From: a virus
Lineage: Duplodnaviria > Heunggongvirae > Uroviricota > Caudoviricetes
Length of the DNA stretch: 34,983 nt
Strand: one strand, 5' to 3'
Virus record (IMG/VR): IMGVR_UViG_3300045988_118832
Part shown: positions 1-34,983 of the stretch, one piece after another
How positions within the stretch are numbered: position 1 is the stretch's first letter
Layout: every line of letters starts with the position of its first letter
Program-made: the position numbers and the translations under genes
Notes under the pieces: model-generated
The model's database searches: none
Seen by the model: only the letters and a program-made list of their open reading frames with translations
Told to the model about the DNA's origin: nothing

Positions 1-681
1 ACCTGAAGGCGCGCGAAATACCCAGGAAATTTCGTTACCACCGGGATTGTGAAACACTTCGCTGGTATACCTGAAATCACGTACTGCACCAGAATCGGTG
101 CTGCTGATAGTGATATCGCTACTGCCATCAAACAGCACATTGTTAATCCTGCGGGCCGTCTGAAGCCGGGTTGCCGTTCCGGCGTTGCCGCTGATGTTGT
201 TGATGGTGATATCCGAAGTCAGGGGCATGTTGTTGACCTTACGCGCTTTTGGCACACCGCTGATGTTATCCAGAAACAATTGTTTATTCGGGATGTCTGC
301 GCCGTTACGGTCTTTTGCCAGTCTGGCGTTTGCGTTATCCATCGCAATCCTGACCGCTTTTGGTGTAGCCGCTTCTGTTTCTGATTCACTGTTAACAGCA
401 CTGTTAAGCCGCACTACGCCTTTTTGCGTCAGCGATGCATCCGGGACTTTCTGGCCAATAAACGAGGTCAGCGCCTCAACCAGCTGGTTTTGTTTTTCCG
501 GGTCAGGGGTGACGCCAGCCTCTTTAAGGACGTTAATCACCTCCTGCTGCAAATCACGCGTTGCTGCCTGATGATTATTCATAAATTCAGCAGTAACGAT
601 GGTTCCCTCAATTCCCTGAGTCGGGTCACCATCATGAAATAACTTATCCGGCGTATTCACCGGGGGCATTAAACTCTGCAT
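1..681 (-). CDS. Tail fibre protein, N-terminal 227 codons; 3' end beyond window start
   Basis: Not in the ORF track because it runs off the edge. Hand translation: MQSLMPPVNTPDKLFHDGDPTQGIEG...DASLTQKGVVRLNSAVNSESETEAATPKAVRIAMD..., the conserved tail-fibre motif as I recall it from P2 gpH. ATG at 681-679 with AGGAGA 6 nt upstream; no stop through position 1. Confidence 0.7.
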   Translation of the reverse strand, partial: MQSLMPPVNTPDKLFHDGDPTQGIEGTIVTAEFMNNHQAATRDLQQEVINVLKEAGVTPDPEKQNQLVEALTSFIGQKVPDASLTQKGVVRLNSAVNSESETEAATPKAVRIAMDNANARLAKDRNGADIPNKQLFLDNISGVPKARKVNNMPLTSDITINNISGNAGTATRLQTARRINNVLFDGSSDITISSTDSGAVRDFRYTSEVFHNPGGNEISWVFRAPSG

Positions 682-727
682 TATTTCTCCTGTAGTTATT
701 ACAAATAAACAACATCAGACCTTTTGT

Positions 728-1684
728 TTAAGGCTCTGTGATAACGGCAAAGTGCAGCCCATTATGGTTAACTACTAATGGGGTACTGCTGTTATTTGCT
801 GTTTGTAAATGTATTTTGTTAATTGTCATCGGCTCCGTGGTCTGCCTTCCCGACTGCCACAGAACGGTATTAACTGTCAGTGGTTCAATAGTTCGCCGCT
901 CCGACAATAGTTGCATTCTGTTAATCAGCAATGGTTCCTGACTCAGGTTTCCCGCCTGAAGCTGCGTATTGTTGATTGTGAGCGGTTTACCTTTCAGAAC
1001 AGGAATAACTGCAAAATGCATTCCGGCATTATTTATCAGCAGAGGCGCATCAGCATGACATACTGACTGAAACTGAATTCTGTTAATTGTCAGTGGTGAT
1101 ACTGGCTCTGGCTGAGATGTGATTTCATAAGTGAAATAACAGTCTGTAAAAGCCGGTTTAAGGTCTTTAAACGTGTTTTCTAAAATGGATTCACCAAAGG
1201 CCGTCAGCGGTTCGCCGGTTGCCGATGCGCCCGTTCTGAACCGGTAGACAGGTGTTTTTGTCCCGATAACATTGACCTGCCACGCCCAGCGGATTTCTGG
1301 TATCAGCAGGCGGTCGCCGCAGCGGTTTATCCCCACCCGGAATGGTCGCGGCTCCGTAATGGTGATGGTGTAGCCCAGACTGGCGGCAAGGCTTTTGAAG
1401 TAAGGGATTGACAGCCCCCCCGTGGCAGCCATTTTTACCAGAATGTTCTGACGCCGCTCCTGTTGTGTTGCCCCTTCACGAGGAATAACACCGTACACGC
1501 GCTCCCAGTCGGACAGCGTCATCGATGCCTGCAACGGGGTGATTTGTGTCAGAACGCGCGCCGCTGACGCCTTCACGACTTCCATGACGTCAGCCTCGGC
1601 TGTCAGTTCTGCGGAAATATATTTCCCGTTCAGGTCATAACTGACAGGTGGCAGCATGGCGCGAAATAAATCGACCATATTCAT
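728..1684 (-). CDS. Mu gp48-like tail/baseplate protein (DUF2313/YmfQ-like N-terminus, by recollection) with a seven-fold C-terminal repeat
   Basis: ORF 728..1720; preferred start is the ATG at 1684 (MNMVDLF...) with GAGGGG 7 nt upstream, just after the stop of the upstream gene. Position between J-like gene and fibre. C-terminal ~115 aa are tandem ~17-20 aa units (PLTINRIQFQ, PLLINNAGMHFAVI, PLTINNTQLQ, PLLINRMQLL, PLTVNTVLWQ, PMTINKIHLQ, PLVVNHNGLHFAVI). Confidence 0.6.
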   Translation of the reverse strand: MNMVDLFRAMLPPVSYDLNGKYISAELTAEADVMEVVKASAARVLTQITPLQASMTLSDWERVYGVIPREGATQQERRQNILVKMAATGGLSIPYFKSLAASLGYTITITEPRPFRVGINRCGDRLLIPEIRWAWQVNVIGTKTPVYRFRTGASATGEPLTAFGESILENTFKDLKPAFTDCYFTYEITSQPEPVSPLTINRIQFQSVCHADAPLLINNAGMHFAVIPVLKGKPLTINNTQLQAGNLSQEPLLINRMQLLSERRTIEPLTVNTVLWQSGRQTTEPMTINKIHLQTANNSSTPLVVNHNGLHFAVITEP

Positions 1685-1688
1685 AAAA

Positions 1689-2768
1689 TCACCCCTCGCG
1701 CGGAAAAGGCTGAATATCAATATTTCCCGGGCGCAACCATTCCCACGTTGACGCGTTAATAATGGCTTTTACGTTGTCCGCTGGCGTAATGATTCGCCGG
1801 TCACTGACACCGGAAATTAATGAAATCTGGGTTTCCAGTTGTGAAATTATTAATTCCTGCCCCGGCTCCAGCCGGTTCATAAAATCCGTGATAACGTCAG
1901 TTATTTGCGGTTTTATCTGCTCAACGGTCAGGCCGCTGGTTTTTACCCGGACAACGAAATCAACGGCTTTTTTCGTCGGGGCCAGCACCATCGTGTCCTT
2001 CGCTGTGACCGGGCGGACTTCCTCAATATGTGCCAGCACGGCATTAATCAGTTCCTGTGAGGGAAGGTCATTGGCTGACGTAATGGCCACATCAACCGTT
2101 CCCAGCCCACGACGCAATGACTCCACATATGCCGAGGTAACACCATCCACTTCCAGCGCCCAGCGTTTGTAATCATATTTGTTACCGCCAGCGGGCGGCC
2201 TGCGCAGAATATCCAGATAACGCGCCAGCAGGTCGGCGTCACTTTCCCTGTCCGTTCCGCCGGTCAGGGATTTAATCGTCACCGTGCTGTTGATGCCTTC
2301 CGGCGGACTGACCAGCGTTGCCGTCTGCGTTGTGGATGCGTTCGTATGTGCGCCCGTGGTGGTGCTTTTTGCCGTCACCTCCGCGCTGCCTTCATCACCG
2401 ATGGTGCAGTCTGCGGTGGTGGCCAAGCTGACACCTTCACCACGAATTTCCGCACCGGCTGGCAGCATCTTACCGGGTGTGCCGGTAATCACTGCCGGGC
2501 CGGATGAGGCCGTTGCTTTTTTACGAAAAACATTGCGTGCGCGGCAGTGCAGCTCCAGATATTCAGGGTCTGCCGTGTCAGGAAACACCTGACGGAGTAT
2601 CCACCCCTGATGCATATAAAGCCCGTCAGCCACGCCAGATACGGCATTTGCACGAATGCGGTAATCGCTGTCAGCGCCGGTGTCGATGGTTTCTCCCGGC
2701 AGGGCGTTAGCGATATCACGTAGCTGGCGTTCTGTGTTTTCAGCAACGCCCGGAACTGGAAACGGCAT
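1689..2768 (-). CDS. Baseplate J-like protein (Mu gp47-like)
   Basis: 359 aa ORF; size and position between the gp46-like and gp48-like genes. Confidence 0.75.
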   Translation of the reverse strand: MPFPVPGVAENTERQLRDIANALPGETIDTGADSDYRIRANAVSGVADGLYMHQGWILRQVFPDTADPEYLELHCRARNVFRKKATASSGPAVITGTPGKMLPAGAEIRGEGVSLATTADCTIGDEGSAEVTAKSTTTGAHTNASTTQTATLVSPPEGINSTVTIKSLTGGTDRESDADLLARYLDILRRPPAGGNKYDYKRWALEVDGVTSAYVESLRRGLGTVDVAITSANDLPSQELINAVLAHIEEVRPVTAKDTMVLAPTKKAVDFVVRVKTSGLTVEQIKPQITDVITDFMNRLEPGQELIISQLETQISLISGVSDRRIITPADNVKAIINASTWEWLRPGNIDIQPFPREG

Positions 2769-3118
2769 TACATAATCCTCACAGGGTGTTCAAACGTCTG
2801 CGGTGTGCCCGCGTTATCCGTGACGGTGATTAACAGCAACAACCAGCCGCGCTGGCCCGCTTTCGTGTCAACGGTAATGGATTTTGCCCGCCCGTCATCA
2901 AGCAGGGGCTGAAGCGCCTGACTGGCATACTGCGCCGCCAGCCTGTGAACACGGGAAACGTCTTTTTCCCGCTTCAGTTCGTGCAGGCGTGACCCCAGCG
3001 ACGCATCCGCCCAGTAACTGCCAAGCGGCGTCGCCAGTCGCAGATAAACCGCGTTATGAAGTGTATAAATCCGGCGGCGTTCGTAGTCGCCGGTTGCAGG
3101 TGAAATCGTCTGGTCCAT
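2768..3118 (-). CDS. Baseplate wedge protein, GPW/gp25 family (Mu gp46-like)
   Basis: 116 aa ORF, ATG at 3118, conserved position after the V-like gene. Confidence 0.65.
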   Translation of the reverse strand: MDQTISPATGDYERRRIYTLHNAVYLRLATPLGSYWADASLGSRLHELKREKDVSRVHRLAAQYASQALQPLLDDGRAKSITVDTKAGQRGWLLLLITVTDNAGTPQTFEHPVRIM

Positions 3119-3158
3119 GCCGCCAGTCTGGCAGCATGGACAGGCCAGAATCAGGTGA

Positions 3159-3171
3159 GGGTGTTCAGCAC
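3159..3171 (-). promoter_or_regulatory. Dyad element GGGTGTTCAGCAC, tail/baseplate block copy
   Basis: Sits between the V-like gene stop (3172) and the gp46-like gene start (3118). Confidence 0.45.
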
Positions 3172-3825
3172 TTAATTAACCGGCGTGTCAGACATGCCGT
3201 GTGGGGTCGGGTGTTTGTGCGTTCCGATTTTAATGCCATTAATGGTGACGTCAACGGAGGTAATCACACCACCCACATGGTTGATGTTGCCTTCAAAGGT
3301 GGCGGCATATTTCTTGCCCCCACTGATGGCCATGCCACCACTGCCGGTGATTTTACCTTCCACTGTCAGCTTATCGCTGGCCGTCAGTAACGGTGTCGTG
3401 AATGCGGCGTTCTCCTCTGCCTCAACCTCATAGCGTTTGCATTTCACCCGGTAAACGTCACATTCGGTTTCAACAATCCGCCCGCGCTTCAGTACGATTT
3501 TCGCGCCTTCATCGGTATACAGGGCCACCTCGCCGGGTTTCAGTTCCGTCAGGCGATATGCGCCGTGCTCTGTGGCCACGATGACGGTATGGGAGGTATT
3601 ACCGTTCAGCGGAACGGCAATACCCATAGAGCCGGGCGGCGGGGATGTGGTGAGGCCGTAATGCTGAAAATACTCCGCACCGTCCAGCTGCTCGCCTGCC
3701 AGCCCGTTCAGCTGGAGAAGCTGTACTTTGGTCGAACTGTCCACCGTACCGGTCACCACCCTGAATGCCTGGCGAACGGTGGCCAGTGCCTGCTGTATGC
3801 GCTGATTAACCTTGTCCCACATCAT
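3172..3825 (-). CDS. Baseplate assembly protein V-like / spike (Mu gp45-like)
   Basis: 217 aa ORF between the P-like hub gene and the gp46-like gene. Confidence 0.65.
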   Translation of the reverse strand: MMWDKVNQRIQQALATVRQAFRVVTGTVDSSTKVQLLQLNGLAGEQLDGAEYFQHYGLTTSPPPGSMGIAVPLNGNTSHTVIVATEHGAYRLTELKPGEVALYTDEGAKIVLKRGRIVETECDVYRVKCKRYEVEAEENAAFTTPLLTASDKLTVEGKITGSGGMAISGGKKYAATFEGNINHVGGVITSVDVTINGIKIGTHKHPTPHGMSDTPVN

Positions 3826-5033
3826 TTCTCCCAGACCTTAACAATGGCGACCTCTTTTTTCTTTTTGCCCCTGCGGTGATGGCGTTTCTTCTCACGCGGG
3901 AAGGCGTCAGGTATCCACACGCCGTCCTCCTTAAAGCGAAGCCGGGTTGTCTGCCCGTTCCGGCCTCCGCTGAACTCACGCCCCATAAGGAAAAAGATGG
4001 CATCAATGCCGTGGAGTTCGCTGACAATCCGCACACGCTGGCCGGGCTGCCACAGGACACCGTCCGCCGTGCGATGGCCTGCAACCAGTGCAACGATATC
4101 CAGCCCCGACAGACGGGCATCACTCATCATTTTTTTTGCGCGCCAGTTCACCTGCTCCATGTTACTGGTGTCGCCCTGGGTGATTATCTGCGGGCGGTAA
4201 TAATCCACGGTGGGGTCGGTGGCCACGGCTTTCATGTTATGAATGCCTGTCTGACCACCACCTGCATTACCGCTGCCCTGCCCGGATAATGTGCGCACGC
4301 TGCCGTCCTCGTTCCAGATGTCCAGTGGCACCACGGCTACCTGTTTCTTGCTGTCTGCGCGGCGGGCGTGGCTCTGAGCCAGTACTGTCAGTTCGGAGAA
4401 ACAGCCGTTAATGGACCTGGTATCGTCCAGCTCCATCACGTTGTTCCCGGTACCGTCCAGCTTCAGAATCAGCGTGTCCACCGGCGTGGTGGTGTAGTCA
4501 GGGCCACCCACAACCAGCGTACCGTCAGGCTCAAACCACGGCCATAAGCCGCGACCGGCGGCAGCTTTAGCCAGTGCATCCCACGCACGCATCCCCGGCT
4601 CTATAACGACCTTGTCATTACGTGACACACCAGACGCCTGAATACGGATGCGTTGTATCCCCAGCGGTCTGACTATCCTGTCGATGACCTCGTCCAGTGT
4701 CAGCTGATTGGCGCTGAACACCGGCGCGGCACAGTCCACCAGAATGGCGGCATCATCACGCCCGGACAGGGTCAGCGTGCAGCTCTGACGGGATACACTG
4801 CGGCGCACGCTGTCCACGCGACCACTAAGGACCGTCTCATCTCCCACCTGCAAACGGACTGGCGCACCCCGGACGATATCCGCCGGGAACACCTTTTCAG
4901 GCAGTCCCAGCTGAAGCTGCCACCCGTCGGCTGCTTTCAGGAAATCGCTGTCAATACGATAACTGCTCCAGTCAGAATGCGATCTTCCGGCAATGACCAG
5001 GCTGATTTTGTCGTCGTTATTTTGCATAGGCAT
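3822..5033 (-). CDS. Tail/baseplate hub protein (Mu P / gp44-like)
   Basis: 403 aa ORF following the N-like gene, 4-nt overlap with the next gene. Confidence 0.7.
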   Translation of the reverse strand: MPMQNNDDKISLVIAGRSHSDWSSYRIDSDFLKAADGWQLQLGLPEKVFPADIVRGAPVRLQVGDETVLSGRVDSVRRSVSRQSCTLTLSGRDDAAILVDCAAPVFSANQLTLDEVIDRIVRPLGIQRIRIQASGVSRNDKVVIEPGMRAWDALAKAAAGRGLWPWFEPDGTLVVGGPDYTTTPVDTLILKLDGTGNNVMELDDTRSINGCFSELTVLAQSHARRADSKKQVAVVPLDIWNEDGSVRTLSGQGSGNAGGGQTGIHNMKAVATDPTVDYYRPQIITQGDTSNMEQVNWRAKKMMSDARLSGLDIVALVAGHRTADGVLWQPGQRVRIVSELHGIDAIFFLMGREFSGGRNGQTTRLRFKEDGVWIPDAFPREKKRHHRRGKKKKEVAIVKVWEK

Positions 5034-6366
5034 TAATCACCATCCCGGCGGTTATGTTGTTCGGGTCACGCAGCTGCGGGTTCAGACGTTGCAGCTCTGC
5101 CGCACGGCTGTAATCACCGTACCACTGCCACGCCAGCAACAGCAGGCAACCGTCCGCCTGCACCTGTTTCTGCGTCAGCGGTGGGCGGCGTGACAGAGTC
5201 AGCAGGCCGACATCCTGCACGGATGCCGCCACGTTCTTCATGCTCTGAATGATTTCCGGGTACATCAGCCCCAGCGGTGATGCGGTTTCGGTTATCCGTT
5301 CGCGTTCGCCTTCATAGCGTTCACGGAACAGCGTGATGGCTGCCTGTAAGCGGGTGCGCACATCCCCGACCAGTCGCCCGATATCCGCCGGTATAAGCTG
5401 CTCTGACTGGGCCTCATCTGACAGTATCGCCGTCGCCACGCTGGCCAGCTCTGAGGCTGCCAGAACCGCATAAGCCGCTTTCACGTCGTGCACGTCTTCC
5501 ACGGACGCATCCGGCGGAAGTGCCACAGACGGCGTTTTATCACCGCTGACCAGTGCGACCGGCAGCGCGACCAGCTCATCCATATCTGCCATCACCTCAT
5601 TCCAGCAGGTCATCACTGTCGCAGAACTGGCGACGTTGTCTTCCCCGGTCAGTCCGGTCGTGGTGGCGGAATCACTACGCGCCAGAACCGGCACCGCGTG
5701 CCCGACATCTGACGTGTGGATTTCCAGCACCTCTGCCAGCCCGCCGATAAACTTTCCGGGTTCGCTGGTCAGTGACACAACATTTTCGACTGTGGAGAAT
5801 GAATCACTTTTGAACGTCAGCAGGGTATTTACCAGCGTGGCACGCACTGCCTGGATTTTTTTAATCACGCTGTTAATGGTCTTTAAAGGGGGCGTAACAG
5901 CGTCAAAAAATTCGCTTAACTGTGCCAGTAACTTATCCAGTTCTTCAAATAACTGCTGTGCAAACAGCTCTGGTAACGGGGTGCAGAACAACGCGCTGCC
6001 GGTACGGCTCTCCAGAAAGCTCATGTCGATGATGCAGCTGTCCGGGCTTTCTGCGTCATGGCGAATGCTGTAGCCGGTCACAATCACCGACGGTACGGAG
6101 CCGTAAACCGGGTGAATCAGCTCACCATCGCCGCCTTCGTCCAGGGCAGCGATCAGCTTTTCAAGTTTATATTCGTAATACTCCCCCCACAGGAACGCCG
6201 TCATGCGGAACGGTCGCGCCTTGCGTCCGAGGTCGTGCAAATCTGCCCCGTCAACAAACGGGTATTCATAGACCGCATGGTCGCGGCTGATTTGTTCATC
6301 CGTGTTCAGTACATCAAACTGCACGCCACGAAAGGAGGCGTTTTGCAGGTTTTCAGCCCAGCCCAT
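5017..6366 (-). CDS. DNA circulation protein (Mu N / gp43-like)
   Basis: 449 aa ORF immediately after the tape measure gene, as in Mu. Confidence 0.7.
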   Translation of the reverse strand: MGWAENLQNASFRGVQFDVLNTDEQISRDHAVYEYPFVDGADLHDLGRKARPFRMTAFLWGEYYEYKLEKLIAALDEGGDGELIHPVYGSVPSVIVTGYSIRHDAESPDSCIIDMSFLESRTGSALFCTPLPELFAQQLFEELDKLLAQLSEFFDAVTPPLKTINSVIKKIQAVRATLVNTLLTFKSDSFSTVENVVSLTSEPGKFIGGLAEVLEIHTSDVGHAVPVLARSDSATTTGLTGEDNVASSATVMTCWNEVMADMDELVALPVALVSGDKTPSVALPPDASVEDVHDVKAAYAVLAASELASVATAILSDEAQSEQLIPADIGRLVGDVRTRLQAAITLFRERYEGERERITETASPLGLMYPEIIQSMKNVAASVQDVGLLTLSRRPPLTQKQVQADGCLLLLAWQWYGDYSRAAELQRLNPQLRDPNNITAGMVINAYAK

Positions 6367-8639
6367 CAGTAAGTTCCCCCCGTGCCTCTGTTACCGTCCT
6401 GAAGGTTGTATTTGTTCACTGCTTCCGCCACAATCTGACCATCGAGCACCAGTTGTGTGGTGAAATTAATGGGGCTGGCAGGTGGCCCCCAGTGCGTGAG
6501 GTATCCCGGCTGGGTGATGCGTCCGGGTTGCGTTGATACTGATTCAGGCGTTGTGTTTCCGGCGGCTTTGTTGACCTGCGCCGGTGATGGCAGGGCATCA
6601 GCTGCGGCTTTTTTCCTGTCTTCCTCCCAGCGCCTCAACCACTCTTCGTTTTCGGTGGAGTAGCCTTCCCCAAACTGCCACCACGGCTGGTATTTTTTGC
6701 GGGCAGCATCGATGATTTCCTGGGGATATCGGGCGCGGATGCGCTTCCAGCGTTCCTCGCTTCCTTCGACGGCGGCGTCTTCTTCCGGGCTGGTTGCGGT
6801 GGCCAGTGCCGTAACGGTGCCACCGAAAGAAAGCAGGCTACCGGCAATGCCGGGGAATTTAAATCCTTTGCCTTTTTTGACCGTGTTTTCAATTACATCA
6901 CCGACAACCTCGCCAGCCTTGCCACCGGTTTTACCCCCGGTCAGGATTTTGATCCCGGCCCATGTCAGAGCCGCTGCGGTCATCGCTTCAATGGCGGTCG
7001 TGGCACCCACCACTGCCGTGGTCAGTCCCGGAAATTTTTCACCCGCCCAGCTTATGGCATCGGCCACAGTACCGGACGCATCAGCCAGCTTTTTCATGCT
7101 GTCCATTTGTGAAAATTCAAGCGTGTTTTTGGCCTGTTCGGTTTTAAAGTCATTGAGGCCGGATATGAATTTAAAATCCACATCACCCGCGCGCTGACCT
7201 TCCGGCAGGGTGCGCTGCTGATTAATCGCGTCTTCAACCTTTTTCCGGTATTCAGGGTTGTTACGGTAAGCCAGCAACGCTTTTAACGCCTGTTGGTCTG
7301 CAACCAGTTTCCCGACACCAAAGCCTTCAAGGAGTTTTGCCATCGAATCATAAACAGCTGTCTGCTCGCCTTTATCCCGGGCGGAGGCCAGTTTCTTTTG
7401 CAACTCCTGAAAGCGTTTATCGCTGGCAACGATTTTGTCTATCAGACTGGACAGCGCATCTATCGGATCAAGCCCATGTTCGCGCGCCTGAACCAGCGTG
7501 CCGGAAAAATCAATTCCTTTACCGTTGTAATCAATGCTCTTTGCCGCTGTTTCAATATCGTGGCTGGTCAGTTTAGCCAGCAGGTTAAACACGTTATTTC
7601 CGGCCTCATCACTGCTTCCCGCCGTGATGGCGGCAGCTTCATTCAGCGCCAGAATCTTGACAAAATCATCCTTGCCTCTCATCCCCGCAGCTGACGCTGA
7701 CCCCAGTTGCGAAGATAACCAGCGGGCCATGTCGCTCAGTTCAAAGCTACCTTCTTTGCCCGCTGCAATTGCCATATTCAGAACGGTGGAAATATCTTCA
7801 TCCCTGAATCCAAAGGTCTTTTTACCCTTAAGCATCACATTAGCCAGGTCTGTCGCTGATGCACCGGAAGCCGTGGCGTATTTCATCAGTTCAGGCAGCC
7901 ACTTACTGGCTGTTTCAAATGAAATACCGCCATCTTTCAGCAGGGCATCCAGCGTTTCGGCGGCGTCTTCTTTCGTGCCGCCACCCCAGGTCACCGCGTT
8001 ACGGATGCTGTTTTTCATCTGCTCAAGACCAGCCCTGCGCCCCTCCAGCCCGCTATCACTGAAGGCGGTATTGGCCATCATTGCCAGCTGGCGTTCGTAG
8101 CTCATCTGCTTTTTGACCGGCTGCGCCATAATGGCAGCACCAGCTGCGATACCAGCGCCTGTTGTCACGGCATTCCCGCCAAATGCAGCCGCACGGGCAA
8201 AACGCCCCGGTTCGGGGATAACAGGCGTTTTCGCCATCTTCATCTGTGCCTGAGTGACGCCATCCAGTTCACGCTTGAGTGCCCGGGCTTTTTCCCGGGT
8301 GGCCTGCATGGCGCGTTCCTGCTCCTGCGCAGATTCAAAACCGGCACGAGCCAGACGGTTATAACTGGCAACCGTCAGATAAATTTCACGCCGGATCTCA
8401 CGCTCTGCACGAATACCGAGCGTTTCCCGGGCACGGGCGGCACGCTGTATCTCTTTTGCGGCCTTTTTCGTGCTGTTAACGCTTTCCTGTCCGGTACGCC
8501 TCTGCTCTGCGCCTGCCTTCCGTGTTGCCTTTGTTACATCTTCGGTGGCTTTGATAACCTGTTTTTGTCCCTTTTCCAGAACCTGCGAGGCTTCATCCTT
8601 CGCAGTCAGGGTCATGCCAACTTTGAAATTACCGGCCAT
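6366..8639 (-). CDS. Tail tape measure protein
   Basis: 757 aa, Ala/Gly-rich helical protein with long coiled-coil-like stretches, located between chaperone and baseplate genes. Confidence 0.85.
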   Translation of the reverse strand: MAGNFKVGMTLTAKDEASQVLEKGQKQVIKATEDVTKATRKAGAEQRRTGQESVNSTKKAAKEIQRAARARETLGIRAEREIRREIYLTVASYNRLARAGFESAQEQERAMQATREKARALKRELDGVTQAQMKMAKTPVIPEPGRFARAAAFGGNAVTTGAGIAAGAAIMAQPVKKQMSYERQLAMMANTAFSDSGLEGRRAGLEQMKNSIRNAVTWGGGTKEDAAETLDALLKDGGISFETASKWLPELMKYATASGASATDLANVMLKGKKTFGFRDEDISTVLNMAIAAGKEGSFELSDMARWLSSQLGSASAAGMRGKDDFVKILALNEAAAITAGSSDEAGNNVFNLLAKLTSHDIETAAKSIDYNGKGIDFSGTLVQAREHGLDPIDALSSLIDKIVASDKRFQELQKKLASARDKGEQTAVYDSMAKLLEGFGVGKLVADQQALKALLAYRNNPEYRKKVEDAINQQRTLPEGQRAGDVDFKFISGLNDFKTEQAKNTLEFSQMDSMKKLADASGTVADAISWAGEKFPGLTTAVVGATTAIEAMTAAALTWAGIKILTGGKTGGKAGEVVGDVIENTVKKGKGFKFPGIAGSLLSFGGTVTALATATSPEEDAAVEGSEERWKRIRARYPQEIIDAARKKYQPWWQFGEGYSTENEEWLRRWEEDRKKAAADALPSPAQVNKAAGNTTPESVSTQPGRITQPGYLTHWGPPASPINFTTQLVLDGQIVAEAVNKYNLQDGNRGTGGTY

Positions 8640-8801
8640 TTTTCTGCTTACCTTTTCTGCGTTTCTTCCTGAGGGATTTAAATGACTGGCGGGTGGTCTG
8701 TGAGGTGTCCTTCCTTCCTGAGCCGCCGCCGCTCAGCCTGTCAACGGCAGCAAGCCAGCCGTCCAGCTCGGGACGGCTCATGGTCATGATTTGATCTTCG
8801 G

Positions 8802-9185
8802 TTATTCCGTAGCGCCCGAGGATAAGGACTGCGAGCCGGAGTCCGGCGAGCCGGGATTCCCGCCGTTCCGCTTTACCTTCAGGACGTTACGTGATGCCAG
8901 CAGAATATTAAAATCGTCCGGCGTCATGTTGTCGTGCAACAAATCCGCCGTCAGTTCTTCCTGCGGGATATCCCCCAGACGGACCAGCGTTGCCGCCATC
9001 ACTGCACAGCGGTAGTAATAATCCGCCGCGAAGCCGTCCACTGTCTGAAAGCGTTCTTCAGTTTCTTCCAGTGCCTGCCCGTTATCACGCATGACCGGCA
9101 GACGCAGCTCAAAGTTTTTATGAACGGTGCCGTTAAACACCACGCCATCAGACAGTTCACCGGTCTGTGTATTAATCAAAGTCAT
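8802..9185 (-). CDS. Tail assembly chaperone (Mu gp41-like); possible -1 frameshift extension to about 8629
   Basis: 127 aa ORF between tube and tape measure. A 58-codon open frame in the -1 frame (…SRPELDGWLAAVDRLSGGG…) continues from the stop into the tape measure start. Confidence 0.5.
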   Translation of the reverse strand: MTLINTQTGELSDGVVFNGTVHKNFELRLPVMRDNGQALEETEERFQTVDGFAADYYYRCAVMAATLVRLGDIPQEELTADLLHDNMTPDDFNILLASRNVLKVKRNGGNPGSPDSGSQSLSSGATE

Positions 9186-9556
9186 CCTGTCACCTTCCTG
9201 AGTGCAGCCAGTTTGATATCAATTTTCGCTTCATTATCGACGGTGTATTTCTCACCCACTTCGGTTGTGAAGCAGTCCAGATAGGAGGTGCGCTTGCCGC
9301 TTTTACTGAGCGGGTACAACGAGATTTTCACACCTTCAAGGTTTTCCCAGTCCGGCTCGTTGGTATCAGGGATTACCGCCGAAACGGACAATTCGTAGGT
9401 GCCAATGCCCCGGGCAAAGCCTTTGGCTCTGCCGGTTTTGTTCATGGTCTTGACCAGTTTTCGCCCGGTGTTGATCTGAACATCAAGGTCGGTGATCTCG
9501 ATTTCCTGGCTGTCCACCTCCAGCACAATCGAGCCAATGTATTCATGCAGAGACAT
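9182..9556 (-). CDS. Tail tube protein (Mu M / gp40-like)
   Basis: 124 aa ORF directly downstream of the sheath gene. Confidence 0.7.
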   Translation of the reverse strand: MSLHEYIGSIVLEVDSQEIEITDLDVQINTGRKLVKTMNKTGRAKGFARGIGTYELSVSAVIPDTNEPDWENLEGVKISLYPLSKSGKRTSYLDCFTTEVGEKYTVDNEAKIDIKLAALRKVTG

Positions 9557-9568
9557 TTATCAGGCTCC

Positions 9569-10990
9569 TTACAAAATCATGTCGATGCGACCGGCAAACA
9601 CATGCAGGCCGTTAACCACATCCGCCGGAACCACGCAGTCGAGACGGTTTGCATCTTTCCCGTTTCGCTGAACGCGCAGCTTTGCCTTATTCGCTTCCAC
9701 GTTCTCCAGAATCTCCGCTTCCTCCAGCTTGATCAGCACGTCATACAGTTCGCTTTCCACTTTTGCGATAGTGCGTGTGCTGAGTTTTTCGCGCGGGAAG
9801 CGAAGGCTGATGCGTTCGCGGCACGCCTTGCGGGTGTAGTCCAGCGTTCTGATGGACGTGATATCCAGTAACGAGACGTCAGTCACACCCTGTGCGTTAA
9901 CCGTGTATGTACTGACCGCACGCACAATCTGCACCGTGTTACCCGGGCCAACCTCAACCGGCGTCAGGCCGTTATGCAGAGCGTTTTCCTGCTCGTTACG
10001 GCTTTCACGCTGTGACATGGCGACCACATCCAGCCCGGACAGCGCCAGCGAGTTCAGCGGACGTGCCGGGTCTTCCTCGCCCGCCATCACAGCGCCGTAG
10101 ATGGCAGCCAGTACTGCTGGCAGCTTCACGGAGCCGCGATACCAGGGGACGGACATGCGCCCGCTGTTCACACCGGCTGCCAGGGTGATCCCGTTTCCGA
10201 GACTGCCCGTCCAGCCCGCACAGCCAATCGCGCCGCGCTGTTCCATCGCGTTCCCGGTTTTCTCCAGATGCTGCTTCAGGGCGGCGAGGGCTGGCGTGGT
10301 ACTGAACGGACAAATCAGAATGTTGTGACCGGCGGCAAAGACCGCATCCAGTGCGGGCTGAATATCCGGGTCCATTTCGCCGTTCGCCATCGGTGTGGCG
10401 CTCACGGTCAGACCACCTGCCGTGGTGGACGCTGACAGGGTGATGTCATTCCCCCAGGCACCTTTGGTCCGGGTGGTCACCGTCAGCTGAGAGGTTTCTG
10501 ATTTGTATTCCCCCGTCACCAGAAGCGAGGGCGTCTGCGCCATTGCTTCCACCAGTGCCGGAATGATTTTCGACGGTTCATCACCGGTTTCCACATCCAC
10601 CGTGACCTGCTCACCGGCAACCCATACCGACAGTGTGCCGCTGCTGATTGCTGTACCGTTGATGGTAACCGCGCCGGTTGCTGCCTTTCCTGCGCCAGTG
10701 TCTGCAATACCGATAACATCCAGTTGCAGATAGCTGTTGGCATTAATGGCCGCGCGCGCCATTGCAGCGGTCAGCGAACCGGCCCCGAAATACAAATCCG
10801 CTTCGTCTTCGGAATACACGGAAACGGCATTCAGGGGCGTGGCGGTGCCGCCTGACAGCATTGGACCAATCACCAGAACACGCTGTTCATTACCCGGCAG
10901 CGTGTTAACGGCCAGCCGGGTATTGAATTCAAAATGCACACCGGGCTTACGGATGCCGCCCGAAATGGTGTCAAACTGAATTTCACTCAT
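9569..10990 (-). CDS. Contractile tail sheath protein (Mu L / gp39-like)
   Basis: 473 aa ORF in conserved position upstream of the tube gene. Confidence 0.85.
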   Translation of the reverse strand: MSEIQFDTISGGIRKPGVHFEFNTRLAVNTLPGNEQRVLVIGPMLSGGTATPLNAVSVYSEDEADLYFGAGSLTAAMARAAINANSYLQLDVIGIADTGAGKAATGAVTINGTAISSGTLSVWVAGEQVTVDVETGDEPSKIIPALVEAMAQTPSLLVTGEYKSETSQLTVTTRTKGAWGNDITLSASTTAGGLTVSATPMANGEMDPDIQPALDAVFAAGHNILICPFSTTPALAALKQHLEKTGNAMEQRGAIGCAGWTGSLGNGITLAAGVNSGRMSVPWYRGSVKLPAVLAAIYGAVMAGEEDPARPLNSLALSGLDVVAMSQRESRNEQENALHNGLTPVEVGPGNTVQIVRAVSTYTVNAQGVTDVSLLDITSIRTLDYTRKACRERISLRFPREKLSTRTIAKVESELYDVLIKLEEAEILENVEANKAKLRVQRNGKDANRLDCVVPADVVNGLHVFAGRIDMIL

Positions 10991-11225
10991 CGGAACCCAC
11001 CTGTTTCTCTTTCTTCACCTTCGCTTTTACCTGCACGGCGTCCTGTTCAGCCGTCACGGTGGCTTCAGACTCATCCTTCACCAGAATCAGGTCACCGTCC
11101 TGAACGGCGCGCCGGTAATAAGCGGTGTTCTCAACGGTCACCGCTTCCGTAGTGATGTATTTCCGGGCGTTATCCTCCATCGGGAACTTCATCCCGGGAG
11201 CCGCCTTAACCTTCATTTTGTTCAT
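10983..11225 (-). CDS. Mu gp38-like small structural/assembly protein
   Basis: 80 aa ORF, overlapping start/stop with neighbours. Confidence 0.45.
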   Translation of the reverse strand: MNKMKVKAAPGMKFPMEDNARKYITTEAVTVENTAYYRRAVQDGDLILVKDESEATVTAEQDAVQVKAKVKKEKQVGSDE

Positions 11226-11802
11226 GCTGTTGCTCTCTTAATTCAGTCAGCCCTGATATTTCAGCGTCGCTGTCCTGCACCTGGTACCGGATGCCAAGGT
11301 TCAGCAGTTCCGGGTCAGGGTCTGACAGCCTGCCGTGGTAGCGGTTGAAGAGGCGGTCCGCTTCTGCGCCGCGCTCCGGCCATTTGCCGTTCGCCAGCGC
11401 GTGCTCCACCCAGCGGGTATCGAACTCACAGGCAAATACGGACATTGCCCGCTCTGCCACGCCGGTGTTAAACAGCGTTCTGACCCGCCCGGGTTCGAAA
11501 TAATCAATCTCCAGCCCCAAATCCTGACCGGTCAGCAGGCGGCGGACGGATTCAACCAGCTGGTTTGCCCCGACTTCATCCCGGACGGTGCCTCCCTGTC
11601 TGGCGCTCTGTTCGCTGCGGGTGTTGTAATCACCCACCACAACCACAAAGCGTCCGGTGGCAATGTATTTCCGGCGTGACGTGGAATAGCGTTCGGTTTT
11701 CACGATGCCGCCGAACGTCACCCAGGCTGCCGGAAGGCTGCGAACAATCCGGCCCGGGTCTTCATCCAGTTCACCGGCATAGGTGCGGACCTCCTGCACC
11801 AT
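11206..11802 (-). CDS. Mu gp37-like virion protein (tail completion/neck region)
   Basis: 198 aa ORF in conserved position. Confidence 0.5.
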   Translation of the reverse strand: MVQEVRTYAGELDEDPGRIVRSLPAAWVTFGGIVKTERYSTSRRKYIATGRFVVVVGDYNTRSEQSARQGGTVRDEVGANQLVESVRRLLTGQDLGLEIDYFEPGRVRTLFNTGVAERAMSVFACEFDTRWVEHALANGKWPERGAEADRLFNRYHGRLSDPDPELLNLGIRYQVQDSDAEISGLTELREQQHEQNEG

Positions 11803-11855
11803 ATGCCCCAGACCACAGCGCAGACGCTCAACCAGCGCCCGTTCAATTTCAGTAA

Positions 11856-12287
11856 TCAGAATGCACCTCCCCGTGTGGACTCACGCCCGAACTGACGGGA
11901 GCCGGAGCGGATACGCACCTGTGACGATGACTGGATCACGCTGCCGGACGTATCCCGTCCGAGGTTGATTTGTCCTGCCGCAACTTTCTCCAGAAAGCGG
12001 ATGGCATCCCGGTAGCGCATCTGAATTTCTTCTGAGCAGATACGGTAATCGGTCGCCAGGTGATAACGGGCGATATCGCAGCAGTAACCCACCAGACTCC
12101 CCGGGCTGTCAGGCCACGGGGTCCGGTAACGCCCCACCAGATAGCCATCAATCTGGGCACTGGCGCGTGCAAGCGCGGAGGCCAGTTTTTCTTCGTCGAT
12201 GAATCCCGTCATGTCTTCATCCGTCAGTGTGCGTGCCTCGCGTTCACTGAATGCCCTGATGAACTGTTCCGGTGTGGCGTAAGACAT
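11856..12287 (-). CDS. Mu gp36-like head-tail connector/completion protein
   Basis: 143 aa ORF in conserved position. Confidence 0.5.
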   Translation of the reverse strand: MSYATPEQFIRAFSEREARTLTDEDMTGFIDEEKLASALARASAQIDGYLVGRYRTPWPDSPGSLVGYCCDIARYHLATDYRICSEEIQMRYRDAIRFLEKVAAGQINLGRDTSGSVIQSSSQVRIRSGSRQFGRESTRGGAF

Positions 12288-12290
12288 GGG

Positions 12291-12632
12291 TTACTTCTCC
12301 TTTTTGTCCGCTTTTTGTGTTTTCTGTGCGGCGTTCAACTGTGCGGTCAGTTCACTGACTTTCTGGCGTTCTTCTTCCAGCTGCGCTGTCAGTTCGCTGA
12401 CTTTCTGACGCTCGGCATCCAGCTGTGCGGCCAGTTCATCCCCCCGGGCCGCGTCGTTCTGGCCGGATGCTTTATCGCGCTCCACCACAATCAGCATGGG
12501 GTCAGCCTTCAGCACCGCCAGCTGTTCCGGGGTGAACGCATCCGCAGGCCATGCCTTCGTGGTTGCGCTGTGTGCCACACCGCAGCGGCGAAAACCCTCA
12601 CGGCGGGCGGTAATTTCAATCACCTTTTCCAT
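12291..12632 (-). CDS. Mu gp35-like protein with internal tandem coiled-coil repeat
   Basis: 113 aa; N-terminus resembles the FluMu gp35-type domain as I recall it; C-terminus contains ERQKVSELTAQL twice, encoded by a ~42-bp tandem DNA repeat. Confidence 0.5.
   Translation of the reverse strand: MEKVIEITARREGFRRCGVAHSATTKAWPADAFTPEQLAVLKADPMLIVVERDKASGQNDAARGDELAAQLDAERQKVSELTAQLEEERQKVSELTAQLNAAQKTQKADKKEK
12336..12440 (-). repeat. About 2.5 tandem copies of a 42-bp unit inside the gp35-like gene
   Basis: Units at 12336-12377 and 12378-12419 plus a partial third; encodes the repeated ELTAQLEEERQKVS peptide. Confidence 0.6.
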
Positions 12633-12635
12633 GCA

Positions 12636-13586
12636 TTACTCCGTCGTACCATCAGAACCAAATGCCATCTGCCAGAAGCCGTAACCGCCGTTACAGCGCG
12701 CTTCGGCACCAAACCGAAACTTCTTACGCATGAATACGTTGTCGCTGTTGTAGTCCGTCTGCTCCACAAAAACCGGTTTCTTACGCTGCTGGAAGATCAG
12801 CGGCTTGACCGAGCGGGAGGTGTCGAACAGGAACCACGCAGAATCCGACGTCAGCTCCGGCATCACCAGCACTTCAGCGGTGTTGCGGTACGGGTTCGGC
12901 GTACCGTCCGGGAACTTCTCGGCGGTCATCAGGTAGTTCGCGTCATCTTCCAGCGCAGGTGGCACAACCAGCAGATTCGGACGGATTCTGAGAGACGCGC
13001 CTTCGTCATCTTTCAGACTGCGCATGGCCGTACGGGCAGCACCGTAGGAGGCTTTTGCTTCAGCAAGCGACCCCACTTTGAGTTTTTTGGTGCCTTTGTT
13101 GGACACCGATTTACCGGCGACCAGGTGGTCGGTATCAAAGAACATCTGGCCGTCGTAACAGGGACTGGTAAAACCGTTATTGATAAGGGACGCCACAATA
13201 TCTGCCGGGAGTTCTGCCGCTGACTGGCCCGCGTCTCTGGCCTGAAGGGCATAGCCCATAATCTGGTCGTCCTCGATGTCGTTACGATCGACTTCAACCG
13301 TGGCTTCCCAGTCCTTGTTGCGGATGGTGTAGTTGAAGGCTTCCAGAGATTTAACGTTTTTATCACCGACCCACTCGCGCATTTTCGGGAAACGACTCAA
13401 CCAGCTGTAGTCGTTCTCCTTGCTGCCTGATGGCACTTCCATTGCCACTTTTTGCCAGTCAGTGGGGGTCTGGTCGAAGGCTTTCTGATAGGTGGTCTTA
13501 AGATTGATAAAAATCTGGTTGAGGTTTTTAGCGTTAACTAACACGTTTCGCTCCTTAACTGAAATGAACCCAGACGCCATCGTCAC
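12636..13586 (-). CDS. Major capsid protein (Mu T-like)
   Basis: 316 aa ORF following protease/scaffold and a small head gene. Confidence 0.8.
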   Translation of the reverse strand: MTMASGFISVKERNVLVNAKNLNQIFINLKTTYQKAFDQTPTDWQKVAMEVPSGSKENDYSWLSRFPKMREWVGDKNVKSLEAFNYTIRNKDWEATVEVDRNDIEDDQIMGYALQARDAGQSAAELPADIVASLINNGFTSPCYDGQMFFDTDHLVAGKSVSNKGTKKLKVGSLAEAKASYGAARTAMRSLKDDEGASLRIRPNLLVVPPALEDDANYLMTAEKFPDGTPNPYRNTAEVLVMPELTSDSAWFLFDTSRSVKPLIFQQRKKPVFVEQTDYNSDNVFMRKKFRFGAEARCNGGYGFWQMAFGSDGTTE

Positions 13587-13950
13587 CGATGCCGATCACT
13601 TTCCCGGCGACAGGGCGGGCGCTGCTGTTGTCGGTTTTAGCCACGGTCACGCTGTCTTCCACGTAGCACAGCTTGCCGACCTGCGATTGCGTGACCGGAT
13701 CTGAGGTGCTGTTCGCCATCAGAAAGGCTTTGCCGCAACGCACCAGAACGGTGGCGTCGCCATCGCTGCCCTTGCTGTTATCCACCCAGCCATCAGACAC
13801 GCCCAGCGTAATCTGTGAGGCCGTGGCACTGGCCGGAACGGCATAACCGGATGCGTTAACGGCCACCATATGACCGCCAAAAATTTCGGTCGCAGCGGCA
13901 ACCGGCACCGGGTTCAGTTCGCCGTCACGATAGGGGGTATTACGATCCAT
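13555..13950 (-). CDS. Small head protein between scaffold and capsid genes (possible decoration/cement protein)
   Basis: 131 aa Gly/Val-rich ORF; function inferred from position only. Confidence 0.45.
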   Translation of the reverse strand: MDRNTPYRDGELNPVPVAAATEIFGGHMVAVNASGYAVPASATASQITLGVSDGWVDNSKGSDGDATVLVRCGKAFLMANSTSDPVTQSQVGKLCYVEDSVTVAKTDNSSARPVAGKVIGIGDDGVWVHFS

Positions 13951-15075
13951 TTACTTTTCTCCTGCGTAACGGGCGATATCTTCTGGATCAACGCCCATCA
14001 TTGAACAAATGGCGATATCGATATCGACGTCATCGCCGGTTTTAATCTGCGCCGGGGCCGGTGACGGCGTTTGGGGTGGTTTGCCGCCCGTCTGGGTCTG
14101 ACTGAGCGCAACAAGTTTCGGTGCGTTATCCAGCCAGGACTTAAAGCCGTTGATATCGCGGCTGGCGTAATCTTTCGCCCAGTCTTCCTGTGCCGGAAGC
14201 AGTCGCCCGTCAGACAGCGCCGCCTGAATCAGTGCCCCGGCTTCGGCCTCACCGGACTGTTGCGCCAGTGCGGCATAACGCCCCTGAAGTTCTTCGAAGG
14301 CAGCAAGGGAAATGTGTTTTGACGGGTCATAGGCACTGGCTGACAGGCTGGCGATTTGCTCATCTTTCTGATTCAGCAGGGCCAGCAGGCTGACGGATGC
14401 CGCCGCCGTTCCCTGACCGTTCGAAATCATGTCAACGACCTTTTGCAGCTCGTTTTTGATATCTTCCGCCGTTGAGGTAACCGGGAGGTTAAGCATCCAG
14501 CGCAGACTGGACAGCAAATCGTTTAACAGTTCTTCATCCACTGTTGTGGTCTCCGTTTCAGTTGACAGACTCGCCAGACGGCTGGCCGCAGCCAGCATGA
14601 CCGCGTCCATACCGTCCAGCGCCGGGGTATTGGTCAGTGCGGCGTGTAACAGTTCGATGACTTCGCCGCGCCGGTTGTATCCAAATACCGGGGAAATAAA
14701 TTTGTACTCTCCGGCGGCAATCATGGCCGCCGCGTTCTCCGTCCACTCCACACCGATGGCATACAGGCCCGAACCTTCACGCCATTCCACCTGGCTGAAC
14801 CAGCCCGCCGCCGGGGCAGGCTTGCCGTTGTTTACGGCGCGCAGCGTCTGATGTTCGTAATCAATGACAAAAGGCGTGGTACGGGCTGCCACCTGTGCGA
14901 CAAGCTGCGCGGCCAGTCCGGCAGTCAGCACCCATTTACCGCTTTCGACTTCATCGGTATACGGGCGACCATCCACCGCGCTGAACTCGCCTGCCGGAAA
15001 CAGCTGGATTTCGCTGTGGGTTGCTTTAGTAATTTCGAGGCTTAACGCCGCAATGTTCATCTTCATGCGCGGCAT
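13951..15075 (-). CDS. Head maturation protease with C-terminal scaffold domain (Mu I/Z-like)
   Basis: ORF 13951..15120; the GTG at 15120 lies inside the conserved dyad element, so the ATG at 15075 (MPRMKMNIAAL...) is preferred. Ala/Gln-rich C-terminal half is scaffold-like. Confidence 0.75.
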   Translation of the reverse strand: MPRMKMNIAALSLEITKATHSEIQLFPAGEFSAVDGRPYTDEVESGKWVLTAGLAAQLVAQVAARTTPFVIDYEHQTLRAVNNGKPAPAAGWFSQVEWREGSGLYAIGVEWTENAAAMIAAGEYKFISPVFGYNRRGEVIELLHAALTNTPALDGMDAVMLAAASRLASLSTETETTTVDEELLNDLLSSLRWMLNLPVTSTAEDIKNELQKVVDMISNGQGTAAASVSLLALLNQKDEQIASLSASAYDPSKHISLAAFEELQGRYAALAQQSGEAEAGALIQAALSDGRLLPAQEDWAKDYASRDINGFKSWLDNAPKLVALSQTQTGGKPPQTPSPAPAQIKTGDDVDIDIAICSMMGVDPEDIARYAGEK

Positions 15076-15094
15076 GATGACGGAAGGGGAACAC

Positions 15095-15122
15095 GGGGTA
15101 CTGTGGAGGGTGTTCAGCACCC
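15095..15122 (-). promoter_or_regulatory. Dyad element GGGTGTTCAGCACCC with conserved 5' flank, head block copy
   Basis: GGGTACTGTGGAGGGTGTTCAGCACCC, 20-47 nt upstream of the protease/scaffold ATG; near-identical to the 23101-23128 copy. Confidence 0.5.
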
Positions 15123-15158
15123 TGCCATAACGGGAAAGGATAAAAGGGGAAATAAAAC

Positions 15159-15183
15159 CGTTTTTAAAACCCTTTTAAAAACG
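15159..15183. promoter_or_regulatory. Perfect AT-rich palindrome CGTTTTTAAAA-CCC-TTTTAAAAACG in the G/I intergenic region
   Basis: 11-bp arms with 3-bp spacer, read directly from the sequence. Confidence 0.4.
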
Positions 15184-15275
15184 ATTCTGGCGGCATTTAT
15201 GGGGTGCGGTGCTGCAATGCCTCATCCGTGAGGCGTTTATGTCGTCAGAAGCGATTACAGCGCGCTTCTGGTCAT

Positions 15276-15827
15276 TCAGTCAATCACACGCGCAAAATAG
15301 CGGTTTGCGGTGTTCTCCAGCTCGTCGATGTCGTCCTGTACAAGCTGAAGGAAGGGGCGCGCGGGCATGTTGACCGTATACGCTCCGACCGTTGCGCTCT
15401 GTACAAAATTACTGTTGCGCTTCTTCACAAAGCGGGTGCTGACGCTGCCGTTCCTGTACTGCTTAAAATACAGGTTCTGCGTCCGTGCCTGATGGCGTAT
15501 TTCGCCGCCTTCGTTGTGGATACGGGCATAACGGACGTTTGTCCCGACCGTGGCCTCGTTATTGTTAACCGCAGAGCGGATACTGGCAGCCAGTCGCCCG
15601 GACTTCTGAAGGATTTGCCCGGGGCCGCGCCGTTTCGCATAGGCCGGACTCCAGCCCATCCATTTCGGGCGACCCTGTTGTTCAAAGTTAGTTTCAACCG
15701 CATCCAGCATGGAGCCTGCAAGTGCCGTCATCAGGTCGCGCCGGTCCTTCACGGAACGAATCAGTTTCCCCAGCGTGGTGTTATACGCGCTTAAATCAAT
15801 CTTAATATCCAGTTTACCGGTGCTCAT
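15276..15827 (-). CDS. Virion morphogenesis protein (Mu G-like)
   Basis: 183 aa ORF, overlaps the F-like gene by 4 nt. Confidence 0.7.
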   Translation of the reverse strand: MSTGKLDIKIDLSAYNTTLGKLIRSVKDRRDLMTALAGSMLDAVETNFEQQGRPKWMGWSPAYAKRRGPGQILQKSGRLAASIRSAVNNNEATVGTNVRYARIHNEGGEIRHQARTQNLYFKQYRNGSVSTRFVKKRNSNFVQSATVGAYTVNMPARPFLQLVQDDIDELENTANRYFARVID

Positions 15828-16990
15828 GATGCCTCCGGGGTGTCCTGCATCACCCAGTCTGTCAGCGTGCCATCCTCAACCGTCACCACCGACCAGCGGT
15901 CGCCTGACTGTAACGCATACCGCCACGCGTTACCGTCCTGCGTGACATGCTCCGCCCGTTCGATGGTCTGCTGCATCAGCGCATAGTCGGCGGCGGTCGG
16001 GGGCGTGTCTGCTGCGCTGAGGCGCTGCATGACGTCAGCCGTAAGGTTTACCGTCTGCCGTGCAGCGCCCGTGGCGGCGACCTGTTCCGGTGAACGGATG
16101 GCCAGCGGATATCGCTGGCGCGCATCCAGTTCGCTGACGTTCGCCAGTCCCCGGGCAAAATCCGGCCCGGTCAGCGTGCCGGTGACATACTGGCGGGCGC
16201 TGCGGTAATCATATTTTTCCAGTTCCGGCTGCCATGCCACCCGACCGGGATTAAATCCAAAGCCCGGGTCGGCGGTATACACGGATCCGTCCGGCATTTT
16301 CAGCCCCATCGTTCTGATGGTCTGGCCCGGCTGGCCATATTCCTGCTCAACCTCAACCAGCCGCCCCTCGCTGCTCTGCACCGTCAGGCCATATTTCTCC
16401 ACATCCGACGCCGAACGCGCCCGGATACGGCAGCGGCATCCGTACCCGTCCGGCGCGTAGAGATACTCCCAGACCGGATCATCCGCCCGGGCGGTAAAAC
16501 CGTTCAGGGCGGCGTGTTTCGGGCGGGTGTGAAGGTCCATCACCGCCACGCGCTCAAAATAAGGCCGGTCAGCCACGTTCGCCATCTGCTGCTGATAACG
16601 TCCGGCGTTGTAGGACGACTGAATGTTGGTATCAAATATCGTGCGCAACCGGCGCGGCGTCAGCTGTCTGCCGTGCAGTTCGCCGGTGTCCTCGTCCACA
16701 ATCAGCTTTTTACCCAGCCAGCCTTTTGATTCCAGCAGTGGTTCCAGTTGTGCTGCAAACTCCCGGAACGTCCCGCCATCAGCCAGTGCCGTCGTCAGGC
16801 CATCACGGATATCCTTCAGAACATCCAGTTTCAGCACGCCTGCCACCGTGAACGCCCGGGCACTGGCGATGTCCCTCACATCGTGCCAGCGGAAGCCGAT
16901 AACGTATCCCTTGCTTTCGAAATACCTAATCGCTTCTTCCGGTTTCAGGGTGTACGCATAACCCAGGTCAACATCGTCAGCTGTCGGCAT
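15824..16990 (-). CDS. Head morphogenesis / minor head protein (Mu F-like)
   Basis: 388 aa ORF immediately after the portal gene. Confidence 0.8.
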   Translation of the reverse strand: MPTADDVDLGYAYTLKPEEAIRYFESKGYVIGFRWHDVRDIASARAFTVAGVLKLDVLKDIRDGLTTALADGGTFREFAAQLEPLLESKGWLGKKLIVDEDTGELHGRQLTPRRLRTIFDTNIQSSYNAGRYQQQMANVADRPYFERVAVMDLHTRPKHAALNGFTARADDPVWEYLYAPDGYGCRCRIRARSASDVEKYGLTVQSSEGRLVEVEQEYGQPGQTIRTMGLKMPDGSVYTADPGFGFNPGRVAWQPELEKYDYRSARQYVTGTLTGPDFARGLANVSELDARQRYPLAIRSPEQVAATGAARQTVNLTADVMQRLSAADTPPTAADYALMQQTIERAEHVTQDGNAWRYALQSGDRWSVVTVEDGTLTDWVMQDTPEAS

Positions 16991-18578
16991 TCAGTCTCCC
17001 CCAGATATCCGCCACAAAGAACGCCTGTGTCAGCAACTGCCGCAGCGTGTCATCCGGCAGTTCCGGCCAGGCTTCCGCCAGTACGTTCATGGCCTCATCT
17101 GCATCACGACCTTCCTGTATGGCCTGCACCAGAGGTGCCACCAGTTCGTTCATCCCCTGCGCAATGGCCTCTGCCGGAAGTTCTGCCCGGTCAATGGCGC
17201 GCTGTGCCGGGTCGTCCTCCCCGTTGTCCTGCTGACTGAGCACGGCAATATTCAGCCGTTCACGCAGCTGGCTGAGACCAGCCTGCACAGGGAGACGCTG
17301 AGCTACCGGCACCAGTACCTCTTCGCCGTCTTTCGGGGTGGGAATACCGGTTTTTTGGCGTACCCACGACACCGGGATATCCTTCATCCCCACATTGTTA
17401 ACCAGCACGCTGACGGCTTCTGCCACACTCTTAATGTCGGCTTCCTGCTGCACATCAAACACCAGACGTGGCAGGCGACGCGGTGGGATATCCTGCCAGC
17501 CGTTGAGACTGGCCATCATCTGTATCAGACTACTGAACATGCCGGACAGCTGGCGAGCATCGGCGGTCAGAATGTCGTGCCGGACCTCGTTATGCACATT
17601 ACCCAGCGCGTTGGTGGAGGATTTGCCGTCGGCCTGACTGGTCAGTGTACTGCCCAGGATCACTTTTGAGGTGGTACGCTCCGCCCATTCCACCATCGAC
17701 ATGAACGCCTCCGGCCCGCCGGAGGCGGCCTCCTTGAATTCAATCTCGTTACCCTGAGGGAGTGCTGCCACCGCTTCATGGCCCAGATTGACCAGGGCTT
17801 CGAGAATGTTGTCCCGGTCAGCATCACTGGTGCCCTGTGCATAGTAGGCAATGCGCGCCGGAAGACCGTAAATCTCCAGAAATTCCGCCATATCACGCAG
17901 CGCAAAGTTTTTAAACAGATACGGCCAGACCAGTACGCGGAACAGGCCGGATGAACCCAGGAACCCCGACCGGGCGTTGTAACGATGAACCAGCCAGCCG
18001 AACGGCCACAGCGCGGAACCGTCTTTACCATCTTCCCCACAGTTGCCGTCATCCAGCCGGAGTTCGTCATTGTGTTCCGGCAGGGTAATAAACCAGTTAT
18101 GCGGTCGCAGCGTTACCGCATCCGGTAGCCACGTTTTGTCCACGAACGCCCAGCTGATTTCCTGACAGCTGAAACCGTAACCGACACTGCTCATCCCGTT
18201 GAGGATGATGTCCTCCATATCCGGGATACCGTGCAGCCACTCATCCACGGCGGCGGCCAGCTCCTTTTCAGCCTTCGAGGCATTGCGGGGTGGCTCCACC
18301 GACCAGTCCAGCGTCAGCAACGCTTTTTTGCGCTTTTCCATCTCGGCGAACAGATGGCCGTCACGTTCTTCCATATCCGCAAACAGCATCGCCTGCGCCG
18401 GAAGATAACCGCGTTCGGCTGCTTCCAGAATGCGCGGCAGTTTTCTGATGTTCAGACCACGCGACGGGTGGTCGGGATAAATGCGCAGCCGTTCCGCCAC
18501 CCGGACCGACTGCGTGGTTTTGAGTGCCTCACGTTTCAGCGGGCGTCCGTAAATATCAACAAGCTGTGCCATTACCAT
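16977..18578 (-). CDS. Portal protein (Mu H / gp29-like)
   Basis: 533 aa ORF downstream of the large terminase gene. Confidence 0.85.
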   Translation of the reverse strand: MVMAQLVDIYGRPLKREALKTTQSVRVAERLRIYPDHPSRGLNIRKLPRILEAAERGYLPAQAMLFADMEERDGHLFAEMEKRKKALLTLDWSVEPPRNASKAEKELAAAVDEWLHGIPDMEDIILNGMSSVGYGFSCQEISWAFVDKTWLPDAVTLRPHNWFITLPEHNDELRLDDGNCGEDGKDGSALWPFGWLVHRYNARSGFLGSSGLFRVLVWPYLFKNFALRDMAEFLEIYGLPARIAYYAQGTSDADRDNILEALVNLGHEAVAALPQGNEIEFKEAASGGPEAFMSMVEWAERTTSKVILGSTLTSQADGKSSTNALGNVHNEVRHDILTADARQLSGMFSSLIQMMASLNGWQDIPPRRLPRLVFDVQQEADIKSVAEAVSVLVNNVGMKDIPVSWVRQKTGIPTPKDGEEVLVPVAQRLPVQAGLSQLRERLNIAVLSQQDNGEDDPAQRAIDRAELPAEAIAQGMNELVAPLVQAIQEGRDADEAMNVLAEAWPELPDDTLRQLLTQAFFVADIWGRLNADS

Positions 18579-20212
18579 CCTCCTGAACCAAAACGCCCGC
18601 CACGGTCACGCCCGGTGCTGCGTGGGGTGTGTATCTGAAATTTTGCGCTGCGCGATACCGCCAGCGTCCACAGCATGTGCAGACAGTCCGGGCCATCATC
18701 GTGGTCGGCTTTGGGGTAGTGGCGCAGCTGGTCAATCAGCGTCTGATGTGTGTGGCTGATACGAATCAGGCCGTTGGCCATATGCGGCTGAAGGGATTCG
18801 ATACGCAGCGCTTTATCCTCCAGCGGGATGACCGGCAGCGCCGGAACCGGCACACCCAGCGCCGCCGAACGCTCAACCAGCACGGTACGCAGAAACTCCT
18901 GAAACTGAACGGACTCAAACGACCAGCACAGGCAGTGATATTCCCGCTGATACTTAATCACGTCTTCGATAAGTTTATCTGGCAGACGCCGGCGGATATC
19001 GGCTTCAACCACATCCAGTATGCCGGTAAAACGGTTAAAGCCCCCCACGAGAATGGCCGACGGGTCGCGGTTTTTATTCTTCTTCCCGAGACTGGGGTCA
19101 ACAGCGCCGTAGAACACCCATTCATCAAGACGGTTAACCCAGAACTTAATGCAGCCCGCAAACAGCGCATCTTCACCGCTGACCGGGTCGTTCTGGTATT
19201 CAGAATCAAAGGTGTCGTGACCGTCACGGACACGGATTTTCATCAGCGCCAGCAGGGGACGCGCCGCCCATGACACCACCGACCCGGCGAGCATGTCGGC
19301 TTCGTTCTGCCGGTAAAGTGCCTCCGCTGCTTCCGGCTGTTTGTTGCGGATGAGTTCTTCCCACTCGTCCCACAGCTTCATGTTGGCAGGCCACTGAATA
19401 ACGGCCTTAAAGCGGGCCGTTTTCCACATCGGATTATTCAGCGTGCGCGACAGTACGGAGTCGTAATGCAGGATGGTTCCGATATAAATAATATCGGTTT
19501 TACCGCCAGCCTCGCCCAGCGGCATCACGGTTTTGGTGAGCCAGTCATGCAGCTTGTCGCGCTGCTCCGGGTTACGCACCATCTCGTCGTTCTCGATATC
19601 GTCGAGGATAACCAGGTCAGGACGGTACGGGCCGTGGCGCAGACCACGCAGTTTTTTACCACTACCGGCAACGGTCACCTTGATATTGTTGGCCGTGACG
19701 ATGGTCCCCATACGCCAGACGCGACCCTGCCCGCACACTTCCGGGAAATCGTTTTTTAAACGGGGGTTAAACTCCAGTTCAGCCTTGATGGCTTCCAGCA
19801 TCGGATAAGCCTGGTCGATACTGTCCATAATGATGACCGGGTAATGCTTAATGGCCCGGATAATGGTCCACAGGGTAAACAGCTGAGTCACCAGCGTGGA
19901 TTTTGCTTCACCACGGGGCGCGGCGATGGCGTCGTTCTCCGGGTCCGGGCTTGCCACAACCTGTGGCAGACGGCTGAACAGGTATTTATGCAGCTCACTT
20001 TTTGCCGGGTTGCGGACGTAGTGCGGGAAATAATTTTCGACAAAATAATCGTAGCCCGTCACCGGGTCGCAGACTGCCGCCCGGCGGGCCTGTGTGGCCT
20101 GCGGGTTAACATCGAACCCCAGACATTCAGCCTCGATGGTCTGGCGGAGGTTGGCGATGTACTCCTGCAGGCTTCTCTGAAACTCTTTAATGGAAAGTTT
20201 ACGTTTTGCCAC
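18572..20212 (-). CDS. Terminase large subunit (Mu gp28-like)
   Basis: ORF track starts at a TTG (20269) with no SD, inside the methyltransferase gene. A GTG at 20212-20210, 2 nt after the methyltransferase stop and preceded by AGGTG, is the more plausible start. Confidence 0.75.
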   Translation of the reverse strand: MAKRKLSIKEFQRSLQEYIANLRQTIEAECLGFDVNPQATQARRAAVCDPVTGYDYFVENYFPHYVRNPAKSELHKYLFSRLPQVVASPDPENDAIAAPRGEAKSTLVTQLFTLWTIIRAIKHYPVIIMDSIDQAYPMLEAIKAELEFNPRLKNDFPEVCGQGRVWRMGTIVTANNIKVTVAGSGKKLRGLRHGPYRPDLVILDDIENDEMVRNPEQRDKLHDWLTKTVMPLGEAGGKTDIIYIGTILHYDSVLSRTLNNPMWKTARFKAVIQWPANMKLWDEWEELIRNKQPEAAEALYRQNEADMLAGSVVSWAARPLLALMKIRVRDGHDTFDSEYQNDPVSGEDALFAGCIKFWVNRLDEWVFYGAVDPSLGKKNKNRDPSAILVGGFNRFTGILDVVEADIRRRLPDKLIEDVIKYQREYHCLCWSFESVQFQEFLRTVLVERSAALGVPVPALPVIPLEDKALRIESLQPHMANGLIRISHTHQTLIDQLRHYPKADHDDGPDCLHMLWTLAVSRSAKFQIHTPRSTGRDRGGRFGSGGW

Positions 20213-20213
20213 G

Positions 20214-20954
20214 TCACACCTGCACTGCTTCTGTCTGGGCTTTTTCGATTCGTGCGCAGGCGATATCAAAATACTGGTTAGTCATTTCAATGCCGGTAAA
20301 CCGTCCGCCACGGGCAAGTACAGGGATGGCGGTAGTGCCGCTTCCCATAAACGGATCAAGGACGTGCGCATCCGGTGTCAGCGGTTTAACCAGCTCAGCC
20401 ATCAGCTGAACCGGCTTTGCGGTCATGTGCAGTTTTTCGGACGGGACGACACGCTGCGTAATCACACCCGGGAACGGGCCACCGTGCGGGCATTTGTCGA
20501 GTTTTCCGTTGCTGCCCCAGACCACATACTCGGCCTGATGCCGAAAATAGCCAGTGTGTGGCGCACGGGAAGCCTGCGTTTTATCCCAGACAACCAGACC
20601 ACGCCACAGCACACCACCGGCCTGAAATGCATCTGTAAGCGCCGGTAGTTGTCGCCAGTCACTGAACACCATGAAATAACCGCCGGAATTCAGCCTGTGC
20701 AATGCATGAGATATCCACATGGAACACCAGAACGCCCAGCTGCGCTGGTCGCGGTTATCGCCGGTGAACTCGGCATACTGGGTGTGACCGATATACTTGT
20801 CCGAAGGGGCCATGCTGCGGTCTGATTTGTGTGTACCACCACTGCTGTAAGGCGGGTCGGTAATGACGGCATCAAAACGTTCGGATAACGCCGGCAGCAC
20901 ATCAAGAACATCACCGCAATACAACGTTGCGTTACCAATAATCTGTTTTTGCAT
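20214..20954 (-). CDS. DNA methyltransferase (N6-adenine/N4-cytosine type, DPPY motif)
   Basis: 246 aa; motif AVITDPPYSSGG plus FMGSGTT-type AdoMet motif. No adjacent restriction endonuclease gene seen. Confidence 0.8.
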   Translation of the reverse strand: MQKQIIGNATLYCGDVLDVLPALSERFDAVITDPPYSSGGTHKSDRSMAPSDKYIGHTQYAEFTGDNRDQRSWAFWCSMWISHALHRLNSGGYFMVFSDWRQLPALTDAFQAGGVLWRGLVVWDKTQASRAPHTGYFRHQAEYVVWGSNGKLDKCPHGGPFPGVITQRVVPSEKLHMTAKPVQLMAELVKPLTPDAHVLDPFMGSGTTAIPVLARGGRFTGIEMTNQYFDIACARIEKAQTEAVQV

Positions 20955-21000
20955 TACAAATCCCGAATATCAGACGACCCGGAAAACCGGGCCGCTGTGG

Positions 21001-21501
21001 TTAACTGAAATTATCCTCAAGCTCTTTAGCGAAGCCTTCGAGCACCTCAAGAAACGGGGCATACTGCGTCGGGTGACGCTCCTTGATGAACGCGCCGAGC
21101 CGCTGCACCACTTCCAGTGCCGTGGCGAGTCGGTCGGTTTCCGGCAGGATTTTTTTACTGCTGGCCACCGCCTTACTGAGACTGTCGGACAGACTCGCCA
21201 GCAGTTCGACGGACTCCTGCGGCGGGATGTCCGGGTTCTGGTTCAGCCGTTCAAGCGTCGTCTGACACTTCACCACCAGACTGATAAGCACGGTGCGGGC
21301 GACACTTTCCAGCCCGTCACCGGCGAGCGCGTGCGCGGCCCGCAGCTTGTCCCAGTCGTCGCCGTTCTTCATCGCCTGCGTTTTCCAGCGCCGCGCGGTG
21401 TCGTGCGGCACGGCGTACTTCATGGCGACGATATCCAGCGGAAGCTGGTCAAAGATGTACCCGTTACGGACTTTGTCCCTGATATCCTGTGACCACGCCA
21501 T
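21001..21501 (-). CDS. Mu gp27-like protein, putative small terminase subunit
   Basis: 166 aa ORF upstream of the terminase large subunit region. Confidence 0.5.
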   Translation of the reverse strand: MAWSQDIRDKVRNGYIFDQLPLDIVAMKYAVPHDTARRWKTQAMKNGDDWDKLRAAHALAGDGLESVARTVLISLVVKCQTTLERLNQNPDIPPQESVELLASLSDSLSKAVASSKKILPETDRLATALEVVQRLGAFIKERHPTQYAPFLEVLEGFAKELEDNFS

Positions 21502-21707
21502 TAAGTGTCCTTCTGAGCCTGTTCAATCCTGCGCTGAACTTCGTCGGGATTTTCAAGAACAAATACGTTTTTCCCGGTATCCAGTTCAATGACCGTGCCA
21601 TCATGTGTACCGTACTGACGGTAAAAATGGGTGATTCGTTCAGCGAGCACCATGACAGCGCCAGCACCTCCTGAACCTGTGTATTCTGTAAATCTGATAA
21701 TGCTCAC
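21501..21707 (-). CDS. Hypothetical protein (68 aa)
   Basis: Start overlaps the stop of the upstream gene; no recognisable motif. Confidence 0.4.
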   Translation of the reverse strand: MSIIRFTEYTGSGGAGAVMVLAERITHFYRQYGTHDGTVIELDTGKNVFVLENPDEVQRRIEQAQKDT

Positions 21708-21727
21708 TGTGTCAGACCTTCAAAAAA

Positions 21728-21910
21728 TCAGTTCTGCGAACACTGCCGGATACCGTCAATAATCCGGCAGACCTGCGCCGCCGCGTCAAACAGCTGGCCC
21801 GCTCTGTTAATGTCTGAGCATCCCACCGGAAGCAACATCATCAGAAACAGGGCCAGAACACAGCGCGCGGCTTTACGTGGCGTTCTGTGGGGCCAGCGAC
21901 TTCTGTTCAT
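21728..21910 (-). CDS. Putative lipoprotein (possible o-spanin-like lysis component)
   Basis: 60 aa; lipobox-like LLPVGC after a hydrophobic stretch; lies just downstream of the endolysin gene. Confidence 0.4.
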   Translation of the reverse strand: MNRSRWPHRTPRKAARCVLALFLMMLLPVGCSDINRAGQLFDAAAQVCRIIDGIRQCSQN

Positions 21911-21923
21911 AACCCGTCCCGCA

Positions 21924-22301
21924 TCAGCGTTTTAACTGGAAATGAGGCCCGTCTTTCAGCGTTTTCCAGTCTCCGCCCCATTCGATGGCGACACCCAGCT
22001 CTGCGGCAGCCTGTTTAAAGGCACGGGCGATTTTTTCGTATAACGGCCAGTCCCATGAAATAGTGCTACCAACGTAAGCCACGACATCAACGGCATCGCC
22101 AGTAAGGTGACGGCTGTTCATGGTCTGGCTCTTGCCTTCAGCGACAAGTTGTTTCTGACGTTCTTTCGTGCGTAAACCTTCGGTAATACCAAAATCGACG
22201 TCCGACAACGCCAGCGCACGGCGTACAACTGCCACCAGTTGTGGCTTTACGTCAGCCAGATTTTTCTCGCTACGTTGACTGAAACGGAATTTTCCCGACA
22301 T
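21924..22301 (-). CDS. Endolysin, peptidase M15 family (L-alanyl-D-glutamate peptidase type)
   Basis: ATG at 22301 with GGAGGTG 5 nt upstream; translation carries SRHLTGDAVDVV and DGPHFQL, the H-x6-D ... H zinc-ligand pattern. The longer track ORF (to 22544) overlaps the upstream membrane-protein gene. Confidence 0.8.
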   Translation of the reverse strand: MSGKFRFSQRSEKNLADVKPQLVAVVRRALALSDVDFGITEGLRTKERQKQLVAEGKSQTMNSRHLTGDAVDVVAYVGSTISWDWPLYEKIARAFKQAAAELGVAIEWGGDWKTLKDGPHFQLKR

Positions 22302-22303
22302 AT

Positions 22304-22582
22304 TCACCTCCGCAATAACGAAAGGATTTTTGACAAATTCCCGTGCGCCCACACGATAAGCGCACAGAAAACCAGATTCAGCGCCACAACCAGCCAGCTG
22401 GATTGCGTGTATGTACCGGACAGCCAGCGGAACGGGATGATGACGTAGCCGAGCATCAGCCAGTACGCCAGCCAGGTAATCATCGGTTTGTGCGCCGCAC
22501 CGTGGCGGCGATACACAAACAACCCCAGAACAATGGTGAGACACAGCCAGACGTTCACGATACCGGCAAGGCTACTTTCCAT
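22304..22582 (-). CDS. Small membrane protein, holin/antiholin candidate
   Basis: ATG at 22582 with GGAGG 8 nt upstream; about three hydrophobic helices; directly precedes the endolysin. Confidence 0.55.
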   Translation of the reverse strand: MESSLAGIVNVWLCLTIVLGLFVYRRHGAAHKPMITWLAYWLMLGYVIIPFRWLSGTYTQSSWLVVALNLVFCALIVWAHGNLSKILSLLRR

Positions 22583-22964
22583 TTCCACCCCCTCCGCCGC
22601 GCAGTCTGGAAAACAGGCCGAACAGCGATGAAATTTCCTGTTGATAAAGAAAGGTCAGTATCTTGATGGATAACGCCGAGACACCGACCGCACACAATGC
22701 ATCGAGCGGCTTGTCGTTGTAGTGGGTCAGCCACTGCATCAGTGACGCAGCCACGCCAGCCCCCAGAACGCCAACCACAAATGCGACGAGCAGGTGGATG
22801 GCCATTCGCCAGACCGGGATTTCTTTCTGCTGCGTGACAACAAAAAGCGCCCCGGCAAACGCGCCCACCACAACCCCGAAATCGGTATTGGTGAGAAGAC
22901 CAAACACACTGGCACCACCAATGGTGACTGCCACAGCTCCACCGCCTGATAAGGGTTCAGACAT
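22572..22964 (-). CDS. Membrane protein, holin candidate
   Basis: ATG at 22964 with AGGAGA 5 nt upstream (MSEPLSGGG...); Gly/Ala/Val-rich multi-helix protein; first gene after the lysis-block dyad element. Confidence 0.55.
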   Translation of the reverse strand: MSEPLSGGGAVAVTIGGASVFGLLTNTDFGVVVGAFAGALFVVTQQKEIPVWRMAIHLLVAFVVGVLGAGVAASLMQWLTHYNDKPLDALCAVGVSALSIKILTFLYQQEISSLFGLFSRLRGGGGGNGK

Positions 22965-23100
22965 GAGTTTCTCCTGTAAATCTGAGCCACTGACGGCCCG
23001 TAAATAACACCCTGTCAAAGGCACAGAAGCCTTTTGCAGGGCGCTATCCCTTAAGGTGCCTTGTGGTCTGAGTGGACAGGGTAAACGGTCTGGTGTGGTG

Positions 23101-23128
23101 GGTACTGCTGGGGGTGTTCAGCACCCCC
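23101..23128 (-). promoter_or_regulatory. Dyad element GGGGGTG-TTCAG-CACCCCC, lysis block copy
   Basis: Perfect 7-bp inverted repeat around TTCAG, about 150 nt upstream of the first lysis gene, downstream of the terminator after the Mor/C-like gene. Confidence 0.5.
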
Positions 23129-23151
23129 GGCAGGTTGATTATCTGGATGGG

Positions 23152-23439
23152 TTAAAGGGAAGCGAGTTTTAATGGTGGCTTATAACATGCCCGCGCCAGC
23201 AGGTTAGCTCTTTCCACGGCATTACGCATTTCCCGTTCTGCGTCAATCATTCTGTTTACGGCTGACAGCACTTCATCATGATTCGTTACTGATTCCGGGC
23301 TTTGGGCCTGTTTCGCCAGGTAACTGGATAAATTGCACATTTCAGCATGTCGGCGACGGGCTGCATCCCGGGCCTTGTCTGAAAATGCGGTATATTCACC
23401 GAGTACTGCATAGTCGATATCGGTGTCAGAACGCATCAT
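23152..23439 (-). CDS. Hypothetical protein (95 aa)
   Basis: AGGAGA upstream of ATG; lies between the terminator after the Mor/C-like gene and the lysis-block dyad element. Confidence 0.4.
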   Translation of the reverse strand: MMRSDTDIDYAVLGEYTAFSDKARDAARRRHAEMCNLSSYLAKQAQSPESVTNHDEVLSAVNRMIDAEREMRNAVERANLLARACYKPPLKLASL

Positions 23440-23466
23440 TTCGTGTCTCCTTTTTTCTGAGGCCCA

Positions 23467-23934
23467 TTAATCAAAAAGCCCCACCTGGGTGGGGCTTTTC
23501 AGCGAAGTCTGTTTTTGTCGTCGGTGTATCAGCTGCCATGCGTACCGGTCTGAAATCCCGTAGCGGGGACAGAGCAGTGCCAGCGCCTGCCGGTGTGAGC
23601 ATCCGTCTTTTACATGCTGCTGTAAATCAGCCATAAAACGGGTGTTACGCAGGGCACGTAACGCATGATCACAACGGGGAATGTAAAACGGTGCACCGCC
23701 AAGAAAGCGGATCAGTTTGTTGATTTCGTCTTCGGTCAGCACATCATGTAACAGGGCATGGACACCGCCGGTGCGTCCGGCGTGTGCGCCGGTTTTACCG
23801 CTTAACGTCACGCCACCAAAAGAACGGATTAACCGGGTCAGGGCGGGGAAGCCAATCACGCTAATCAGTTGCTGTACGGAATCGGGCAGCAGTGCCTGCG
23901 CATCGCGAAGATCTGTTTCACTGAAGGTCTGCAT
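23467..23934 (-). CDS. Mor/C-family transcriptional activator of middle/late genes
   Basis: 155 aa; region LIRFLGGAPFYIPR ... RYGISDRYAWQLI matches the Mu Mor GG-x3-YIPR motif and C-terminal HTH. Preceded by a TATAAT about 36 nt upstream of the ATG. Confidence 0.8.
   Translation of the reverse strand: MQTFSETDLRDAQALLPDSVQQLISVIGFPALTRLIRSFGGVTLSGKTGAHAGRTGGVHALLHDVLTEDEINKLIRFLGGAPFYIPRCDHALRALRNTRFMADLQQHVKDGCSHRQALALLCPRYGISDRYAWQLIHRRQKQTSLKSPTQVGLFD
23473..23500. terminator. Bidirectional intrinsic terminator after the Mor/C-like gene
   Basis: AAAAA-AGCCCCACC-TG-GGTGGGGCT-TTTT: 9-bp GC-rich stem flanked by A- and T-runs. Confidence 0.65.
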
Positions 23935-23996
23935 GATGGCGTCTCCGGTAGTAACTTACTGTTATTATAGCCATACATGATCGCCTGTACAGACCA

Positions 23997-24023
23997 CAAA
24001 AAAGCCCCTGCAAGGCAGGGGCT
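23997..24023 (-). terminator. Intrinsic terminator ending the early operon after the GemA-like gene
   Basis: Minus strand reads AGCCCCTGC-CTT-GCAGGGGCT followed by TTTTTTGTGG; starts 7 nt after the GemA-like stop. Confidence 0.65.
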
Positions 24024-24029
24024 GATTCT

Positions 24030-24443
24030 TTATTGTTTACGTGCTGCTCTGGCTCGTTTTCTGGCGTCTTTTGTCAGCGCCACCATCACCCCGAACAGCT
24101 GATCATCTGTCAGCCATTCGATCACATGTTGCTTATACATGTGAGATGCCAGTCCTTCCGCATACGCCCAGGAACGACCGGCATCAGCCAGCAACGCCTC
24201 AATTTTGGATAATACCGATTTTCTGCTCATTGCAACACGGGGGCGGCGACCTTTACCGGCGGGCGCTTTGCGCGGAAATCCCTGTTCGTGCATGTATTCC
24301 CGGATGATGCGCAGTTCATCGAGATTGCAGCGTGTGGTGCTGGTTTTACCGGTCAGGCGGGCCAGCGTCTGACGATAAAGGGCATCATCCCACCCCAGAT
24401 ACGCCTGACCGGCTTTAATGGCTCCGATCATCTTTTTCAGCAT
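24030..24443 (-). CDS. GemA-like protein (Mu gp16 family)
   Basis: ATG at 24443 with GAGGA upstream; MLKKMIGAIKAGQAYLGWDDALYRQTLARLTGK... resembles the GemA/DUF1018 N-terminus as I recall it; followed by a terminator. Confidence 0.65.
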   Translation of the reverse strand: MLKKMIGAIKAGQAYLGWDDALYRQTLARLTGKTSTTRCNLDELRIIREYMHEQGFPRKAPAGKGRRPRVAMSRKSVLSKIEALLADAGRSWAYAEGLASHMYKQHVIEWLTDDQLFGVMVALTKDARKRARAARKQ

Positions 24444-24693
24444 GTTTGTTATCCTCAAAACGCACGGTAAAACGTGAAACACCAATCCCCGACAGGAACG
24501 CGGCGGCACGGTCAAGAGACAGCCACGTCTTGTAATCGCCACGGCGTTCCTGTAGAAAATAGGACACCCCGGCGCGGCGATTCACAGCGAAGAGGTGATA
24601 CACACCATCGAACCGCTGCACGACGAACTCATCCACGCCACCGCTTTCAGCCTGCTGCCGGAAGGCTGCCATTCCGATTTGTTCAATTTTCAT
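24415..24693 (-). CDS. Hypothetical early protein (93 aa)
   Basis: ATG at 24693 (MKIEQIGMAAF...); a perfect 10-bp inverted repeat lies immediately upstream. Confidence 0.4.
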   Translation of the reverse strand: MKIEQIGMAAFRQQAESGGVDEFVVQRFDGVYHLFAVNRRAGVSYFLQERRGDYKTWLSLDRAAAFLSGIGVSRFTVRFEDNKHAEKDDRSH

Positions 24694-24696
24694 AAT

Positions 24697-24741
24697 GACC
24701 AAAACATTACTTTTGGCAGACCAAAACACATGTTTTGGTCT
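24697..24741. promoter_or_regulatory. Operator-like site: perfect 10-bp inverted repeat AGACCAAAAC-ACAT-GTTTTGGTCT plus a third half-site
   Basis: Palindrome at 24718-24741; extra GACCAAAAC at 24697-24705 overlaps the start region of the 93-aa gene. Confidence 0.45.
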
Positions 24742-24847
24742 GCATTTGATTACCATTTAAACAACTCGCGAAATCAGGAACGTCGAGTTACGGTGATGGC
24801 TTTCATCGTGTTGTTGCTCCGTGATTCAGAAAATTCCATATCAAGCC

Positions 24848-25258
24848 TCAGTATGTGAAATAGACAGTTGCCACGCCGTTATAGTGATCAAACGACACGG
24901 CGTTTACCTCATAACTGGCCGGGAGCTTCGAGCCAAGAACGTATCCGGGCCACGTTTTCCATGGAATTTCTCTGCGCTCACTATCGCCATATACCGTACA
25001 TCCCAGTGAGCCTACAGCTTCATTAGAACGCGTGCCGCACGTTATAAATCCCAGATTTTGCTTACTGCTCTTAATGGTGATTGGGTGAACGCTGGCTGAT
25101 GCATTAGCAGCACGCTGTGCCTGTTGGTTTGCGATATTCGCAGAGTTCGCAGCAGCTACAGCAGCCGTAGTCGCGGCGGTAGAGGCTACAATAGCTGCTG
25201 AAGCATGCACTTGTTGGGTAATTGTCAGCAATGCCGCCACAAAAACCATTTTCTTCAC
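24848..25258 (-). CDS. Secreted protein with signal peptide; candidate moron
   Basis: GTG start with AAGGAGG 6 nt upstream; MKKMVFVAALLTITQQVHA signal-like N-terminus, Ala-rich linker, Cys-containing C-terminal domain. Confidence 0.55.
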   Translation of the reverse strand: MKKMVFVAALLTITQQVHASAAIVASTAATTAAVAAANSANIANQQAQRAANASASVHPITIKSSKQNLGFITCGTRSNEAVGSLGCTVYGDSERREIPWKTWPGYVLGSKLPASYEVNAVSFDHYNGVATVYFTY

Positions 25259-25270
25259 CTGGCACCTCCT

Positions 25271-25450
25271 TTACATACCGTGATTTTTCCAGCGGTTTTG
25301 GGCTGCGCTTCTGTTTCGCCAGACACCGTAAAAACGAATAGAGGACCACTCCCTAAAACCAAGATATCTATAGCGAACAACAAGCCGATTTGAGATACGG
25401 ATAAGCTGTCCGGGTTTTGCTATCAGCAGTCTTGCTTTACGGTTTTTCAT
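25271..25450 (-). CDS. Small basic protein (59 aa), hypothetical
   Basis: Not in the ORF track (<60 aa). ATG at 25450 with AGGAG 9 nt upstream; stop abuts the SD of the secreted-protein gene. Confidence 0.35.
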   Translation of the reverse strand: MKNRKARLLIAKPGQLIRISNRLVVRYRYLGFREWSSIRFYGVWRNRSAAQNRWKNHGM

Positions 25451-25454
25451 CGTT

Positions 25455-25643
25455 TCATTCTCCTGTATTTACCACTGACTCTGCACTGTCAGCCCTGCGG
25501 CGCGCCTGAAGTTCCAGCATTGCGGCCCGGAAATCCTGCCACCATACCTCATCGGCAACGGGGGTGTTCCGATCCAGCACCTTGTCCGCATCGGCAATCA
25601 GTCTGGCCAGGCTCTTATCGCTTATTCTGGTTTGCTGGTTCAC
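25455..25643 (-). CDS. Hypothetical protein (62 aa)
   Basis: Overlapping stop/start with the upstream ORF. Confidence 0.35.
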   Translation of the reverse strand: MNQQTRISDKSLARLIADADKVLDRNTPVADEVWWQDFRAAMLELQARRRADSAESVVNTGE

Positions 25644-25864
25644 TGCGCCGCCTCCTGTTTTGCCACTTTAAACGCCCGTAACATCGGGACCCTCTTACCG
25701 TAGATGACGGTTCTCATTAAAAGGCCTCCATCACTCTTATGGTGCACTTCAGGGGCCACAAACAGCGCCGCATCCACAACCCGACAATAGCGACGGAACT
25801 CCCAGAACCAGCAGGAAATAGTGATAACTGCGGTACCATTGTGTTCATAAAATTCAATATTCAT
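25640..25864 (-). CDS. Hypothetical protein (74 aa)
   Basis: Overlapping stop/start with neighbours. Confidence 0.35.
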   Translation of the reverse strand: MNIEFYEHNGTAVITISCWFWEFRRYCRVVDAALFVAPEVHHKSDGGLLMRTVIYGKRVPMLRAFKVAKQEAAQ

Positions 25865-26088
25865 TTGCAGTTAAACCTCCTTTTATGGCGTTCTACGGCG
25901 GCTTTCATGGCGTTGTGCACGGTTCTTTTAATAATCCGGCGTCCCGCACTGTCATAGAACCGCCACCGGGAAGCCCCCGGATATCCGGGGAACTCAACCG
26001 CTGCGCTACCGTCATCCATCCTGTATTCGTGGCGTTCTCCGGGCGGCTGGTATATTGCTTCGGTAACACTGAGAAGTTTAAAAGCCAT
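25861..26088 (-). CDS. Hypothetical protein (75 aa)
   Basis: Starts 3 nt after the upstream gene. Confidence 0.35.
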   Translation of the reverse strand: MAFKLLSVTEAIYQPPGERHEYRMDDGSAAVEFPGYPGASRWRFYDSAGRRIIKRTVHNAMKAAVERHKRRFNCK

Positions 26089-26090
26089 CG

Positions 26091-26801
26091 TTACACCCTC
26101 CCCAGTGCCAGCGTTTTGTTGCTCTGACCATTAACCCCCTGATGCAGTCTGGCGTTTTTCCCGGCGATAAAACCGGCTGTAGCGGCAGACTCTGCACCCC
26201 GGCACGCTTTAGCGGTGCGCATATCCCCGTCGCGCAGTCCCTTGGTGCTGTGCAGGTTCTTTCTGTAAAGCTCAAGGCGGCTTTTTTCTTCCGGGGAGAC
26301 GTCATACACCGCAATGACATCACGGGCACCAAAGACCCAGCCTTCGCAGAACTGGTCGCCACGGGCCACCCGCGTGGACGGGCCGCAACGTTTGCAGTGT
26401 TTATCCTGATATTTCTTGCGCTCTGCCATCATCTGACGGGAAAGCACATCAAACGCGTAGGCCGCGATTTCCGGGCGGCTGTCAGGACCATAAAAACGAA
26501 CGTAACGTTTGAGTGAACCAGAAGCCCGGTATTCGCCGGAGATGTAACACTCGACACCGAAGGCTTTACAGACCAGGTCACACAGGATGTGCATATAACG
26601 CGGCGGTGTACTGGCATCACTCGGCGCGCCCGCGCTGGCAGCGTCCTGAATGTCGAACAATTCCGCGTCGTTTTCGCTGATACCATGCTGGCGCATATAA
26701 GCCTGGGCTTTTGCAATAGCGTTAGCGGCTTCTTCCGGGCTTGATGTCCCTCTTGCAAGGCGTAACAGCTTTTTAATTTTGGCGATGTATTTATTTTTCA
26801 T
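26091..26801 (-). CDS. DUF2786-like protein with Cys-rich C-terminal region
   Basis: 236 aa; MKNKYIAKIKKLLRLARGTSSPEEAANAIAKAQAYM... matches the DUF2786 pattern as I recall it; C-terminal HCKRCGP...FCEGW suggests a metal-binding module. Confidence 0.55.
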   Translation of the reverse strand: MKNKYIAKIKKLLRLARGTSSPEEAANAIAKAQAYMRQHGISENDAELFDIQDAASAGAPSDASTPPRYMHILCDLVCKAFGVECYISGEYRASGSLKRYVRFYGPDSRPEIAAYAFDVLSRQMMAERKKYQDKHCKRCGPSTRVARGDQFCEGWVFGARDVIAVYDVSPEEKSRLELYRKNLHSTKGLRDGDMRTAKACRGAESAATAGFIAGKNARLHQGVNGQSNKTLALGRV

Positions 26802-26814
26802 GGTCGTCTGAACC

Positions 26815-26997
26815 TCAGCATCCTGAATTCTGAATTACGCAACTTCCGGCACGGCCTTCAGGAACGTGGGGAGTTCGTTCTGGCTGCGGTACTGAATGAG
26901 CATCTGCTGTCGATTGAGAACTGGTCGCAAGACGATTAAAACAAACGATTGTCAGATTAATTTCGCGGGCGAACTTTTTTTGCTTTGCGATATTCAT
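26815..26997 (-). CDS. Hypothetical small protein (60 aa), low confidence
   Basis: ATG preceded by GGAGAG and the repeated hairpin unit; composition unconvincing. Confidence 0.25.
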   Translation of the reverse strand: MNIAKQKKFAREINLTIVCFNRLATSSQSTADAHSVPQPERTPHVPEGRAGSCVIQNSGC

Positions 26998-27072
26998 AAA
27001 TAAACTCTCCCTGACTCAGGCGTAAGCCAGCCCCGGCGGGTTTACGCCATATACAAATAAAATTAAAAACAG
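26995..27072 (-). repeat. Hairpin-plus-RBS repeat unit, copy A
   Basis: Minus strand TGTTTTTAAT...GGCGTAAACCCGCCGGGGCTGGCTTACGCC...GGAGAG..ATG; about 65 bp shared with copy B. Confidence 0.5.
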
Positions 27073-27077
27073 ACTTA

Positions 27078-27629
27078 TTAACTACGACGTTCAGTTTTCC
27101 GGTAATGACGGTCAACAGATTTAACGAACGCCTTCACATCACGGGAAATCGAATCCAGCGGATAATATTCATCCAGTAGTTCCATTCCACTGAATCGAAT
27201 CTGAAAAAAATCAGGCTTATCTTTATATGACTCCATCAGGTCAATAAACCGCAACTGACGCGGGAGGGATTCCTGCACGCCTGAAATAGTGAGCAAATCA
27301 TCTTCAAGGATGTATGCGAGGTCTTCCATATCCTTACAGTCAGACAGCATGGTTATTCTTGTCAGTATGTTCCGTGTGGCGATATACAGCGCTGCTGTGT
27401 CATTCGCCATCATGGCGAACAAATCCCCCTGAATATACGCCCCGCTACTGGCCACAGCATTCCCGGCAATCTGGGCATCAAGCACCACATCCATAAAATT
27501 ACCCGGTGCTCCCAGACAGCCCAGCAAGGATGACGCCCATAACGTTACATTGGTTAACTTCTCAGATGAACGGGTGGCAAAACCTTCAGGAGTAACAATA
27601 AAATCCCAGACTTTATCTTTCATATACAA
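27078..27629 (-). CDS. Hypothetical protein (183 aa), low-GC cargo gene
   Basis: ATG with AAGAGGA upstream; by-eye GC on sampled lines is about 40-45%, clearly below the structural genes; bracketed by two copies of a ~65-bp hairpin-containing repeat. Confidence 0.5.
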   Translation of the reverse strand: MYMKDKVWDFIVTPEGFATRSSEKLTNVTLWASSLLGCLGAPGNFMDVVLDAQIAGNAVASSGAYIQGDLFAMMANDTAALYIATRNILTRITMLSDCKDMEDLAYILEDDLLTISGVQESLPRQLRFIDLMESYKDKPDFFQIRFSGMELLDEYYPLDSISRDVKAFVKSVDRHYRKTERRS

Positions 27630-27697
27630 ATCCTCTTGATTCAGGCGTAAGCCAGCCCGGCGGGTTTACGCCTGTTTTAAATAACAATTAAAAACAA
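27627..27697 (-). repeat. Hairpin-plus-RBS repeat unit, copy B
   Basis: Same hairpin (one C fewer in the loop) and flanks, directly upstream of the 183-aa gene start. Confidence 0.5.
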
Positions 27698-27703
27698 ATT
27701 AAA

Positions 27704-27895
27704 TTAATGCGGTGCTTTCAGTGTTTCGATTTTAACGAAATAAGGCTCGACATTAATTTCAACCACACAACCACATTTAAAATCTCTGGCAGGTGAAACG
27801 GTTTTCACCACACGACCACCACGCAACGCCGGATGTGCAGTGTGCATGAAGCGAGTCCCTACCGGATACTGCTTATTAAAGTTCTTCGCATTCAT
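27704..27895 (-). CDS. Hypothetical protein (63 aa)
   Basis: In-series with neighbours; no recognisable motif. Confidence 0.35.
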   Translation of the reverse strand: MNAKNFNKQYPVGTRFMHTAHPALRGGRVVKTVSPARDFKCGCVVEINVEPYFVKIETLKAPH

Positions 27896-28109
27896 GGCGT
27901 GGCCTCCAGCCCTTCAGGTGAGCGTTAGCGCAGAACTCCGCACGATGTTCAGCCCAGATGCGGCGCAGGGTGCTACACGGGCTTTGCGCTGCCTTGCGCC
28001 ACAGTTTTTCTGCCTCATCATAATCGCCGCGTTGTTCTGCTCTGGATGCACCCAGCGAATACGCCGCGCAACGATTTCCGGCTCTGTACTCTTTGATATC
28101 CTGATGCAT
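27876..28109 (-). CDS. ANR-like small regulator (78 aa), tentative
   Basis: ATG at 28109, 2 nt after the upstream stop (MHQDIKEY...); ...GDYDEAEKLWRKAA...RRIWAEHRAEFC resembles ANR-family proteins by memory only. Confidence 0.35.
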   Translation of the reverse strand: MHQDIKEYRAGNRCAAYSLGASRAEQRGDYDEAEKLWRKAAQSPCSTLRRIWAEHRAEFCANAHLKGWRPRHECEEL

Positions 28110-28110
28110 G

Positions 28111-28755
28111 TTAAACCCCTGCAATATCAAGCGGGATTGCGCGGTATTCATCAGAATCACCAACGCGCTCATACACACGAATATAGCTCTTGCTGCCAAT
28201 CACCTGGACGGCTTCACCAATCAGCATCATGGCGTTATTCCAGCGTTCGTCCTCAATTTCGAGGCGACGCAGGGCCAGAACGCGCCCTGTGTTAATGTTG
28301 CCTTCCTTGTCCGTGCTGAATGCCTCGCTAATGATGGCTTTAATTTCAGGGCGCGCACCTTCCGTCCAGTCAGCCAGGCAATCATCAATCAGCGACTTCG
28401 CGGTCTGAATGCGTTCATCAAACGCGATACGGTCCTGCATGGCGCGCTGAATCTTGTATCGCCCGTCAAAGCTGTAAAGCGTGATATTGCCTTTTTTGCC
28501 GCCTTTCACAGCGCCGTATTTCTCCGCCGACAGGTCAATAAATGCCTGGATATCACCAAACGCACGCAGTTTCAGTTCCCGCAGTGAGGCGGAGGCAGCA
28601 ATCACCATCTCCACAAGCTCACCGACCAGCTGCTCGCGGTCGCGGTCAATATCTTTGATAAGGCTTTCAGGTGTCATTACGCCACGGGCATCCACCCAAT
28701 AACCTTCAGGCGCTTGAGTTTTCGTGTATTGCTTAACTTTATTTTCAGTCGTCAT
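28111..28755 (-). CDS. Conserved Mu-like early protein (DUF3164-like by recollection)
   Basis: 214 aa ORF in the semi-essential early region. Confidence 0.5.
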   Translation of the reverse strand: MTTENKVKQYTKTQAPEGYWVDARGVMTPESLIKDIDRDREQLVGELVEMVIAASASLRELKLRAFGDIQAFIDLSAEKYGAVKGGKKGNITLYSFDGRYKIQRAMQDRIAFDERIQTAKSLIDDCLADWTEGARPEIKAIISEAFSTDKEGNINTGRVLALRRLEIEDERWNNAMMLIGEAVQVIGSKSYIRVYERVGDSDEYRAIPLDIAGV

Positions 28756-28784
28756 AATTAAATTACCTCAGTGATATTTACAGA

Positions 28785-29000
28785 TTAATGTGTGTTATGT
28801 GCGCGAGGCGCAACGTTTTCAGAAAAAAGATTCACGCCGTTATAGTCATTTCTGAGCGTTTCCTTGATAACATCATGTAATCTTGTTGCCACCTGAAACT
28901 CCTTTTCGGAAGCTCCGTCCTCCGAATAACTCCCCGTGGTCTGGGTTAAAACACAGCCTTTTTCATCGGTATAGATAATTACTTCTAATTTAACCGCCAT
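28785..29000 (-). CDS. Hypothetical early protein (71 aa)
   Basis: In-series on the early strand. Confidence 0.4.
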   Translation of the reverse strand: MAVKLEVIIYTDEKGCVLTQTTGSYSEDGASEKEFQVATRLHDVIKETLRNDYNGVNLFSENVAPRAHNTH

Positions 29001-29012
29001 TCTGATTTCCTC

Positions 29013-29252
29013 TCATTGCCATACGACGGTACAGCCGTCGATACAGGACGTTTTAACCACGCGGCGCAGGCCGCTGAATGTCTGAACGATTTCCGTTACC
29101 GGCCATACAGGACCACCCACAGGCGGGCAGGCATAAACCACAGGTAAACGGTGATGCTGCCCCGTTACGCGACCGCCAGTGGTATGGATAGCCACACGGG
29201 CACGGGAACGGACGGCATTAATGGCCTGCTTTTCCATCATTTTGTTCTCCAT
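29013..29252 (-). CDS. Hypothetical early protein (79 aa)
   Basis: ATG overlaps the stop of the MuB-like gene (TGATG-type coupling). Confidence 0.4.
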   Translation of the reverse strand: MENKMMEKQAINAVRSRARVAIHTTGGRVTGQHHRLPVVYACPPVGGPVWPVTEIVQTFSGLRRVVKTSCIDGCTVVWQ

Positions 29253-30145
29253 CAGTGAATTAACATTTCTGCGAATTTATCTATGGCCTGCACACTGACC
29301 GGCGCATCGCTGATATCGCAAATCCGGTACACACCGCGCGCCAGTTTGAACAGGCGGCGGGCATTACCCAGCGAGCGCGCGTAAAGCGCCTCGCTGATTT
29401 CCGGTTCTGCTGCTTCCGGCATCAGCCCGGTGGCTATCTGGTTAAAATCTTCCTGCGCCAGCGTGTCGCCCAGGTTAAGCGCCAGCGCCACGCGGCTGTA
29501 TAACTGCGCAAATTCACCACGACGCCCCTTGAGATTAATCAGAAGACGAGGCATACCCGCCAGGACAACCCCGATACCAGCTTTATCATGCAGACGGCGC
29601 AGAACCTCCAGTGCGCGATAGGGGAGCAGTTCAGCTTCGTCCACCATCAGCAGACGACCGGAATCACGCAGTTCGCGCACACAGGCATCAATCAGTTCGT
29701 GAATGTTGCCGCGAACCTTTACCCCCAGCTGGCGGCACAACTCCTCAAGCAGTGTCCTGGCTGTATAGCCCGGGTCAGCCTCAATCAGGACCGCATCCCG
29801 GTTTCTGGCGGCGTATTCACGCAGAATCATTGTTTTGCCAAGGCCAGCTGCGCCATACAGCACACAGATTTCACATTCCAGGTGAGCGTAGGCCAGCACC
29901 TCCAGTCCTTTGGCAGCCATACCAGTGGTCACAAACTTTGCTTTAATACGGCGGCTGTTTTCCTTTTCCCGCTCACGGGTCACAAAGGCAGAAATGCGTT
30001 CTTCAATATCAGCCATATCGCCCTGATATTTACCCTGCAAATACTGGTTGATAACGGCGCTGCTACGACCAATTGCACGGGCGACGTGGGTCTGCGTATA
30101 GCCGCGACGGGCCATTACGTCATTTAATTGCGTAATTAAACTCAT
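29252..30145 (-). CDS. MuB-like transposition ATPase / target DNA activator
   Basis: 297 aa; N-terminal HTH-like region then Walker A-like LYGAAGLGKT and Walker B-like LLMVDEAE; directly downstream of the transposase. Confidence 0.85.
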   Translation of the reverse strand: MSLITQLNDVMARRGYTQTHVARAIGRSSAVINQYLQGKYQGDMADIEERISAFVTREREKENSRRIKAKFVTTGMAAKGLEVLAYAHLECEICVLYGAAGLGKTMILREYAARNRDAVLIEADPGYTARTLLEELCRQLGVKVRGNIHELIDACVRELRDSGRLLMVDEAELLPYRALEVLRRLHDKAGIGVVLAGMPRLLINLKGRRGEFAQLYSRVALALNLGDTLAQEDFNQIATGLMPEAAEPEISEALYARSLGNARRLFKLARGVYRICDISDAPVSVQAIDKFAEMLIH

Positions 30146-30163
30146 AATTAAATACCTTTTAAA

Positions 30164-32206
30164 TTAACGGTTGTTTGTGCCGTTTTTCTTTAAATTGCGC
30201 TCGCGTTCAGATGCGAATAAATAAAGTTCTTCTTTTTCCTTTTTCTCCGGGCGCTCCAGACCAAATCCAAAATTAAACTCAGATTTCTGCGTAATAGCCG
30301 GGGTAAGCTCGCGTTTCGCCTCTTCGATTTTCTGCGTGGCCCGTGCAATGCGGCCTCTGGCGCGTTTCTCCTGCTGCTGTTCGATAACAGCTTTCGGGAA
30401 CGCATCAACCTTATTACCGTTCCAGATGGCATCGCAGATATAAGAACCGTCCATCCGCCTGACAATCACGCTGTTTGCGTCGTGAATGTCGTAACAAACC
30501 CTGACTTCATTTCCGTGCTCTGCTGCCAGTTCTGTTGAGAAATAGATGTTTCTGAATAACACCACTTCACCGCGTCGCACCGTGCAGATGCTTTCCGGTC
30601 GGAACATTTCATGCAGTTCTTCCGGCGACAGCATGTCGATTTCAGCTTTCTGCTCCTTTATCAGTTTCCGGCGATACGCTGCCGGGCTGTAATGTTCACC
30701 ATCCTCTTTGCGGGGAAGGCTGCTGTGTGGCCGGTTGTTATACCGTTTCACCTCCAGCTCTATTGCGGCCATCAGTTGCTCAAAGGTGGGAACTTCTCCC
30801 ATAGCCTGAACCTGCCGCTTTGTCAGCTCTTTCCCTTTGTGGGTGGCCTTAATTGCTGACTGTGTGATGCGTTGCTGCATCATCACCGTTTCCTTGTCTG
30901 CATTTTTTGAGCAGTACGTCTGGAAACTCAGAGCCACATCTTTGGGTATTCCTTTGTTTGCTCGTTCTATTACCCCGCGCCCCTGCGGGTTACCAGGTAT
31001 CCCCGTGTGATGCTCCACACCCAGTCGGGGCAGAATCCCGGTAATATCGGCATCAAGTACCTGGTTTTTTTCACCACCCCCGTTATCGGAGTAATAAATC
31101 AGCGGTATCCCGTGTTGTGACATGCCATGACGCAATGCATCAGCAACGGCCACTACGTTCTCCGACAGGGACAGCGACCAGCCCACAATAAAGCGTTGCC
31201 CTGCATCCATAACCAGTGTCACTTCTGGCCGGAATGTATTCCCGGTGGCAGGGCTGAATGCCATCAGTTTCATACAGTGACCATCCCCGACCCATACCGC
31301 ATTAACCGGTAATGTGCTCCAGTCGCGCCGCACAAAGGGATTGAGCGAACGCCAGGCTGAACCGGTGGAGCGGAAACGCTCTTTAACAATCACCGGGACG
31401 CTGCTTAACACCCGTCTTACTGCGTGAACTGAAGGCAGTGCCGCCAGGATTCCCGCATCGTTCGCGTGTTTTTCATGCCACCAGGCTGAAAACTCGCGAT
31501 ACGCATATTCAATGGTCGGGCGCTTCCATGAGCGATAGAACATAAAGAAATCGCTCAACCACCAGACCTGCTCCCACGGTGTTCCCTTATGATGACCGGG
31601 AGCCAGTAACGCCAGTAACTGATTGGCATCACCGCGCGCCATCAGCCAGGTGGAATACCATTCCTGTAAACATCCCCAGCTGACGCCAGTTCGCTTACCC
31701 TGTCTGGCGTTGGCAGTACCTGCGGCCTCGATAATACGCTCGGGCAATGCCATCTGACGAATACCATCAACGATGTGTTTTACTGCTGCCGTCCTGGACA
31801 TTCCGGCGTATTCACGCAGTTTATGCACTTCGGTAGCCAGCAATATCCGCGCATCAGCGATGGCCTTTTGCTTGTCGGTCAGTGCCTGAACTTCGCGTAA
31901 TGCCAGCTCCGGGCATTTGACCATCACTTCCAGTTCATCGCGAACGGCGACGTTTTTAACTGCCTTCTGCTCAACCACGGCGGGCAGTTGTGCATCTTCC
32001 AGGACCTGATGAGTCAGGCGCTTACGTAAAACTTTCTGCGCTTCAGCGGGTAGGCAGTCGATGTGATACTCGAATGCTTTGGTACCTTCACGCTTGCGCC
32101 TTAATTCAGGTTTATTTTCAATTACACGATCTAGACGCGCCCTGACATTGTGTTCACGTGTTGGTAGCCCTCCAATGCCAGCACACTCTTTTGCTGTAAT
32201 CCACAT
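30164..32206 (-). CDS. MuA-like DDE transposase
   Basis: 680 aa; N-terminus MWITAKECAGIGGLPT... parallels Mu A (M.W...KECA..GLP); position after the ner-like gene. Confidence 0.9.
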   Translation of the reverse strand: MWITAKECAGIGGLPTREHNVRARLDRVIENKPELRRKREGTKAFEYHIDCLPAEAQKVLRKRLTHQVLEDAQLPAVVEQKAVKNVAVRDELEVMVKCPELALREVQALTDKQKAIADARILLATEVHKLREYAGMSRTAAVKHIVDGIRQMALPERIIEAAGTANARQGKRTGVSWGCLQEWYSTWLMARGDANQLLALLAPGHHKGTPWEQVWWLSDFFMFYRSWKRPTIEYAYREFSAWWHEKHANDAGILAALPSVHAVRRVLSSVPVIVKERFRSTGSAWRSLNPFVRRDWSTLPVNAVWVGDGHCMKLMAFSPATGNTFRPEVTLVMDAGQRFIVGWSLSLSENVVAVADALRHGMSQHGIPLIYYSDNGGGEKNQVLDADITGILPRLGVEHHTGIPGNPQGRGVIERANKGIPKDVALSFQTYCSKNADKETVMMQQRITQSAIKATHKGKELTKRQVQAMGEVPTFEQLMAAIELEVKRYNNRPHSSLPRKEDGEHYSPAAYRRKLIKEQKAEIDMLSPEELHEMFRPESICTVRRGEVVLFRNIYFSTELAAEHGNEVRVCYDIHDANSVIVRRMDGSYICDAIWNGNKVDAFPKAVIEQQQEKRARGRIARATQKIEEAKRELTPAITQKSEFNFGFGLERPEKKEKEELYLFASERERNLKKNGTNNR

Positions 32207-32214
32207 AACACCAC

Positions 32215-32487
32215 CTATGCAGCGTTGCTATGCGGATTTTTATTCCGATAACGTGATGGCCAGATAACTTCCGGTTCCACACCAATCGCTTCTGCAATTG
32301 CTGATTCATATGCAGGTACGCGGCGATAAAACACGTTACGCATTGCTCCAGGTTTTAAGCCGCGTACACGCTCCATCGTAGTGATATCAACCCCTTTATT
32401 ATCAAGGGCGGCTGCAATTGCTTTGCTAGACCAGTCTTGTCCGCGACGAACAAACAAGTCAGTTAGATCTTGTCTCGATAACTGCAT
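32215..32487 (-). CDS. Ner-like DNA-binding protein
   Basis: 90 aa; C-terminal EPEVIWPSRY matches Mu Ner/Nlp (KPEVIWPSRY). GGAGAGGA upstream of the ATG. Confidence 0.8.
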   Translation of the reverse strand: MQLSRQDLTDLFVRRGQDWSSKAIAAALDNKGVDITTMERVRGLKPGAMRNVFYRRVPAYESAIAEAIGVEPEVIWPSRYRNKNPHSNAA

Positions 32488-32505
32488 TGTGTGATCCTCT
32501 CCAAT

Positions 32506-32611
32506 TTATCGATTCAGATAATCAAAAGCATTTATCTGATGCGATAAATCCTAGATAAACAAAAATCCGCTGTCAACGGATTTTTGTATTTGTTTAAGCG
32601 GATTTTTGTAC
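32506..32611. promoter_or_regulatory. Immunity-region operator cluster between the repressor and ner-like genes
   Basis: TTATC-N6-GATAA (32506-32521), ATTTATC-N6-GATAAAT (32530-32549), AAAAATCCG-N7-CGGATTTTT (32561-32585), extra GCGGATTTTTGTA (32599-32611). Confidence 0.5.
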
Positions 32612-32625
32612 ATCGTGGGTTCTAT

Positions 32626-33303
32626 ATGAAAAACTCTTTAAAAAGAAATGGTTACGCAGATAAAACCGCAAGCAAGCAAACCGAGAAAGAACGGATTATT
32701 GAGGCTATGGATATAATCCGCTTCGGTGAGCGCCTTAAATCAGCTATGGAAGACAGCGGATTAAATTACATGGCACTGTCAAAACTGAGTGGGTTGTCTG
32801 AAGCCACAATACGAAAATACGTGCATGGAAAGATCTATCCAGGTATAGACAGCGCAGCTTTGGTGGCTCACGCATGCAATGTTCCTGTGGAGTGGTTGAT
32901 ATCAGGAAAATCCGTCATTGAAAACAATAATCCGCAACAAAGTCCGACCGAAAGAACAGAATTAAACCTCCTGTTACAGCGCATGAATACTCAAGATTTA
33001 GATGCTTTGCTTGATGTTTTTTACAACATCGGTATCAAAGGAGTCCTAAAACGCCTACAACAACCCACCAGGCAAGCTAAGCAGGCCTGCAACGACCTAG
33101 ACGAACAGGAGAATGCCATCAGAAGCCTGAACATCAGGGAATCGCTTAAAGACGCTATGTGTATGGCTCTGGATGGAAATGAAGAAACTGACAAAGAGAT
33201 TTTGCGACGCATCGAATCTCGTGCACGGACTGGGTCGCCAGGTGGTGAGACCATTGCCACGCCGGAGCAAGAAACGAAACCTGTAAGCAAAAAACCAGCA
33301 TGA
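32626..33303 (+). CDS. Prophage repressor, HTH XRE/cI-type
   Basis: Divergent from the ner-like gene. ORF track starts at a TTG (32584); ATG at 32626 preferred. HTH-like LNYMALSKLSGLSEATIRKYVHG. Confidence 0.7.
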   Translation: MKNSLKRNGYADKTASKQTEKERIIEAMDIIRFGERLKSAMEDSGLNYMALSKLSGLSEATIRKYVHGKIYPGIDSAALVAHACNVPVEWLISGKSVIENNNPQQSPTERTELNLLLQRMNTQDLDALLDVFYNIGIKGVLKRLQQPTRQAKQACNDLDEQENAIRSLNIRESLKDAMCMALDGNEETDKEILRRIESRARTGSPGGETIATPEQETKPVSKKPA

Positions 33304-33454
33304 ACGCCTACTACTTGGTAGGCGTATGCTGCCAACTAACTAGCGACATCCAACAAAACCAATACCGACGACAGATAAGAAAGGGATAAATCAAGCAAGA
33401 TTAAAACGGGTTTTAAAATCTTTTAAAAGGCGATCGCTTTCCTGCACCGCCGGA

Positions 33455-33596
33455 TCAAAACAGTCCAGAATAAAGCGTAAAAAAAGGCATTTTTGGTCAT
33501 TTTCTTCAAAACGATCCAGAATCGGCGAAATCTCTCACATCCCGCACCACTCAAGGCTCGCAGGCTCATCTGGTCTGCTCGTACTCAGTCCAGAAT
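33455..33596. repeat. Three direct copies of ATTCTGGA (minus-strand sense): candidate transposase end-binding sites
   Basis: TCCAGAAT at 33464-33471, 33515-33522, 33589-33596; two copies share ATTCTGGAyyGTTTTGA. Located after the repressor gene where Mu has L1-L3. Confidence 0.4.
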
Positions 33597-34618
33597 TGAT
33601 CACTACCCCACATAATGCCTGACAAAACACAACCAGAAGGTGCTCGAAACGTCCAGCTGTGCTCGTTCCCGCCCGGGTTGTAAAACACCTCACTGGTATA
33701 CTGAAAATTCTGTACGCCACCTGTTTTGGTCTGGTAGCGGGCATCGAAGTTTCCGTAGTCTGACGGTATAACCTGACGCCCGCATCGCCAGTTTCCCGCA
33801 TCATCCATATACGCCTGACCGTCCGTACCATTATCCGTACGGCTATTATTTATCATGTAAATGCCAAACTGCTTATTCCCAAGACCAGCCAGGAAATACT
33901 TTCTGTCTGCATGATCCTGACGCAGAAGCGCCTGAGCAGCATCAGTATTTATCCTGTTTTTCCCGAAAATAACGTTGTTGTCACGCATCTGAATCCACGT
34001 TCCGTTACTGCTGTTAATCGCAAAACGGCCTGCAAATACATCTTCTGTAACATCCAGACCGTGTCCCATAGTTATGCGACCGGTCCTGAGATTAAGCGTA
34101 AAGGGGCGTAGCGGCCCAATATCACCACTCTCGCCCTGATTTTCCCGGGTAGGAATGAGGTGCAGACACTCTTCCGAACGACGAAAAATCAGACCAAAGG
34201 CTTCGTTGAAAATCCTCAGTGCATTAACACCACGGATTTTCAGCTCCCCGGTCATGGTGTCTCCATCACGCTGAACGGCATTTTTTGCCTTATCCACCGT
34301 GGGTTTTAATCCGAGGTTTTCAACAGCCTCATCACTGTCTTCGACATCCGAAAGATTATTTTTTATCAGCAATGCCTCTTCGTTAATTGCACCGCCCACC
34401 AGTAATAATATGGCTTTATATAACTGGTCGTGTTCCTCTTTATTCAGTTCTATCCCGGCCTTCTCAATGACACCACAGATTTCCTCCTGAAGGGCATCCC
34501 ACATGGCACTGTTCAGCCAGGTGGCATGACGCCCTGTACGAATATTCCCGTCAGTAAATCCGTTCTTGCCCGGGCCAAATTTATCTTTAACTGCTGTCGG
34601 AGTGTCAATTCTGTGCAT
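33566..34618 (-). CDS. Tail fibre protein (350 aa), outside or at the edge of the Mu-like element
   Basis: ATG with GGGAGG upstream; N-terminus MHRIDTPTAVKDKFGPGKNGFTDGN... and GDTMTGEL motif are typical of fibres; C-terminal YTSEVFYNPGGNEHSWTFRAPSG matches the left-edge fibre. Confidence 0.7.
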   Translation of the reverse strand: MHRIDTPTAVKDKFGPGKNGFTDGNIRTGRHATWLNSAMWDALQEEICGVIEKAGIELNKEEHDQLYKAILLLVGGAINEEALLIKNNLSDVEDSDEAVENLGLKPTVDKAKNAVQRDGDTMTGELKIRGVNALRIFNEAFGLIFRRSEECLHLIPTRENQGESGDIGPLRPFTLNLRTGRITMGHGLDVTEDVFAGRFAINSSNGTWIQMRDNNVIFGKNRINTDAAQALLRQDHADRKYFLAGLGNKQFGIYMINNSRTDNGTDGQAYMDDAGNWRCGRQVIPSDYGNFDARYQTKTGGVQNFQYTSEVFYNPGGNEHSWTFRAPSGCVLSGIMWGSDQFWTEYEQTR

Positions 34619-34648
34619 ATTAAACCTCCCGTGAATGAAATATCAGAA

Positions 34649-34983
34649 TTATGTCCTTGCCTGATTAAACAATTCCGCTGTGAAAGTCAGTTCACCCTTT
34701 GTGAAAGGCGTTTCTCCGCCTGGCTGGGCCATAAAACTCTGTGAGACAGTCGTCCAGCTGTTTGTGTCGCTTTGTACGCCATTCTCTGTAATCGTTGCAC
34801 CTGCATGGCTGCCATTTTTCACTTTCCAGGCCAGGCGGTTATTGGGGGCATCAGCACCGCGGTAAGTGACCGAGGCCATAACAGCCACAACATCACTGTT
34901 GCTGTTATCCACCGCACCAAACGTGGCCTGTGCTGCATTCAGGGAGGGCGAGAGCATCAGATATCCGGCCTCGCTGGCAGAGG
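34649..34983 (-). CDS. C-terminal part of a tail/fibre-associated protein; 5' end beyond window
   Basis: Frame stays open upstream of the track's Met to the window end (...SASEAGYLMLSPSLNAAQ...); stop at 34649, 30 nt before the fibre gene start. Confidence 0.4.
   Translation of the reverse strand, partial: SASEAGYLMLSPSLNAAQATFGAVDNSNSDVVAVMASVTYRGADAPNNRLAWKVKNGSHAGATITENGVQSDTNSWTTVSQSFMAQPGGETPFTKGELTFTAELFNQART

Follow-up and report, generated by a model that had tools for sequence, protein, structure and literature searches.

Related tail-fibre tips in a Mu-like prophage and in the resident prophage whose fibre gene it interrupts

Why would two tail-fibre genes with similar tips lie at opposite ends of a single phage sequence? 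The question is raised by a window of 34,983 nucleotides, which is the whole stretch of DNA analysed here (virus record IMGVR_UViG_3300045988_118832, Caudoviricetes). The initial annotation, made from its letters, described a fibre module shared between the phage's own fibre at the left edge and a second fibre at the far edge, and offered horizontal exchange of receptor-binding modules or a recombination hotspot as explanations.

Both peptides on which that comparison was built are present. FRYTSEVFHNPGGNEISWVFRAPSG corresponds to residues 203-227 of the open reading frame read leftward from the ATG at 681 (window 1-75, minus strand), and QYTSEVFYNPGGNEHSWTFRAPSGCVLSG to residues 305-334 of the right-edge open reading frame of 350 amino acids (33566-34618, minus strand). 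BLASTP aligns residues 195-227 of the left fibre with residues 297-329 of the right one (window 1-99 and 33632-33730, both on the minus strand), with 24 of the 33 residues identical (73%, pairwise E 7e-15), and the DNA of these in-window copies, put at three-quarters identity by eye, is 73.7% identical across 76 nt (E 3e-8). The likeness of the two tips is real and not a product of chance. The N termini had been assigned to one family as well, and both fibres indeed match the N-terminal parts of phrog_2617 and phrog_1858, but their relationship is only distant, with 23% identity over 160 amino acids (pairwise E 1e-7 by BLASTP).

Two prophages in one window

Positions 1-33611 are a Mu-like transposable prophage of about 35.2 kb in full, with nearly all its genes on the minus strand. 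About 1.9 kb of it lies left of the window, namely the last 40 fibre codons, the tail fibre assembly gene (Tfa), a gene for a hypothetical protein of 351 amino acids (hyp351) and the right end of the phage. A copy 99.8% identical occurs in E. coli O166:H15 strain JNE21-009 (locus L001), where the annotated genes are a repressor, a ner-like gene, the Mu transposase, an AAA ATPase, GemA, Mor, lysis genes and terminase, followed by Mu gpT-type head genes, sheath, tape measure, baseplate gp44-48, fibre, Tfa and the 351-aa hypothetical protein. In the window, the Pfam families of the called genes agree with the RefSeq annotation of this copy and place the repressor at 32626-33303 (plus strand), the ner-like gene at 32215-32487 (minus, HTH_35), the MuA-like transposase at 30164-32206 (minus, Mu-transpos_C and, weakly, HTH_Tnp_Mu_1) and the MuB-like ATPase at 29252-30145 (minus, Pfam AAA_22). 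A megablast search of window positions 1-3000 against GenBank phages gave no match. The early region also holds a 547-nt segment (27072-27618) that is missing from the JNE21-009 copy, lies between direct repeats of 38 nt (at 27032 and 27656, 79% identical; region 27032-27693) and includes an open reading frame of 183 amino acids (27078-27629, minus strand) with no match in Pfam or PADLOC; it looks like an accessory gene cassette.

The fibre at the left edge is this phage's own. Its first 227 codons occupy 1-681 on the minus strand, cut by the window edge, and are 100% identical over 227 amino acids to 267-aa proteins (P0001-P0004 and WP_001191121.1, the latter from the L001 and L016 loci). It is a homologue of the Mu tail fibre S, with PF03406 at residues 83-123 (E 6e-19) and matches to the S chains 5yvq_A (E 6e-25) and 8ju3_A (E 4e-26). 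Just upstream lies a baseplate wedge gene of the gp48/YmfQ (Mu gp48) type (728-1720, minus strand; PF10076 Phage_Mu_Gp48 at residues 21-199, E 6e-30; phrog_203). This gene has a C-terminal extension of about 130 amino acids past the Pfam domain, with internal direct repeats (843-884 and 1056-1097; 799-828 and 1063-1092), and RefSeq labels its equivalents in both prophages as partial pseudogenes.

The left end of the Mu-like prophage occupies 33304-33611 on the minus strand, and its terminal sequence ...CTACCCCACA ends at 33611. All 21 E. coli genome matches to this end break off at 33611, and they lie in different genes, including rhs, a methyltransferase gene on a plasmid, chbG and a pflB-like gene. 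The sequence ...GATCACTACCCCACA recurs in nine other contigs whose repressor is identical, each leading on into unrelated genes, and at least 10 different flanks stand behind the identical ...CCCCACA terminus. Since the matches stop at 33611 before unrelated flanks, the left end of the phage is exactly at 33611; the collinear match with JNE21-009 reaches 33613. A terminus at about 33537 was considered and rejected, as the 76 nt up to 33611 are also phage DNA. TTCTGGA motifs are found at distances of 18, 92 and 143 nt from the left terminus, the right end in complete copies reads TGTAACTTCGCG... (TGTAAC...), and the termini are thus of the TG...CA form, with TTCTGGAC located 17 nt inside both ends. 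Two complete copies have their ends at L001 5535 and 40771 and at L016 1811 and 37047, respectively. The target duplication is unambiguous for only 4 bp in these two complete genomes (TTCG in L001, compared with the empty site in locus L002, and AGGG in L016), against the 5-bp duplication of Mu.

Beyond 33611, the remaining 1.37 kb at the right edge of the window is target DNA. The right-edge fibre belongs to this flanking DNA of a separate, resident prophage with a phiP27-like contractile tail. Window 33613-34983 corresponds to L001 46903-45533 reversed (99.7% identity), which holds the gene for WP_000554744.1, and the resident fibre (33612-34618, minus strand, codons 1-335 of 369) matches the tail fibre family phrog_6859 (E 4e-171). 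In related E. coli the resident prophage adjoins tRNA-Ser/hyaA, and it carries a module for sheath, tube, tape measure, DNA circularisation and baseplate. The 5' part of its fibre gene, together with the adjoining wedge gene, is 90.7% identical to the phiP27 fibre region over 550 nt; among known phages, the right end of the window matches this region and a few short fibre segments only. Further right lies the 3' end of a gene of 349/350 codons with no assigned function (hyp350; phrog_8291; 34649-34983, minus strand), of which the Mu-like phage holds a copy 95% identical. The two fibres are related, as the initial annotation held, but it missed that they belong to separate prophages with their boundary at 33611/33612.

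The junction interrupts the resident fibre gene after codon 335 of 369, within the C-terminal tip, and displaces its last 34 codons. With the intact fibre and the empty site visible in L002 (strain JNE070796), the window reads ...CCCCACA|TAATGCC... where the intact gene reads ...GAACAT|TAATGCC.... The sequence that had been taken for the end of the right-edge fibre is accordingly no natural end: the peptide noted there exists, but comparison with the intact fibre in L002 and L001 shows that the last 15 codons and the stop (33566-33611, minus strand), encoding MWGSDQFWTEYEQTR, are read-through into the left end of the Mu-like phage. The insertion presumably inactivates the resident fibre. This junction is absent from the complete E. 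coli genomes searched, and exact scans of the collections viral_contigs and genome_contigs for its 31 nt gave no match. It recurs in a second contig (ERZ27229629:k119_13349) that shows 2 mismatches over 11.4 kb.

Mu-like phages of this family also recur inside other prophages. Two sites are occupied in one resident prophage (that of the window and that in JNE21-009), and further inserts are found in a 'phage tail protein' gene in UMNF18 and in an Stx1a phage record that is annotated with an inserted Mu-like phage (LC727895.1).

Extent and relatives of the shared tip

Because the window edge truncates the left copy of the tip, its remainder is taken from four phage copies that are 99.8% identical (L001, L004, L005 and L016). 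All four hold 40 further fibre codons left of the window and agree there except for one K240N variant, and a Caudo_TAP Tfa gene follows immediately downstream in each. This Tfa matches PF02413 (E 5e-19) and Mu U (5yvq_B, E 4e-15), and it is also present in contigs from other samples that read past window position 1. Strain JNE21-009 hosts both prophages, so the full-length comparison of the two fibres was made there. The alignment past the window edge, which the initial annotation had proposed, finds homology reaching the C terminus and continuing into Tfa: the last 73 amino acids of the two fibres are 78% identical (E 1e-40), and the Tfa proteins encoded after them share 67% identity, the likeness being mostly in their first ~105 residues. 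At the DNA level, tip and Tfa form one contiguous block of 527 nt at 82% identity rather than a short generic motif. It starts at about window position 76 and extends leftward, with about 450 nt beyond the window edge, and spans the fibre tip, the stop codon, the ribosome-binding site and the first ~105 Tfa codons. Its longest perfect run, of 26 nt, reaches from the fibre stop across the ribosome-binding site to the Tfa start. An identity of 74-82% together with so short a perfect run marks the copies as old relatives and poor substrates for recombination. They are not recent duplicates either, and the recombination hotspot that had been suggested finds no support in these sequences.

The horizontal sharing of a receptor-binding module, proposed in the same place, is borne out by the distribution of the tip. 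A tblastn search with the 73-aa tip matches 124 phage records, among them Rac-SA53 (78% identity), phAPEC8-like phages (59%), the P2 group (52-54%) and SfMu (53.5%), so that this tip sits on P2 H, SfMu, Rac-SA53 and phAPEC8-like fibres. Conversely, the shaft occurs with other tips elsewhere: Collar-domain tips follow the first 110-130 residues of the Mu-like fibre in proteins of 309-344 amino acids from other E. coli prophages. The tip also matches residues 494-554 of a 'short tail fiber' chain, 9cuy_c (E 5e-14), and its direct match to the solved Mu S tip is weak (domain i-E-value 25); its assignment to the Mu S / P2 H type therefore rests on SfMu and P2 H (52-54% identity) and on the 9cuy_c match.

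The borders of the block appear to follow the contact between fibre and chaperone. In the Mu S-U structure work, as summarised in PMC9608196, the N-terminal domain of Tfa binds the distal fibre and its C-terminal helical domain trimerises, and this contact agrees with the block borders seen here. The co-inherited unit would thus be the tip together with the Tfa N-domain. By homology with Mu S-U (5YVQ; PMC9608196), the Tfa N-domain would bind the distal end of the fibre and help the trimeric tip to fold, and the folded tip, again by homology, may contact a receptor on the cell surface. If the N-domain binds and folds the tip in this way, the two would be inherited and exchanged together.

Switching, exchange and the origin of the junction

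The evidence above must be weighed against several other accounts of the two fibres. That the similarity is chance or a generic short motif, or that the junction is an assembly chimera, might be entertained because the in-window overlap is just 33 residues and the window is a metagenome contig. However, the pairwise E-values, 7e-15 in the window and 1e-40 at full length, and the 527-nt block at 82% speak against chance. As for the junction, nothing longer than 4 nt, and hence no k-mer, is shared across it, it falls exactly at a Mu terminus that was defined independently by many loci, and the second contig carries it too; together these observations mean that it is not an assembly artefact. This account has a negligible probability. 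Another possibility is that a single phage owns both fibres as alternative receptor-binding genes, or that they form part of a switch of the Gin/Cin/Pin or shufflon-like type. Mu itself sets the precedent, since it switches its fibre tips by G inversion, and the resident fibre retains a relic of a gix core, AAAACCTCGG, which encodes ENLGL, at 34308-34319. Mu gix encodes IQNLGLQE at the homologous place of S, consistent with the Mu S sequence matched, and the 34308-34319 site agrees with 16 of the 26 positions of gixL; it stands without a partner site or an invertase, and we interpret it as a remnant kept by conserved coding. Where Mu S has the gix-coded residues, the Mu-like fibre reads FLDNISGVP. 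Core-like sites occur at a chance count, as the gix core AAACCNNGGTTT with 1 mismatch has 2 hits in the window, one of them the 34308-34319 site, against 1.3 expected. With up to 3 mismatches allowed, the full 26-bp Din crossover consensus is absent from the 49.5 kb of the JNE21-009 locus (L001). No serine invertase is annotated in the two complete Mu-like copies or the resident prophage, and the interval between hyp351 and the right end of the phage is only ~110 nt. The search for gix-like sites and an invertase beyond the window start, covering the L001 locus and the complete copies, thus found none. Moreover, the boundary at 33611 leaves the second fibre outside the element, and in place of inverted alternative tips between paired inverted crossover sites there are direct copies, 33.6 kb apart and only 74-82% identical, on the same strand and flanking the Mu left end. 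The initial annotation was right that this is no Gin-type invertible cassette, and a switch of any of these kinds is very improbable.

Somewhat less remote, but still unlikely, is the idea that the nested prophages actively swap host-range genes (the tip with the Tfa N-domain, and the 350-aa protein) across the hyp350/hyp351 and tip/Tfa direct repeats that bracket the insert. Such recombination would give chimeric fibres or delete the Mu-like phage, with the contig breaks reflecting a mixed population, and the phrog_8291 protein of 350 amino acids would then be a mobile host-range or tail accessory factor. In its favour are hyp350 and hyp351 (full genes at L001 44818-45867, plus strand, and L001 5642-6697, minus strand), which are 95% identical in amino acids and 96% in nucleotides over 1041 nt, with identical runs of 110-209 nt. 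They are far closer to each other than the fibre tips are, which suggests a more recent transfer. They match nothing in Pfam, NCBIfam, PADLOC, PDB sequences or GenBank phages, and phrog_8291 only; the resident hyp350 precedes the fibre, and the Mu-like hyp351 follows Tfa by the right end. In addition, both contig ends fall in genes repeated between the two prophages, and among relatives of the Mu-like fibre, tip variants (P0020 and P0037) approach the resident tip by degrees. The second contig shares the window's left end and stops at 34921, so that both assemblies end exactly at window position 1, at fibre codon 227, inside the tip. The right-hand break fits the 96% hyp350/hyp351 repeat, which served as a control for the repeat-boundary test; the left break was rejected as a repeat boundary, as the 82% identity of the tip is too low for collapse at k=119. 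Against active exchange, assemblers break at repeats without any recombination, the longest perfect run of the tip block is 26 nt, and hyp351 accompanies the Mu-like phage at every insertion site seen, which indicates that it was not acquired in this host locus.

A further alternative concerns only how the junction formed and leaves the nature of the shared module unchanged. In JNE21-009 the Mu-like phage is inserted at the start of the baseplate-assembly gene of this resident prophage, 6.1 kb from the site in the window, and its fibre and the resident fibre point opposite ways. Both tips lie on one strand in the window, as had been stated, but given the opposite orientation in JNE21-009 this is incidental and set by the direction of insertion. 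The junction could have come from intramolecular replicative transposition out of a position like that in JNE21-009, 6.1 kb off in the resident prophage, an event expected to turn round the baseplate-fibre segment in between and to produce another Mu copy in inverted orientation. A 99.8% identical copy of the phage does occupy the same resident prophage in JNE21-009, the window junction joins the Mu left end to L001 46903 reversed, as an inversion product predicts, and two hits in one prophage of ~40 kb among many random sites would otherwise be coincidental. On the other hand, the phage copies in the window and in JNE21-009 differ by ~0.17% and two indels, so the strains are not very recent relatives, and prophage DNA is non-essential and tolerates insertions, with UMNF18 and the Stx1a phage also carrying Mu-like inserts in phage genes. 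This origin of the junction is possible, though rather unlikely. Inversion through recombination between hyp350 and hyp351 was rejected by reasoning from the JNE21-009 map, as it would not give the observed junction. The reading that we prefer, and hold with high confidence, is that of nested prophages in which the resident fibre is cut and two versions of one tip/Tfa cassette are present through old horizontal exchange. A Mu-like phage has inserted in the fibre gene of an older resident prophage, both carry homologous host-recognition cassettes, and the likeness of the cassettes would reflect old modular ancestry by horizontal exchange rather than a duplication, a switching system or a recent swap between the two.

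Comparison with known fibre systems and implications

Mosaic tail-fibre modules are reportedly common to unrelated phages, as in the P2 H, Mu S and P1 S fibres, and the shared tip is an ordinary instance of this mosaicism rather than part of a switch. A close parallel is Mu S/U (TfaMu; PDB 5YVQ and 8JU3): in the Mu-like fibre, the likeness to the constant part of Mu S falls in residues 79-148 (E about 1e-25), and both phages arrange their genes in the order gp47-gp48-fibre-Tfa. However, with 267 amino acids against 504 the fibre is only half as long as Mu S, its tip is only distantly similar to that of Mu S, and, unlike Mu with its gix, S'/U' and gin, the phage has no gix at the homologous place, no S'/U' and no gin. 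In the tip itself, there are parallels in P2 H/G and SfMu, where the P2-group fibre (annotated H in fiAA91-ss) and the SfMu fibre have a tip 52-54% identical, likewise followed by a Caudo_TAP chaperone, and where tip and chaperone N-domain travel together. Those mosaics differ from the present case, in which two versions lie 33.6 kb apart through the nesting of prophages and not by the design of a single phage. The Din-family segments (Mu G/Gin, P1 C/Cin and e14 P/Pin) also hold alternative C-terminal fibre parts with their cognate Tfa, and the resident fibre keeps an ENLGL-coding core relic; in contrast to them, this locus has no invertase and no paired sites, and its copies are direct and belong to different elements. 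Finally, the resident prophage resembles phiP27, an Stx2e phage whose tail is Mu-like, in its sheath, tube, tape-measure and baseplate module, whereas high identity to the resident fibre is confined to the 5' fibre/wedge segment, with a different tip and a different remainder of the fibre.

For annotation, the locus illustrates that what looks like a 'second fibre' on the border of one prophage can belong to another prophage that flanks it, and in genome scans the ends of transposable phages should be fixed before repeats are read across them. The gene that is 95% identical in both phages (hyp350/hyp351) is the only element here that might repay more work. Beyond annotation the finding has little importance: the truncation probably disables the fibre of the resident prophage, and the shared cassette is an example of fibre tips travelling with the fibre-binding half of their chaperone.

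Follow-up and report, generated by a model that had tools for sequence, protein, structure and literature searches.

Late transcription of bacteriophage Mu depends on the phage activator C, which binds an imperfect dyad of 16 bp that has its centre at -43.5 and overlaps the -35 region (PMC2582627). The promoters that it serves have -10 hexamers and no -35 element, and the bases that follow the dyad immediately downstream are important to them (PMC2582627; 2025 Mor/C structure preprint). The C-dependent promoters are Plys, PI, PP and Pmom. The middle promoter Pm, served by the related activator Mor, overlaps the early terminator and drives C. Phages P2 and 186 resemble the locus described here in that a small phage activator (Ogr/B) recognizes partial-dyad sites repeated before each late operon. 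Ogr/B nevertheless belongs to a zinc-finger family unlike Mor/C, and its site, TGT-N12-ACA, is centred near -55.

The window, the whole stretch of 34,983 nucleotides that was analysed, is a Mu-like Escherichia coli prophage with every gene on the minus strand. According to Pfam and PHROGs, its gene order is that of Mu from transposase A/B to the baseplate. Transposase A/B stands at the early end and is followed by the GemA gene (24030-24542), a Mor/C-family activator gene (23467-23934), a 95-aa ORF and the lysis block of holin and endolysin (holin ATG at 22964, PGAP start). Terminase, portal, F and G come next, then the head protease/scaffold gene I (13951-15066), further head and tail genes, and the baseplate genes gp44, gp45, gp46 and gp47. 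The ATG of I (15064-15066) is the PGAP start, and the PHROG alignment begins at the same codon. The first baseplate-wedge gene, gp46, starts at an ATG (3116-3118) that a 53-nt gap separates from the gp45 stop codon (3172-3174). The 2.1-kb region with the lysis start and the activator and GemA genes (22500-24600) was matched in 61 of 5,426 complete E. coli genomes, and 58 of these 61 matches have at least 95% identity over at least 80% of its length.

The identification of the activator gene in the first-pass annotation is confirmed, its 155-aa product scoring 28.3 bits against Pfam Mor (cut-off 24.9) and matching phrog_836, 'late transcriptional activator', at 1e-42. An iterated search started from this protein over the fetched loci recovers both Mu C and Mor, and its alignment displays a GG..FYIPR linker, a C-terminal helix-turn-helix with GISDRYAWQLI and a Q..LF tail. 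A PDB sequence search returned only Mu C, and so weakly (E ~0.4) that the result is suggestive and does not count as proof here. The gene lies upstream of the late genes on the same prophage and, as in Mu, just upstream of the lysis genes; its product presumably acts in trans on the three sites considered below. Mu employs a cascade of Mor and C, whereas a single activator gene is present here. In place of a Pm-like arrangement, a terminator followed by TGTACA-N16-TATAAT is found upstream of the activator gene, without a copy of the repeated element. The likeness to Pm and Mor extends to the protein family, the -43.5 geometry predicted here, a GC-containing dyad and arms of 5-6 bp (PMC4287176; 2025 preprint).

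The repeated element reads GGGTGCTGAACACCC on the gene (minus) strand. It had been reported to occur three times, always between genes and always before a late block. The positions and the context stand: all three copies are intergenic, and they precede the holin/endolysin genes, I and gp46, the last of them within the 53-nt gap that follows gp45. Only two of them are exact, however, since the 15-mer GGGTGTTCAGCACCC (plus strand) is found solely at 15108-15122 and 23112-23126, while the baseplate copy (3159-3173) matches at 13 of 15 positions with two mismatches (GGGTGTTCAGCACTT). What all three have in common is the 13-mer GTGCTGAACACCC on the minus strand (3159-3171, 15108-15120 and 23112-23124), for which 0.09 matches are expected and which reached three matches in 0 of 100 shuffles. 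The 27-bp stretch ascribed to the head and lysis copies is likewise present, although identical at 24 of 27 positions rather than throughout; it consists of GGGTACTG, 4 nt of which three differ, and the 15-mer. From the end of the element to the A of the ATG there are 42 nt at I and 41 nt at gp46, in agreement with the 35-50 nt given for two of the start codons, and the lysis copy lies about 150 nt from the true holin start. A fourth, mom-like copy had been proposed as a target for search. No such copy turned up, either in the window or in the tail-fibre end that completes the prophage; that end was read in another E. coli genome, whose prophage shares 99.9% identity over the 2.1 kb compared. 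Mu differs in having Pmom.

An exact scan of viral contigs with the 15-mer gave more than 120 loci, nearly all of them single chance matches, the sole relative being a contig with two matches (L074). Relatives were therefore gathered by protein anchor: the I protein led to 43 loci in species-representative genomes and to 79 in viral contigs (about 120), and the gp46 protein to a separate set of 80 loci. A blastn comparison of the I region with isolated phages yielded distant matches only. The gp46 gene of one Klebsiella phage starts with GTG.

Among these relatives the conserved symmetry is a 16-bp dyad, GCTGAAs-cc-sTTCAGC, which is shifted 4 bp toward the gene with respect to GGGTG-N5-CACCC, the dyad of the first-pass annotation. 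Over the wider set it takes the form of a 14-16-bp palindrome, [G]CTGAAs-cc-sTTCAG[C], and in Natronospirillum the palindrome is perfect (GCTGAAGCCCTTCAGC) and present twice. In Intestinirhabdus, Buttiauxella, Trabulsiella, Photorhabdus and Xenorhabdus, GCTGAAC(C/A)CCCTCA(G/A)C stands upstream of I at a fixed distance from the ATG, with CTACC, TATGC or CACCT where the window has the left arm GGGTG. More distant phages have other palindromes at the same place, such as CGGAAG-cc-CTTCCG, CGAAT-cc-ATTCG, GTGAAG-cc-CTTCAC, TTAACC-ca-GGTTAA and CTAACC-cc-GGTTAG. Each relative's own version recurs about 8 kb upstream of I, at lysis, and 9-12 kb downstream of I, at the baseplate, where the locus is in range. 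The site is thus repeated before each late unit, with three copies in the window and two to three own-dyad copies in relatives, and the gp46 promoters of 49 distinct relatives have the same layout as that of the window.

Aligned to this family dyad, the candidate activator sites of the window, all on the minus strand, are GCTGAACACCCCCAGC at Plys (23107-23122, centre 23114.5), where the 15-mer at 23112-23126 overlaps the distal half; GCTGAACACCCTCCAC at PI (15103-15118, centre 15110.5, or -44.5 from the A of the I ATG), where the 15-mer occupies 15108-15122; and GCTGAACACCCTCACC at Pgp46 (3154-3169, centre 3161.5, or -43.5 from the A of the gp46 ATG), which starts 3 nt after the gp45 stop codon. 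The three dyads can be written GCTGAACACCC-CCAGC, -TCCAC and -TCACC. Their conserved core is the promoter-distal half-site GCTGAA with the C-rich spacer. The promoter-proximal half-site is degenerate in the window (TCCAC, CCAGC and TCACC against TCAGC), and the dyad becomes clear only by comparison.

Could GGGTG-CTGAA-CACCC instead be the operator of this E. coli lineage, with the specificity of its activator shifted? It is exact in two promoters with perfect 5+5 symmetry, every close E. coli-lineage variant (L165-L181) has GGGTG at both its head and its lysis copy, and the degenerate proximal half of the family dyad would agree with such a shift. This reading is nonetheless improbable. The left arm is missing from the baseplate copy, where AAGTG leaves only three symmetric pairs, and the right arm is polymorphic within E. 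coli, where several lysis copies have T (CTCCC) and one baseplate copy has C (CCCCC) for the A of CACCC. A sister lineage, L182/L267, whose I and gp46 proteins are 79-88% identical to those of the window, has AGGTG..CTCCC, TACTG..CTCCC and AACTG..CTCCC at its three promoters and yet retains a perfect or near-perfect GCTGA-N6-(T/C)CAG(C/T). The centre of the GGGTG-type dyad would also fall at -48.5/-47.5 rather than at the family position of -43.5, and the helix GISDRYAWQLI is close to the helices of relatives that use GCTGAAC..TCAGC. Because relatives vary its arms while keeping a GCTGA-N6-TCAGC-like dyad, GGGTG-N5-CACCC is, to judge from these alignments, a lineage-specific overlap with the family dyad and not a conserved symmetry of its own.

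The recognition helices of the activators vary along with these sites. Helices with SDRxxW or TERQVY pair with the half-site CTGAA, TDRQV(L/M) with CCGAAT, and TERQIR and TVRHIR with CGGAAG, while the Mu C helix (LSQPQIY) pairs with TTAT/ATAA. The pattern is suggestive of co-variation of recognition helix and half-site across lineages, of which there are only four to five independent classes.

To place the family dyad relative to the start codon, all dyads of 14-16 bp with 5 or more of 6 symmetric pairs were set, without selection, against all ATGs of 77 non-redundant I-upstream regions in a histogram. The distance from the dyad centre to the A peaks at 43.5 (32), 44.5 (17) and 45.5 (9). All other bins hold at most 5 each, save a secondary peak at 35.5/36.5 (12 and 8) that is attributed to an ATG 8-9 nt further upstream, in the 5' arm of the inverted repeat discussed below. 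The corresponding histogram for gp46 alone is too sparse to be read, as few dyads there pass the 5/6 filter. A profile anchored on the ATGs of the I set displays A at -11 in 24 of 37 sequences, T at -7 in 24 of 37, a GC-rich stretch from -6 to -1 with C at -1 in 32 of 37, and A at +1. With gp46 starts set by protein homology alone, the same signal appears (A-11 in 25 of 40, T-7 in 23 of 40, a pyrimidine at -1 in 39 of 40).

In the window, each site is accompanied by a -10-like hexamer of the form xAxxxT without a -35 element. CATCAT at PI (15074-15079, -13 to -8) is followed by the GC-rich discriminator GCCGCGC; CAGACT at Pgp46 lies at 3125-3130 (-12 to -7, with T at -7); and TACCCT at Plys (23078-23083) has the same spacing to its dyad as the other two. 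The dyad centres are 43.5 (gp46) and 44.5 (I) from the A of the ATG, with +1 placed from the -10 register, and that of Plys is about 43.5 bp from the +1 implied by its hexamer. Plys would accordingly start at about 23071 (+/-2) and have a leader of about 107 nt to the holin ATG at 22964, which is preceded by an SD sequence (AGGAG-N7-ATG). The head and lysis promoters also have in common the box AGTACCCC directly downstream of the dyad (15095-15102, -36 to -29, and 23099-23106). It occupies the region where Mu late promoters, lacking a -35, need bases beside the C site (PMC2582627), and by analogy it may have a similar role. A scan of 14900-15400 around the head copy found no full sigma-70 consensus promoter, as is expected of an activator-dependent promoter. 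The GATAAT of a Photorhabdus locus (L123) was considered as a -10 with transcription starting at the foot of the hairpin, and was dropped because A-11 and T-7 of the family fall in the ATG register. An ECF-sigma or sigma-54 reading of CTGAAC... was rejected by inspection, as the downstream parts misfit and are not conserved.

This arrangement is very probably that of Mor/C-dependent late promoters, to which all three copies of the element would belong. The idea that the element is a DNA site for a Mor/C-like late activator heading late operons is in this sense strongly supported by the comparative evidence, with its dyad corrected. Like the Mu late promoters, those of the window have multiple 16-bp imperfect dyads at about -43.5 from the predicted +1, a missing -35, a weak -10 and conserved bases just downstream, and one stands before the lysis genes, one before I and one among the baseplate genes. 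The recognition sequence is GCTGAAs-cc-sTTCAGC, in contrast to TTAT-N6-ATAA / ccATAAcCCC in Mu, and the distal half with the spacer is its best-conserved part, a place that the proximal half takes in Mu. The analogy of position, drawn in the first-pass annotation, holds for lys and I but not for the third promoter, which lies between gp45 and gp46, while PP of Mu lies inside N, upstream of P. The promoter is thus of a known kind, the Mu-type activator-dependent late promoter, and its operator sequence is new.

A further difference concerns the leaders. In Mu, Plys, PI and Pmom have leaders of 15-26 nt with an SD sequence; here, PI and Pgp46 abut the ATG. Anti-SD pairing was computed on the 20 nt upstream of 46 PGAP-called prophage genes, and I (+1.2 kcal/mol) and gp46 (-1.5) gave the two weakest values. 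All others are at -2.2 or below, mostly -6 to -12, which leaves I and gp46 as the only two of the 46 genes without SD pairing. Both have an AUG start, and ATG is found in all 37 and 40 profiled family members. Given the -10 register, the distance from the operator and the missing SD, transcription from PI and Pgp46 is predicted, with moderate confidence, to begin at the A of the ATG (15066 and 3118) and to give leaderless mRNAs. The hexamer CATCAT of PI is one base off the canonical register, so +1 could instead be C15067, with a 1-nt leader. Leaderless mRNAs with a 5'-AUG are translated in E. coli. Known leaderless phage mRNAs, such as that of lambda cI transcribed from PRM, are comparable in that the A of the AUG is likewise +1 (predicted for the genes here), no SD is present and the start is ATG. 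The lambda cI type, however, comprises repressor genes with low expression in lysogens, while the genes here head late structural operons. Leaderless starts are also no rule of the family, since Mu Plys, PI and Pmom have leaders with SD sequences. A literature search for leaderless late mRNAs or transcription start maps in Mu-like, D3112 or DMS3 phages returned nothing relevant.

The short distance between element and start codon had prompted the alternative of an RNA hairpin in the leader, under a Com-like translational control. Such a hairpin, in the 5' leader of late transcripts, could be bound by a Com-like translational activator or by some other regulator that binds RNA. Its closeness to two start codons without SD would fit, as would the folds predicted for the lysis copy (-21 kcal/mol, z -4.1) and the head copy (-12.5, z -1.8), and a separate hairpin does bury the gp46 AUG. 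The baseplate copy, by contrast, has no fold (-2 kcal/mol, z +0.75), Rfam finds no match in the window, and relatives keep the sequence rather than the pairing, with a left arm that varies freely. Moreover, the element would lie at about -52 to -37 relative to the predicted +1, with the -10-like hexamer downstream of it in canonical register, and hence outside the transcript of its own promoter, at the spacing of a Mu C/Mor operator. A regulatory 5'-UTR hairpin is therefore very unlikely on this evidence, and transcription starting at the ATG accounts better for the short distance. Slightly less likely still is a role at the ends of operons, in which the copies would be terminators, sites of RNA processing or hairpins that stabilize the 3' end of the upstream transcript. 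They do stand at the boundaries of gene blocks with GC-rich hairpins nearby, and at Pm of Mu the site for Mor falls together with the early terminator hairpin. Intrinsic terminators consist of a GC-rich stem with a T-run, however, and here TCCACAG, CCAGCAG and TCACCTG follow the copies without a T-run, the third copy has no stem, and a terminator scan of the gene strand over 14900-15400 found none. Nor would a 3'-end role explain the strict spacing to the next ATG and -10-like hexamer across distant phages. That same conservation bears on the possibility that the similarity has no function and only reflects a recent duplication of one intergenic region, or gene conversion of one by another, to which the head and lysis copies, alike at 24 of 27 nt with flanks included, might otherwise point. 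Dozens of distant phages have two to three copies of a lineage-specific dyad at homologous positions with the same spacing, and among the E. coli variants the core is invariant while the flanks vary; of the readings weighed here, this one is the hardest to credit.

The hairpin that buries the gp46 AUG is distinct from the activator operator favoured here. It arises from the inverted repeat TCCATGCTGCCA-GAC-TGGCGGCATGGA (3114-3140, minus strand), which has the -10-like CAGACT at its top and the gp46 ATG in its 3' arm. A read-through RNA of this segment would form a 13-bp hairpin, as part of a fold of 77 nt (-29.6 kcal/mol, z -3.65). In many relatives the -10 hexamer is likewise surrounded by a GC-rich inverted repeat, whose end falls at the ATG or within it, and perfect stems of at least 6 bp around the -10 occur in 24 of 101 sequences compared with 4 of 505 shuffles. 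The gp46 promoters display compensatory changes in the arms of the repeat, with G:T outnumbering A:C by 19 to 2, whereas the I promoters have no G:T bias (4 and 4) and the repeat is minimal in enteric I promoters; the lineages behind these counts are not independent. The G:T excess at gp46 hints at selection on the sense RNA, a role that would be unexpected if all transcripts began at the ATG. One suggestion, made with low confidence, is that read-through RNA from the upstream operon folds into the hairpin and keeps the gp46 AUG untranslatable. Since a transcript starting at the ATG cannot form it, the hairpin would bar read-through RNA only. Mu com-mom is similar in that its start codon lies in an inhibitory stem; the gp46 AUG is part of the 3' arm of a stem of 12-13 bp that is conserved, with G:T far exceeding A:C. 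Unlike com-mom, the gp46 hairpin is separate from the repeated element and has no SD, and the simplest relief of the stem is transcription that starts inside it rather than a binding protein.

The model that emerges is likely as a whole, with activator binding, transcription start sites and leaderless translation all deduced from sequence. The single Mor/C-family activator of the prophage would have its operator at three sigma-70 late promoters with a weak -10 and no -35, and the three copies would be the core that this operator conserves. As in Mu, the activator would bind the 16-bp imperfect dyad, whose centre lies upstream of +1 by about 43.5-44.5 bp, and would recruit RNA polymerase. From +1 at about 23071, Plys would produce an mRNA whose leader, about 107 nt long, carries an ordinary SD for holin. 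At PI and Pgp46, +1 would be the A of the start codon, and the head protease/scaffold and the first baseplate-wedge gene would be translated leaderless.

An extension of this model to the family is more tentative and falls somewhat short of an even chance. A large Mu-like clade of transposable phages, proposed to include this E. coli prophage, prophages of Photorhabdus, Klebsiella and Aquitalea, and the Pseudomonas model phage DMS3, may begin the late operons for head and baseplate, and for some members that for lysis as well, with leaderless mRNAs. Mor/C operator, -10 hexamer and start codon would then form one fixed 52-bp module that serves as both promoter and translational lock. In many members the -10 hexamer would lie in the loop of a GC-rich inverted repeat with the AUG in its 3' arm, such that only transcripts from the activator-dependent promoter would be translatable, while read-through RNA would bury the start codon. 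A layout of operator, -10 and start codon as one module was not described in the literature searched. DMS3 has the same operator/-10/start-codon layout as the window, with predicted +1 positions at about 19052 and 10263 of its record, and its protease start, annotated 111 nt downstream of a homology-supported ATG that abuts the promoter, appears to be a mis-annotation.

The layout explains the recurrent mis-annotation of start codons of which the DMS3 protease is an example, and it provides a search rule for late promoters in Mu-like prophages: a dyad, about 20 nt, xAxxxT, 6 GC-rich nt and ATG. For a Mu-like prophage present in 61 of 5,426 complete E. coli genomes, it also offers an operator sequence and a promoter map that are testable. 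Mor/C activators appear to diversify their half-site specificity alongside the recognition helix, which is useful both for understanding and for engineering orthogonal activator-promoter pairs. If the leaderless starts are true, initiation at abundant late structural genes would be SD-independent throughout a phage clade, which would be unusual for phages of gamma- and betaproteobacteria.

Taken mechanically, the longest open reading frame of the head protease gene I begins at a GTG at 15120, and that of the holin gene begins at a GTG at 23024; these extended frames overlap the promoter elements or reach in their direction (15067-15120 and 22965-23024). Homology, the SD and the PGAP annotation put the true starts of I and the holin gene at 15066 and 22964.

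The promoter module itself is shared with Pseudomonas phage DMS3 (NC_008717.1). In DMS3 two copies (locus positions 10950-11115 and 2150-2215) have the same layout as in the window, consisting of GTTGAACCCCTTC..., xAxxxT, GGCGGC and ATG, and they stand ahead of the protease gene and ahead of an unannotated ORF that precedes the lysis genes. The annotated start of the DMS3 protease lies 111 nt downstream of the homology-backed ATG, which abuts the promoter, and the anti-CRISPR/aca1 genes are placed between G and the protease promoter.

At the baseplate gene gp46, the -10-like hexamer falls in the top of a 12-13-bp inverted repeat (3114-3140, minus strand) whose 3′ arm includes the AUG of the gene. 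Many relatives keep this repeat, with compensatory changes. The gp46 set shows 19 G:T pairs versus 2 A:C, while the I set shows 4 of each.

The G-I spacer contains an AT-rich palindrome, CGTTTTTAAAA-ccc-TTTTAAAAACG (15159-15183), located ~93-117 bp upstream of the predicted start of PI, the proposed late promoter of I. Its conservation extends to enteric relatives and Klebsiella phage ST405-OXA48phi1.1. Similarly, the Mu G-I spacer has motifs, TTTTTTAAAACG and GATTTTTAAACCGG, that resemble the palindrome and adjoin the annotated strong gyrase cut site of Mu. The palindrome could be a UP-like element or a portion of a gyrase site.

The late lysis-packaging operon includes a DNA methyltransferase gene (20214-20954, minus strand; PGAP annotation), which is flanked by a DUF1804 gene on one side and the large terminase on the other. 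Neither a mom-like gene nor a fourth promoter was seen in the window or in the remaining tail-fibre end of the prophage, which was read in an E. coli copy with 99.9% identity across the 2.1 kb compared.

The window encodes a single Mor/C gene. Because an intrinsic terminator, GCCCCTGC-CTT-GCAGGGGC-T6, followed by TGTACA-N16-TATAAT, occupies the gap between GemA and this activator gene (23963-24021, minus strand), the gene seems to have an ordinary sigma-70 promoter, not a Mor-type middle promoter. A terminator-like hairpin, GCCCCACC-CA-GGTGGGGC-T5, falls within its last codons (~23470-23495, minus strand), directly followed by a 95-aa ORF (phrog_7152) that is swapped for another gene in some E. 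coli variants. Three Photorhabdus/Xenorhabdus prophages (L123, L124 and L223; locus ~480-2100) each encode two Mor/C paralogues, as does Mu. In these prophages, two additional CTGAAC-type motifs immediately upstream of the second paralogue suggest a possible Mor-to-C-type cascade or autoregulation.

Follow-up and report, generated by a model that had tools for sequence, protein, structure and literature searches.

The small superinfection-exclusion proteins Sim of phage P1 and Sp of phage T4 carry an N-terminal export signal, act in the periplasm and are encoded by non-essential accessory genes, while Cor (phi80, N15 and T1), Llp (T5) and lambda Bor are outer-membrane lipoproteins that block a receptor or confer serum resistance. 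The morons of lambdoid phages are genes with a promoter and a terminator of their own on either side. Mu-like Pseudomonas phages, of which Fc02 is an example (PMC9936078), reportedly have non-essential accessory genes in the variable early region, some of which exclude other phages. In Mu itself, the Mor/C sites are made of 5-bp inverted repeats with a 6-bp G/C-rich spacer and are centred at -43.5 (PMC4390567). Here, we compare these systems with a locus from a 34,983-nt stretch of Caudoviricetes DNA (the window), in which a gene for a 136-aa protein lies upstream of an inverted repeat (dyad element) and of a gene for a 92-aa protein (Table 1).

The window has the gene content and the gene order of a Mu-like transposable prophage (transposase A, MuB-like ATPase, Ner-like, GemA, Mor), as judged from the domains Mu-transpos_C, HTH_Tnp_Mu_1 and rve in the transposase, along with AAA_22 and HTH_35. 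The early genes around the 136-aa ORF are all of Mu type and encode, besides transposase A, the MuB-like ATPase, the Ner-like HTH_35 protein, GemA and Mor, a HTH_3 repressor, a DUF3164 protein and a DUF2786/DUF7168 protein. As originally predicted, the ORF sits among cytoplasmic genes, as an accessory gene in an otherwise cytoplasmic Mu-like early region. The same accessory position, in the variable early region of a transposable phage, is that of the exclusion genes of Fc02-type phages. Promoter prediction over positions 23000-27200 returned a single promoter-like site, located at mor.

Table 1. Features of the locus (positions in the window).
Feature	Position	Strand	Basis
gemA (gp16 family), partner downstream of the 92-aa gene	24030..24443	-	PF06252, E=1.7e-18
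92-aa gene, phrog_7844, leader carries the dyad element	24415..24693	-	ORF, PGAP, PHROG
Dyad unit 2, GCCAAAAG-taat-GTTTTGGTC on the sense strand, 22-bp direct repeat of unit 1	24697..24717	.	
Dyad unit 1, GCAGACCAAAACA-tg-TGTTTTGGTCTGC on the sense strand, 13-nt perfect arms	24716..24743	.	Inverted-repeat scan, shuffles
Segment missing from cassette-less Mu-like backbones: cassette + 83-bp 3' flank (24761-24843)	24761..25279	-	Junction mapping
Mobile cassette, ribosome-binding site + ORF only	24844..25272	-	Junction mapping
136-aa gene, GTG start, TGA stop, predicted small exported protein, phrog_8805	24848..25258	-	ORF, PHROG match, dN/dS, PGAP
Conserved C-terminal domain, ~75 aa, residues 58-136, invariant C74 and C87	24851..25087	-	
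Ala/Thr/Gln-rich segment, residues 20-57	25088..25201	-	Alignment, AlphaFold2, hydropathy
Predicted signal peptide MKKMVFVAALLTITQQVHA, residues 1-19, cleavage after VHA	25202..25258	-	Rule-based check, 18 members
Shine-Dalgarno sequence AAGGAGGT	25264..25271	-	Read from sequence; AGGAGG core ends 6 nt ahead of GTG

That the 136-aa ORF is a genuine gene with a strong Shine-Dalgarno sequence is borne out by several lines of evidence. NCBI PGAP also annotates this CDS in an E. coli prophage of 99.9% identity, and the phrog_8805 profile matches the protein over its full length (E=7.4e-87; residues 1-136 on profile positions 1-136 of 136). Judged from its dN/dS, which amounts to 0.38 against the copy of phage Av-05 and to 0.10 against a plasmid copy, the gene is under purifying selection. 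The GTG start and the ribosome-binding site are kept in three contexts, and in the window AAGGAGGT abuts the TAA stop (25271-25273) of a 59-aa ORF located upstream. The phrog_8805 family is annotated as “unknown function” and the protein belongs to no Pfam family.

Export was evaluated with rule-based criteria for the Sec/signal-peptidase-I pathway, i.e., a positively charged N-region, a hydrophobic core of 7-15 residues, small residues at -3/-1 and a cleavage site at ~16-25 residues from the N-terminus. The N-terminus of the protein, MKKMVFVAALLTITQQVHA followed by SAA, agrees with all of them: MKK precedes an 11-residue hydrophobic core (MVFVAALLTIT), itself followed by QQVHA/S, with V-H-A at -3/-1. 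The signal-peptide-like start reported in the original prediction is therefore upheld, with all the sequence hallmarks conserved across the family, since the charged start, the hydrophobic core and a small-x-small site at residues 16-24 are found in 18/18 aligned members, including those with 35-50% overall identity, where the layout is the same. Moreover, the signal peptide is kept while the spacer after it varies or is absent; a signal peptide was annotated independently in the homologue of Klebsiella phage KLB16 by the authors of that phage, and some family members bear the UniRef name “Prophage exported protein”. No family member contains a lipobox (L-[AS]-[GA]-C), and the 136-aa protein cannot have one because its first cysteine is residue 74; it is not predicted to be a bacterial lipoprotein. 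We infer that the protein is probably exported via Sec, cut after VHA19 and oxidised at C74 and C87 to form a disulfide.

With Cor, Llp and Bor, the 136-aa protein thus shares the status of (predicted) exported phage accessory protein, but these have a lipobox cysteine, whereas the 136-aa family has a signal-peptidase-I site and no cysteine before residue 74. The likeness to P1 Sim and T4 Sp is that of a small phage-encoded accessory protein with a (predicted) N-terminal export signal, and P1-type plasmids are found among the carriers of the gene; the 136-aa protein showed no sequence or fold relationship to any entry of Pfam, the function-annotated PHROGs, PADLOC, PDB or BFVD, and its size and its layout, combining an Ala-rich helix with a 75-aa two-Cys domain, are specific to the family.

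Both parts of this layout, the Ala-rich linker and the two-Cys C-terminal domain, had been recognised beforehand and are indeed present, with C74 and C87 invariant throughout the family. When run on a shallow alignment, AlphaFold2 yielded a pLDDT of 47, and a deeper alignment with distant members was used instead; the C-terminal domain is then predicted with confidence as a small alpha/beta domain. Residues 20-57 are predicted to be helical and are moderately hydrophobic (Kyte-Doolittle 19-residue mean of 1.5-1.9, i.e., borderline), and this stretch is variable or missing in distant family members; AlphaFold2 models residues 16-53 as a single continuous helix, at a pLDDT of about 50-70. One family member gives a weak match to Alanine_zipper.

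Given this borderline hydrophobic segment, a membrane-anchored or signal-anchor-release-like topology is possible. It leads to an alternative in which an uncleaved or releasable Ala/Thr-rich anchor would tether the protein to the membrane, where it would set lysis timing or remodel the envelope, and for which we take the antiholin RI of phage T4 to be the analogue. The continuous helix of residues 16-53, the second moderately hydrophobic Ala/Ser/Thr-rich stretch of the E. coli subfamily (Kyte-Doolittle up to 1.9) and the presence of the gene in virulent phages, where lysis timing matters, all speak for it. However, distant members devoid of the Ala-rich stretch keep the signal peptide and the C-terminal domain, the gene never adjoins lysis genes in the contexts examined, and no similarity to known holin or antiholin families was detected in Pfam and PHROGs. 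On this evidence, we regard a tethered lysis or remodelling factor as unlikely.

The 136-aa ORF is a horizontally mobile accessory gene of the variable early region, in the same orientation as the early genes. Junction mapping against backbones devoid of the gene shows that homology ends at 25280 on the upstream side (locus L003) and restarts at 24760 on the downstream side (L005-L007), while comparison between unrelated carriers narrows the mobile unit down to the ribosome-binding site and the ORF, with a nucleotide identity of 94.6% to a ~95-kb E. coli plasmid and of 80.6% to the virulent phage Av-05. The carriers are Mu-like prophages, phage-like plasmids of ~85-108 kb, the virulent Vequintavirinae phage Av-05 and 45-kb siphoviruses. 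Among 5426 complete E. coli genomes, 64 have the gene, in 47 chromosomal and 19 plasmid places; 34 non-mobilizable plasmids carry it and, among the full-length copies listed, the plasmids measure 85-102 kb. Its neighbours vary from context to context, without any conserved partner gene: in the plasmids, the ORF overlaps the gene upstream by 4 nt (with a nuclease of the P1-type Ref family nearby in the one carrier plasmid inspected), and in the siphoviruses it lies directly 3' of a cytosine methylase gene. Exhaustive HMMER and profile searches delineated a family of about 100 clusters, which consists of stand-alone proteins of 109-137 aa confined to Enterobacterales; the same searches returned neither fusion proteins nor informative names. 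A set of long repetitive proteins also reported by HMMER (P0063-P0074) was judged to be compositional noise.

Neither a promoter near 25259-25400 nor a sense-strand terminator past 24848 was predicted. As in lambdoid morons, the cassette is a single extra gene with precise boundaries, absent from close relatives and distributed across unrelated phages; it differs from them in having no predicted promoter or terminator of its own. It is thus a moron in the loose sense (a mobile extra gene with sharp boundaries, common to unrelated phages) and not in the strict one. With a cassette reduced to a ribosome-binding site and an ORF, the gene would rely on the host operon for its expression. Phage Mu, taken as a model, would lead us to expect transcription within the early operon, keeping in mind that the repressor is here of the HTH_3 type and not Mu c; read-through or weak internal promoters are possible sources of transcript.

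As for the dyad element, the original prediction reported a perfect 10-bp inverted repeat immediately downstream of the 136-aa ORF, with a third half-site overlapping the start of the next gene. The repeat is real and perfect, but its arms are 13 nt long instead of 10 (GCAGACCAAAACA-ca-TGTTTTGGTCTGC as window letters; arms 24716-24728 and 24731-24743), it starts 104 nt past the stop codon, and the third half-site does not reach the next gene. No other perfect inverted repeat of the window is as long, and perfect 13-nt arms with a spacer of at most 6 nt arose in 0/100 dinucleotide-preserving shuffles. Three exact copies of GTTTTGGTC occur at the element, the third being 24697-24705, and a fourth half-site (CCAAAAG) is found at 24710-24716; the element is therefore made of two tandem 22-bp dyad units, of which unit 2 ends 3 nt ahead of the ATG (24693) of the 92-aa gene. 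In every locus of the E. coli lineage, the pattern CCAAAA-N6-TTTTGG is present as exactly two units, 22 bp apart, at -45..-6, and in the distinct variants that were collected the half-sites are invariant and the spacers variable.

The inverted repeat belongs to the conserved backbone, at the start codon of the 92-aa gene coupled to gemA. The 92-aa gene and the element form a backbone in 58 genomes, of which about 28 have the 136-aa ORF adjoining, and the element is present in every Mu-like relative examined, the majority of them without the 136-aa gene; its position is identical with or without the ORF. Conversely, it is absent at the 136-aa gene in plasmids, Av-05 and siphoviruses. From the end of the ORF to the ATG of the 92-aa gene, the distance is 154 bp here versus about 430-570 bp in some Mu-like relatives, which leaves room for another gene in the latter.

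These distributions bear on the function first proposed for the locus, i.e., a factor of lysogenic conversion or superinfection exclusion that the prophage expresses, with the palindrome and the third half-site as its dedicated operator. Such a model agrees with a protein that looks exported, with an accessory gene of a temperate phage and with a palindrome that is real and non-random. Yet the palindrome lies 3' of the gene and not at a promoter or 5' location, prophages without the ORF retain it together with the next gene, and it is missing from all non-Mu contexts of the ORF. Since the element occurs without the gene and the gene without the element, the element is not the operator of the gene. 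The lysogenic-conversion part is likewise weakened, by a cassette without predicted promoter or terminator, by its early-operon orientation and by the virulent phage among its carriers. Overall, the model is highly improbable. We consider it fairly probable that the locus combines two independent features, a mobile gene for an exported protein and a dyad element belonging to the 92-aa/gemA module.

Several known types of elements were compared with the dyad. An intrinsic terminator was discarded, as the hairpin was flagged on the + (antisense) strand only, with a weak T-run, the sense strand then reading CAAAAGTAAT, and the element has 33% G+C. Rfam 15 has no family matching the element; over 23900-25500, the only match was a chance one to a miRNA model (E=0.15). 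With the Mor/C sites of Mu, the element shares a geometry, with arms of 5-6 bp set 6 bp apart, and the phage that carries it is likewise of Mu type and has a Mor-family protein. In contrast to these activator sites, its spacers are A/T-rich and it sits upstream of mor itself; in addition, the sole suitably spaced -10-like hexamer (CATTAT) runs into the ATG, which would place the transcription start inside the 92-aa gene. In hix/gix sites, an A-tract lies next to a central CC/GG, and the dyad is of opposite polarity; a serine-invertase site was thus set aside. There is no match to the IHF consensus WATCAANNNNTTR either. Repressor or Ner operators were set aside as well: the repeats at 32488-32620 differ in sequence from the element. 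The central TTGGY-NN-RCCAA presumably resembles GntR-family operators (ExuR/UxuR/PdhR type). Relaxing the tandem pattern brought in nothing but an iteron array, unrelated to the dyad, of a low-G+C replicon (L065), while a search for the single unit returned 14 matches outside the two known contexts, on unrelated contigs and at about the rough chance estimate.

The element may work chiefly in the mRNA, through a structure that covers the ribosome-binding region, a reading that we hold to be a serious candidate, if slightly on the doubtful side. For the 78-nt leader, the predicted folding energy in the E. coli lineage is -20 to -24 kcal/mol (z = -3.2 to -4.4), the 3' arm of the hairpin ends 3-4 nt from the AUG, and 3/10 pairs of helix 1 are changed on both sides, from a few lineages only. 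In four divergent relatives (L027, L062, L063 and L008), there is no common helix and the folding of the leaders does not surpass that of shuffles (z of -1.1 to +0.2); half-site sequence and spacing nevertheless persist, and both right-hand half-sites undergo the same changes together (GGTC/GGTC, GGTG/GGTG, GGCT/GGCT). Furthermore, an unrelated lambdoid prophage has the same dyad, as one copy or two, 110-155 nt upstream of a Fic/Doc module. The lack of a common helix, the concerted half-sites and the lambdoid copies together speak for sequence-specific binding rather than for a simple hairpin. A tandem protein-binding site, which we put forward tentatively, may be the alternative to the RNA structure.

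In a more explicit version, the tandem dyads would be DNA operators through which a dimeric host factor or an autoregulating 92-aa protein controls the 92-aa/gemA module, the RNA folding being incidental; we find this doubtful, and to the same degree the idea that the two sites, two helical turns apart, are bound by a dimer. Invariant half-sites with free spacers and the exact 22-bp spacing at every locus are what operators would display; the two right half-sites co-vary in divergent lineages, with no compensating change in their inverted partners, and in lambdoid prophages the same half-sites surround wholly different spacers, in an intergenic region far from a start codon and with one unit or two. 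The 92-aa protein also weakly resembles, over its full length, the partition-associated ParC family (NCBIfam, E=0.0016, far below the family cut-off). Against operators, neither context has a predicted sigma-70-like promoter at the element or close to it, the window and the lambdoid flanks analysed have no protein in common, searches of the 92-aa protein revealed no DNA-binding domain, and the prophage lacks additional copies of the site such as would point to a regulon. This protein has no match in Pfam at E<=10, nor in PDB. Its gene overlaps gemA by 29 nt; it was not found in isolated phages, and genome and metagenome scans recovered close relatives only.

Alternatively, the dyad could be devoid of regulatory role, as a recombination scar or linker, whose short palindromic unit would be prone to tandem duplication and would mark a boundary of cargo exchange. 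Its location would fit: in the Mu-like family, it lies at the mosaic boundary between variable cargo and the conserved 92-aa/gemA module, in lambdoid prophages between a terminator piece and a toxin-antitoxin module, and its copy number differs by exactly one 22-bp unit. However, across E. coli-lineage loci, whose neighbouring 24415-24760 region (mostly the 92-aa gene) is 90-99% identical, the half-sites are virtually invariant, and their geometry with respect to the ATG persists down to 55-76% protein identity. Selection thus acts on the dyad sequence itself, as far as these data indicate, and a mere scar is quite improbable.

Returning to the 136-aa protein, no relatives were found in Pfam, NCBIfam, PADLOC, PDB sequences and function-annotated PHROGs, and no fold relatives of its model in PDB and BFVD. 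We thus infer its function from location and distribution only. Most likely, it works in the periplasm as an accessory protein and is produced along with the early lytic genes. After induction or infection, the gene would be transcribed within the early operon, and the strong ribosome-binding site would ensure efficient translation; the mature product would be a 117-residue periplasmic protein with an N-terminal Ala-rich helix, which possibly drives oligomerisation, and a compact alpha/beta domain. Because the carriers are not known to share a receptor, blocking of the carrier phage's own receptor is unlikely as a common role; for the same reason, and in view of the lack of a conserved partner gene, the mature protein would most likely act alone on a general component of the Enterobacterales envelope during lytic growth. 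Superinfection exclusion or another envelope function in lytic growth is possible. Our specific guess, a tentative one, is that the protein blocks the entry of secondary phages or otherwise shields the envelope of the infected cell. The dyad element, for its part, would be a cis-regulatory element of the 92-aa/gemA module. It is rather unlikely, though conceivable, that the locus reveals both a new fold family of periplasmic effectors, traded between virulent and temperate Enterobacterales phages, which mask or disable a common envelope function (for instance to bar competing phages broadly from entry), and a portable dyad of variable copy number, bound by a host or phage factor and gating the gemA module of a Mu-like lineage.

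Neither the 136-aa gene nor the dyad overturns current ideas; the locus consists at present of an uncharacterised accessory gene beside an uncharacterised regulatory motif of the backbone. The dyad is a small, well-defined and testable cis-element ahead of the poorly understood gemA module of Mu-type phages. If the 136-aa protein acts on the envelope, it would offer a compact tool for studies of phage-phage exclusion or envelope manipulation and, if true, this would assign a function to a gene present in about 1% of complete E. coli genomes and in at least four phage lifestyles.

The minus strand of the window holds a Mu-like transposable prophage, whose variable early region, with the transposition genes on one side and gemA on the other, contains the 136-aa ORF and the dyad element (see the table below); beyond mor come holins and an M15 endolysin. 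A copy 99.9% identical to this prophage is found in E. coli O166:H15 JNE21-009, where PGAP calls the same genes and labels all those around the 136-aa ORF/dyad region “hypothetical”. The left end of the prophage appears to fall near 33543 (...GAAATCTCTCACA); the 350-aa ORF adjoining it (region 33566-34628) matches phiP27 tail-fibre DNA at 90.7%, with weaker matches to Rac-SA53 and P88 tail-fibre DNA, so that the Mu-like element seems to sit beside or inside the tail-fibre region of another prophage. The same early region carries an ANR-family (AraC negative regulator) gene (positions 5853-6086 of the related locus L002); as a further accessory gene, it could influence how the host regulates virulence.

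Features of the Mu-like prophage and its flank (window coordinates)
Feature	Coordinates	Strand	Basis
350-aa ORF	33566-34618	minus	
HTH_3 repressor, divergent	32584-33303	plus	Pfam
Ner-like HTH_35 protein	32215-32487	minus	Pfam
Mu-type transposase	30164-32206	minus	Pfam
MuB-like AAA ATPase	29252-30145	minus	Pfam
DUF3164 protein		minus	Pfam
ANR-family gene	~27252-27485		PGAP
DUF2786/DUF7168 protein	26091-26801	minus	
173-bp piece	25280-25452		
136-aa ORF (GTG start)	24848-25258	minus	
21-codon ORF	24773-24838	minus	
Inverted repeat, perfect arms	24716-24728; 24731-24743		
Second dyad unit	24697-24717		
92-aa gene (phrog_7844)	24415-24693	minus	
GemA	24030-24443	minus	
Mor	23467-23934	minus	
12-bp inverted repeat	23474-23499		

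The 136-aa ORF matches its original description: a strong Shine-Dalgarno sequence, a signal-peptide-like N-terminus, an Ala-rich stretch and two cysteines. The ribosome-binding site (AAGGAGGT, 25271-25264; AGGAGG core 6 nt 5' of the GTG) directly adjoins the stop codon of a 59-aa ORF on its 5' side. The N-terminus (MKKMVFVAALLTITQQVHA/SAA) shows the tripartite layout of a signal-peptidase-I substrate and lacks a lipobox, an architecture kept in 18/18 aligned family members down to ~35–50% identity. Residues 20–57, rich in Ala, Thr and Gln, are variable and missing in the most distant members; the conserved core is the C-terminal ~75 residues (GF[IV]TCG...GSLGC...IP[WY]..[WFL]PGY.LG..[LIV]P.SY.V.A[IV]S[FY]D.YN.[VI]AT[VI]YF.Y), in which C74 and C87 are invariant. 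The gene is under purifying selection (dN/dS 0.10 against a plasmid copy and 0.38 against phage Av-05, or 0.28 over the C-terminal domain in the latter comparison).

The segment common to the window and an E. coli plasmid of ~95 kb (25272-24844, 94.6% identity by pairwise mapping) comprises the ribosome-binding site and the ORF, nothing more, and 25271-24829 is shared with Av-05, a virulent Vequintavirinae phage, at 80.6% nucleotide and 72% amino acid identity. For Mu-like backbones lacking the gene, alignment with the window reaches 25280 on one side and restarts at 24760 on the other. From these alignments, the 136-aa ORF is best described as a promiscuous cassette, inserted here ~20 bp 5' of the dyad element. 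Among 5426 complete E. coli genomes, 64 carry the ORF, at 47 sites on chromosomes and 19 on plasmids. In PLSDB it is present in 34 plasmids, none of them mobilizable; the plasmids listed as having it in full length measure 85–102 kb, and the one PLSDB plasmid inspected has a Ref-family (P1-type) nuclease nearby. Siphoviruses of 45 kb from E. coli and Klebsiella have homologues of ~50% identity just 3' of a gene for a cytosine methylase, and for one of these phages a signal peptide was annotated by its authors. Since neighbouring genes differ in every context examined, the ORF has no conserved partner; its plasmid copies overlap the upstream gene by 4 nt. As for the flanks, the 173-bp piece spanning the 59-aa ORF (phrog_1380) recurs at 90–92% identity in many E. 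coli chromosomes, without annotated feature, and in phage HEMP4; the 83 bp on the 3' side (24761-24843) hold a 21-codon ORF (MEFSESRSNNTMKAITVTRRS), possibly a remnant of another cargo gene.

The palindrome was originally taken for a 10-bp repeat serving as a dedicated operator of this gene. It is real and non-random (0/100 shuffles gave a perfect inverted repeat of equal length), but its arms are 13 nt long, the longest perfect repeat in the window, and it forms part of two tandem 22-bp CCAAAA-N6-TTTTGG units in an A/T-rich island (33% G+C), the second stopping 3 nt 5' of the ATG of the 92-aa gene, which itself overlaps gemA by 29 nt. The repeat's placement is likewise corrected, to 104 nt beyond the stop codon of the 136-aa ORF. 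On the sense strand the region reads GC-AGACCAAAAC-atgt-GTTTTGGTCT-GCCAAAAG-taat-GTTTTGGTC-att-ATG. Wherever the 92-aa gene occurs in the E. coli lineage, exactly two units stand at -45 to -6, also in E2348/69, RM9088, TUM9812 and RSHH22, where the 136-aa gene is missing; the latter is present in 11 of the 37 loci encoding the 92-aa gene or a relative, ending ~430–570 bp from the 92-aa ATG in four and 154 bp from it in the window and the other seven. Likewise, 58 complete E. coli genomes have the backbone (92-aa gene and element), ~28 of them also with an adjoining 136-aa ORF, whereas the element was not found in the carriers Av-05, plasmids and siphoviruses. With element found without gene and gene without element, the dedicated-operator reading does not hold, and the dyads are a feature of the conserved 92-aa/gemA module. 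In a Leminorella grimontii prophage (L062, 1762-2576), genes for a 76-aa protein and an HNH endonuclease separate the 92-aa gene from gemA, which shows that not all relatives share the overlap of the E. coli loci; two frameshifted E. coli versions of the 92-aa gene (P0083 and P0086), one of them joined to the frame of gemA, point to decay of the module in some genomes.

How the dyads act is a matter of probabilities. The first choice, at less than even odds and only slightly ahead of protein binding, is a role mainly at the RNA level, in the leader of the 92-aa gene. The 78-nt sense-strand leader folds at -20 to -24 kcal/mol (z = -3.2 to -4.4, E. coli lineage), with two near-isoenergetic folds (segments 1:2, or 1:4 enclosing 2:3), and its 3' arm, stopping 3–4 nt short of the AUG, covers the ribosome-binding position, which lacks a good Shine-Dalgarno sequence. 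Three helix 1 pairs show changes on both sides, three single changes produce sense-strand G-U pairs, and no promoter is predicted nearby. A close second in our estimate, a protein-binding site is suggested by half-sites that are invariant among the distinct variants collected while spacers are free. Relatives of 55–76% protein identity share no common helix and fold no better than shuffled sequence, yet keep the alternating half-site spacing, and the two right-hand half-sites change together. Moreover, a lambdoid prophage has identical half-sites, set apart by unrelated spacers, in its nin-like region, which lies between replication-region genes and Q; they are found 110–155 nt 5' of a small ORF and a Fic/Doc toxin gene. 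These lambdoid dyads (L035, 5939-5984; L066, ~2605-2630) comprise two units in one contig and one in E. coli SMN013SH2, an exact 22-bp indel. They are bordered on one side by a hairpin that, read by eye, resembles a terminator and on the other by the small-ORF/Fic-Doc module, and the full junction piece is found in only 6/5426 genomes. Because the window and the fetched lambdoid flanks have no protein in common, any binding factor would more likely be encoded by the host or outside those flanks. The geometry resembles that of Mor/C sites (5-bp repeats, 6-bp spacer; PMC4390567), but neither the composition of the spacers nor the placement with respect to the gene agrees. The remaining probability goes to a recombination linker or a neutral origin. 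Rfam gave no match at the element, and a single-unit search of IMG/VR returned 14 matches outside the two known contexts, in unrelated contigs, which is about the roughly estimated chance level. An unrelated low-G+C viral contig (L065, 5910-6130), picked up solely through a relaxed dyad pattern, carries four 22-bp iterons (GCAACCAAAAAGTGGGGTTTGG) and degenerate copies 5' of a 442-aa putative replication-initiator gene.

Near the 136-aa ORF, neither a promoter-like site nor a sense-strand terminator is predicted in the window, so the gene qualifies as a moron only loosely. By analogy with phage Mu, a gene placed here would be read from the early promoter upon induction rather than in the lysogen. 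The only promoter-like site predicted in 23000-27200 is sigma-70-like (TGTACA-16-TATAAT) and lies just 5' of mor, after a strong intrinsic terminator directly 3' of gemA on the minus strand (AGCCCCTGC-ctt-GCAGGGGCT, then T6; 23964-24023 region, with 24003-24023 and 23964-23991 covering terminator and promoter). Given this pair, mor may form its own transcription unit here, which it does not in phage Mu. At its 3' end, a perfect 12-bp inverted repeat (AAAAGCCCCACC/GGTGGGGCTTTT), flanked on both sides by A/T runs, looks like a bidirectional terminator.

Regarding function, the 136-aa protein falls in phrog_8805 (E=7.4e-87; “unknown function”), and no family was found in Pfam, NCBIfam or PADLOC. 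An exhaustive HMMER search across 1.84 billion representative sequences recovered true relatives in only about nine clusters at 50% identity; a profile search with the family gave 106 clusters of stand-alone proteins (109–137 aa where full length), whose named sources are all Enterobacterales or their phages, with no name more informative than “prophage exported protein”. AlphaFold2 with a deeper alignment (mean pLDDT 74; C-terminal domain 84–94) places strands at 69–74, 80–82, 86–89 and 97–99, a helix at 103–111 and strands at 117–124 and 129–135, behind a long helix (16–53) of lower confidence; one family member has a weak Alanine_zipper match. The product would best be seen as a soluble, disulfide-bonded periplasmic protein, possibly oligomerising through its Ala-rich helix; during lytic growth it would act by itself on a general component of the cell envelope. 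In working terms it resembles P1 Sim and T4 Sp, periplasm-facing phage accessory proteins to which no homology was detected; it lacks the lipobox that defines the lipoproteins Cor, Llp and Bor. Exclusion of secondary phages is our leading guess, one we would not expect to hold at even odds, while a membrane-tethered lysis-timing factor is a lesser alternative. The original interpretation thus holds in part: an accessory protein predicted to be exported stands, a dedicated operator does not, and lysogenic conversion is judged unlikely. The 136-aa gene is thus an uncharacterised example of a familiar type of feature, beside an unexplained backbone motif.

Follow-up and report, generated by a model that had tools for sequence, protein, structure and literature searches.

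A conserved intercistronic hairpin unit at a variable accessory-gene slot of enterobacterial Mu-like prophages

Results

Two hairpin units in the early region

We analyzed a 34,983-nucleotide stretch of tailed-phage DNA, referred to here as the window. On its minus strand we found two direct-repeat units of about 80 nt each, at 27619-27703 (unit 2) and 26995-27077 (unit 1), which lie in the variable, semi-essential early region of a Mu-like prophage (Table 1). Both units have the same layout, consisting of a stop codon, an AT-rich tract, a GC hairpin of 29 or 30 nt, a Shine-Dalgarno (SD) sequence and an ATG, and they could be aligned from the stop codon of the upstream gene to the SD sequence and ATGAA. 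This alignment bears out the initial annotation, which had described a shared hairpin-plus-RBS unit in two copies. The window contains exactly two copies of the hairpin, both on the sense strand, and no match was expected in shuffled sequence. The element is a single hairpin of 13 pairs that is able to fold on either strand. The 10-bp stem described initially holds for the plus-strand reading, where it includes one G.T pair, but not for the sense strand, where the same position is an A.C mismatch. The hairpin of unit 2 is the p63-proximal, ancestral copy, and its AT tract is represented in relatives by three phased TTTAAA/ATTAAA blocks.

Table 1. Positions of the hairpin units and neighboring genes in the window
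Feature	Position	Strand	Remarks
p63, 63-aa gene	27704..27895	-	conserved, nearly always directly upstream of the hairpin; predicted small SH3-like beta-barrel
AT-rich tract, unit 2	27673..27703	-	begins at the p63 stop codon
Hairpin, unit 2	27644..27672	-	29 nt; GGCGTAAACCCGCCGGGCTGGCTTACGCC; 65 bits with model R1
Leader from hairpin to the 181-aa gene	27624..27643	-	SD AAGAGGA at 27631-27637; flanks unstructured by Alifold
p181, 181-aa cargo gene	27078..27623	-	orphan; PGAP CDS in locus L001
AT-rich tract, unit 1 (duplicated copy)	27049..27077	-	begins at the p181 stop codon
Hairpin, unit 1	27019..27048	-	30 nt; GGCGTAAACCCGCCGGGGCTGGCTTACGCC; 67 bits
SD-like GGGAGAG followed by ATG, 3' of unit 1	26995..27018	-	start of a spurious 60-aa ORF
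5'-truncated remnant of a 72-aa gene	~26806..26939	+	intact at L003 3189-3407
DUF2786/DUF7168 gene	26091..26801	-	conserved downstream border of the slot

Genes next to the units

Each unit had been thought to sit directly 5' of a gene start. This is the case for unit 2, which precedes the 181-aa gene p181; PGAP places its start at ATG 27623 and not at TTG 27629, from which a 183-aa ORF had been read. It is not the case for unit 1. The 60-aa ORF that follows it (26815-26997, minus strand) runs antisense across the remnant of the plus-strand 72-aa gene, is unannotated in a near-identical RefSeq record and matched no family, and we rejected it as a gene, contrary to the initial annotation. That unit 1 of the window precedes no real gene is a point against the RNA role that we favor below. 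The ATG region 3' of unit 1 may be a relic of the start of a Lar-like 59-aa gene found there in relatives, because both begin ATGAATAT. Compared with L003, a locus in which the 72-aa gene is intact, a 168-bp deletion in the window took the start of this gene together with its upstream region.

The p181 protein belongs to PHROG 7741, a family listed as function unknown, and neither Pfam nor PADLOC gave a match. Profile searches of the PDB gave no match either. Homologues were found in E. coli only, at 85% identity or more, and an exhaustive phmmer search returned one real cluster and one mucin-binding repeat protein, a match that we judged spurious. The AF2 model is all-helical and of low confidence (pLDDT 51). 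Since none of the Pfam, PADLOC, PHROG, PDB profile and homologue searches revealed a link to immunity, exclusion or anti-defense, the proposal that this protein is such a factor found no support. Our scan of the minus strand detected no promoter-like or terminator-like site on either side of p181, which is co-oriented with the surrounding operon, and we therefore rejected p181 as a moron (a promoter-gene-terminator insert); the plus-strand 72-aa gene of L003 is more moron-like. The GC content of the 181-aa gene is 46%, compared with 54% for the window, and to this extent the low-GC island noted initially is real. The claim is weak, however, because p63, which belongs to the conserved core, has 44% and one further early gene has 42%.

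Conservation of the hairpin

The initial annotation had proposed a search for the hairpin in related prophages. The hairpin was present just after p63 in 76 of 79 usable related viral loci from IMG/VR that were anchored on DUF3164. A search of 185,579 species genomes yielded 22 stretches, with a Mu-like early-operon context confirmed in 20 of them; all 22 genomes are of enterobacterial genera, including Photorhabdus, Xenorhabdus, Yersinia, Edwardsiella, Pectobacterium and Citrobacter. Among complete E. coli genomes, 59 of 5,426 carry the unit, in one to four places each, and the places inspected all belong to this prophage family. When the region was compared by megablast with 50,697 phage records, nothing matched. 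A distant search yielded short, partial hits only; one was a true copy, in phage VW-6B, and the other, which lies ahead of orf33 in the P2-like phage PsP3, resembled the hairpin in a single arm. In more distant DUF3164 phages (Pseudomonas JBD18, Burkholderia vB_E433 and Vibrio 1.028.O) the hairpin is absent, and the genes are either tightly packed or separated by unrelated intergenic hairpins. Literature searches returned no paper on the hairpin sequence and nothing relevant on stem-loops in Mu-like early operons.

Among 60 non-redundant units, the mean pairwise identity of the hairpin was 85%, compared with 45% and 40% for the 40-nt flanks on its two sides, and identity of the flanking proteins fell to 40-55%. 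The distance from hairpin to start codon was 13-34 nt, most commonly 18-19 nt, and the flanks are predicted to be unstructured. These comparisons indicate that the hairpin is an old, position-locked element. Its inner stem covaries, and compensatory changes occur in the outer stem of diverged hairpins (GGCGTGA/TCACGCC; GGCGCG/CGCGCC in L121; GGCGCAG/CTGCGCC in L002). In L097 an unrelated GC hairpin occupies the same spot. Compensatory changes in the stem, together with non-homologous hairpins and ribozymes (see below) at the same place, suggest selection on structure. We also compared the two strands. RNA of the plus strand folds more stably in 26 of 36 variants, and the wobble evidence (G.U versus A.C) is mixed, with 17 cells allowed on the sense strand only and 38 on the antisense strand only, 28 of the latter at one position.

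Across genera, almost nothing changes in the outer 7-bp stem or in the G-rich loop, with one compensatory and two G.U changes among 36 variants. This constancy of sequence exceeds what a purely structural hairpin needs and hints at a sequence-specific partner. The hairpin could thus be an RNA operator at which a protein, either the p63 barrel or a host factor, controls translation or stability of the downstream message, as Mu Com does on mom or as T4 RegA does. In nearly every locus 33-60 nt separate the p63 gene from the hairpin that follows it. The p63 product is predicted to be a small beta-barrel, a fold often used in nucleic-acid binding, and a p63 paralogue was found as cargo in the slot described below. 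However, in L139 the hairpin directly follows DUF3164 in the absence of p63, L097 has p63 yet an unrelated hairpin, and diverged hairpins retain the structure but not the sequence. We consider an RNA operator unlikely.

Tests against known element classes

What comes after the hairpin on the sense strand, UGAAUCAAG or UGAGUCAGG, is no U-tract, as had been noted initially, and our scan for intrinsic (Rho-independent) terminators flagged neither strand. A terminator or attenuator could still act as a weak sense-strand pause that separates transposition genes from distal early genes, or as a plus-strand block against antisense transcription, for example from the inserted 72-aa gene. In favor are the stability and high GC content of the hairpin, its better folding on the plus strand (z of -3.2 and -5.1) and the T-rich sequence that follows it there (TGTTTTAAAT or ATTTTTAAAA), with a partial T-run after unit 2 only. 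In L003, moreover, an intact gene on the plus strand runs toward unit 1, and the PeSLs (promoter-early stem-loops) of T4-type phages work as terminators (PMC2839356). Against this, most relatives have no plus-strand gene to terminate, the plus-strand 72-aa gene has its own small hairpin and T7 run closer to its stop codon, and at the corresponding position relatives have a sense-strand ribozyme. Termination therefore appears improbable.

A scan of 24000-31000 detected no early promoter of sigma-70 consensus at either unit, the best hexamers found by eye matching at 3-4 of 6 positions, and a promoter inside the AT tract was ruled out by the scan and by hand alignment. The spacer is itself palindromic, and in diverged copies both arms change together, which makes a double-stranded DNA operator with fixed half-sites unlikely. 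The unit does not behave as a host dispersed repeat of the REP/BIME or ERIC type, since copies are few and the E. coli copies inspected lie in this prophage family. Nor does it resemble an integron cassette: no integrase is annotated in the 7-8 kb loci, whose genes are Mu A, Mu B and early genes, the attC cores RYYYAAC/GTTRRRY are absent from the hairpin, and the copies lie 5' of genes. Read by eye, the unit has a loose resemblance to a lambda-type nut site (nutL; yCUUUAAAnAU and a hairpin), and no N-like protein was identified.

The slot between p63 and DUF2786

The gap between p63 and the DUF2786 gene, which we call the slot, ranged from 97 nt (empty) to 1531 nt and held zero to three cargo genes from at least eight unrelated families, with one to three hairpin copies. 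A single hairpin was kept in 33 empty-slot configurations. Because it is present even when the slot is empty, the unit is a conserved element of the phage backbone and not, as had been assumed initially, a feature of the cargo genes. Many slots with a single cargo gene have one hairpin only, showing that a copy is not needed before every gene. The only hint of function in the slot comes from the 59-aa cargo gene of relatives, whose product has a sub-threshold match to the restriction-alleviation protein Lar.

We then compared close relatives in E. coli. The prophage locus L004 equals L001, which is near-identical to the window, minus 624 bp comprising p181 and one unit, and every flanking protein of the two is 100% identical. 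Absent from otherwise identical prophages, the 181-aa gene is dispensable cargo, in agreement with the initial view of non-essential cargo in a variable Mu-type region. Among these relatives every indel has the hairpin as one border. Some duplicated copies extend into a neighboring gene, taking in the 3' end of p63 in L018 and the 5' end of p181 in L042, as is typical of unequal crossing-over. These comparisons point to the site just 3' of the hairpin as a hot spot for the gain, exchange and loss of accessory genes.

The same borders and duplications would be left if the unit had no RNA function and were a recombination scar, a homology patch or a slippage-prone hairpin hitch-hiking with cargo exchange. 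But the single hairpin has been retained in empty slots and in different genera, although identity of its flanks has dropped to about 40-45%, and the compensatory stem changes and the non-homologous structures in the same place favor a selected structure. We regard a mere scar as quite improbable.

Hammerhead ribozymes at the homologous slot

More distant Mu-like phages (L228-L231) carry type II hammerhead ribozymes (RF02276) at the homologous slot, after DUF3164 and before DUF2786/GemA. They scored 47-71 bits against a gathering score of 37, lie on the sense strand, number two per locus and occupy the gap between stop codon and SD sequence. One hammerhead of L230 lies between a small gene and the DUF2786 homologue, and in L231 and L229 a variable 134/135-aa gene is flanked by two hammerheads. 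Tandem hammerheads of prophages are known to flank variable genes, and processing of long transcripts has been proposed for them (Perreault et al. 2011, PMC3088659). The hammerheads and the unit of the window are both repeated sense-strand RNA elements between a stop codon and the next SD sequence and start codon, and both flank single genes of changing identity in long polycistronic phage transcripts. The presence of hammerheads at the same slot, flanking variable genes, supports by analogy a putative intercistronic role of the unit in mRNA processing or insulation. In contrast to the hammerhead, the unit is a single hairpin lacking a catalytic core, and cleavage would need a host RNase.

At the gathering threshold, the whole window had no match in Rfam, RF02276 included; at E<=10 over 26950-27750 no ribozyme family matched, the best hit being Lnt RNA with 26.5 bits against a gathering score of 55. 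It is thus very improbable that the unit is an unrecognized self-cleaving ribozyme or a degenerate hammerhead, although it takes the same slot and short GC strings, CCGGGGC among them, are common to it and to hammerhead stem III, since one hairpin provides neither the three-way junction nor the CUGAUGA/GAAA core.

Discussion

We propose that an enterobacterial clade of Mu-like prophages has in its early operon a conserved intercistronic module, the unit described here, which acts as a recombination joint in DNA and as a segment divider in RNA; we give this reading about an even chance. An ancestral copy would have stood between the p63 and DUF2786 genes, with accessory genes entering just 3' of the hairpin. 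The comparison of prophages indicates that the near-identical 30-65 nt of the unit serve as the recombination joint, so that multi-gene slots acquire extra copies. Recombination between two copies would excise the gene between them, and the second copy of the window would have arrived with the 181-aa gene. We infer these events from their end states.

At the RNA level, where a shared control element had been suggested initially and seems plausible to us, the module would split the long early transcript into segments. A host endonuclease, for example RNase E, might cut in the AU-rich single-stranded flank, and the hairpin would then cap and protect the new RNA end and prevent upstream structure from involving the next ribosome-binding site. 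By analogy, the unit probably helps to process or stabilize the long early mRNA, and the type II hammerheads of related phages would achieve the same segmentation by self-cleavage. A further, tentative possibility is that the hairpin module is a functional replacement for a type II hammerhead insulator, dependent on a host RNase or protein, which doubles as a portable cassette joint by which transposable phages could capture and shuffle accessory genes that lack promoters, with no need of a dedicated recombinase.

Perreault et al. 2011 (PMC3088659) did not settle how intercistronic ribozymes serve phages. That the same homologous slot contains a plain hairpin in one clade but a hammerhead in another offers a natural comparison on this question, and if the replacement reading is true, a self-cleaving ribozyme and a simple processing hairpin have been exchanged at this slot in evolution. 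The sequence landmark GGCGTAAACC...CTTACGCC after p63 marks the slot of accessory genes across a widespread family of Mu-like prophages in enterobacteria, and the unit provides a temperate-phage example of repeat-mediated gene shuffling, as in the PeSLs of T4-type phages. If its RNA role is true, the unit would be usable as a compact natural insulator part.

Comparison with known systems

Intercistronic stem-loops set segmental mRNA stability in papBA, in malEFG (REP) and in the puf operon, as do RNase III sites in the early region of T7. Like these systems, the unit places a stable hairpin beside AU-rich single-stranded RNA, between cistrons of a long operon and at the border of two functional blocks. 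It differs in having a stem that falls short of the length of a classical RNase III site, and from host REP elements in that its copies, in the places inspected, occur only within this prophage family.

In layout the unit agrees with the PeSLs of T4-type phages, in which a stop codon is followed by an AT-rich region, a G/C stem-loop, an SD sequence and a start codon (PMC2839356). PeSLs are likewise repeated before ORFans in plastic regions and border indels among close relatives, and genes are lost or relocated when copies recombine (Arbiol et al. 2010, PMC2839356; Comeau et al. 2014, PMC4122927). Unlike PeSLs, the unit contains no sigma-70 consensus promoter, is present in one to three copies at one locus instead of about 50 per genome, resides in a temperate transposable phage, has a hairpin sequence that is conserved across genera, and is not expected to have terminator activity on the sense strand.

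The slot also resembles the regions of genome plasticity of Pseudomonas Mu-like phages (Cazares et al. 2014, PMC4378225) and the semi-essential early region of Mu, where accessory genes occupy fixed positions between core genes. A word search of Cazares et al. turned up neither a hairpin nor an intergenic element in connection with the plasticity regions. Unlike those regions, the slot described here has as its joint a conserved sequence element.

Two copies of a hairpin unit in the early operon

The early operon of this Mu-like E. coli prophage lies on the minus strand. The RefSeq prophage L001, 99.9% identical to the window over the queried region, carries in order the Mu transposase, AAA ATPase (B), small ORFs, DUF3164, an ANR-family protein, p63 (a 63-aa gene), the 181-aa gene, DUF2786/DUF7168, small ORFs, GemA and Mor. 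The repeat proposed in the initial annotation proved real and is biologically meaningful: two minus-strand units could be aligned over a stretch that opens with the upstream gene's stop codon and closes with the Shine-Dalgarno (SD) sequence and ATGAA, with the layout AT-rich tract, hairpin GGCGTAAACCCGCCGGG(G)CTGGCTTACGCC, TGA(A/G)TCA, SD sequence and ATG. No further hairpin copy was found in the window, where none is expected by chance, and no Rfam family matched the units. As had been stated, the hairpin is not a standard terminator; the sense strand lacks a U-tract 3' of the stem, and a site scan flagged no promoter-like or terminator-like site at either unit.

Coordinates of the features in the window and in related loci
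Feature	Sequence	Position	Strand	Remark
Hairpin, unit 2	window	27644-27672	-	
Hairpin, unit 1	window	27019-27048	-	
72-aa gene, 3' two-thirds	window	~26806-26939	+	
72-aa gene, intact	L003	3189-3407	+	
ANR-family gene	window	27876-28109	-	two positions upstream of hairpin
Gap after B ATPase gene	window	29240-29252		
Gap after B ATPase gene	L001	5542-5925		~370 bp longer
110-aa gene	L001	5580-5912		annotated
Gap upstream of ORF preceding gemA	window	24694-24847		154 nt
Palindrome GCAGACCAAAACACATGTTTTGGTCTGC	window	24697-24743	+	strong; terminator-like
Second unit, fused	L042	731-763		
PsP3 look-alike	L126	1489-1541		upstream of orf33/DUF2732
Type II hammerheads	L228	4435-4499, 4805-4875	sense	RF02276
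Type II hammerheads	L229	4078-4148, 4560-4631	sense	RF02276
Type II hammerheads	L230	3419-3489, 4165-4234	sense	RF02276
Type II hammerheads	L231	3431-3501, 3910-3979	sense	RF02276

Elsewhere in the operon, the gene that PGAP names as ANR-family (AraC negative regulator) gave only a weak TPR-like match in Pfam. The interval from the B ATPase gene to the small ORF that follows it differs in length between the window and L001, and may be a second variable spot judging from this pair of sequences. The intergenic gap near gemA holds a palindrome flagged on the plus strand.

The hairpin is a conserved element of the prophage backbone

The unit occurs in 59 of 5,426 complete E. coli genomes, at 1-4 places each, and all inspected places lie in this Mu-like prophage family; this shows that it is no repeat of the host. 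Scanning IMG/VR for the exact pattern returned 41 loci. To avoid the bias of such a scan, a second set of 80 loci was fetched by way of their DUF3164 protein (64-100% amino-acid identity), and the hairpin lay a few hundred bases downstream in 76 of the 79 usable ones. A one-genome-per-species scan gave 22 stretches, from genera including Photorhabdus, Xenorhabdus, Yersinia, Edwardsiella, Pectobacterium, Citrobacter, Kosakonia and Trabulsiella. All 20 with checkable flanking genes showed the Mu-like early operon context and, with one exception, a hairpin 33-60 nt after a p63 homologue. Related prophages, where the initial annotation had proposed looking for the hairpin, thus do carry it, as does the isolated phage VW-6B.

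Among 60 non-redundant units, mean pairwise identity was 85% in the hairpin vs 45% and 40% in the 40-nt flanks, and the next start codon followed at 13-34 nt, mostly 18-19 nt. Identity of neighbouring proteins fell to 40-55%. The hairpin is a conserved intercistronic module of the backbone. A one-armed look-alike, TGGCGTAAACCCGCCGGG...TAAATTCAGGAGG followed by ATG, was seen in the P2-like phage PsP3; it scored 27.5 bits with the hairpin-unit model R1, lacks the 3' arm, and may be either a remnant of exchange with Mu-like phages or a coincidence.

Across 36 distinct hairpin variants, 83% of cells paired. The inner stem carried double changes (G-C to U-A; C-G to G-C or A-U), and the outer seven pairs were near-invariant, the exceptions being a single change of A-U to G-C and two G.U changes. 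In more diverged copies both arms were altered together; the third unit of L002 and L003 reads GGCGCAG...CTGCGCC before an unchanged downstream leader, the hairpin of L121 reads GGCGCG...CGCGCC, and in L097 the place is taken by an unrelated GC hairpin. The double changes, the joint alteration of both arms and the unrelated hairpin of L097 indicate selection for a hairpin at this point, and in the enterobacterial clade the sequence of the hairpin is under unusual constraint as well. RNAalifold predicted the hairpin alone, leaving the AU tract and SD unpaired. The hairpin can fold on both strands, a G.U on the plus strand being an A.C mismatch on the sense strand, and neither wobble pairs nor folding energies among the variants discriminated the functional strand.

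The unit borders a variable cargo slot

The stretch separating the stop codon of p63 from the start codon of DUF2786 measured 97 to 1531 nt among the loci. Slots of 97-124 nt, with the hairpin directly 5' of DUF2786, were seen in 33 configurations. The control element had been tied to the cargo genes; its presence without cargo contradicts this.

Filled slots held 1-3 genes, from these families: the 181-aa protein, along with a 188-aa protein distantly related to it; DUF7448; two further proteins, one of 125 aa (with the motif CPMCG) and one of 88 aa; a CxxC...CxxC zinc-ribbon protein of 59 aa (58-61 aa), MNILLDS... (L147, L132, L145, L079, L013, L130, L080), which matched the restriction-alleviation protein Lar below threshold (PF14354; E 7e-5, 23.4 bits vs a cut-off of 28.6); a 71-aa p63 paralogue, MSGFIKKMTAEQFN... 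(hhalign probability 90%), after the hairpin in L016, L021, L081, L086 and L137; and a 149-aa protein (L096). By eye, the N-terminal part of the last resembles the 71-aa p63-like protein and its C-terminal part the 88-aa family.

Multi-gene slots contained 2-3 hairpin copies in a single shared orientation, and the hairpin bordered every indel among close E. coli relatives. L004 encodes flanking proteins all identical to those of L001 and lacks exactly 624 bp, the 181-aa gene plus one unit; its single hybrid unit joins the left flank of unit 2 to the right flank of unit 1. Some duplicated copies include a gene end, that of p63 (3') in L018 and that of the 181-aa gene (5') in L042, as expected from unequal crossing-over. 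These indels, the 624-bp difference and the carried-along ends argue for a role as a recombination joint, a putative DNA-level role that is well supported by comparison. On the sequence comparisons, the module marks the cargo slot and would also mediate it. In L042 and L049, the second unit is followed by a duplicated leader and first six codons (MKDKVW) of the 181-aa gene, fused to unrelated sequence, which directly records an unequal recombination between units.

Genes behind the units

Each unit had been placed 5' of a gene. This stands for unit 2, which lies before a real gene, of 181 aa in the annotation, with its ATG at 27623; it fails for unit 1, where the 60-aa ORF, with no annotation or family match, is not credible as a gene. 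That ORF is simply an open frame antisense to the remnant of a plus-strand 72-aa gene, whose start and upstream region were removed from the window by a 168-bp deletion. Some E. coli relatives keep the gene intact, with a further 168 bp at the 5' end including the start; its protein has no Pfam match, and 3' of it lie a small hairpin and a T7 run, the gene converging on the early operon. The first 8 nt of the Lar-like cargo gene, ATGAATAT, are identical to the start of the spurious ORF, suggesting that the E. coli lineage once carried this gene.

The supposed low-GC island is weakly borne out: the 181-aa gene is modestly low (46% vs 54% for the window), but conserved early genes are equally low or lower (p63 44%, another 42%). 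The 181-aa protein belongs to PHROG 7741, a family with no assigned function, has no Pfam, PADLOC or PDB match, and gave a low-confidence all-helical model, none of which backs the immunity, exclusion or anti-defence role first suggested; such a role is a guess from its location. The protein was confined to E. coli at identities of at least 85%, and an exhaustive homologue search added nothing real. P0021, a 173-aa E. coli protein annotated DUF1804, is 86% identical to the 181-aa protein over 54% of the length of the latter, which suggests that elsewhere the cargo gene has become part of a fusion or a recombinant. With fair confidence, p63 was predicted as a small SH3-like barrel with generic structural neighbours only.

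Hammerhead ribozymes occupy the same position in distant relatives

In more distant relatives (DUF3164 ~60% identical), four loci, L228-L231, carry two type II hammerhead ribozymes each (47-71 bits vs a gathering score of 37), which occupy all of the space between stop codon and SD. The order in L230 is DUF3164, a 77-aa gene, hammerhead, DUF2786 homologue, hammerhead and GemA; L231 and L229 have another, variable gene (134/135 aa) between the hammerheads. In other relatives (L219, L221 and L223-L227), DUF2786 abuts DUF3164, with neither gap nor cargo. The arrangement in L228-L231 is that of Perreault et al. 2011 (PMC3088659), in which tandem hammerheads flank variable prophage genes, including ardA, the proposal there being that they cut long transcripts of the phage into mRNAs of gene length.

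By position and layout, the window's unit is an analogue of these hammerheads without the catalytic core, and from this analogy we infer that it may act on the early mRNA. A stable hairpin with an AU-rich single-stranded tract beside it is a suitable substrate for a host endonuclease, for example RNase E. Such an enzyme would cut the early mRNA in this tract; the hairpin would then protect the RNA end so formed and leave the following ribosome-binding site without structure.

Comparison with known systems

The searchable literature contains no mention of the hairpin sequence. Three known systems come closest to the unit and its slot. Pseudomonas Mu-like phages have fixed regions of plasticity resembling the cargo slot (Cazares et al. 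2014, PMC4378225); searching that paper by word turned up neither a hairpin nor an intergenic element. Tandem hammerheads in prophage operons are alike in slot and layout and differ in chemistry. The PeSLs of T4-type phages share the layout of stop codon, AT-rich stretch, stem-loop, SD and start, and the same role in ORFan shuffling; unlike the unit described here, they contain a strong promoter and number ~50 copies per genome (PMC2839356, PMC4122927).

What the first reader, a model, noticed from the sequence alone, without database searches (positions are those of the whole stretch)
27078..27629. 183-aa orphan protein in the cargo island
This is the largest unassigned gene in the early region. 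It has its own strong SD, shows no nuclease, ATPase or HTH motif that I can recognise, and sits between the two hairpin repeats. Proteins of this size in Mu-like early regions have repeatedly turned out to be host-takeover or exclusion factors, but that is only a positional argument here.
Basis: inference. Interest (0 to 1): 0.5.

Follow-up and report, generated by a model that had tools for sequence, protein, structure and literature searches.

The report
Orphan accessory gene in Mu-like prophage
This is a real but dispensable gene of unknown function, found only in Mu-like prophages of E. coli (with a distant cousin in Salmonella), that sits as a swappable cassette between two copies of a conserved DNA hairpin; this is ordinary for a phage early region, and no function could be assigned.

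Summary
The ORF is real. It lies on the minus strand at 27078-27623 and encodes 181 aa from an ATG with a good Shine-Dalgarno sequence, not the 183-aa TTG form. It is intact in 28 of 5,426 complete E. coli genomes, always at the same place in the early operon of a Mu-like prophage, and it is under purifying selection (dN/dS 0.23-0.41).

It is a true orphan. Pfam, NCBIfam, PADLOC and PDB give nothing, and PHROG 7741 is labelled 'unknown function'. An exhaustive HMMER search of 1.84 billion representatives found only its own cluster. The one distant relative is a 188-aa Salmonella protein at the same site, with 38% identity over the C-terminal ~70 aa. AlphaFold models are all-helical but low-confidence, and fold searches gave nothing specific.

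The gene is a 624-bp cassette bounded by two copies of a conserved hairpin. A 99.76%-identical prophage lacks exactly this segment, and relatives carry other cassettes at the site.

The function remains inferred. I favour an early-expressed, non-essential, host-directed binding protein (host takeover or anti-defence) over a lysogen-expressed exclusion factor.

The parts
27078..27623 (-). CDS of the 181-aa orphan protein ('T181'), ATG start, TAA stop
   Evidence: It matches PHROG 7741 over its full length, E 1e-117. It is intact in 28 of 5,426 E. coli genomes. dN/dS is 0.23-0.41.
27631..27637 (-). Shine-Dalgarno sequence AAGAGGA, 7 nt before the ATG
   Evidence: Read directly from the sequence. 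It is unpaired in the predicted RNA fold.
27642..27674 (-). Upstream copy of the conserved hairpin (GGCGTAAACCCGCCGGGCTGGCTTACGCC core)
   Evidence: Inverted repeat I11. CM hit 27621-27694, 95.5 bits. Covariation supports the stem.
27017..27049 (-). Downstream copy of the same hairpin
   Evidence: CM hit 26995-27070, 91.1 bits.
27032..27655 (.). 624-bp cassette: the exact segment missing from a 99.76%-identical prophage, with both ends inside the hairpin copies
   Evidence: Global alignment with E. coli JNE21-009 (L003): 5 mismatches in 2,041 nt and a single indel. The span is 2,665 vs 2,041 bp.
27051..27082 (.). AT-rich part of the direct repeat next to the downstream hairpin (partner at 27676-27707)
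   Evidence: Direct repeats D1 and D3.
26802..26940 (+). 3' remnant, without a start codon, of a plus-strand 72-aa gene that is intact in E. coli E2348/69. It fills most of the 'spacer' between the cassette and DUF2786.
   Evidence: The 60-aa minus-strand ORF 26815-26997 overlaps it and is not annotated in RefSeq.
27704..27895 (-). Conserved 63-aa gene that forms the upstream border of the hotspot
26091..26801 (-). DUF2786/DUF7168 gene that forms the downstream border of the hotspot

Best explanation
T181 is a genuine, non-essential accessory gene carried as a promoter-less cassette in the early operon of an E. coli Mu-like prophage. That operon is by analogy with Mu repressed in the lysogen and driven from Pe.

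Shown:
- The gene is translated from its own SD and ATG, in the same direction as ner-A-B and about 5.2 kb downstream of them.
- It encodes a soluble, all-helical protein without a signal peptide or membrane segment.
- Its C-terminal ~70 residues are the only part conserved with the single distant relative, a Salmonella protein at the same site.
- Its N-terminal half evolves fast.
- The gene is gained and lost as a 624-bp unit bounded by two copies of a conserved hairpin, at a site where related prophages carry other cassettes.

Inferred:
- It is made during induction or infection rather than in the lysogen.
- It acts by binding a host protein, or a protein of a host defence or competing element. 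That would make it a host-takeover or anti-defence factor, with the conserved C-terminal module as scaffold and the variable N-terminal half as the specificity surface.
- Cassette turnover occurs by homologous recombination within the ~50-100-nt repeat of AT-rich tract, hairpin, SD and first codons. It is not site-specific.
For: Real gene: SD and ATG; intact in 28 of 28 genomes; dN/dS 0.23-0.41.

Orphan.

Context: the gene is always at the same place, in the order MuA, MuB..., DUF3164, ANR, 63-aa gene, T181, DUF2786..., GemA, Mor.

No own promoter: no sigma-70-like promoter on the minus strand upstream of the gene. The hairpin has no U-tract on the sense strand.

Soluble and helical: maximum Kyte-Doolittle score 1.2 over 19 aa; AF2 secondary structure.

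Dispensable: it is absent from about half of the related prophages, including one that is 99.76% identical.

Fast evolution: omega is 2-4 times that of DUF3164, ANR, the 63-aa gene, DUF2786 and MuB. Variable columns number 49 of 105 in the N-terminal part and 18 of 76 in the C-terminal part, p 0.0018. GC is 46% against 54% for the window.

Distant homologue: conserved only at the C-terminus, BLASTP E 4e-10, hhalign probability 93.5%.

Recombination at the repeat: the cassette junctions fall at different points of the repeat. In L024 the repeat includes the 3' end of the 63-aa gene, and in L009 it includes the first six codons, MKDKVW.

Precedent: a neighbouring early gene is a bona fide ANR-family member, 57.9 bits against a cut-off of 32, a family that works by protein-protein binding to host regulators (PMC5570504). 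Aqs1 of the Mu-like phage DMS3 is a small host-directed inhibitor (PMC13436744). Accessory genes are confined to fixed loci in Pseudomonas Mu-like phages (PMC4378225).
Against: - There is no functional evidence of any kind.
- No homology or fold match points to a target.
- The AF2 models are low-confidence (pLDDT 56-59), so even 'helical bundle' is tentative.
- A promoter-consensus scan cannot exclude a weak or non-sigma-70 promoter, so expression in the lysogen is not ruled out.
- Elevated dN/dS is equally compatible with relaxed constraint on a nearly neutral passenger.
- The acidic pI (4.75) is not shared by the Salmonella relative (6.44), so no DNA-mimic argument can be made.
- No defence or anti-defence gene of known function was found among the other cassettes at the hotspot, so guilt by association gives nothing.
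Confidence: 0.4

Rival explanations
1. T181 is a prophage-encoded exclusion or defence factor. It would be expressed in the lysogen and protect the host from other phages or from superinfection.
For: The gene is variable, dispensable, of low GC and fast-evolving, as defence cargo in prophage hotspots typically is. The same hotspot in some relatives holds oppositely oriented small genes of 72 and 86 aa that could be expressed independently of the early operon.
Against: - It has the same orientation as the early operon, with no promoter-like site upstream.
- It has no signal peptide or transmembrane segment, unlike most exclusion proteins.
- No PADLOC model matches it or its Salmonella relative.
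- It is a single small protein without an enzymatic motif.
Confidence: 0.15
2. T181 is a phage-internal accessory factor. It would modulate transposition or replication, the early-to-middle switch, or the activity of the neighbouring DUF2786 or DUF3164 proteins, rather than a host target.
For: It lies between conserved early genes of unknown function and upstream of GemA and Mor. Its conserved C-terminal module could contact a conserved phage protein.
Against: Near-identical prophages lack it without any compensating change. It occurs with DUF2786 alleles ranging from 85 to 100% identity, and its Salmonella relative occurs with a 67%-identical allele. Core partners would be expected to co-vary with it.
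Confidence: 0.15
3. T181 is a nearly neutral passenger ORFan or a selfish element. It would persist because the hairpin repeats keep shuffling it between prophages, with little or no phenotype.
For: - Its distribution is tiny: 0.5% of complete E. coli genomes, and only one cluster among 1.84 billion representatives.
- Constraint is relaxed relative to its neighbours.
- One frameshifted allele (L032) and one 55-aa remnant (L007) exist.
Against: dN/dS is clearly below 1 over dS up to 0.33. The ORF is intact in all 28 complete genomes that carry it. The C-terminal module is retained across the E. coli-Salmonella divergence at the same locus.
Confidence: 0.2
4. It is not a protein-coding gene but a chance ORF or a non-coding region.
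For: It has no homologues outside one narrow lineage, and the structure prediction has low confidence.
Against: It has an SD at the right spacing. Its length is conserved. Synonymous changes outnumber non-synonymous ones per site. The one indel is in frame (4 codons). It matches a PHROG profile over its full length. Rfam finds nothing significant.
Confidence: 0.02

Closest known systems
ORFan cassettes flanked by PeSL (promoter-early stem-loop) motifs in hyperplastic regions of T4-type phages (Arbiol et al. 2010, PMC2839356; PMC4122927)
   Same: Small non-essential ORFans of unknown function are bounded by repeated intergenic motifs made of an AT-rich tract, a stem-loop, an SD and a start codon. 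Insertions, deletions and replacements between close relatives map to recombination between these motifs.
   Different: No sigma-70 promoter is part of the motif here. On the sense strand the stem-loop is not followed by a U-tract. The motif occurs only at this one hotspot rather than dozens of times per genome. The phage is a temperate transposable phage, not a T4-like virulent one.
Accessory genome at fixed loci ('regions of genomic plasticity') in Pseudomonas aeruginosa Mu-like phages (Cazares et al. 2014, PMC4378225)
   Same: Both have Mu-like architecture with short variable ORFs of unknown function confined to specific sites between core genes, including the early region.
   Different: There is no sequence relationship. 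That paper's abstract names no bounding repeat, whereas here a conserved hairpin marks the site.
Semi-essential early region of coliphage Mu (kil, gam, sot, arm, cim, lig, gemA). This comparison rests on my own knowledge of Mu biology and was not tested.
   Same: The position is the same, downstream of A and B and upstream of gemA and mor. The gene is non-essential and would be transcribed from the early promoter.
   Different: T181 has no detectable similarity to any phage record in GenBank/INPHARED at protein level, so presumably none to Mu. It matches no Pfam family, so not the Mu Gam family either.
Small host-directed early proteins of Mu-like Pseudomonas phages, e.g. Aqs1 of DMS3 (PMC13436744), and ANR-family anti-activators (PMC5570504, PMC4038620)
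   Same: These are small, enzyme-motif-free proteins that act by binding host proteins. An ANR-family gene lies two genes upstream in the same operon.
   Different: There is no homology. T181 is 2-3 times larger, and a target is neither known nor predicted.
Integron gene cassettes (ORF + attC hairpin)
   Same: Promoter-less ORFs are each associated with an imperfect hairpin and are arrayed in one orientation at one site.
   Different: No integron integrase was seen. The hairpin is 30 nt and nearly invariant in sequence. The junctions fall at variable points of a longer repeat, which indicates homologous rather than site-specific recombination.

Membership tests
PHROG 7741 (phage protein family, unknown function) | Full-length match to the family profile | tested here: met
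   E 1.3e-117, residues 1-181 against profile 1-181 of 181. Membership carries no functional information.
Any Pfam / NCBIfam family (including Mu Gam, HTH, nuclease and ATPase families) | Score above the curated cut-off | tested here: not met
   Pfam gives 0 families at E<=10. NCBIfam gives only a 12.5-bit NusA C-terminal repeat hit against a cut-off of 48.
Known anti-phage defence systems (PADLOC-DB v2) | Match to a defence-protein model | tested here: not met
   0 families at E<=10 for T181. 0 at E<=1 for the Salmonella relative and seven other hotspot cassette proteins. Anti-defence model libraries were not available.
Proteins of solved or predicted structure (fold-level membership) | Confident model with a specific fold match | tested here: inconclusive
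Moron (autonomously expressed prophage cargo gene) | Own promoter upstream and own terminator downstream | tested here: not met
   No promoter-like site on the minus strand upstream. The flanking hairpins lack a U-tract on the sense strand. This is a consensus scan only, so weak promoters are not excluded.
PeSL-type mobile regulatory cassette (T4-type phages) | Repeat containing a stem-loop that bounds ORFan indels | tested here: met
   The 624-bp indel ends inside the two hairpin copies. The stem has 5 pairs with compensatory changes, and 0 of 500 shuffles reach the observed covariation score.
PeSL-type mobile regulatory cassette (T4-type phages) | Strong sigma-70 early promoter within the repeat, and many copies dispersed in hyperplastic regions | tested here: not met
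   No promoter was found. The CM finds copies only at this hotspot in the window and in four related loci.
Membrane or periplasmic superinfection-exclusion proteins | Signal peptide, lipobox or transmembrane helix | tested here: not met
   Maximum 19-residue Kyte-Doolittle hydropathy is 1.21 for T181 and 1.12 for the Salmonella relative. The N-terminus MKDKVWDFIVTPEG is not signal-like. No dedicated TM or signal-peptide predictor was available.
Integron cassette | attC site recombined by an IntI integrase | not tested
   No integrase is annotated in the 17 kb around the gene in the near-identical RefSeq prophage. attC models were not run. The variable junction positions argue against site-specific recombination.

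The most novel reading that the evidence does not exclude
T181 and its Salmonella relative would found a new family of early-expressed phage effectors. A conserved C-terminal helical module would carry a rapidly diversifying N-terminal specificity domain that neutralises a host defence or host factor. The conserved 30-nt hairpin would be a dedicated cassette-exchange and RNA element that marks an accessory-gene hotspot in the early operon of Mu-like transposable phages from Escherichia, Salmonella, Citrobacter and Phytobacter to Pseudomonas.
Probability: 0.25. Interest if true: 0.6.

Novelty: new member of a known kind. Interest (0 to 1): 0.33.

Why it matters
If T181 proves to be an anti-defence or host-takeover protein, it would add a family with no relatives in any database. 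It would also supply natural isogenic prophage pairs with and without the gene for testing, since the two versions are 99.76% identical outside the cassette.

The hairpin-bounded hotspot is a practical handle. The same conserved stem-loop lies after the DUF3164 gene and the 63-aa gene in Mu-like prophages of several genera. It could therefore be used to harvest accessory cassettes systematically for functional screens.

As it stands, the gene is an ordinary uncharacterised phage ORFan.

Tried and rejected
- Family libraries: Pfam, NCBIfam, PADLOC and PHROGs gave only an 'unknown function' PHROG.
- Phage records: tblastn against 50,697 phage records gave no match.
- Protein databases: a word-indexed search of 5.8 billion proteins found only E. 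coli proteins of at least 85% identity. Exhaustive HMMER over 1.84 billion representatives found its own cluster, a fragment and one spurious eukaryote-like repeat protein, P0023. A profile search with the combined E. coli and Salmonella alignment found nothing new.
- Solved structures: a PDB sequence profile search gave nothing.
- Transmembrane or pore-forming idea, prompted by the Gly/Ala-rich segment at residues 26-80: rejected on hydropathy.
- DNA-mimic or anti-restriction idea, prompted by the acidic pI: weakened because the Salmonella relative is near-neutral.
- HTH idea around the conserved RxSGxE motif: on inspection the helix that would be the recognition helix is acidic, and Pfam gives no HTH match.
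- Guilt by association: the other hotspot cassettes (DUF7448 and the 125-, 121-, 88-, 86-, 72- and 71-aa proteins) have no known function.
- Relation to the 173-aa gene after the hairpin in Pseudomonas phage VW-6B: none, hhalign probability 0.1%.
- Rfam on the region: only a sub-threshold Lnt hit, E 0.52.
- Literature search for the protein accessions and the PHROG id: none found.

Full report
**1. The observation**

The window is a Mu-like prophage of E. coli. A RefSeq chromosome (strain RIVM_C036569) is 99.9% identical across the region. Its annotation gives the order repressor / Ner-like HTH, Mu transposase, MuB-type AAA ATPase, several small ORFs, DUF3164, ANR-family regulator, 63-aa ORF, the target, DUF2786, small ORFs, GemA, Mor, holins, endolysin, terminase. 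The host genes uspA, uspB and pitA lie beyond the repressor.

The target lies on the minus strand. The ORF listing reports 27078-27629 with a TTG start and 183 aa. The TTG sits only 1 nt after the AAGAGGA Shine-Dalgarno sequence, whereas the ATG at 27623 is 7 nt from it. RefSeq, PHROG 7741 and all homologues are 181 aa, or 177 aa with a four-codon in-frame deletion. The gene is therefore 27078-27623 on the minus strand, encoding 181 aa.

The two hairpin repeats are real, at 27017-27049 and 27642-27674.

**2. It is a real gene**

The CDS is present and intact in 28 of 5,426 complete E. coli genomes. All copies are chromosomal and all are annotated as a hypothetical protein.

Between alleles up to 15% divergent, dN/dS is mostly 0.25-0.5. 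For the same prophage pairs it is 0.23-0.41, against 0.02-0.29 for DUF3164, ANR, the 63-aa gene, DUF2786 and MuB. Selection is therefore purifying, but the protein evolves roughly 2-4 times faster than its neighbours.

Variable alignment columns are concentrated in the N-terminal 105 residues (49 of 105, against 18 of 76 in the rest; Fisher p 0.0018). The hot patches are at residues 36-46 and 91-104. GC is 46% against 54% for the window.

**3. It is a true orphan**

- Pfam gave no match and PADLOC gave no match. NCBIfam gave only a 12.5-bit hit far below its cut-off. PHROG 7741 is labelled 'unknown function'.
- tblastn against 50,697 phage records gave no match.
- The 5.8-billion-protein search found 21 proteins, all from E. 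coli and all at least 85% identical.
- HMMER over all 1.84 billion cluster representatives found only the protein's own cluster, a fragment and one spurious repeat protein.
- A PDB sequence profile search found nothing.
- AlphaFold2 gave an all-alpha model of 8-9 helices at low confidence (pLDDT 56.2, pTM 0.47).
- Hydropathy shows no transmembrane segment, and the N-terminus is not signal-like. The pI is 4.75.

**4. One distant relative, found through the hairpin**

I scanned public collections for the hairpin sequence. This returned 29 IMG/VR prophage contigs plus Citrobacter murliniae and Phytobacter.

In one contig (L024) the same site holds a 188-aa ORF. It aligns with T181 at 38% identity over the C-terminal 68 residues (BLASTP E 4e-10). 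Its close relatives are all Salmonella enterica hypothetical proteins. Profile-profile comparison supports homology for columns 109-174 against 112-179, with probability 93.5% and E 2e-7. The two proteins are colinear and of similar length, with 21-25% overall identity in the joint alignment.

The conserved positions are mostly hydrophobic, plus E131, R143, G146, E148, D162, K168, S169, R172 and H173.

A profile search with the joint alignment found nothing further. A second AF2 run with the joint alignment was only marginally better (pLDDT 58.6, pTM 0.55). Foldseek against the PDB again gave nothing.

The Salmonella protein is near-neutral (pI 6.4). Acidity is therefore not a family trait.

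**5. The gene is a cassette in a hairpin-marked hotspot**

Among the 58 E. coli genomes that carry this prophage region, the interval between the 63-aa gene and DUF2786 varies in size and content. The variants seen were:

| Locus (strain) | Content of the interval |
|---|---|
| L008 | 80 nt with a single hairpin |
| L003 | hairpin plus a 278-bp spacer |
| L010 | T181 alone |
| window | T181 plus spacer |
| L005 | DUF7448 |
| L002 | DUF7448, T181 and spacer |
| L006 | DUF7448-like gene, T181 and a plus-strand 72-aa gene |
| L004 (E2348/69) | the plus-strand 72-aa gene alone |
| L007 | a plus-strand 86-aa gene |
| L009 | the 177-aa T181 variant plus a 121-aa ORF |

Salmonella-type prophages add 125-, 88- and 71-aa cassettes.

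Each minus-strand cassette is preceded by a copy of the hairpin, followed by an SD.

The window and the prophage of strain JNE21-009 differ by 5 substitutions in 2,041 nt and by one clean 624-bp indel (27032-27655). Both ends of the indel lie inside the two hairpin copies.

The repeat extends beyond the hairpin, and by different amounts in different cassettes. In all of them it includes an AT-rich tract. In L024 it includes the 3' end of the 63-aa gene. In L009 it includes the SD and the first six codons, MKDKVW. This points to homologous recombination within a shared linker rather than a site-specific mechanism.

A covariance model of the element finds it only at this hotspot, both in the window and in four related loci.

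None of the other cassette proteins has a known function or a PADLOC match. Association with neighbours therefore gives no functional clue.

**6. The hairpin itself**

Sequence variants of the hairpin keep the stem through compensatory changes. These variants are the second hairpin of strain C5, the Salmonella variant and Pseudomonas phage VW-6B. Five of 13 pairs show a change on both sides, 86% of cells are paired, 0 of 500 shuffles reach the observed covariation score, and all slid registers collapse.

The core GGCGTAA...TTACGCC is retained where the flanking proteins are only 40-57% identical. It is also retained at the syntenic position, after DUF3164 and a 65-aa gene, in Pseudomonas phage VW-6B. 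Most of these loci were found by searching for the pattern, so the apparent invariance is partly ascertainment.

On the sense strand (the minus strand of the window) the hairpin is followed directly by the SD, not by a U-tract. The SD is predicted to be unpaired.

On the opposite strand the stem is stronger, at -25.3 kcal/mol with z -5.1, because G-U pairs replace A-C mismatches. In the upstream copy it is followed there by UUUUAAAU. It may therefore terminate plus-strand (antisense) transcripts, for example from the plus-strand 72- and 86-aa genes that some relatives carry just upstream of it. It may also act as a stabilising or processing structure in the early mRNA. The simple terminator scan did not flag it, so this is inference.

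Rfam has no significant match.

**7. Most likely function**

Shown:
- The gene is promoter-less by consensus scan.
- It is co-oriented with ner-A-B and about 5.2 kb downstream of them.
- The protein is soluble and helical.
- The gene is dispensable and fast-evolving, with a conserved C-terminal module and a variable N-terminal half.

Inferred:
- By analogy with phage Mu, it is expressed with the early operon after induction or infection.
- It acts by binding a host protein or a defence protein.

Context gives mild support. The gene two places upstream is a genuine ANR-family member (57.9 bits against a cut-off of 32), a family that works by protein-protein contacts with AraC-type activators and H-NS (PMC4038620, PMC5570504). 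Early regions of Mu-like Pseudomonas phages encode small host-directed inhibitors such as Aqs1 (PMC13436744). Their accessory genes sit at fixed loci (PMC4378225).

I put about 0.4 on this reading. The rivals are a lysogen-expressed exclusion or defence factor (0.15), a phage-internal accessory factor (0.15), a nearly neutral shuffled passenger (0.2) and not a gene at all (0.02).

**8. Comparison with known systems**

The nearest described architecture is the PeSL-flanked ORFan cassette of T4-type phages. There, recombination between repeated promoter/stem-loop motifs causes insertions, deletions and replacements of ORFans (PMC2839356). The element here shares the stem-loop, the AT-rich tract, the SD and start codon, and the indel-bounding behaviour. 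It lacks the sigma-70 promoter and the dispersed multi-copy distribution.

T181 is not a moron in the strict sense, because it has no promoter or terminator of its own. It does not look like an integron cassette. It matches no known defence family.

**9. Verdict**

The 'orphan in a cargo island' description is right and is now documented in detail.

The function remains unknown, and the positional argument is only modestly sharpened. This is a new member of a familiar kind, namely uncharacterised accessory ORFans in phage hyperplastic regions.

The more reusable result is the conserved hairpin that marks the hotspot across genera, together with the natural prophage pairs with and without the cassette.

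Noticed in passing
window 27017-27049 and 27642-27674; L046 (Pseudomonas phage VW-6B) 5127-5161; L044 (Citrobacter murliniae); L045 (Phytobacter): The 30-nt hairpin (GGCGTAA...TTACGCC) that bounds the cassette sits at the same syntenic position, after DUF3164 and a ~63-aa gene, in Mu-like prophages of Escherichia, Salmonella, Citrobacter and Phytobacter and in a Pseudomonas fluorescens phage. The flanking proteins there are only 40-57% identical. The stem shows compensatory changes. Its function is unknown; it could be an RNA stabiliser or processing site, an antisense terminator or a recombination linker.
   Followed up: partly
window 26802-26940 (+), overlapping the unannotated minus-strand 60-aa ORF 26815-26997: The 'spacer' between the cassette and DUF2786 is the 3' remnant, lacking a start codon, of a plus-strand 72-aa gene that is intact in E. 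coli E2348/69 (L004 1000-1218) and STEC346. This gene is oriented against the early operon. Other relatives carry an 86-aa plus-strand gene instead. These may be the lysogen-expressed cargo of the hotspot.
   Followed up: partly
window 27876-28109 (-): A 77-aa ANR-family (AraC negative regulator) protein is encoded in the early operon of the prophage, two genes upstream of the target (NF033650, 57.9 bits against a cut-off of 32). ANR proteins are known as anti-activators of virulence regulators and as H-NS binders. A phage-borne early copy suggests interference with host regulators.
   Followed up: partly
L024 5778-6341 (+) (IMG/VR contig; relatives are Salmonella enterica proteins P0024-P0027): A 188-aa Salmonella prophage protein lies at the same hotspot. 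It is the only detectable distant homologue of the target, with C-terminal ~70 aa at 38% identity. It is Cys-rich (9 Cys, including CRCSDC), unlike the E. coli protein.
   Followed up: yes
window 24848-25258 (-): A 136-aa early-region ORF has a signal-peptide-like N-terminus (MKKMVFVAALLTITQQVHASA). It matches PHROG 8805 of unknown function and no Pfam family. On sequence features alone it is a better candidate for a secreted or periplasmic exclusion-type protein than the target.
   Followed up: no
L009 901-1266 (-) (E. coli TUM1881); L007 hotspot; L032 hotspot: A 121-aa cassette protein shares the SD and the first six codons (MKDKVW) with the target, so the recombination repeat extends into the coding start. 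L007 keeps a 55-aa remnant of a diverged T181-like allele, and L032 has a frameshifted 164-aa allele.
   Followed up: partly
window 25280-25452: This is the only stretch of the 8.3-kb early region with a megablast match to any deposited phage genome: Escherichia phage HEMP4, 92% identity over 173 bp. The rest of the early region has no close relative among 50,697 phage records, so this prophage lineage is essentially unrepresented among isolated phages.
   Followed up: no
L022 and L016 hotspot (IMG/VR contigs): Another recurrent cassette at the same hotspot encodes a 125-aa protein with a CPMCG motif (weak Prok-RING_1 hit, E 0.043). An 88-aa protein with an acidic C-terminus (GDDEGCDDE) follows it in L022 and follows the 188-aa gene in L024. 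Both are uncharacterised.
   Followed up: no

Follow-up and report, generated by a model that had tools for sequence, protein, structure and literature searches.

The stretch of DNA studied here, called the window throughout, is 34,983 nucleotides long and is a metagenome contig (MEGAHIT-style; from sample ENA ERZ27229629). A Mu-like prophage fills it from position 1 to 33612, the right end of this element lying beyond the window start, and what follows belongs to a second, resident prophage. The features around the boundary between the two, together with the early genes of the Mu-like element, are:

29252-32487, minus strand: transposition and early module of the element (B-like, A-type and ner-like genes; Pfam)
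29252-30145, minus strand: B-like AAA+ ATPase, 297 aa (Pfam AAA_22 and TniB, weak; AAA family ATPase in sibling prophages)
30164-32206, minus strand: A-type DDE transposase, 680 aa (Pfam Mu-transpos_C, HTH_Tnp_Mu_1 and rve)
32215-32487, minus strand: ner-like HTH protein (HTH_35), diverging from the repressor
32584-33303, plus strand: repressor (c-type, HTH; Pfam HTH_3; phrog_3037 transcriptional repressor, E = 4e-64)
33304-33612, no strand: non-coding left end of the element (attL-like), 309 nt, with the terminal dinucleotide CA at 33611-33612 (six-way alignment)
33455-33471, minus strand: third repeat (L3-like), TTCTGGA 143-149 nt from the terminus, same orientation
33506-33522, minus strand: second repeat (L2-like), TTCTGGA 92-98 nt from the terminus, orientation as in the L1-like repeat
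33586-33596, minus strand: end-proximal repeat (L1-like), core ATTCTGGA, 17-24 nt from the terminus in element orientation
33566-34618, minus strand: chimeric ORF, 350 aa (element part 33566-33612, resident part 33613-34618)
33613-33616, no strand: predicted copy of a 4-bp target duplication, TAAT (from 8 of 8 relatives and the intact target ...CCTGAACATTAATGCCTGAC...)
34649-34983, minus strand: 3' part of the resident phrog_8291 gene, upstream of the fibre gene and running off the window

Copies of the element at other sites are called siblings here. Several E. coli chromosomes and a 249-kb plasmid carry near-identical prophages (99.9%); those of JNE21-009, 48956 and the AF34/AF60 plasmid are 99.9% identical over 25 kb. 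A more distant relative is found in eutC of EPEC E2348/69. All these named prophages have the same termini, repeats and 4-bp duplications, and their sites differ. No named close relative was found when a phage collection was searched with megablast, which returned only a 173-bp match.

Several features characterise the element as Mu-like. The transposase matches PF09299 with 57.5 bits (cutoff 21.7) and PF02316 with 32.9 bits (cutoff 23.3), the rve match being below its cutoff, and a gene for a B-type AAA+ ATPase lies directly downstream of it. The termini are TG...CA, with several repeats, putative binding sites, inside each end. Many unrelated insertion sites are occupied, as left ends were found in 61 genomes, and a short target-site duplication is present in 8 of 8 relatives, the window itself showing one side only. 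The marks of Mu in the strict sense (phage Mu / D108 type), that is a 5-bp duplication and a transposase close to MuA, are absent. The element thus has the general features of Mu-like transposable phages and is not a close relative of Mu.

The repressor gene is transcribed towards the left end of the element, and in sibling copies it is annotated from the ATG at 32626 (225 aa). Between its stop (33303) and the stop of the 350-aa ORF (33566) there are 262 bp (33304-33565), coordinates that the original prediction had given correctly. The same prediction let the repeats, and with them the end of the element, extend to 33596. Comparison with copies at eight other sites shows instead that the element runs 16 nt past the last repeat, so that its left end is at 33612, with the terminal sequence ...CCCCACA. 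In a single alignment of the window and five sibling insertions, located in a prophage baseplate gene, an RHS gene, a plasmid methyltransferase gene, tkt and chbG, similarity is lost in all six directly after ...GATCACTACCCCACA. Three more distant relatives (STEC308, M8 and E2348/69) have an end identical in position to that of the window. Further, in complete E. coli genomes the Mu-like copies match the window up to 33612-33614, and the fibre gene matches it from 33610. We place the left end at 33612 because siblings and relatives all diverge exactly there. The right end of the siblings begins with TGTAACTTCGCG, i.e. with TG, which gives the element its TG...CA termini. An Rfam search of 32000-34983 returned no RNA family. 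In a scan for promoters and terminators the junction region did not exceed chance, and the repressor gene is not followed by a predicted terminator.

The octamer TCCAGAAT occurs at 33464-33471, 33515-33522 and 33589-33596, the third copy being inside the last codons of the ORF. In the whole window there are five copies where 0.79 are expected, and five or more were seen in 0 of 100 shuffles. The repeats are in fact longer than 8 nt, reading CAGTCCAGAAT and TCAAAAC(A/G)(G/A)TCCAGAAT, and in the six-way alignment their cores are invariant in element copies that have differing neighbouring bases. Counted inwards from each terminus, with sibling copies supplying the right end, the TTCTGGA core of the L1-like repeat lies at 18-24 nt on the left. 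On the right the core is found at 18-24 and 40-46 nt in one orientation and at 69-75 nt inverted, and both termini have TTCTGGACTGA in the same register. The left end carries its three repeats in direct orientation, the right end two direct and one inverted. Since the same motif occurs in the same register at the sibling right end, the three left-end repeats are plausible, though putative, transposase-binding sites. This agrees with the earlier impression that they look like transposase end sites, and the layout is that expected for the A-protein binding sites of a Mu-type element. In phage Mu the L1-L3 and R1-R3 sites have much the same arrangement.

The 350-aa ORF is a tail fibre (phrog_6859, E = 2e-155) composed of two parts. 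The resident fibre gene supplies codons 1-335 together with the first base of codon 336. The junction runs through codon 336, with A on the resident side and TG on the element side, and the rest of it, codons 337-350 and the stop make up the terminal 47 nt of the element. Residues 336-350 are thus read from the element as MWGSDQFWTEYEQTR, after which the frame ends at TGA, and the C-terminal residues of the fibre are prophage-derived, just as had been proposed. The chimera ends ...SGI-MWGSDQFWTEYEQTR and the intact protein ...SGI-NVQDTGRNSADNIGGVYYKQAQIYINGAWRSVSG.

The gene had also been described as complete. It has a start and a stop, yet as a gene it is incomplete: the chimera matches the phrog_6859 profile at positions 1-312 of 346, while intact orthologues match at 1-344. 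It lacks a full-length match with the conserved C-terminal module, and is a shortened member of the family; the phrog_1833 and phrog_12846 matches, which represent C-terminal fibre modules, are lost. Homologues with no more than about 70% identity in the rest of the protein still have the last 34 residues, which the chimera lacks, in conserved form. An orthologue that is uninterrupted and has the C-terminus of the chimera (...SGIMWGSDQFWTEYEQTR) would have spoken against an insertion. A search of 5.8 billion proteins (E <= 1e-20) gave 1913 homologues, and among the best-scoring 120 listed, coverage of the chimera was never above 96%. From the conservation of the lost residues we infer that the truncated fibre would be non-functional. 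Pfam has no match for the fibre or for the upstream protein, and an AlphaFold2 model of the intact fibre (mean pLDDT 33) was unusable.

The sequence to the right of the junction, 33613-34983, has 99.85% nucleotide identity to the fibre and phrog_8291 genes of a prophage in AST19. That strain has an intact fibre gene of 369 aa with a tail-fibre assembly gene behind it. In 36 complete E. coli genomes, the similarity of intact orthologues to the window begins at 33610/33613 and covers only the part to the right; these orthologues continue for 34 more codons with the family-conserved C-terminus, and then comes the fibre-assembly gene. Both these conserved residues and the assembly gene are missing from the window side of the insertion. 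With orthologues that are uninterrupted and element copies that end at 33612, the proposal that the element entered the fibre gene of a resident prophage, at its 3' end, is supported. A further tail-related ORF had been placed upstream of the fibre. An ORF does lie there, but its link to the tail is one of position: it belongs to phrog_8291, a family of unknown function whose member is 349 aa long in the reference strains.

In AST19 the resident prophage lies between yccA and tRNA-Ser/hyaA, and the fibre module closes it. It carries a tyrosine integrase, lambdoid early, replication and antitermination genes, a P27-type small terminase and an HK97-type head. Its tail is of the contractile Mu type, with a DNA circularization protein, baseplate V, gp46, gp47 and YmfQ. 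Judged by such near-identical reference genomes, as only 1371 bp of the target are within the window, the resident is an integrating lambdoid prophage and not a second transposable element. The YmfQ-like baseplate gene is already truncated or a pseudogene in three reference strains that we saw, and for this reason the resident phage may have been defective before the insertion.

Taken together, we are confident that the Mu-like element inserted by transposition at codon 336 of the 369-codon fibre gene of a lambdoid resident. Such an insertion is an ordinary outcome of Mu-type transposition. In the mechanism that we propose, the A-type transposase, with help from the adjacent B-like ATPase, would bind the ATTCTGGA-containing repeats, three on the left and three on the right. 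The transposase would then cut beside the terminal CA, and the ends would be joined to target strands 4 bp apart, here at TAAT. The reading frame extends 47 nt into the left end and gains the 15 element-encoded residues before the TGA. The last 34 residues and the fibre-assembly gene would be displaced beyond an insert of roughly 37 kb. The far junction is predicted to read ...CCTGAACATTAAT joined to TGTAACTTCGCG, with ...GGCCAGTATCCTGAACATTAAT joined to TGTAACTTCGCGTTTTTTTCTGGACTG... as the predicted right-end junction, and to carry the 100-nt remnant of the fibre gene, next to the fibre-assembly gene. We infer the binding of the repeats by the transposase, the duplication of TAAT at this site and the fibre remnant at the far junction.

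An insertion in this fibre gene was seen in 0 of 5426 complete E. coli genomes, and no genome among them joins both parts. Searches of complete E. coli genomes, JGI metagenomes and GTDB species genomes did not recover the other junction, and a pattern search of the latter two collections for either junction sequence gave no match. A look-up of the chimeric protein matched ENA contigs of the source type alone, which stop inside repeats. Both ends of the contig lie within sequence common to the two prophages, the last gene of the siblings also being phrog_8291 with 97% nucleotide identity to the copy in the resident. It is because of this common sequence that the assembly stops and the far junction is missing.

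With a MEGAHIT-style metagenome contig, it has to be considered that the end of a Mu-like phage was misjoined to an unrelated prophage fragment during assembly, and the contig ends show that repeats between the prophages did shape the assembly. However, at the junction no repeat is common to both sides, and the break coincides to the base with the terminal CA, which is defined independently in complete genomes. Further, a second contig bears the identical junction, with two mismatches near its end. An assembly artefact is therefore highly improbable. The metagenome could also contain DNA from virions, and in Mu-type phages both ends of the packaged genome carry flanking host DNA, so the 1.37 kb to the right of 33612 might be host DNA packaged by a Mu-type headful mechanism and not a stable junction. 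At the repressor (left) end of Mu this flank is only about 50-150 bp, compared with 1371 bp here. Lytic flanks are also heterogeneous and would not assemble into a single unique sequence, while the flank seen here is common to two contigs. We give packaged DNA hardly any credence as the source of this sequence.

The target could in principle itself be a transposable Mu-like element, nested or in tandem with the first, as the original prediction allowed. The Mu-type tail module of the resident, and the 97% identity of its phrog_8291 gene to the last gene of the Mu-like siblings, are what one would expect in that case. However, in the two reference genomes studied in detail the fibre module stands behind the same baseplate genes, which are not Mu-like. 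AST19 has the whole prophage next to a tRNA-Ser, with tyrosine integrase, lambdoid genes and HK97-type head, and there is no second transposase in it. As only the tail module of this integrase-bearing target is of Mu type, nested or tandem Mu-like elements are unsupported and, in our view, very unlikely. The reading that we prefer remains transposition of one Mu-like element into a lambdoid prophage.

For the site in the window a 5-bp target duplication had been anticipated, but this lineage makes 4 bp. In 8 of 8 independent related insertions a perfect direct repeat of 4 bp abuts both termini: TTCG in JNE21-009, AGGG in 48956, GACA in the AF34/AF60 plasmid, ATAT in AH19B041, AGCG in RM9088, TATG in STEC308, CATT in M8 and AGTG in E2348/69. 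Extension of the repeat to a fifth base fails on both sides in six of these insertions. In the other two, RM9088 and E2348/69, the repeat is followed by a T, and because this equals the first base of the element a 5-bp repeat is possible there. For the JNE21-009 insertion AST19 provides the empty site, in which exactly TTCG is the sequence that became duplicated. The 4-bp duplication pattern in the lineage is well supported.

In the literature, the target duplication is 5 bp in Mu and 6 bp in B3 and Leptospira prophages (review PMC8705779). We found no statement in the literature about a 4-bp duplication in transposable phages, nor any descriptive statement about the ends of Sp18, SuMu, SfMu, KS10 or the E2348/69 prophage. 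For the E. coli lineage, including the eutC prophage of EPEC E2348/69, we consider the case evenly balanced that target joining is staggered by 4 bp and not by the described 5 or 6 bp. It is uncertain that the 4-bp length is undescribed, and likewise that it originates in the stagger of strand transfer rather than in repair. Apart from the 4-bp duplication, nothing here deviates from what textbooks lead one to expect.

The left ends in the 61 genomes adjoin RHS, tkt, chbG, eutC, phnJ, yfcC, prophage genes and others. In JNE21-009 the element is inserted in the same type of resident prophage as in the window. In UMNF18 it interrupts a P2-type fibre gene, where the truncated ORF likewise reads into the left end, and in one further strain the insertion is in a capsid gene. 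In total, structural genes of prophages make up 4 of about 35 distinct sites. A preference for such genes of resident prophages is unlikely, as this number is not clearly above the share that prophages have in such genomes; near-random insertion and survival in dispensable DNA are sufficient to explain the sites in prophage genes. We also considered if Sp18 of O157 Sakai belongs to the same lineage and set this aside. There is no O157:H7 record among the 60 listed of the 61 left-end matches, and the Sp18 end would for that reason not be similar at an identity of at least 65-70%.

In general there is a clear resemblance between the element and phage Mu. At the left end the repressor gene and a ner-like gene are divergent, and A, B, GemA, Mor and Mu-type head and tail genes are present. 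Both have 5'-TG...CA-3' termini and mutually unrelated insertion sites. Each end carries three repeats of the transposase type, the first of them close to the terminus; at the left end the other two follow after a spacer. However, a few differences can be observed. The transposase of the element bears only a remote similarity to MuA (phmmer, PDB 4fcy: E = 4e-4, alignment of about 80 residues), and no invertible fibre segment or invertase is found at the right ends of the siblings. The consensus of the Mu repeat differs from that of the element, ATTCTGGAC. Further, the duplication is 4 bp in the relatives of the element, against 5 bp in Mu (PMC8705779).

Mu-type phages are absent among the top tblastn matches of the transposase. 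The nearest transposases of sequenced phages include those of VW-6B (Pseudomonas), Kp4866-3 (Klebsiella), vB_YpM_Tongde (Yersinia), vB_MhM_3927AP2 (Mannheimia) and SuMu (Haemophilus), with 41-49% amino-acid identity over more than 89% of the protein. These five phages share the Mu-like organisation and are without nucleotide-level similarity to the element; neither ends nor duplication length are reported in the SuMu paper. Nesting of one phage in another has precedents in LC727895.1 and LC727881.1, which are annotated as Mu-like phages inside Stx-converting prophages. Their transposase belongs to a different lineage (44% identity), and they occupy another host prophage at another site.

In the insertion described here, the disruption of one prophage by another can be followed to the exact base. 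The resident fibre is deprived of its conserved tip and parted from the gene of its assembly chaperone, which probably disables adsorption of the particle. Gene-calling programs will list the 350-aa chimera as an ordinary fibre protein, and the lesson for annotation is that ORFs reading into the ends of transposable phages seem complete when they are not. Further, 4-bp scars would improve the automatic delimitation of prophages, which now searches for scars of 5 or 6 bp. The consistency of the 4-bp duplication is also relevant to the geometry of DDE transposases: if true, a 4-bp stagger would imply a different spacing of the active sites in a transpososome of the MuA family.

The insertions of this Mu-like lineage are flanked by short target-site duplications. 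When both ends of related prophages were compared, perfect 4-bp direct repeats were found to flank all eight independent insertions (records L003/L008, L004/L009, L005/L012, L006/L013, L007/L014, L015, L016 and L018), among them the eutC prophage of EPEC E2348/69, and the 4-bp duplication is confirmed by one empty site. Transposable phages have been described as generating repeats of 5 or 6 bp, whereas the repeat here is 4 bp. At the left end of the element in the window, the duplication is predicted to occupy positions 33613-33616. The left end itself is non-coding; it holds a palindrome, AAGGCGATCGCTTT, at window 33427-33440, and several GATC sites.

Among the relatives, one insertion concerns a tail-fibre gene and another the same type of resident prophage. 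The first is that of a related Mu-like prophage in E. coli UMNF18 (L017 5504-5857). It lies within a P2-type tail-fibre gene, directly downstream of the gpI gene, and the truncated fibre ORF of 117 aa likewise runs 77 nt into the Mu-like left end, so that there is, besides the window's, another fibre chimera of this sort. The second is that of a Mu-like copy, 99.9% identical, in E. coli JNE21-009 (L003 9114; L008 6534), which has hit this kind of resident prophage independently; it sits where the DNA-circularization and baseplate-assembly genes meet, roughly 5 kb away from the fibre gene.

The two types of prophage have a gene in common. The phrog_8291 protein (349-351 aa, function unknown) is found in two genomic places, one for each prophage type:

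Window 34649-34983, minus strand, and L001 7041-8090 (record of the resident prophage): resident copy, upstream of the fibre gene
L008 6642-7697 (record of a Mu-like sibling): last gene, at the right end

Over 1041 bp the resident and sibling copies are 96.9% identical in nucleotides. This shared repeat is probably what caused the contig to end where it does, and it could also mediate recombination between the resident and Mu-like prophages. A second contig, ENA k119_13349 (34921 bp; L010), has two mismatches to the window, at window positions 34837 and 34917, both near the contig end and within the stretch that the two prophages share; the differences probably reflect mixing of the two phrog_8291 copies during assembly.

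Among the Mu-like relatives, what lies between the fibre-assembly gene and the right end is not constant: some have phrog_8291, while others encode there a DUF4376 protein and a long one labelled "prophage tail fiber N-terminal domain". The pattern points to a second fibre cassette at the right end that can be exchanged. The variable right-end regions compared are:

L013 1940-4918
L014 3134-5412
L015 and L016, right-end regions

All three reference strains carry, in the resident prophage, a YmfQ-like baseplate gene that the annotation marks as a truncated pseudogene, with a gap of about 400 bp between it and the phrog_8291 gene:

L001 8489-9073
L002 8489-9073
L003 12178-12762

The resident phage may already have been defective, or the fibre module may have been gained through recombination.

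Finally, 249-kb plasmids from two clinical isolates from the UK (NZ_OZ547097.1 and NZ_OZ547049.1; L005, L012) have this Mu-like phage, at 99.9% identity, inserted in a methyltransferase gene; a transposable prophage is thus carried by a large plasmid.
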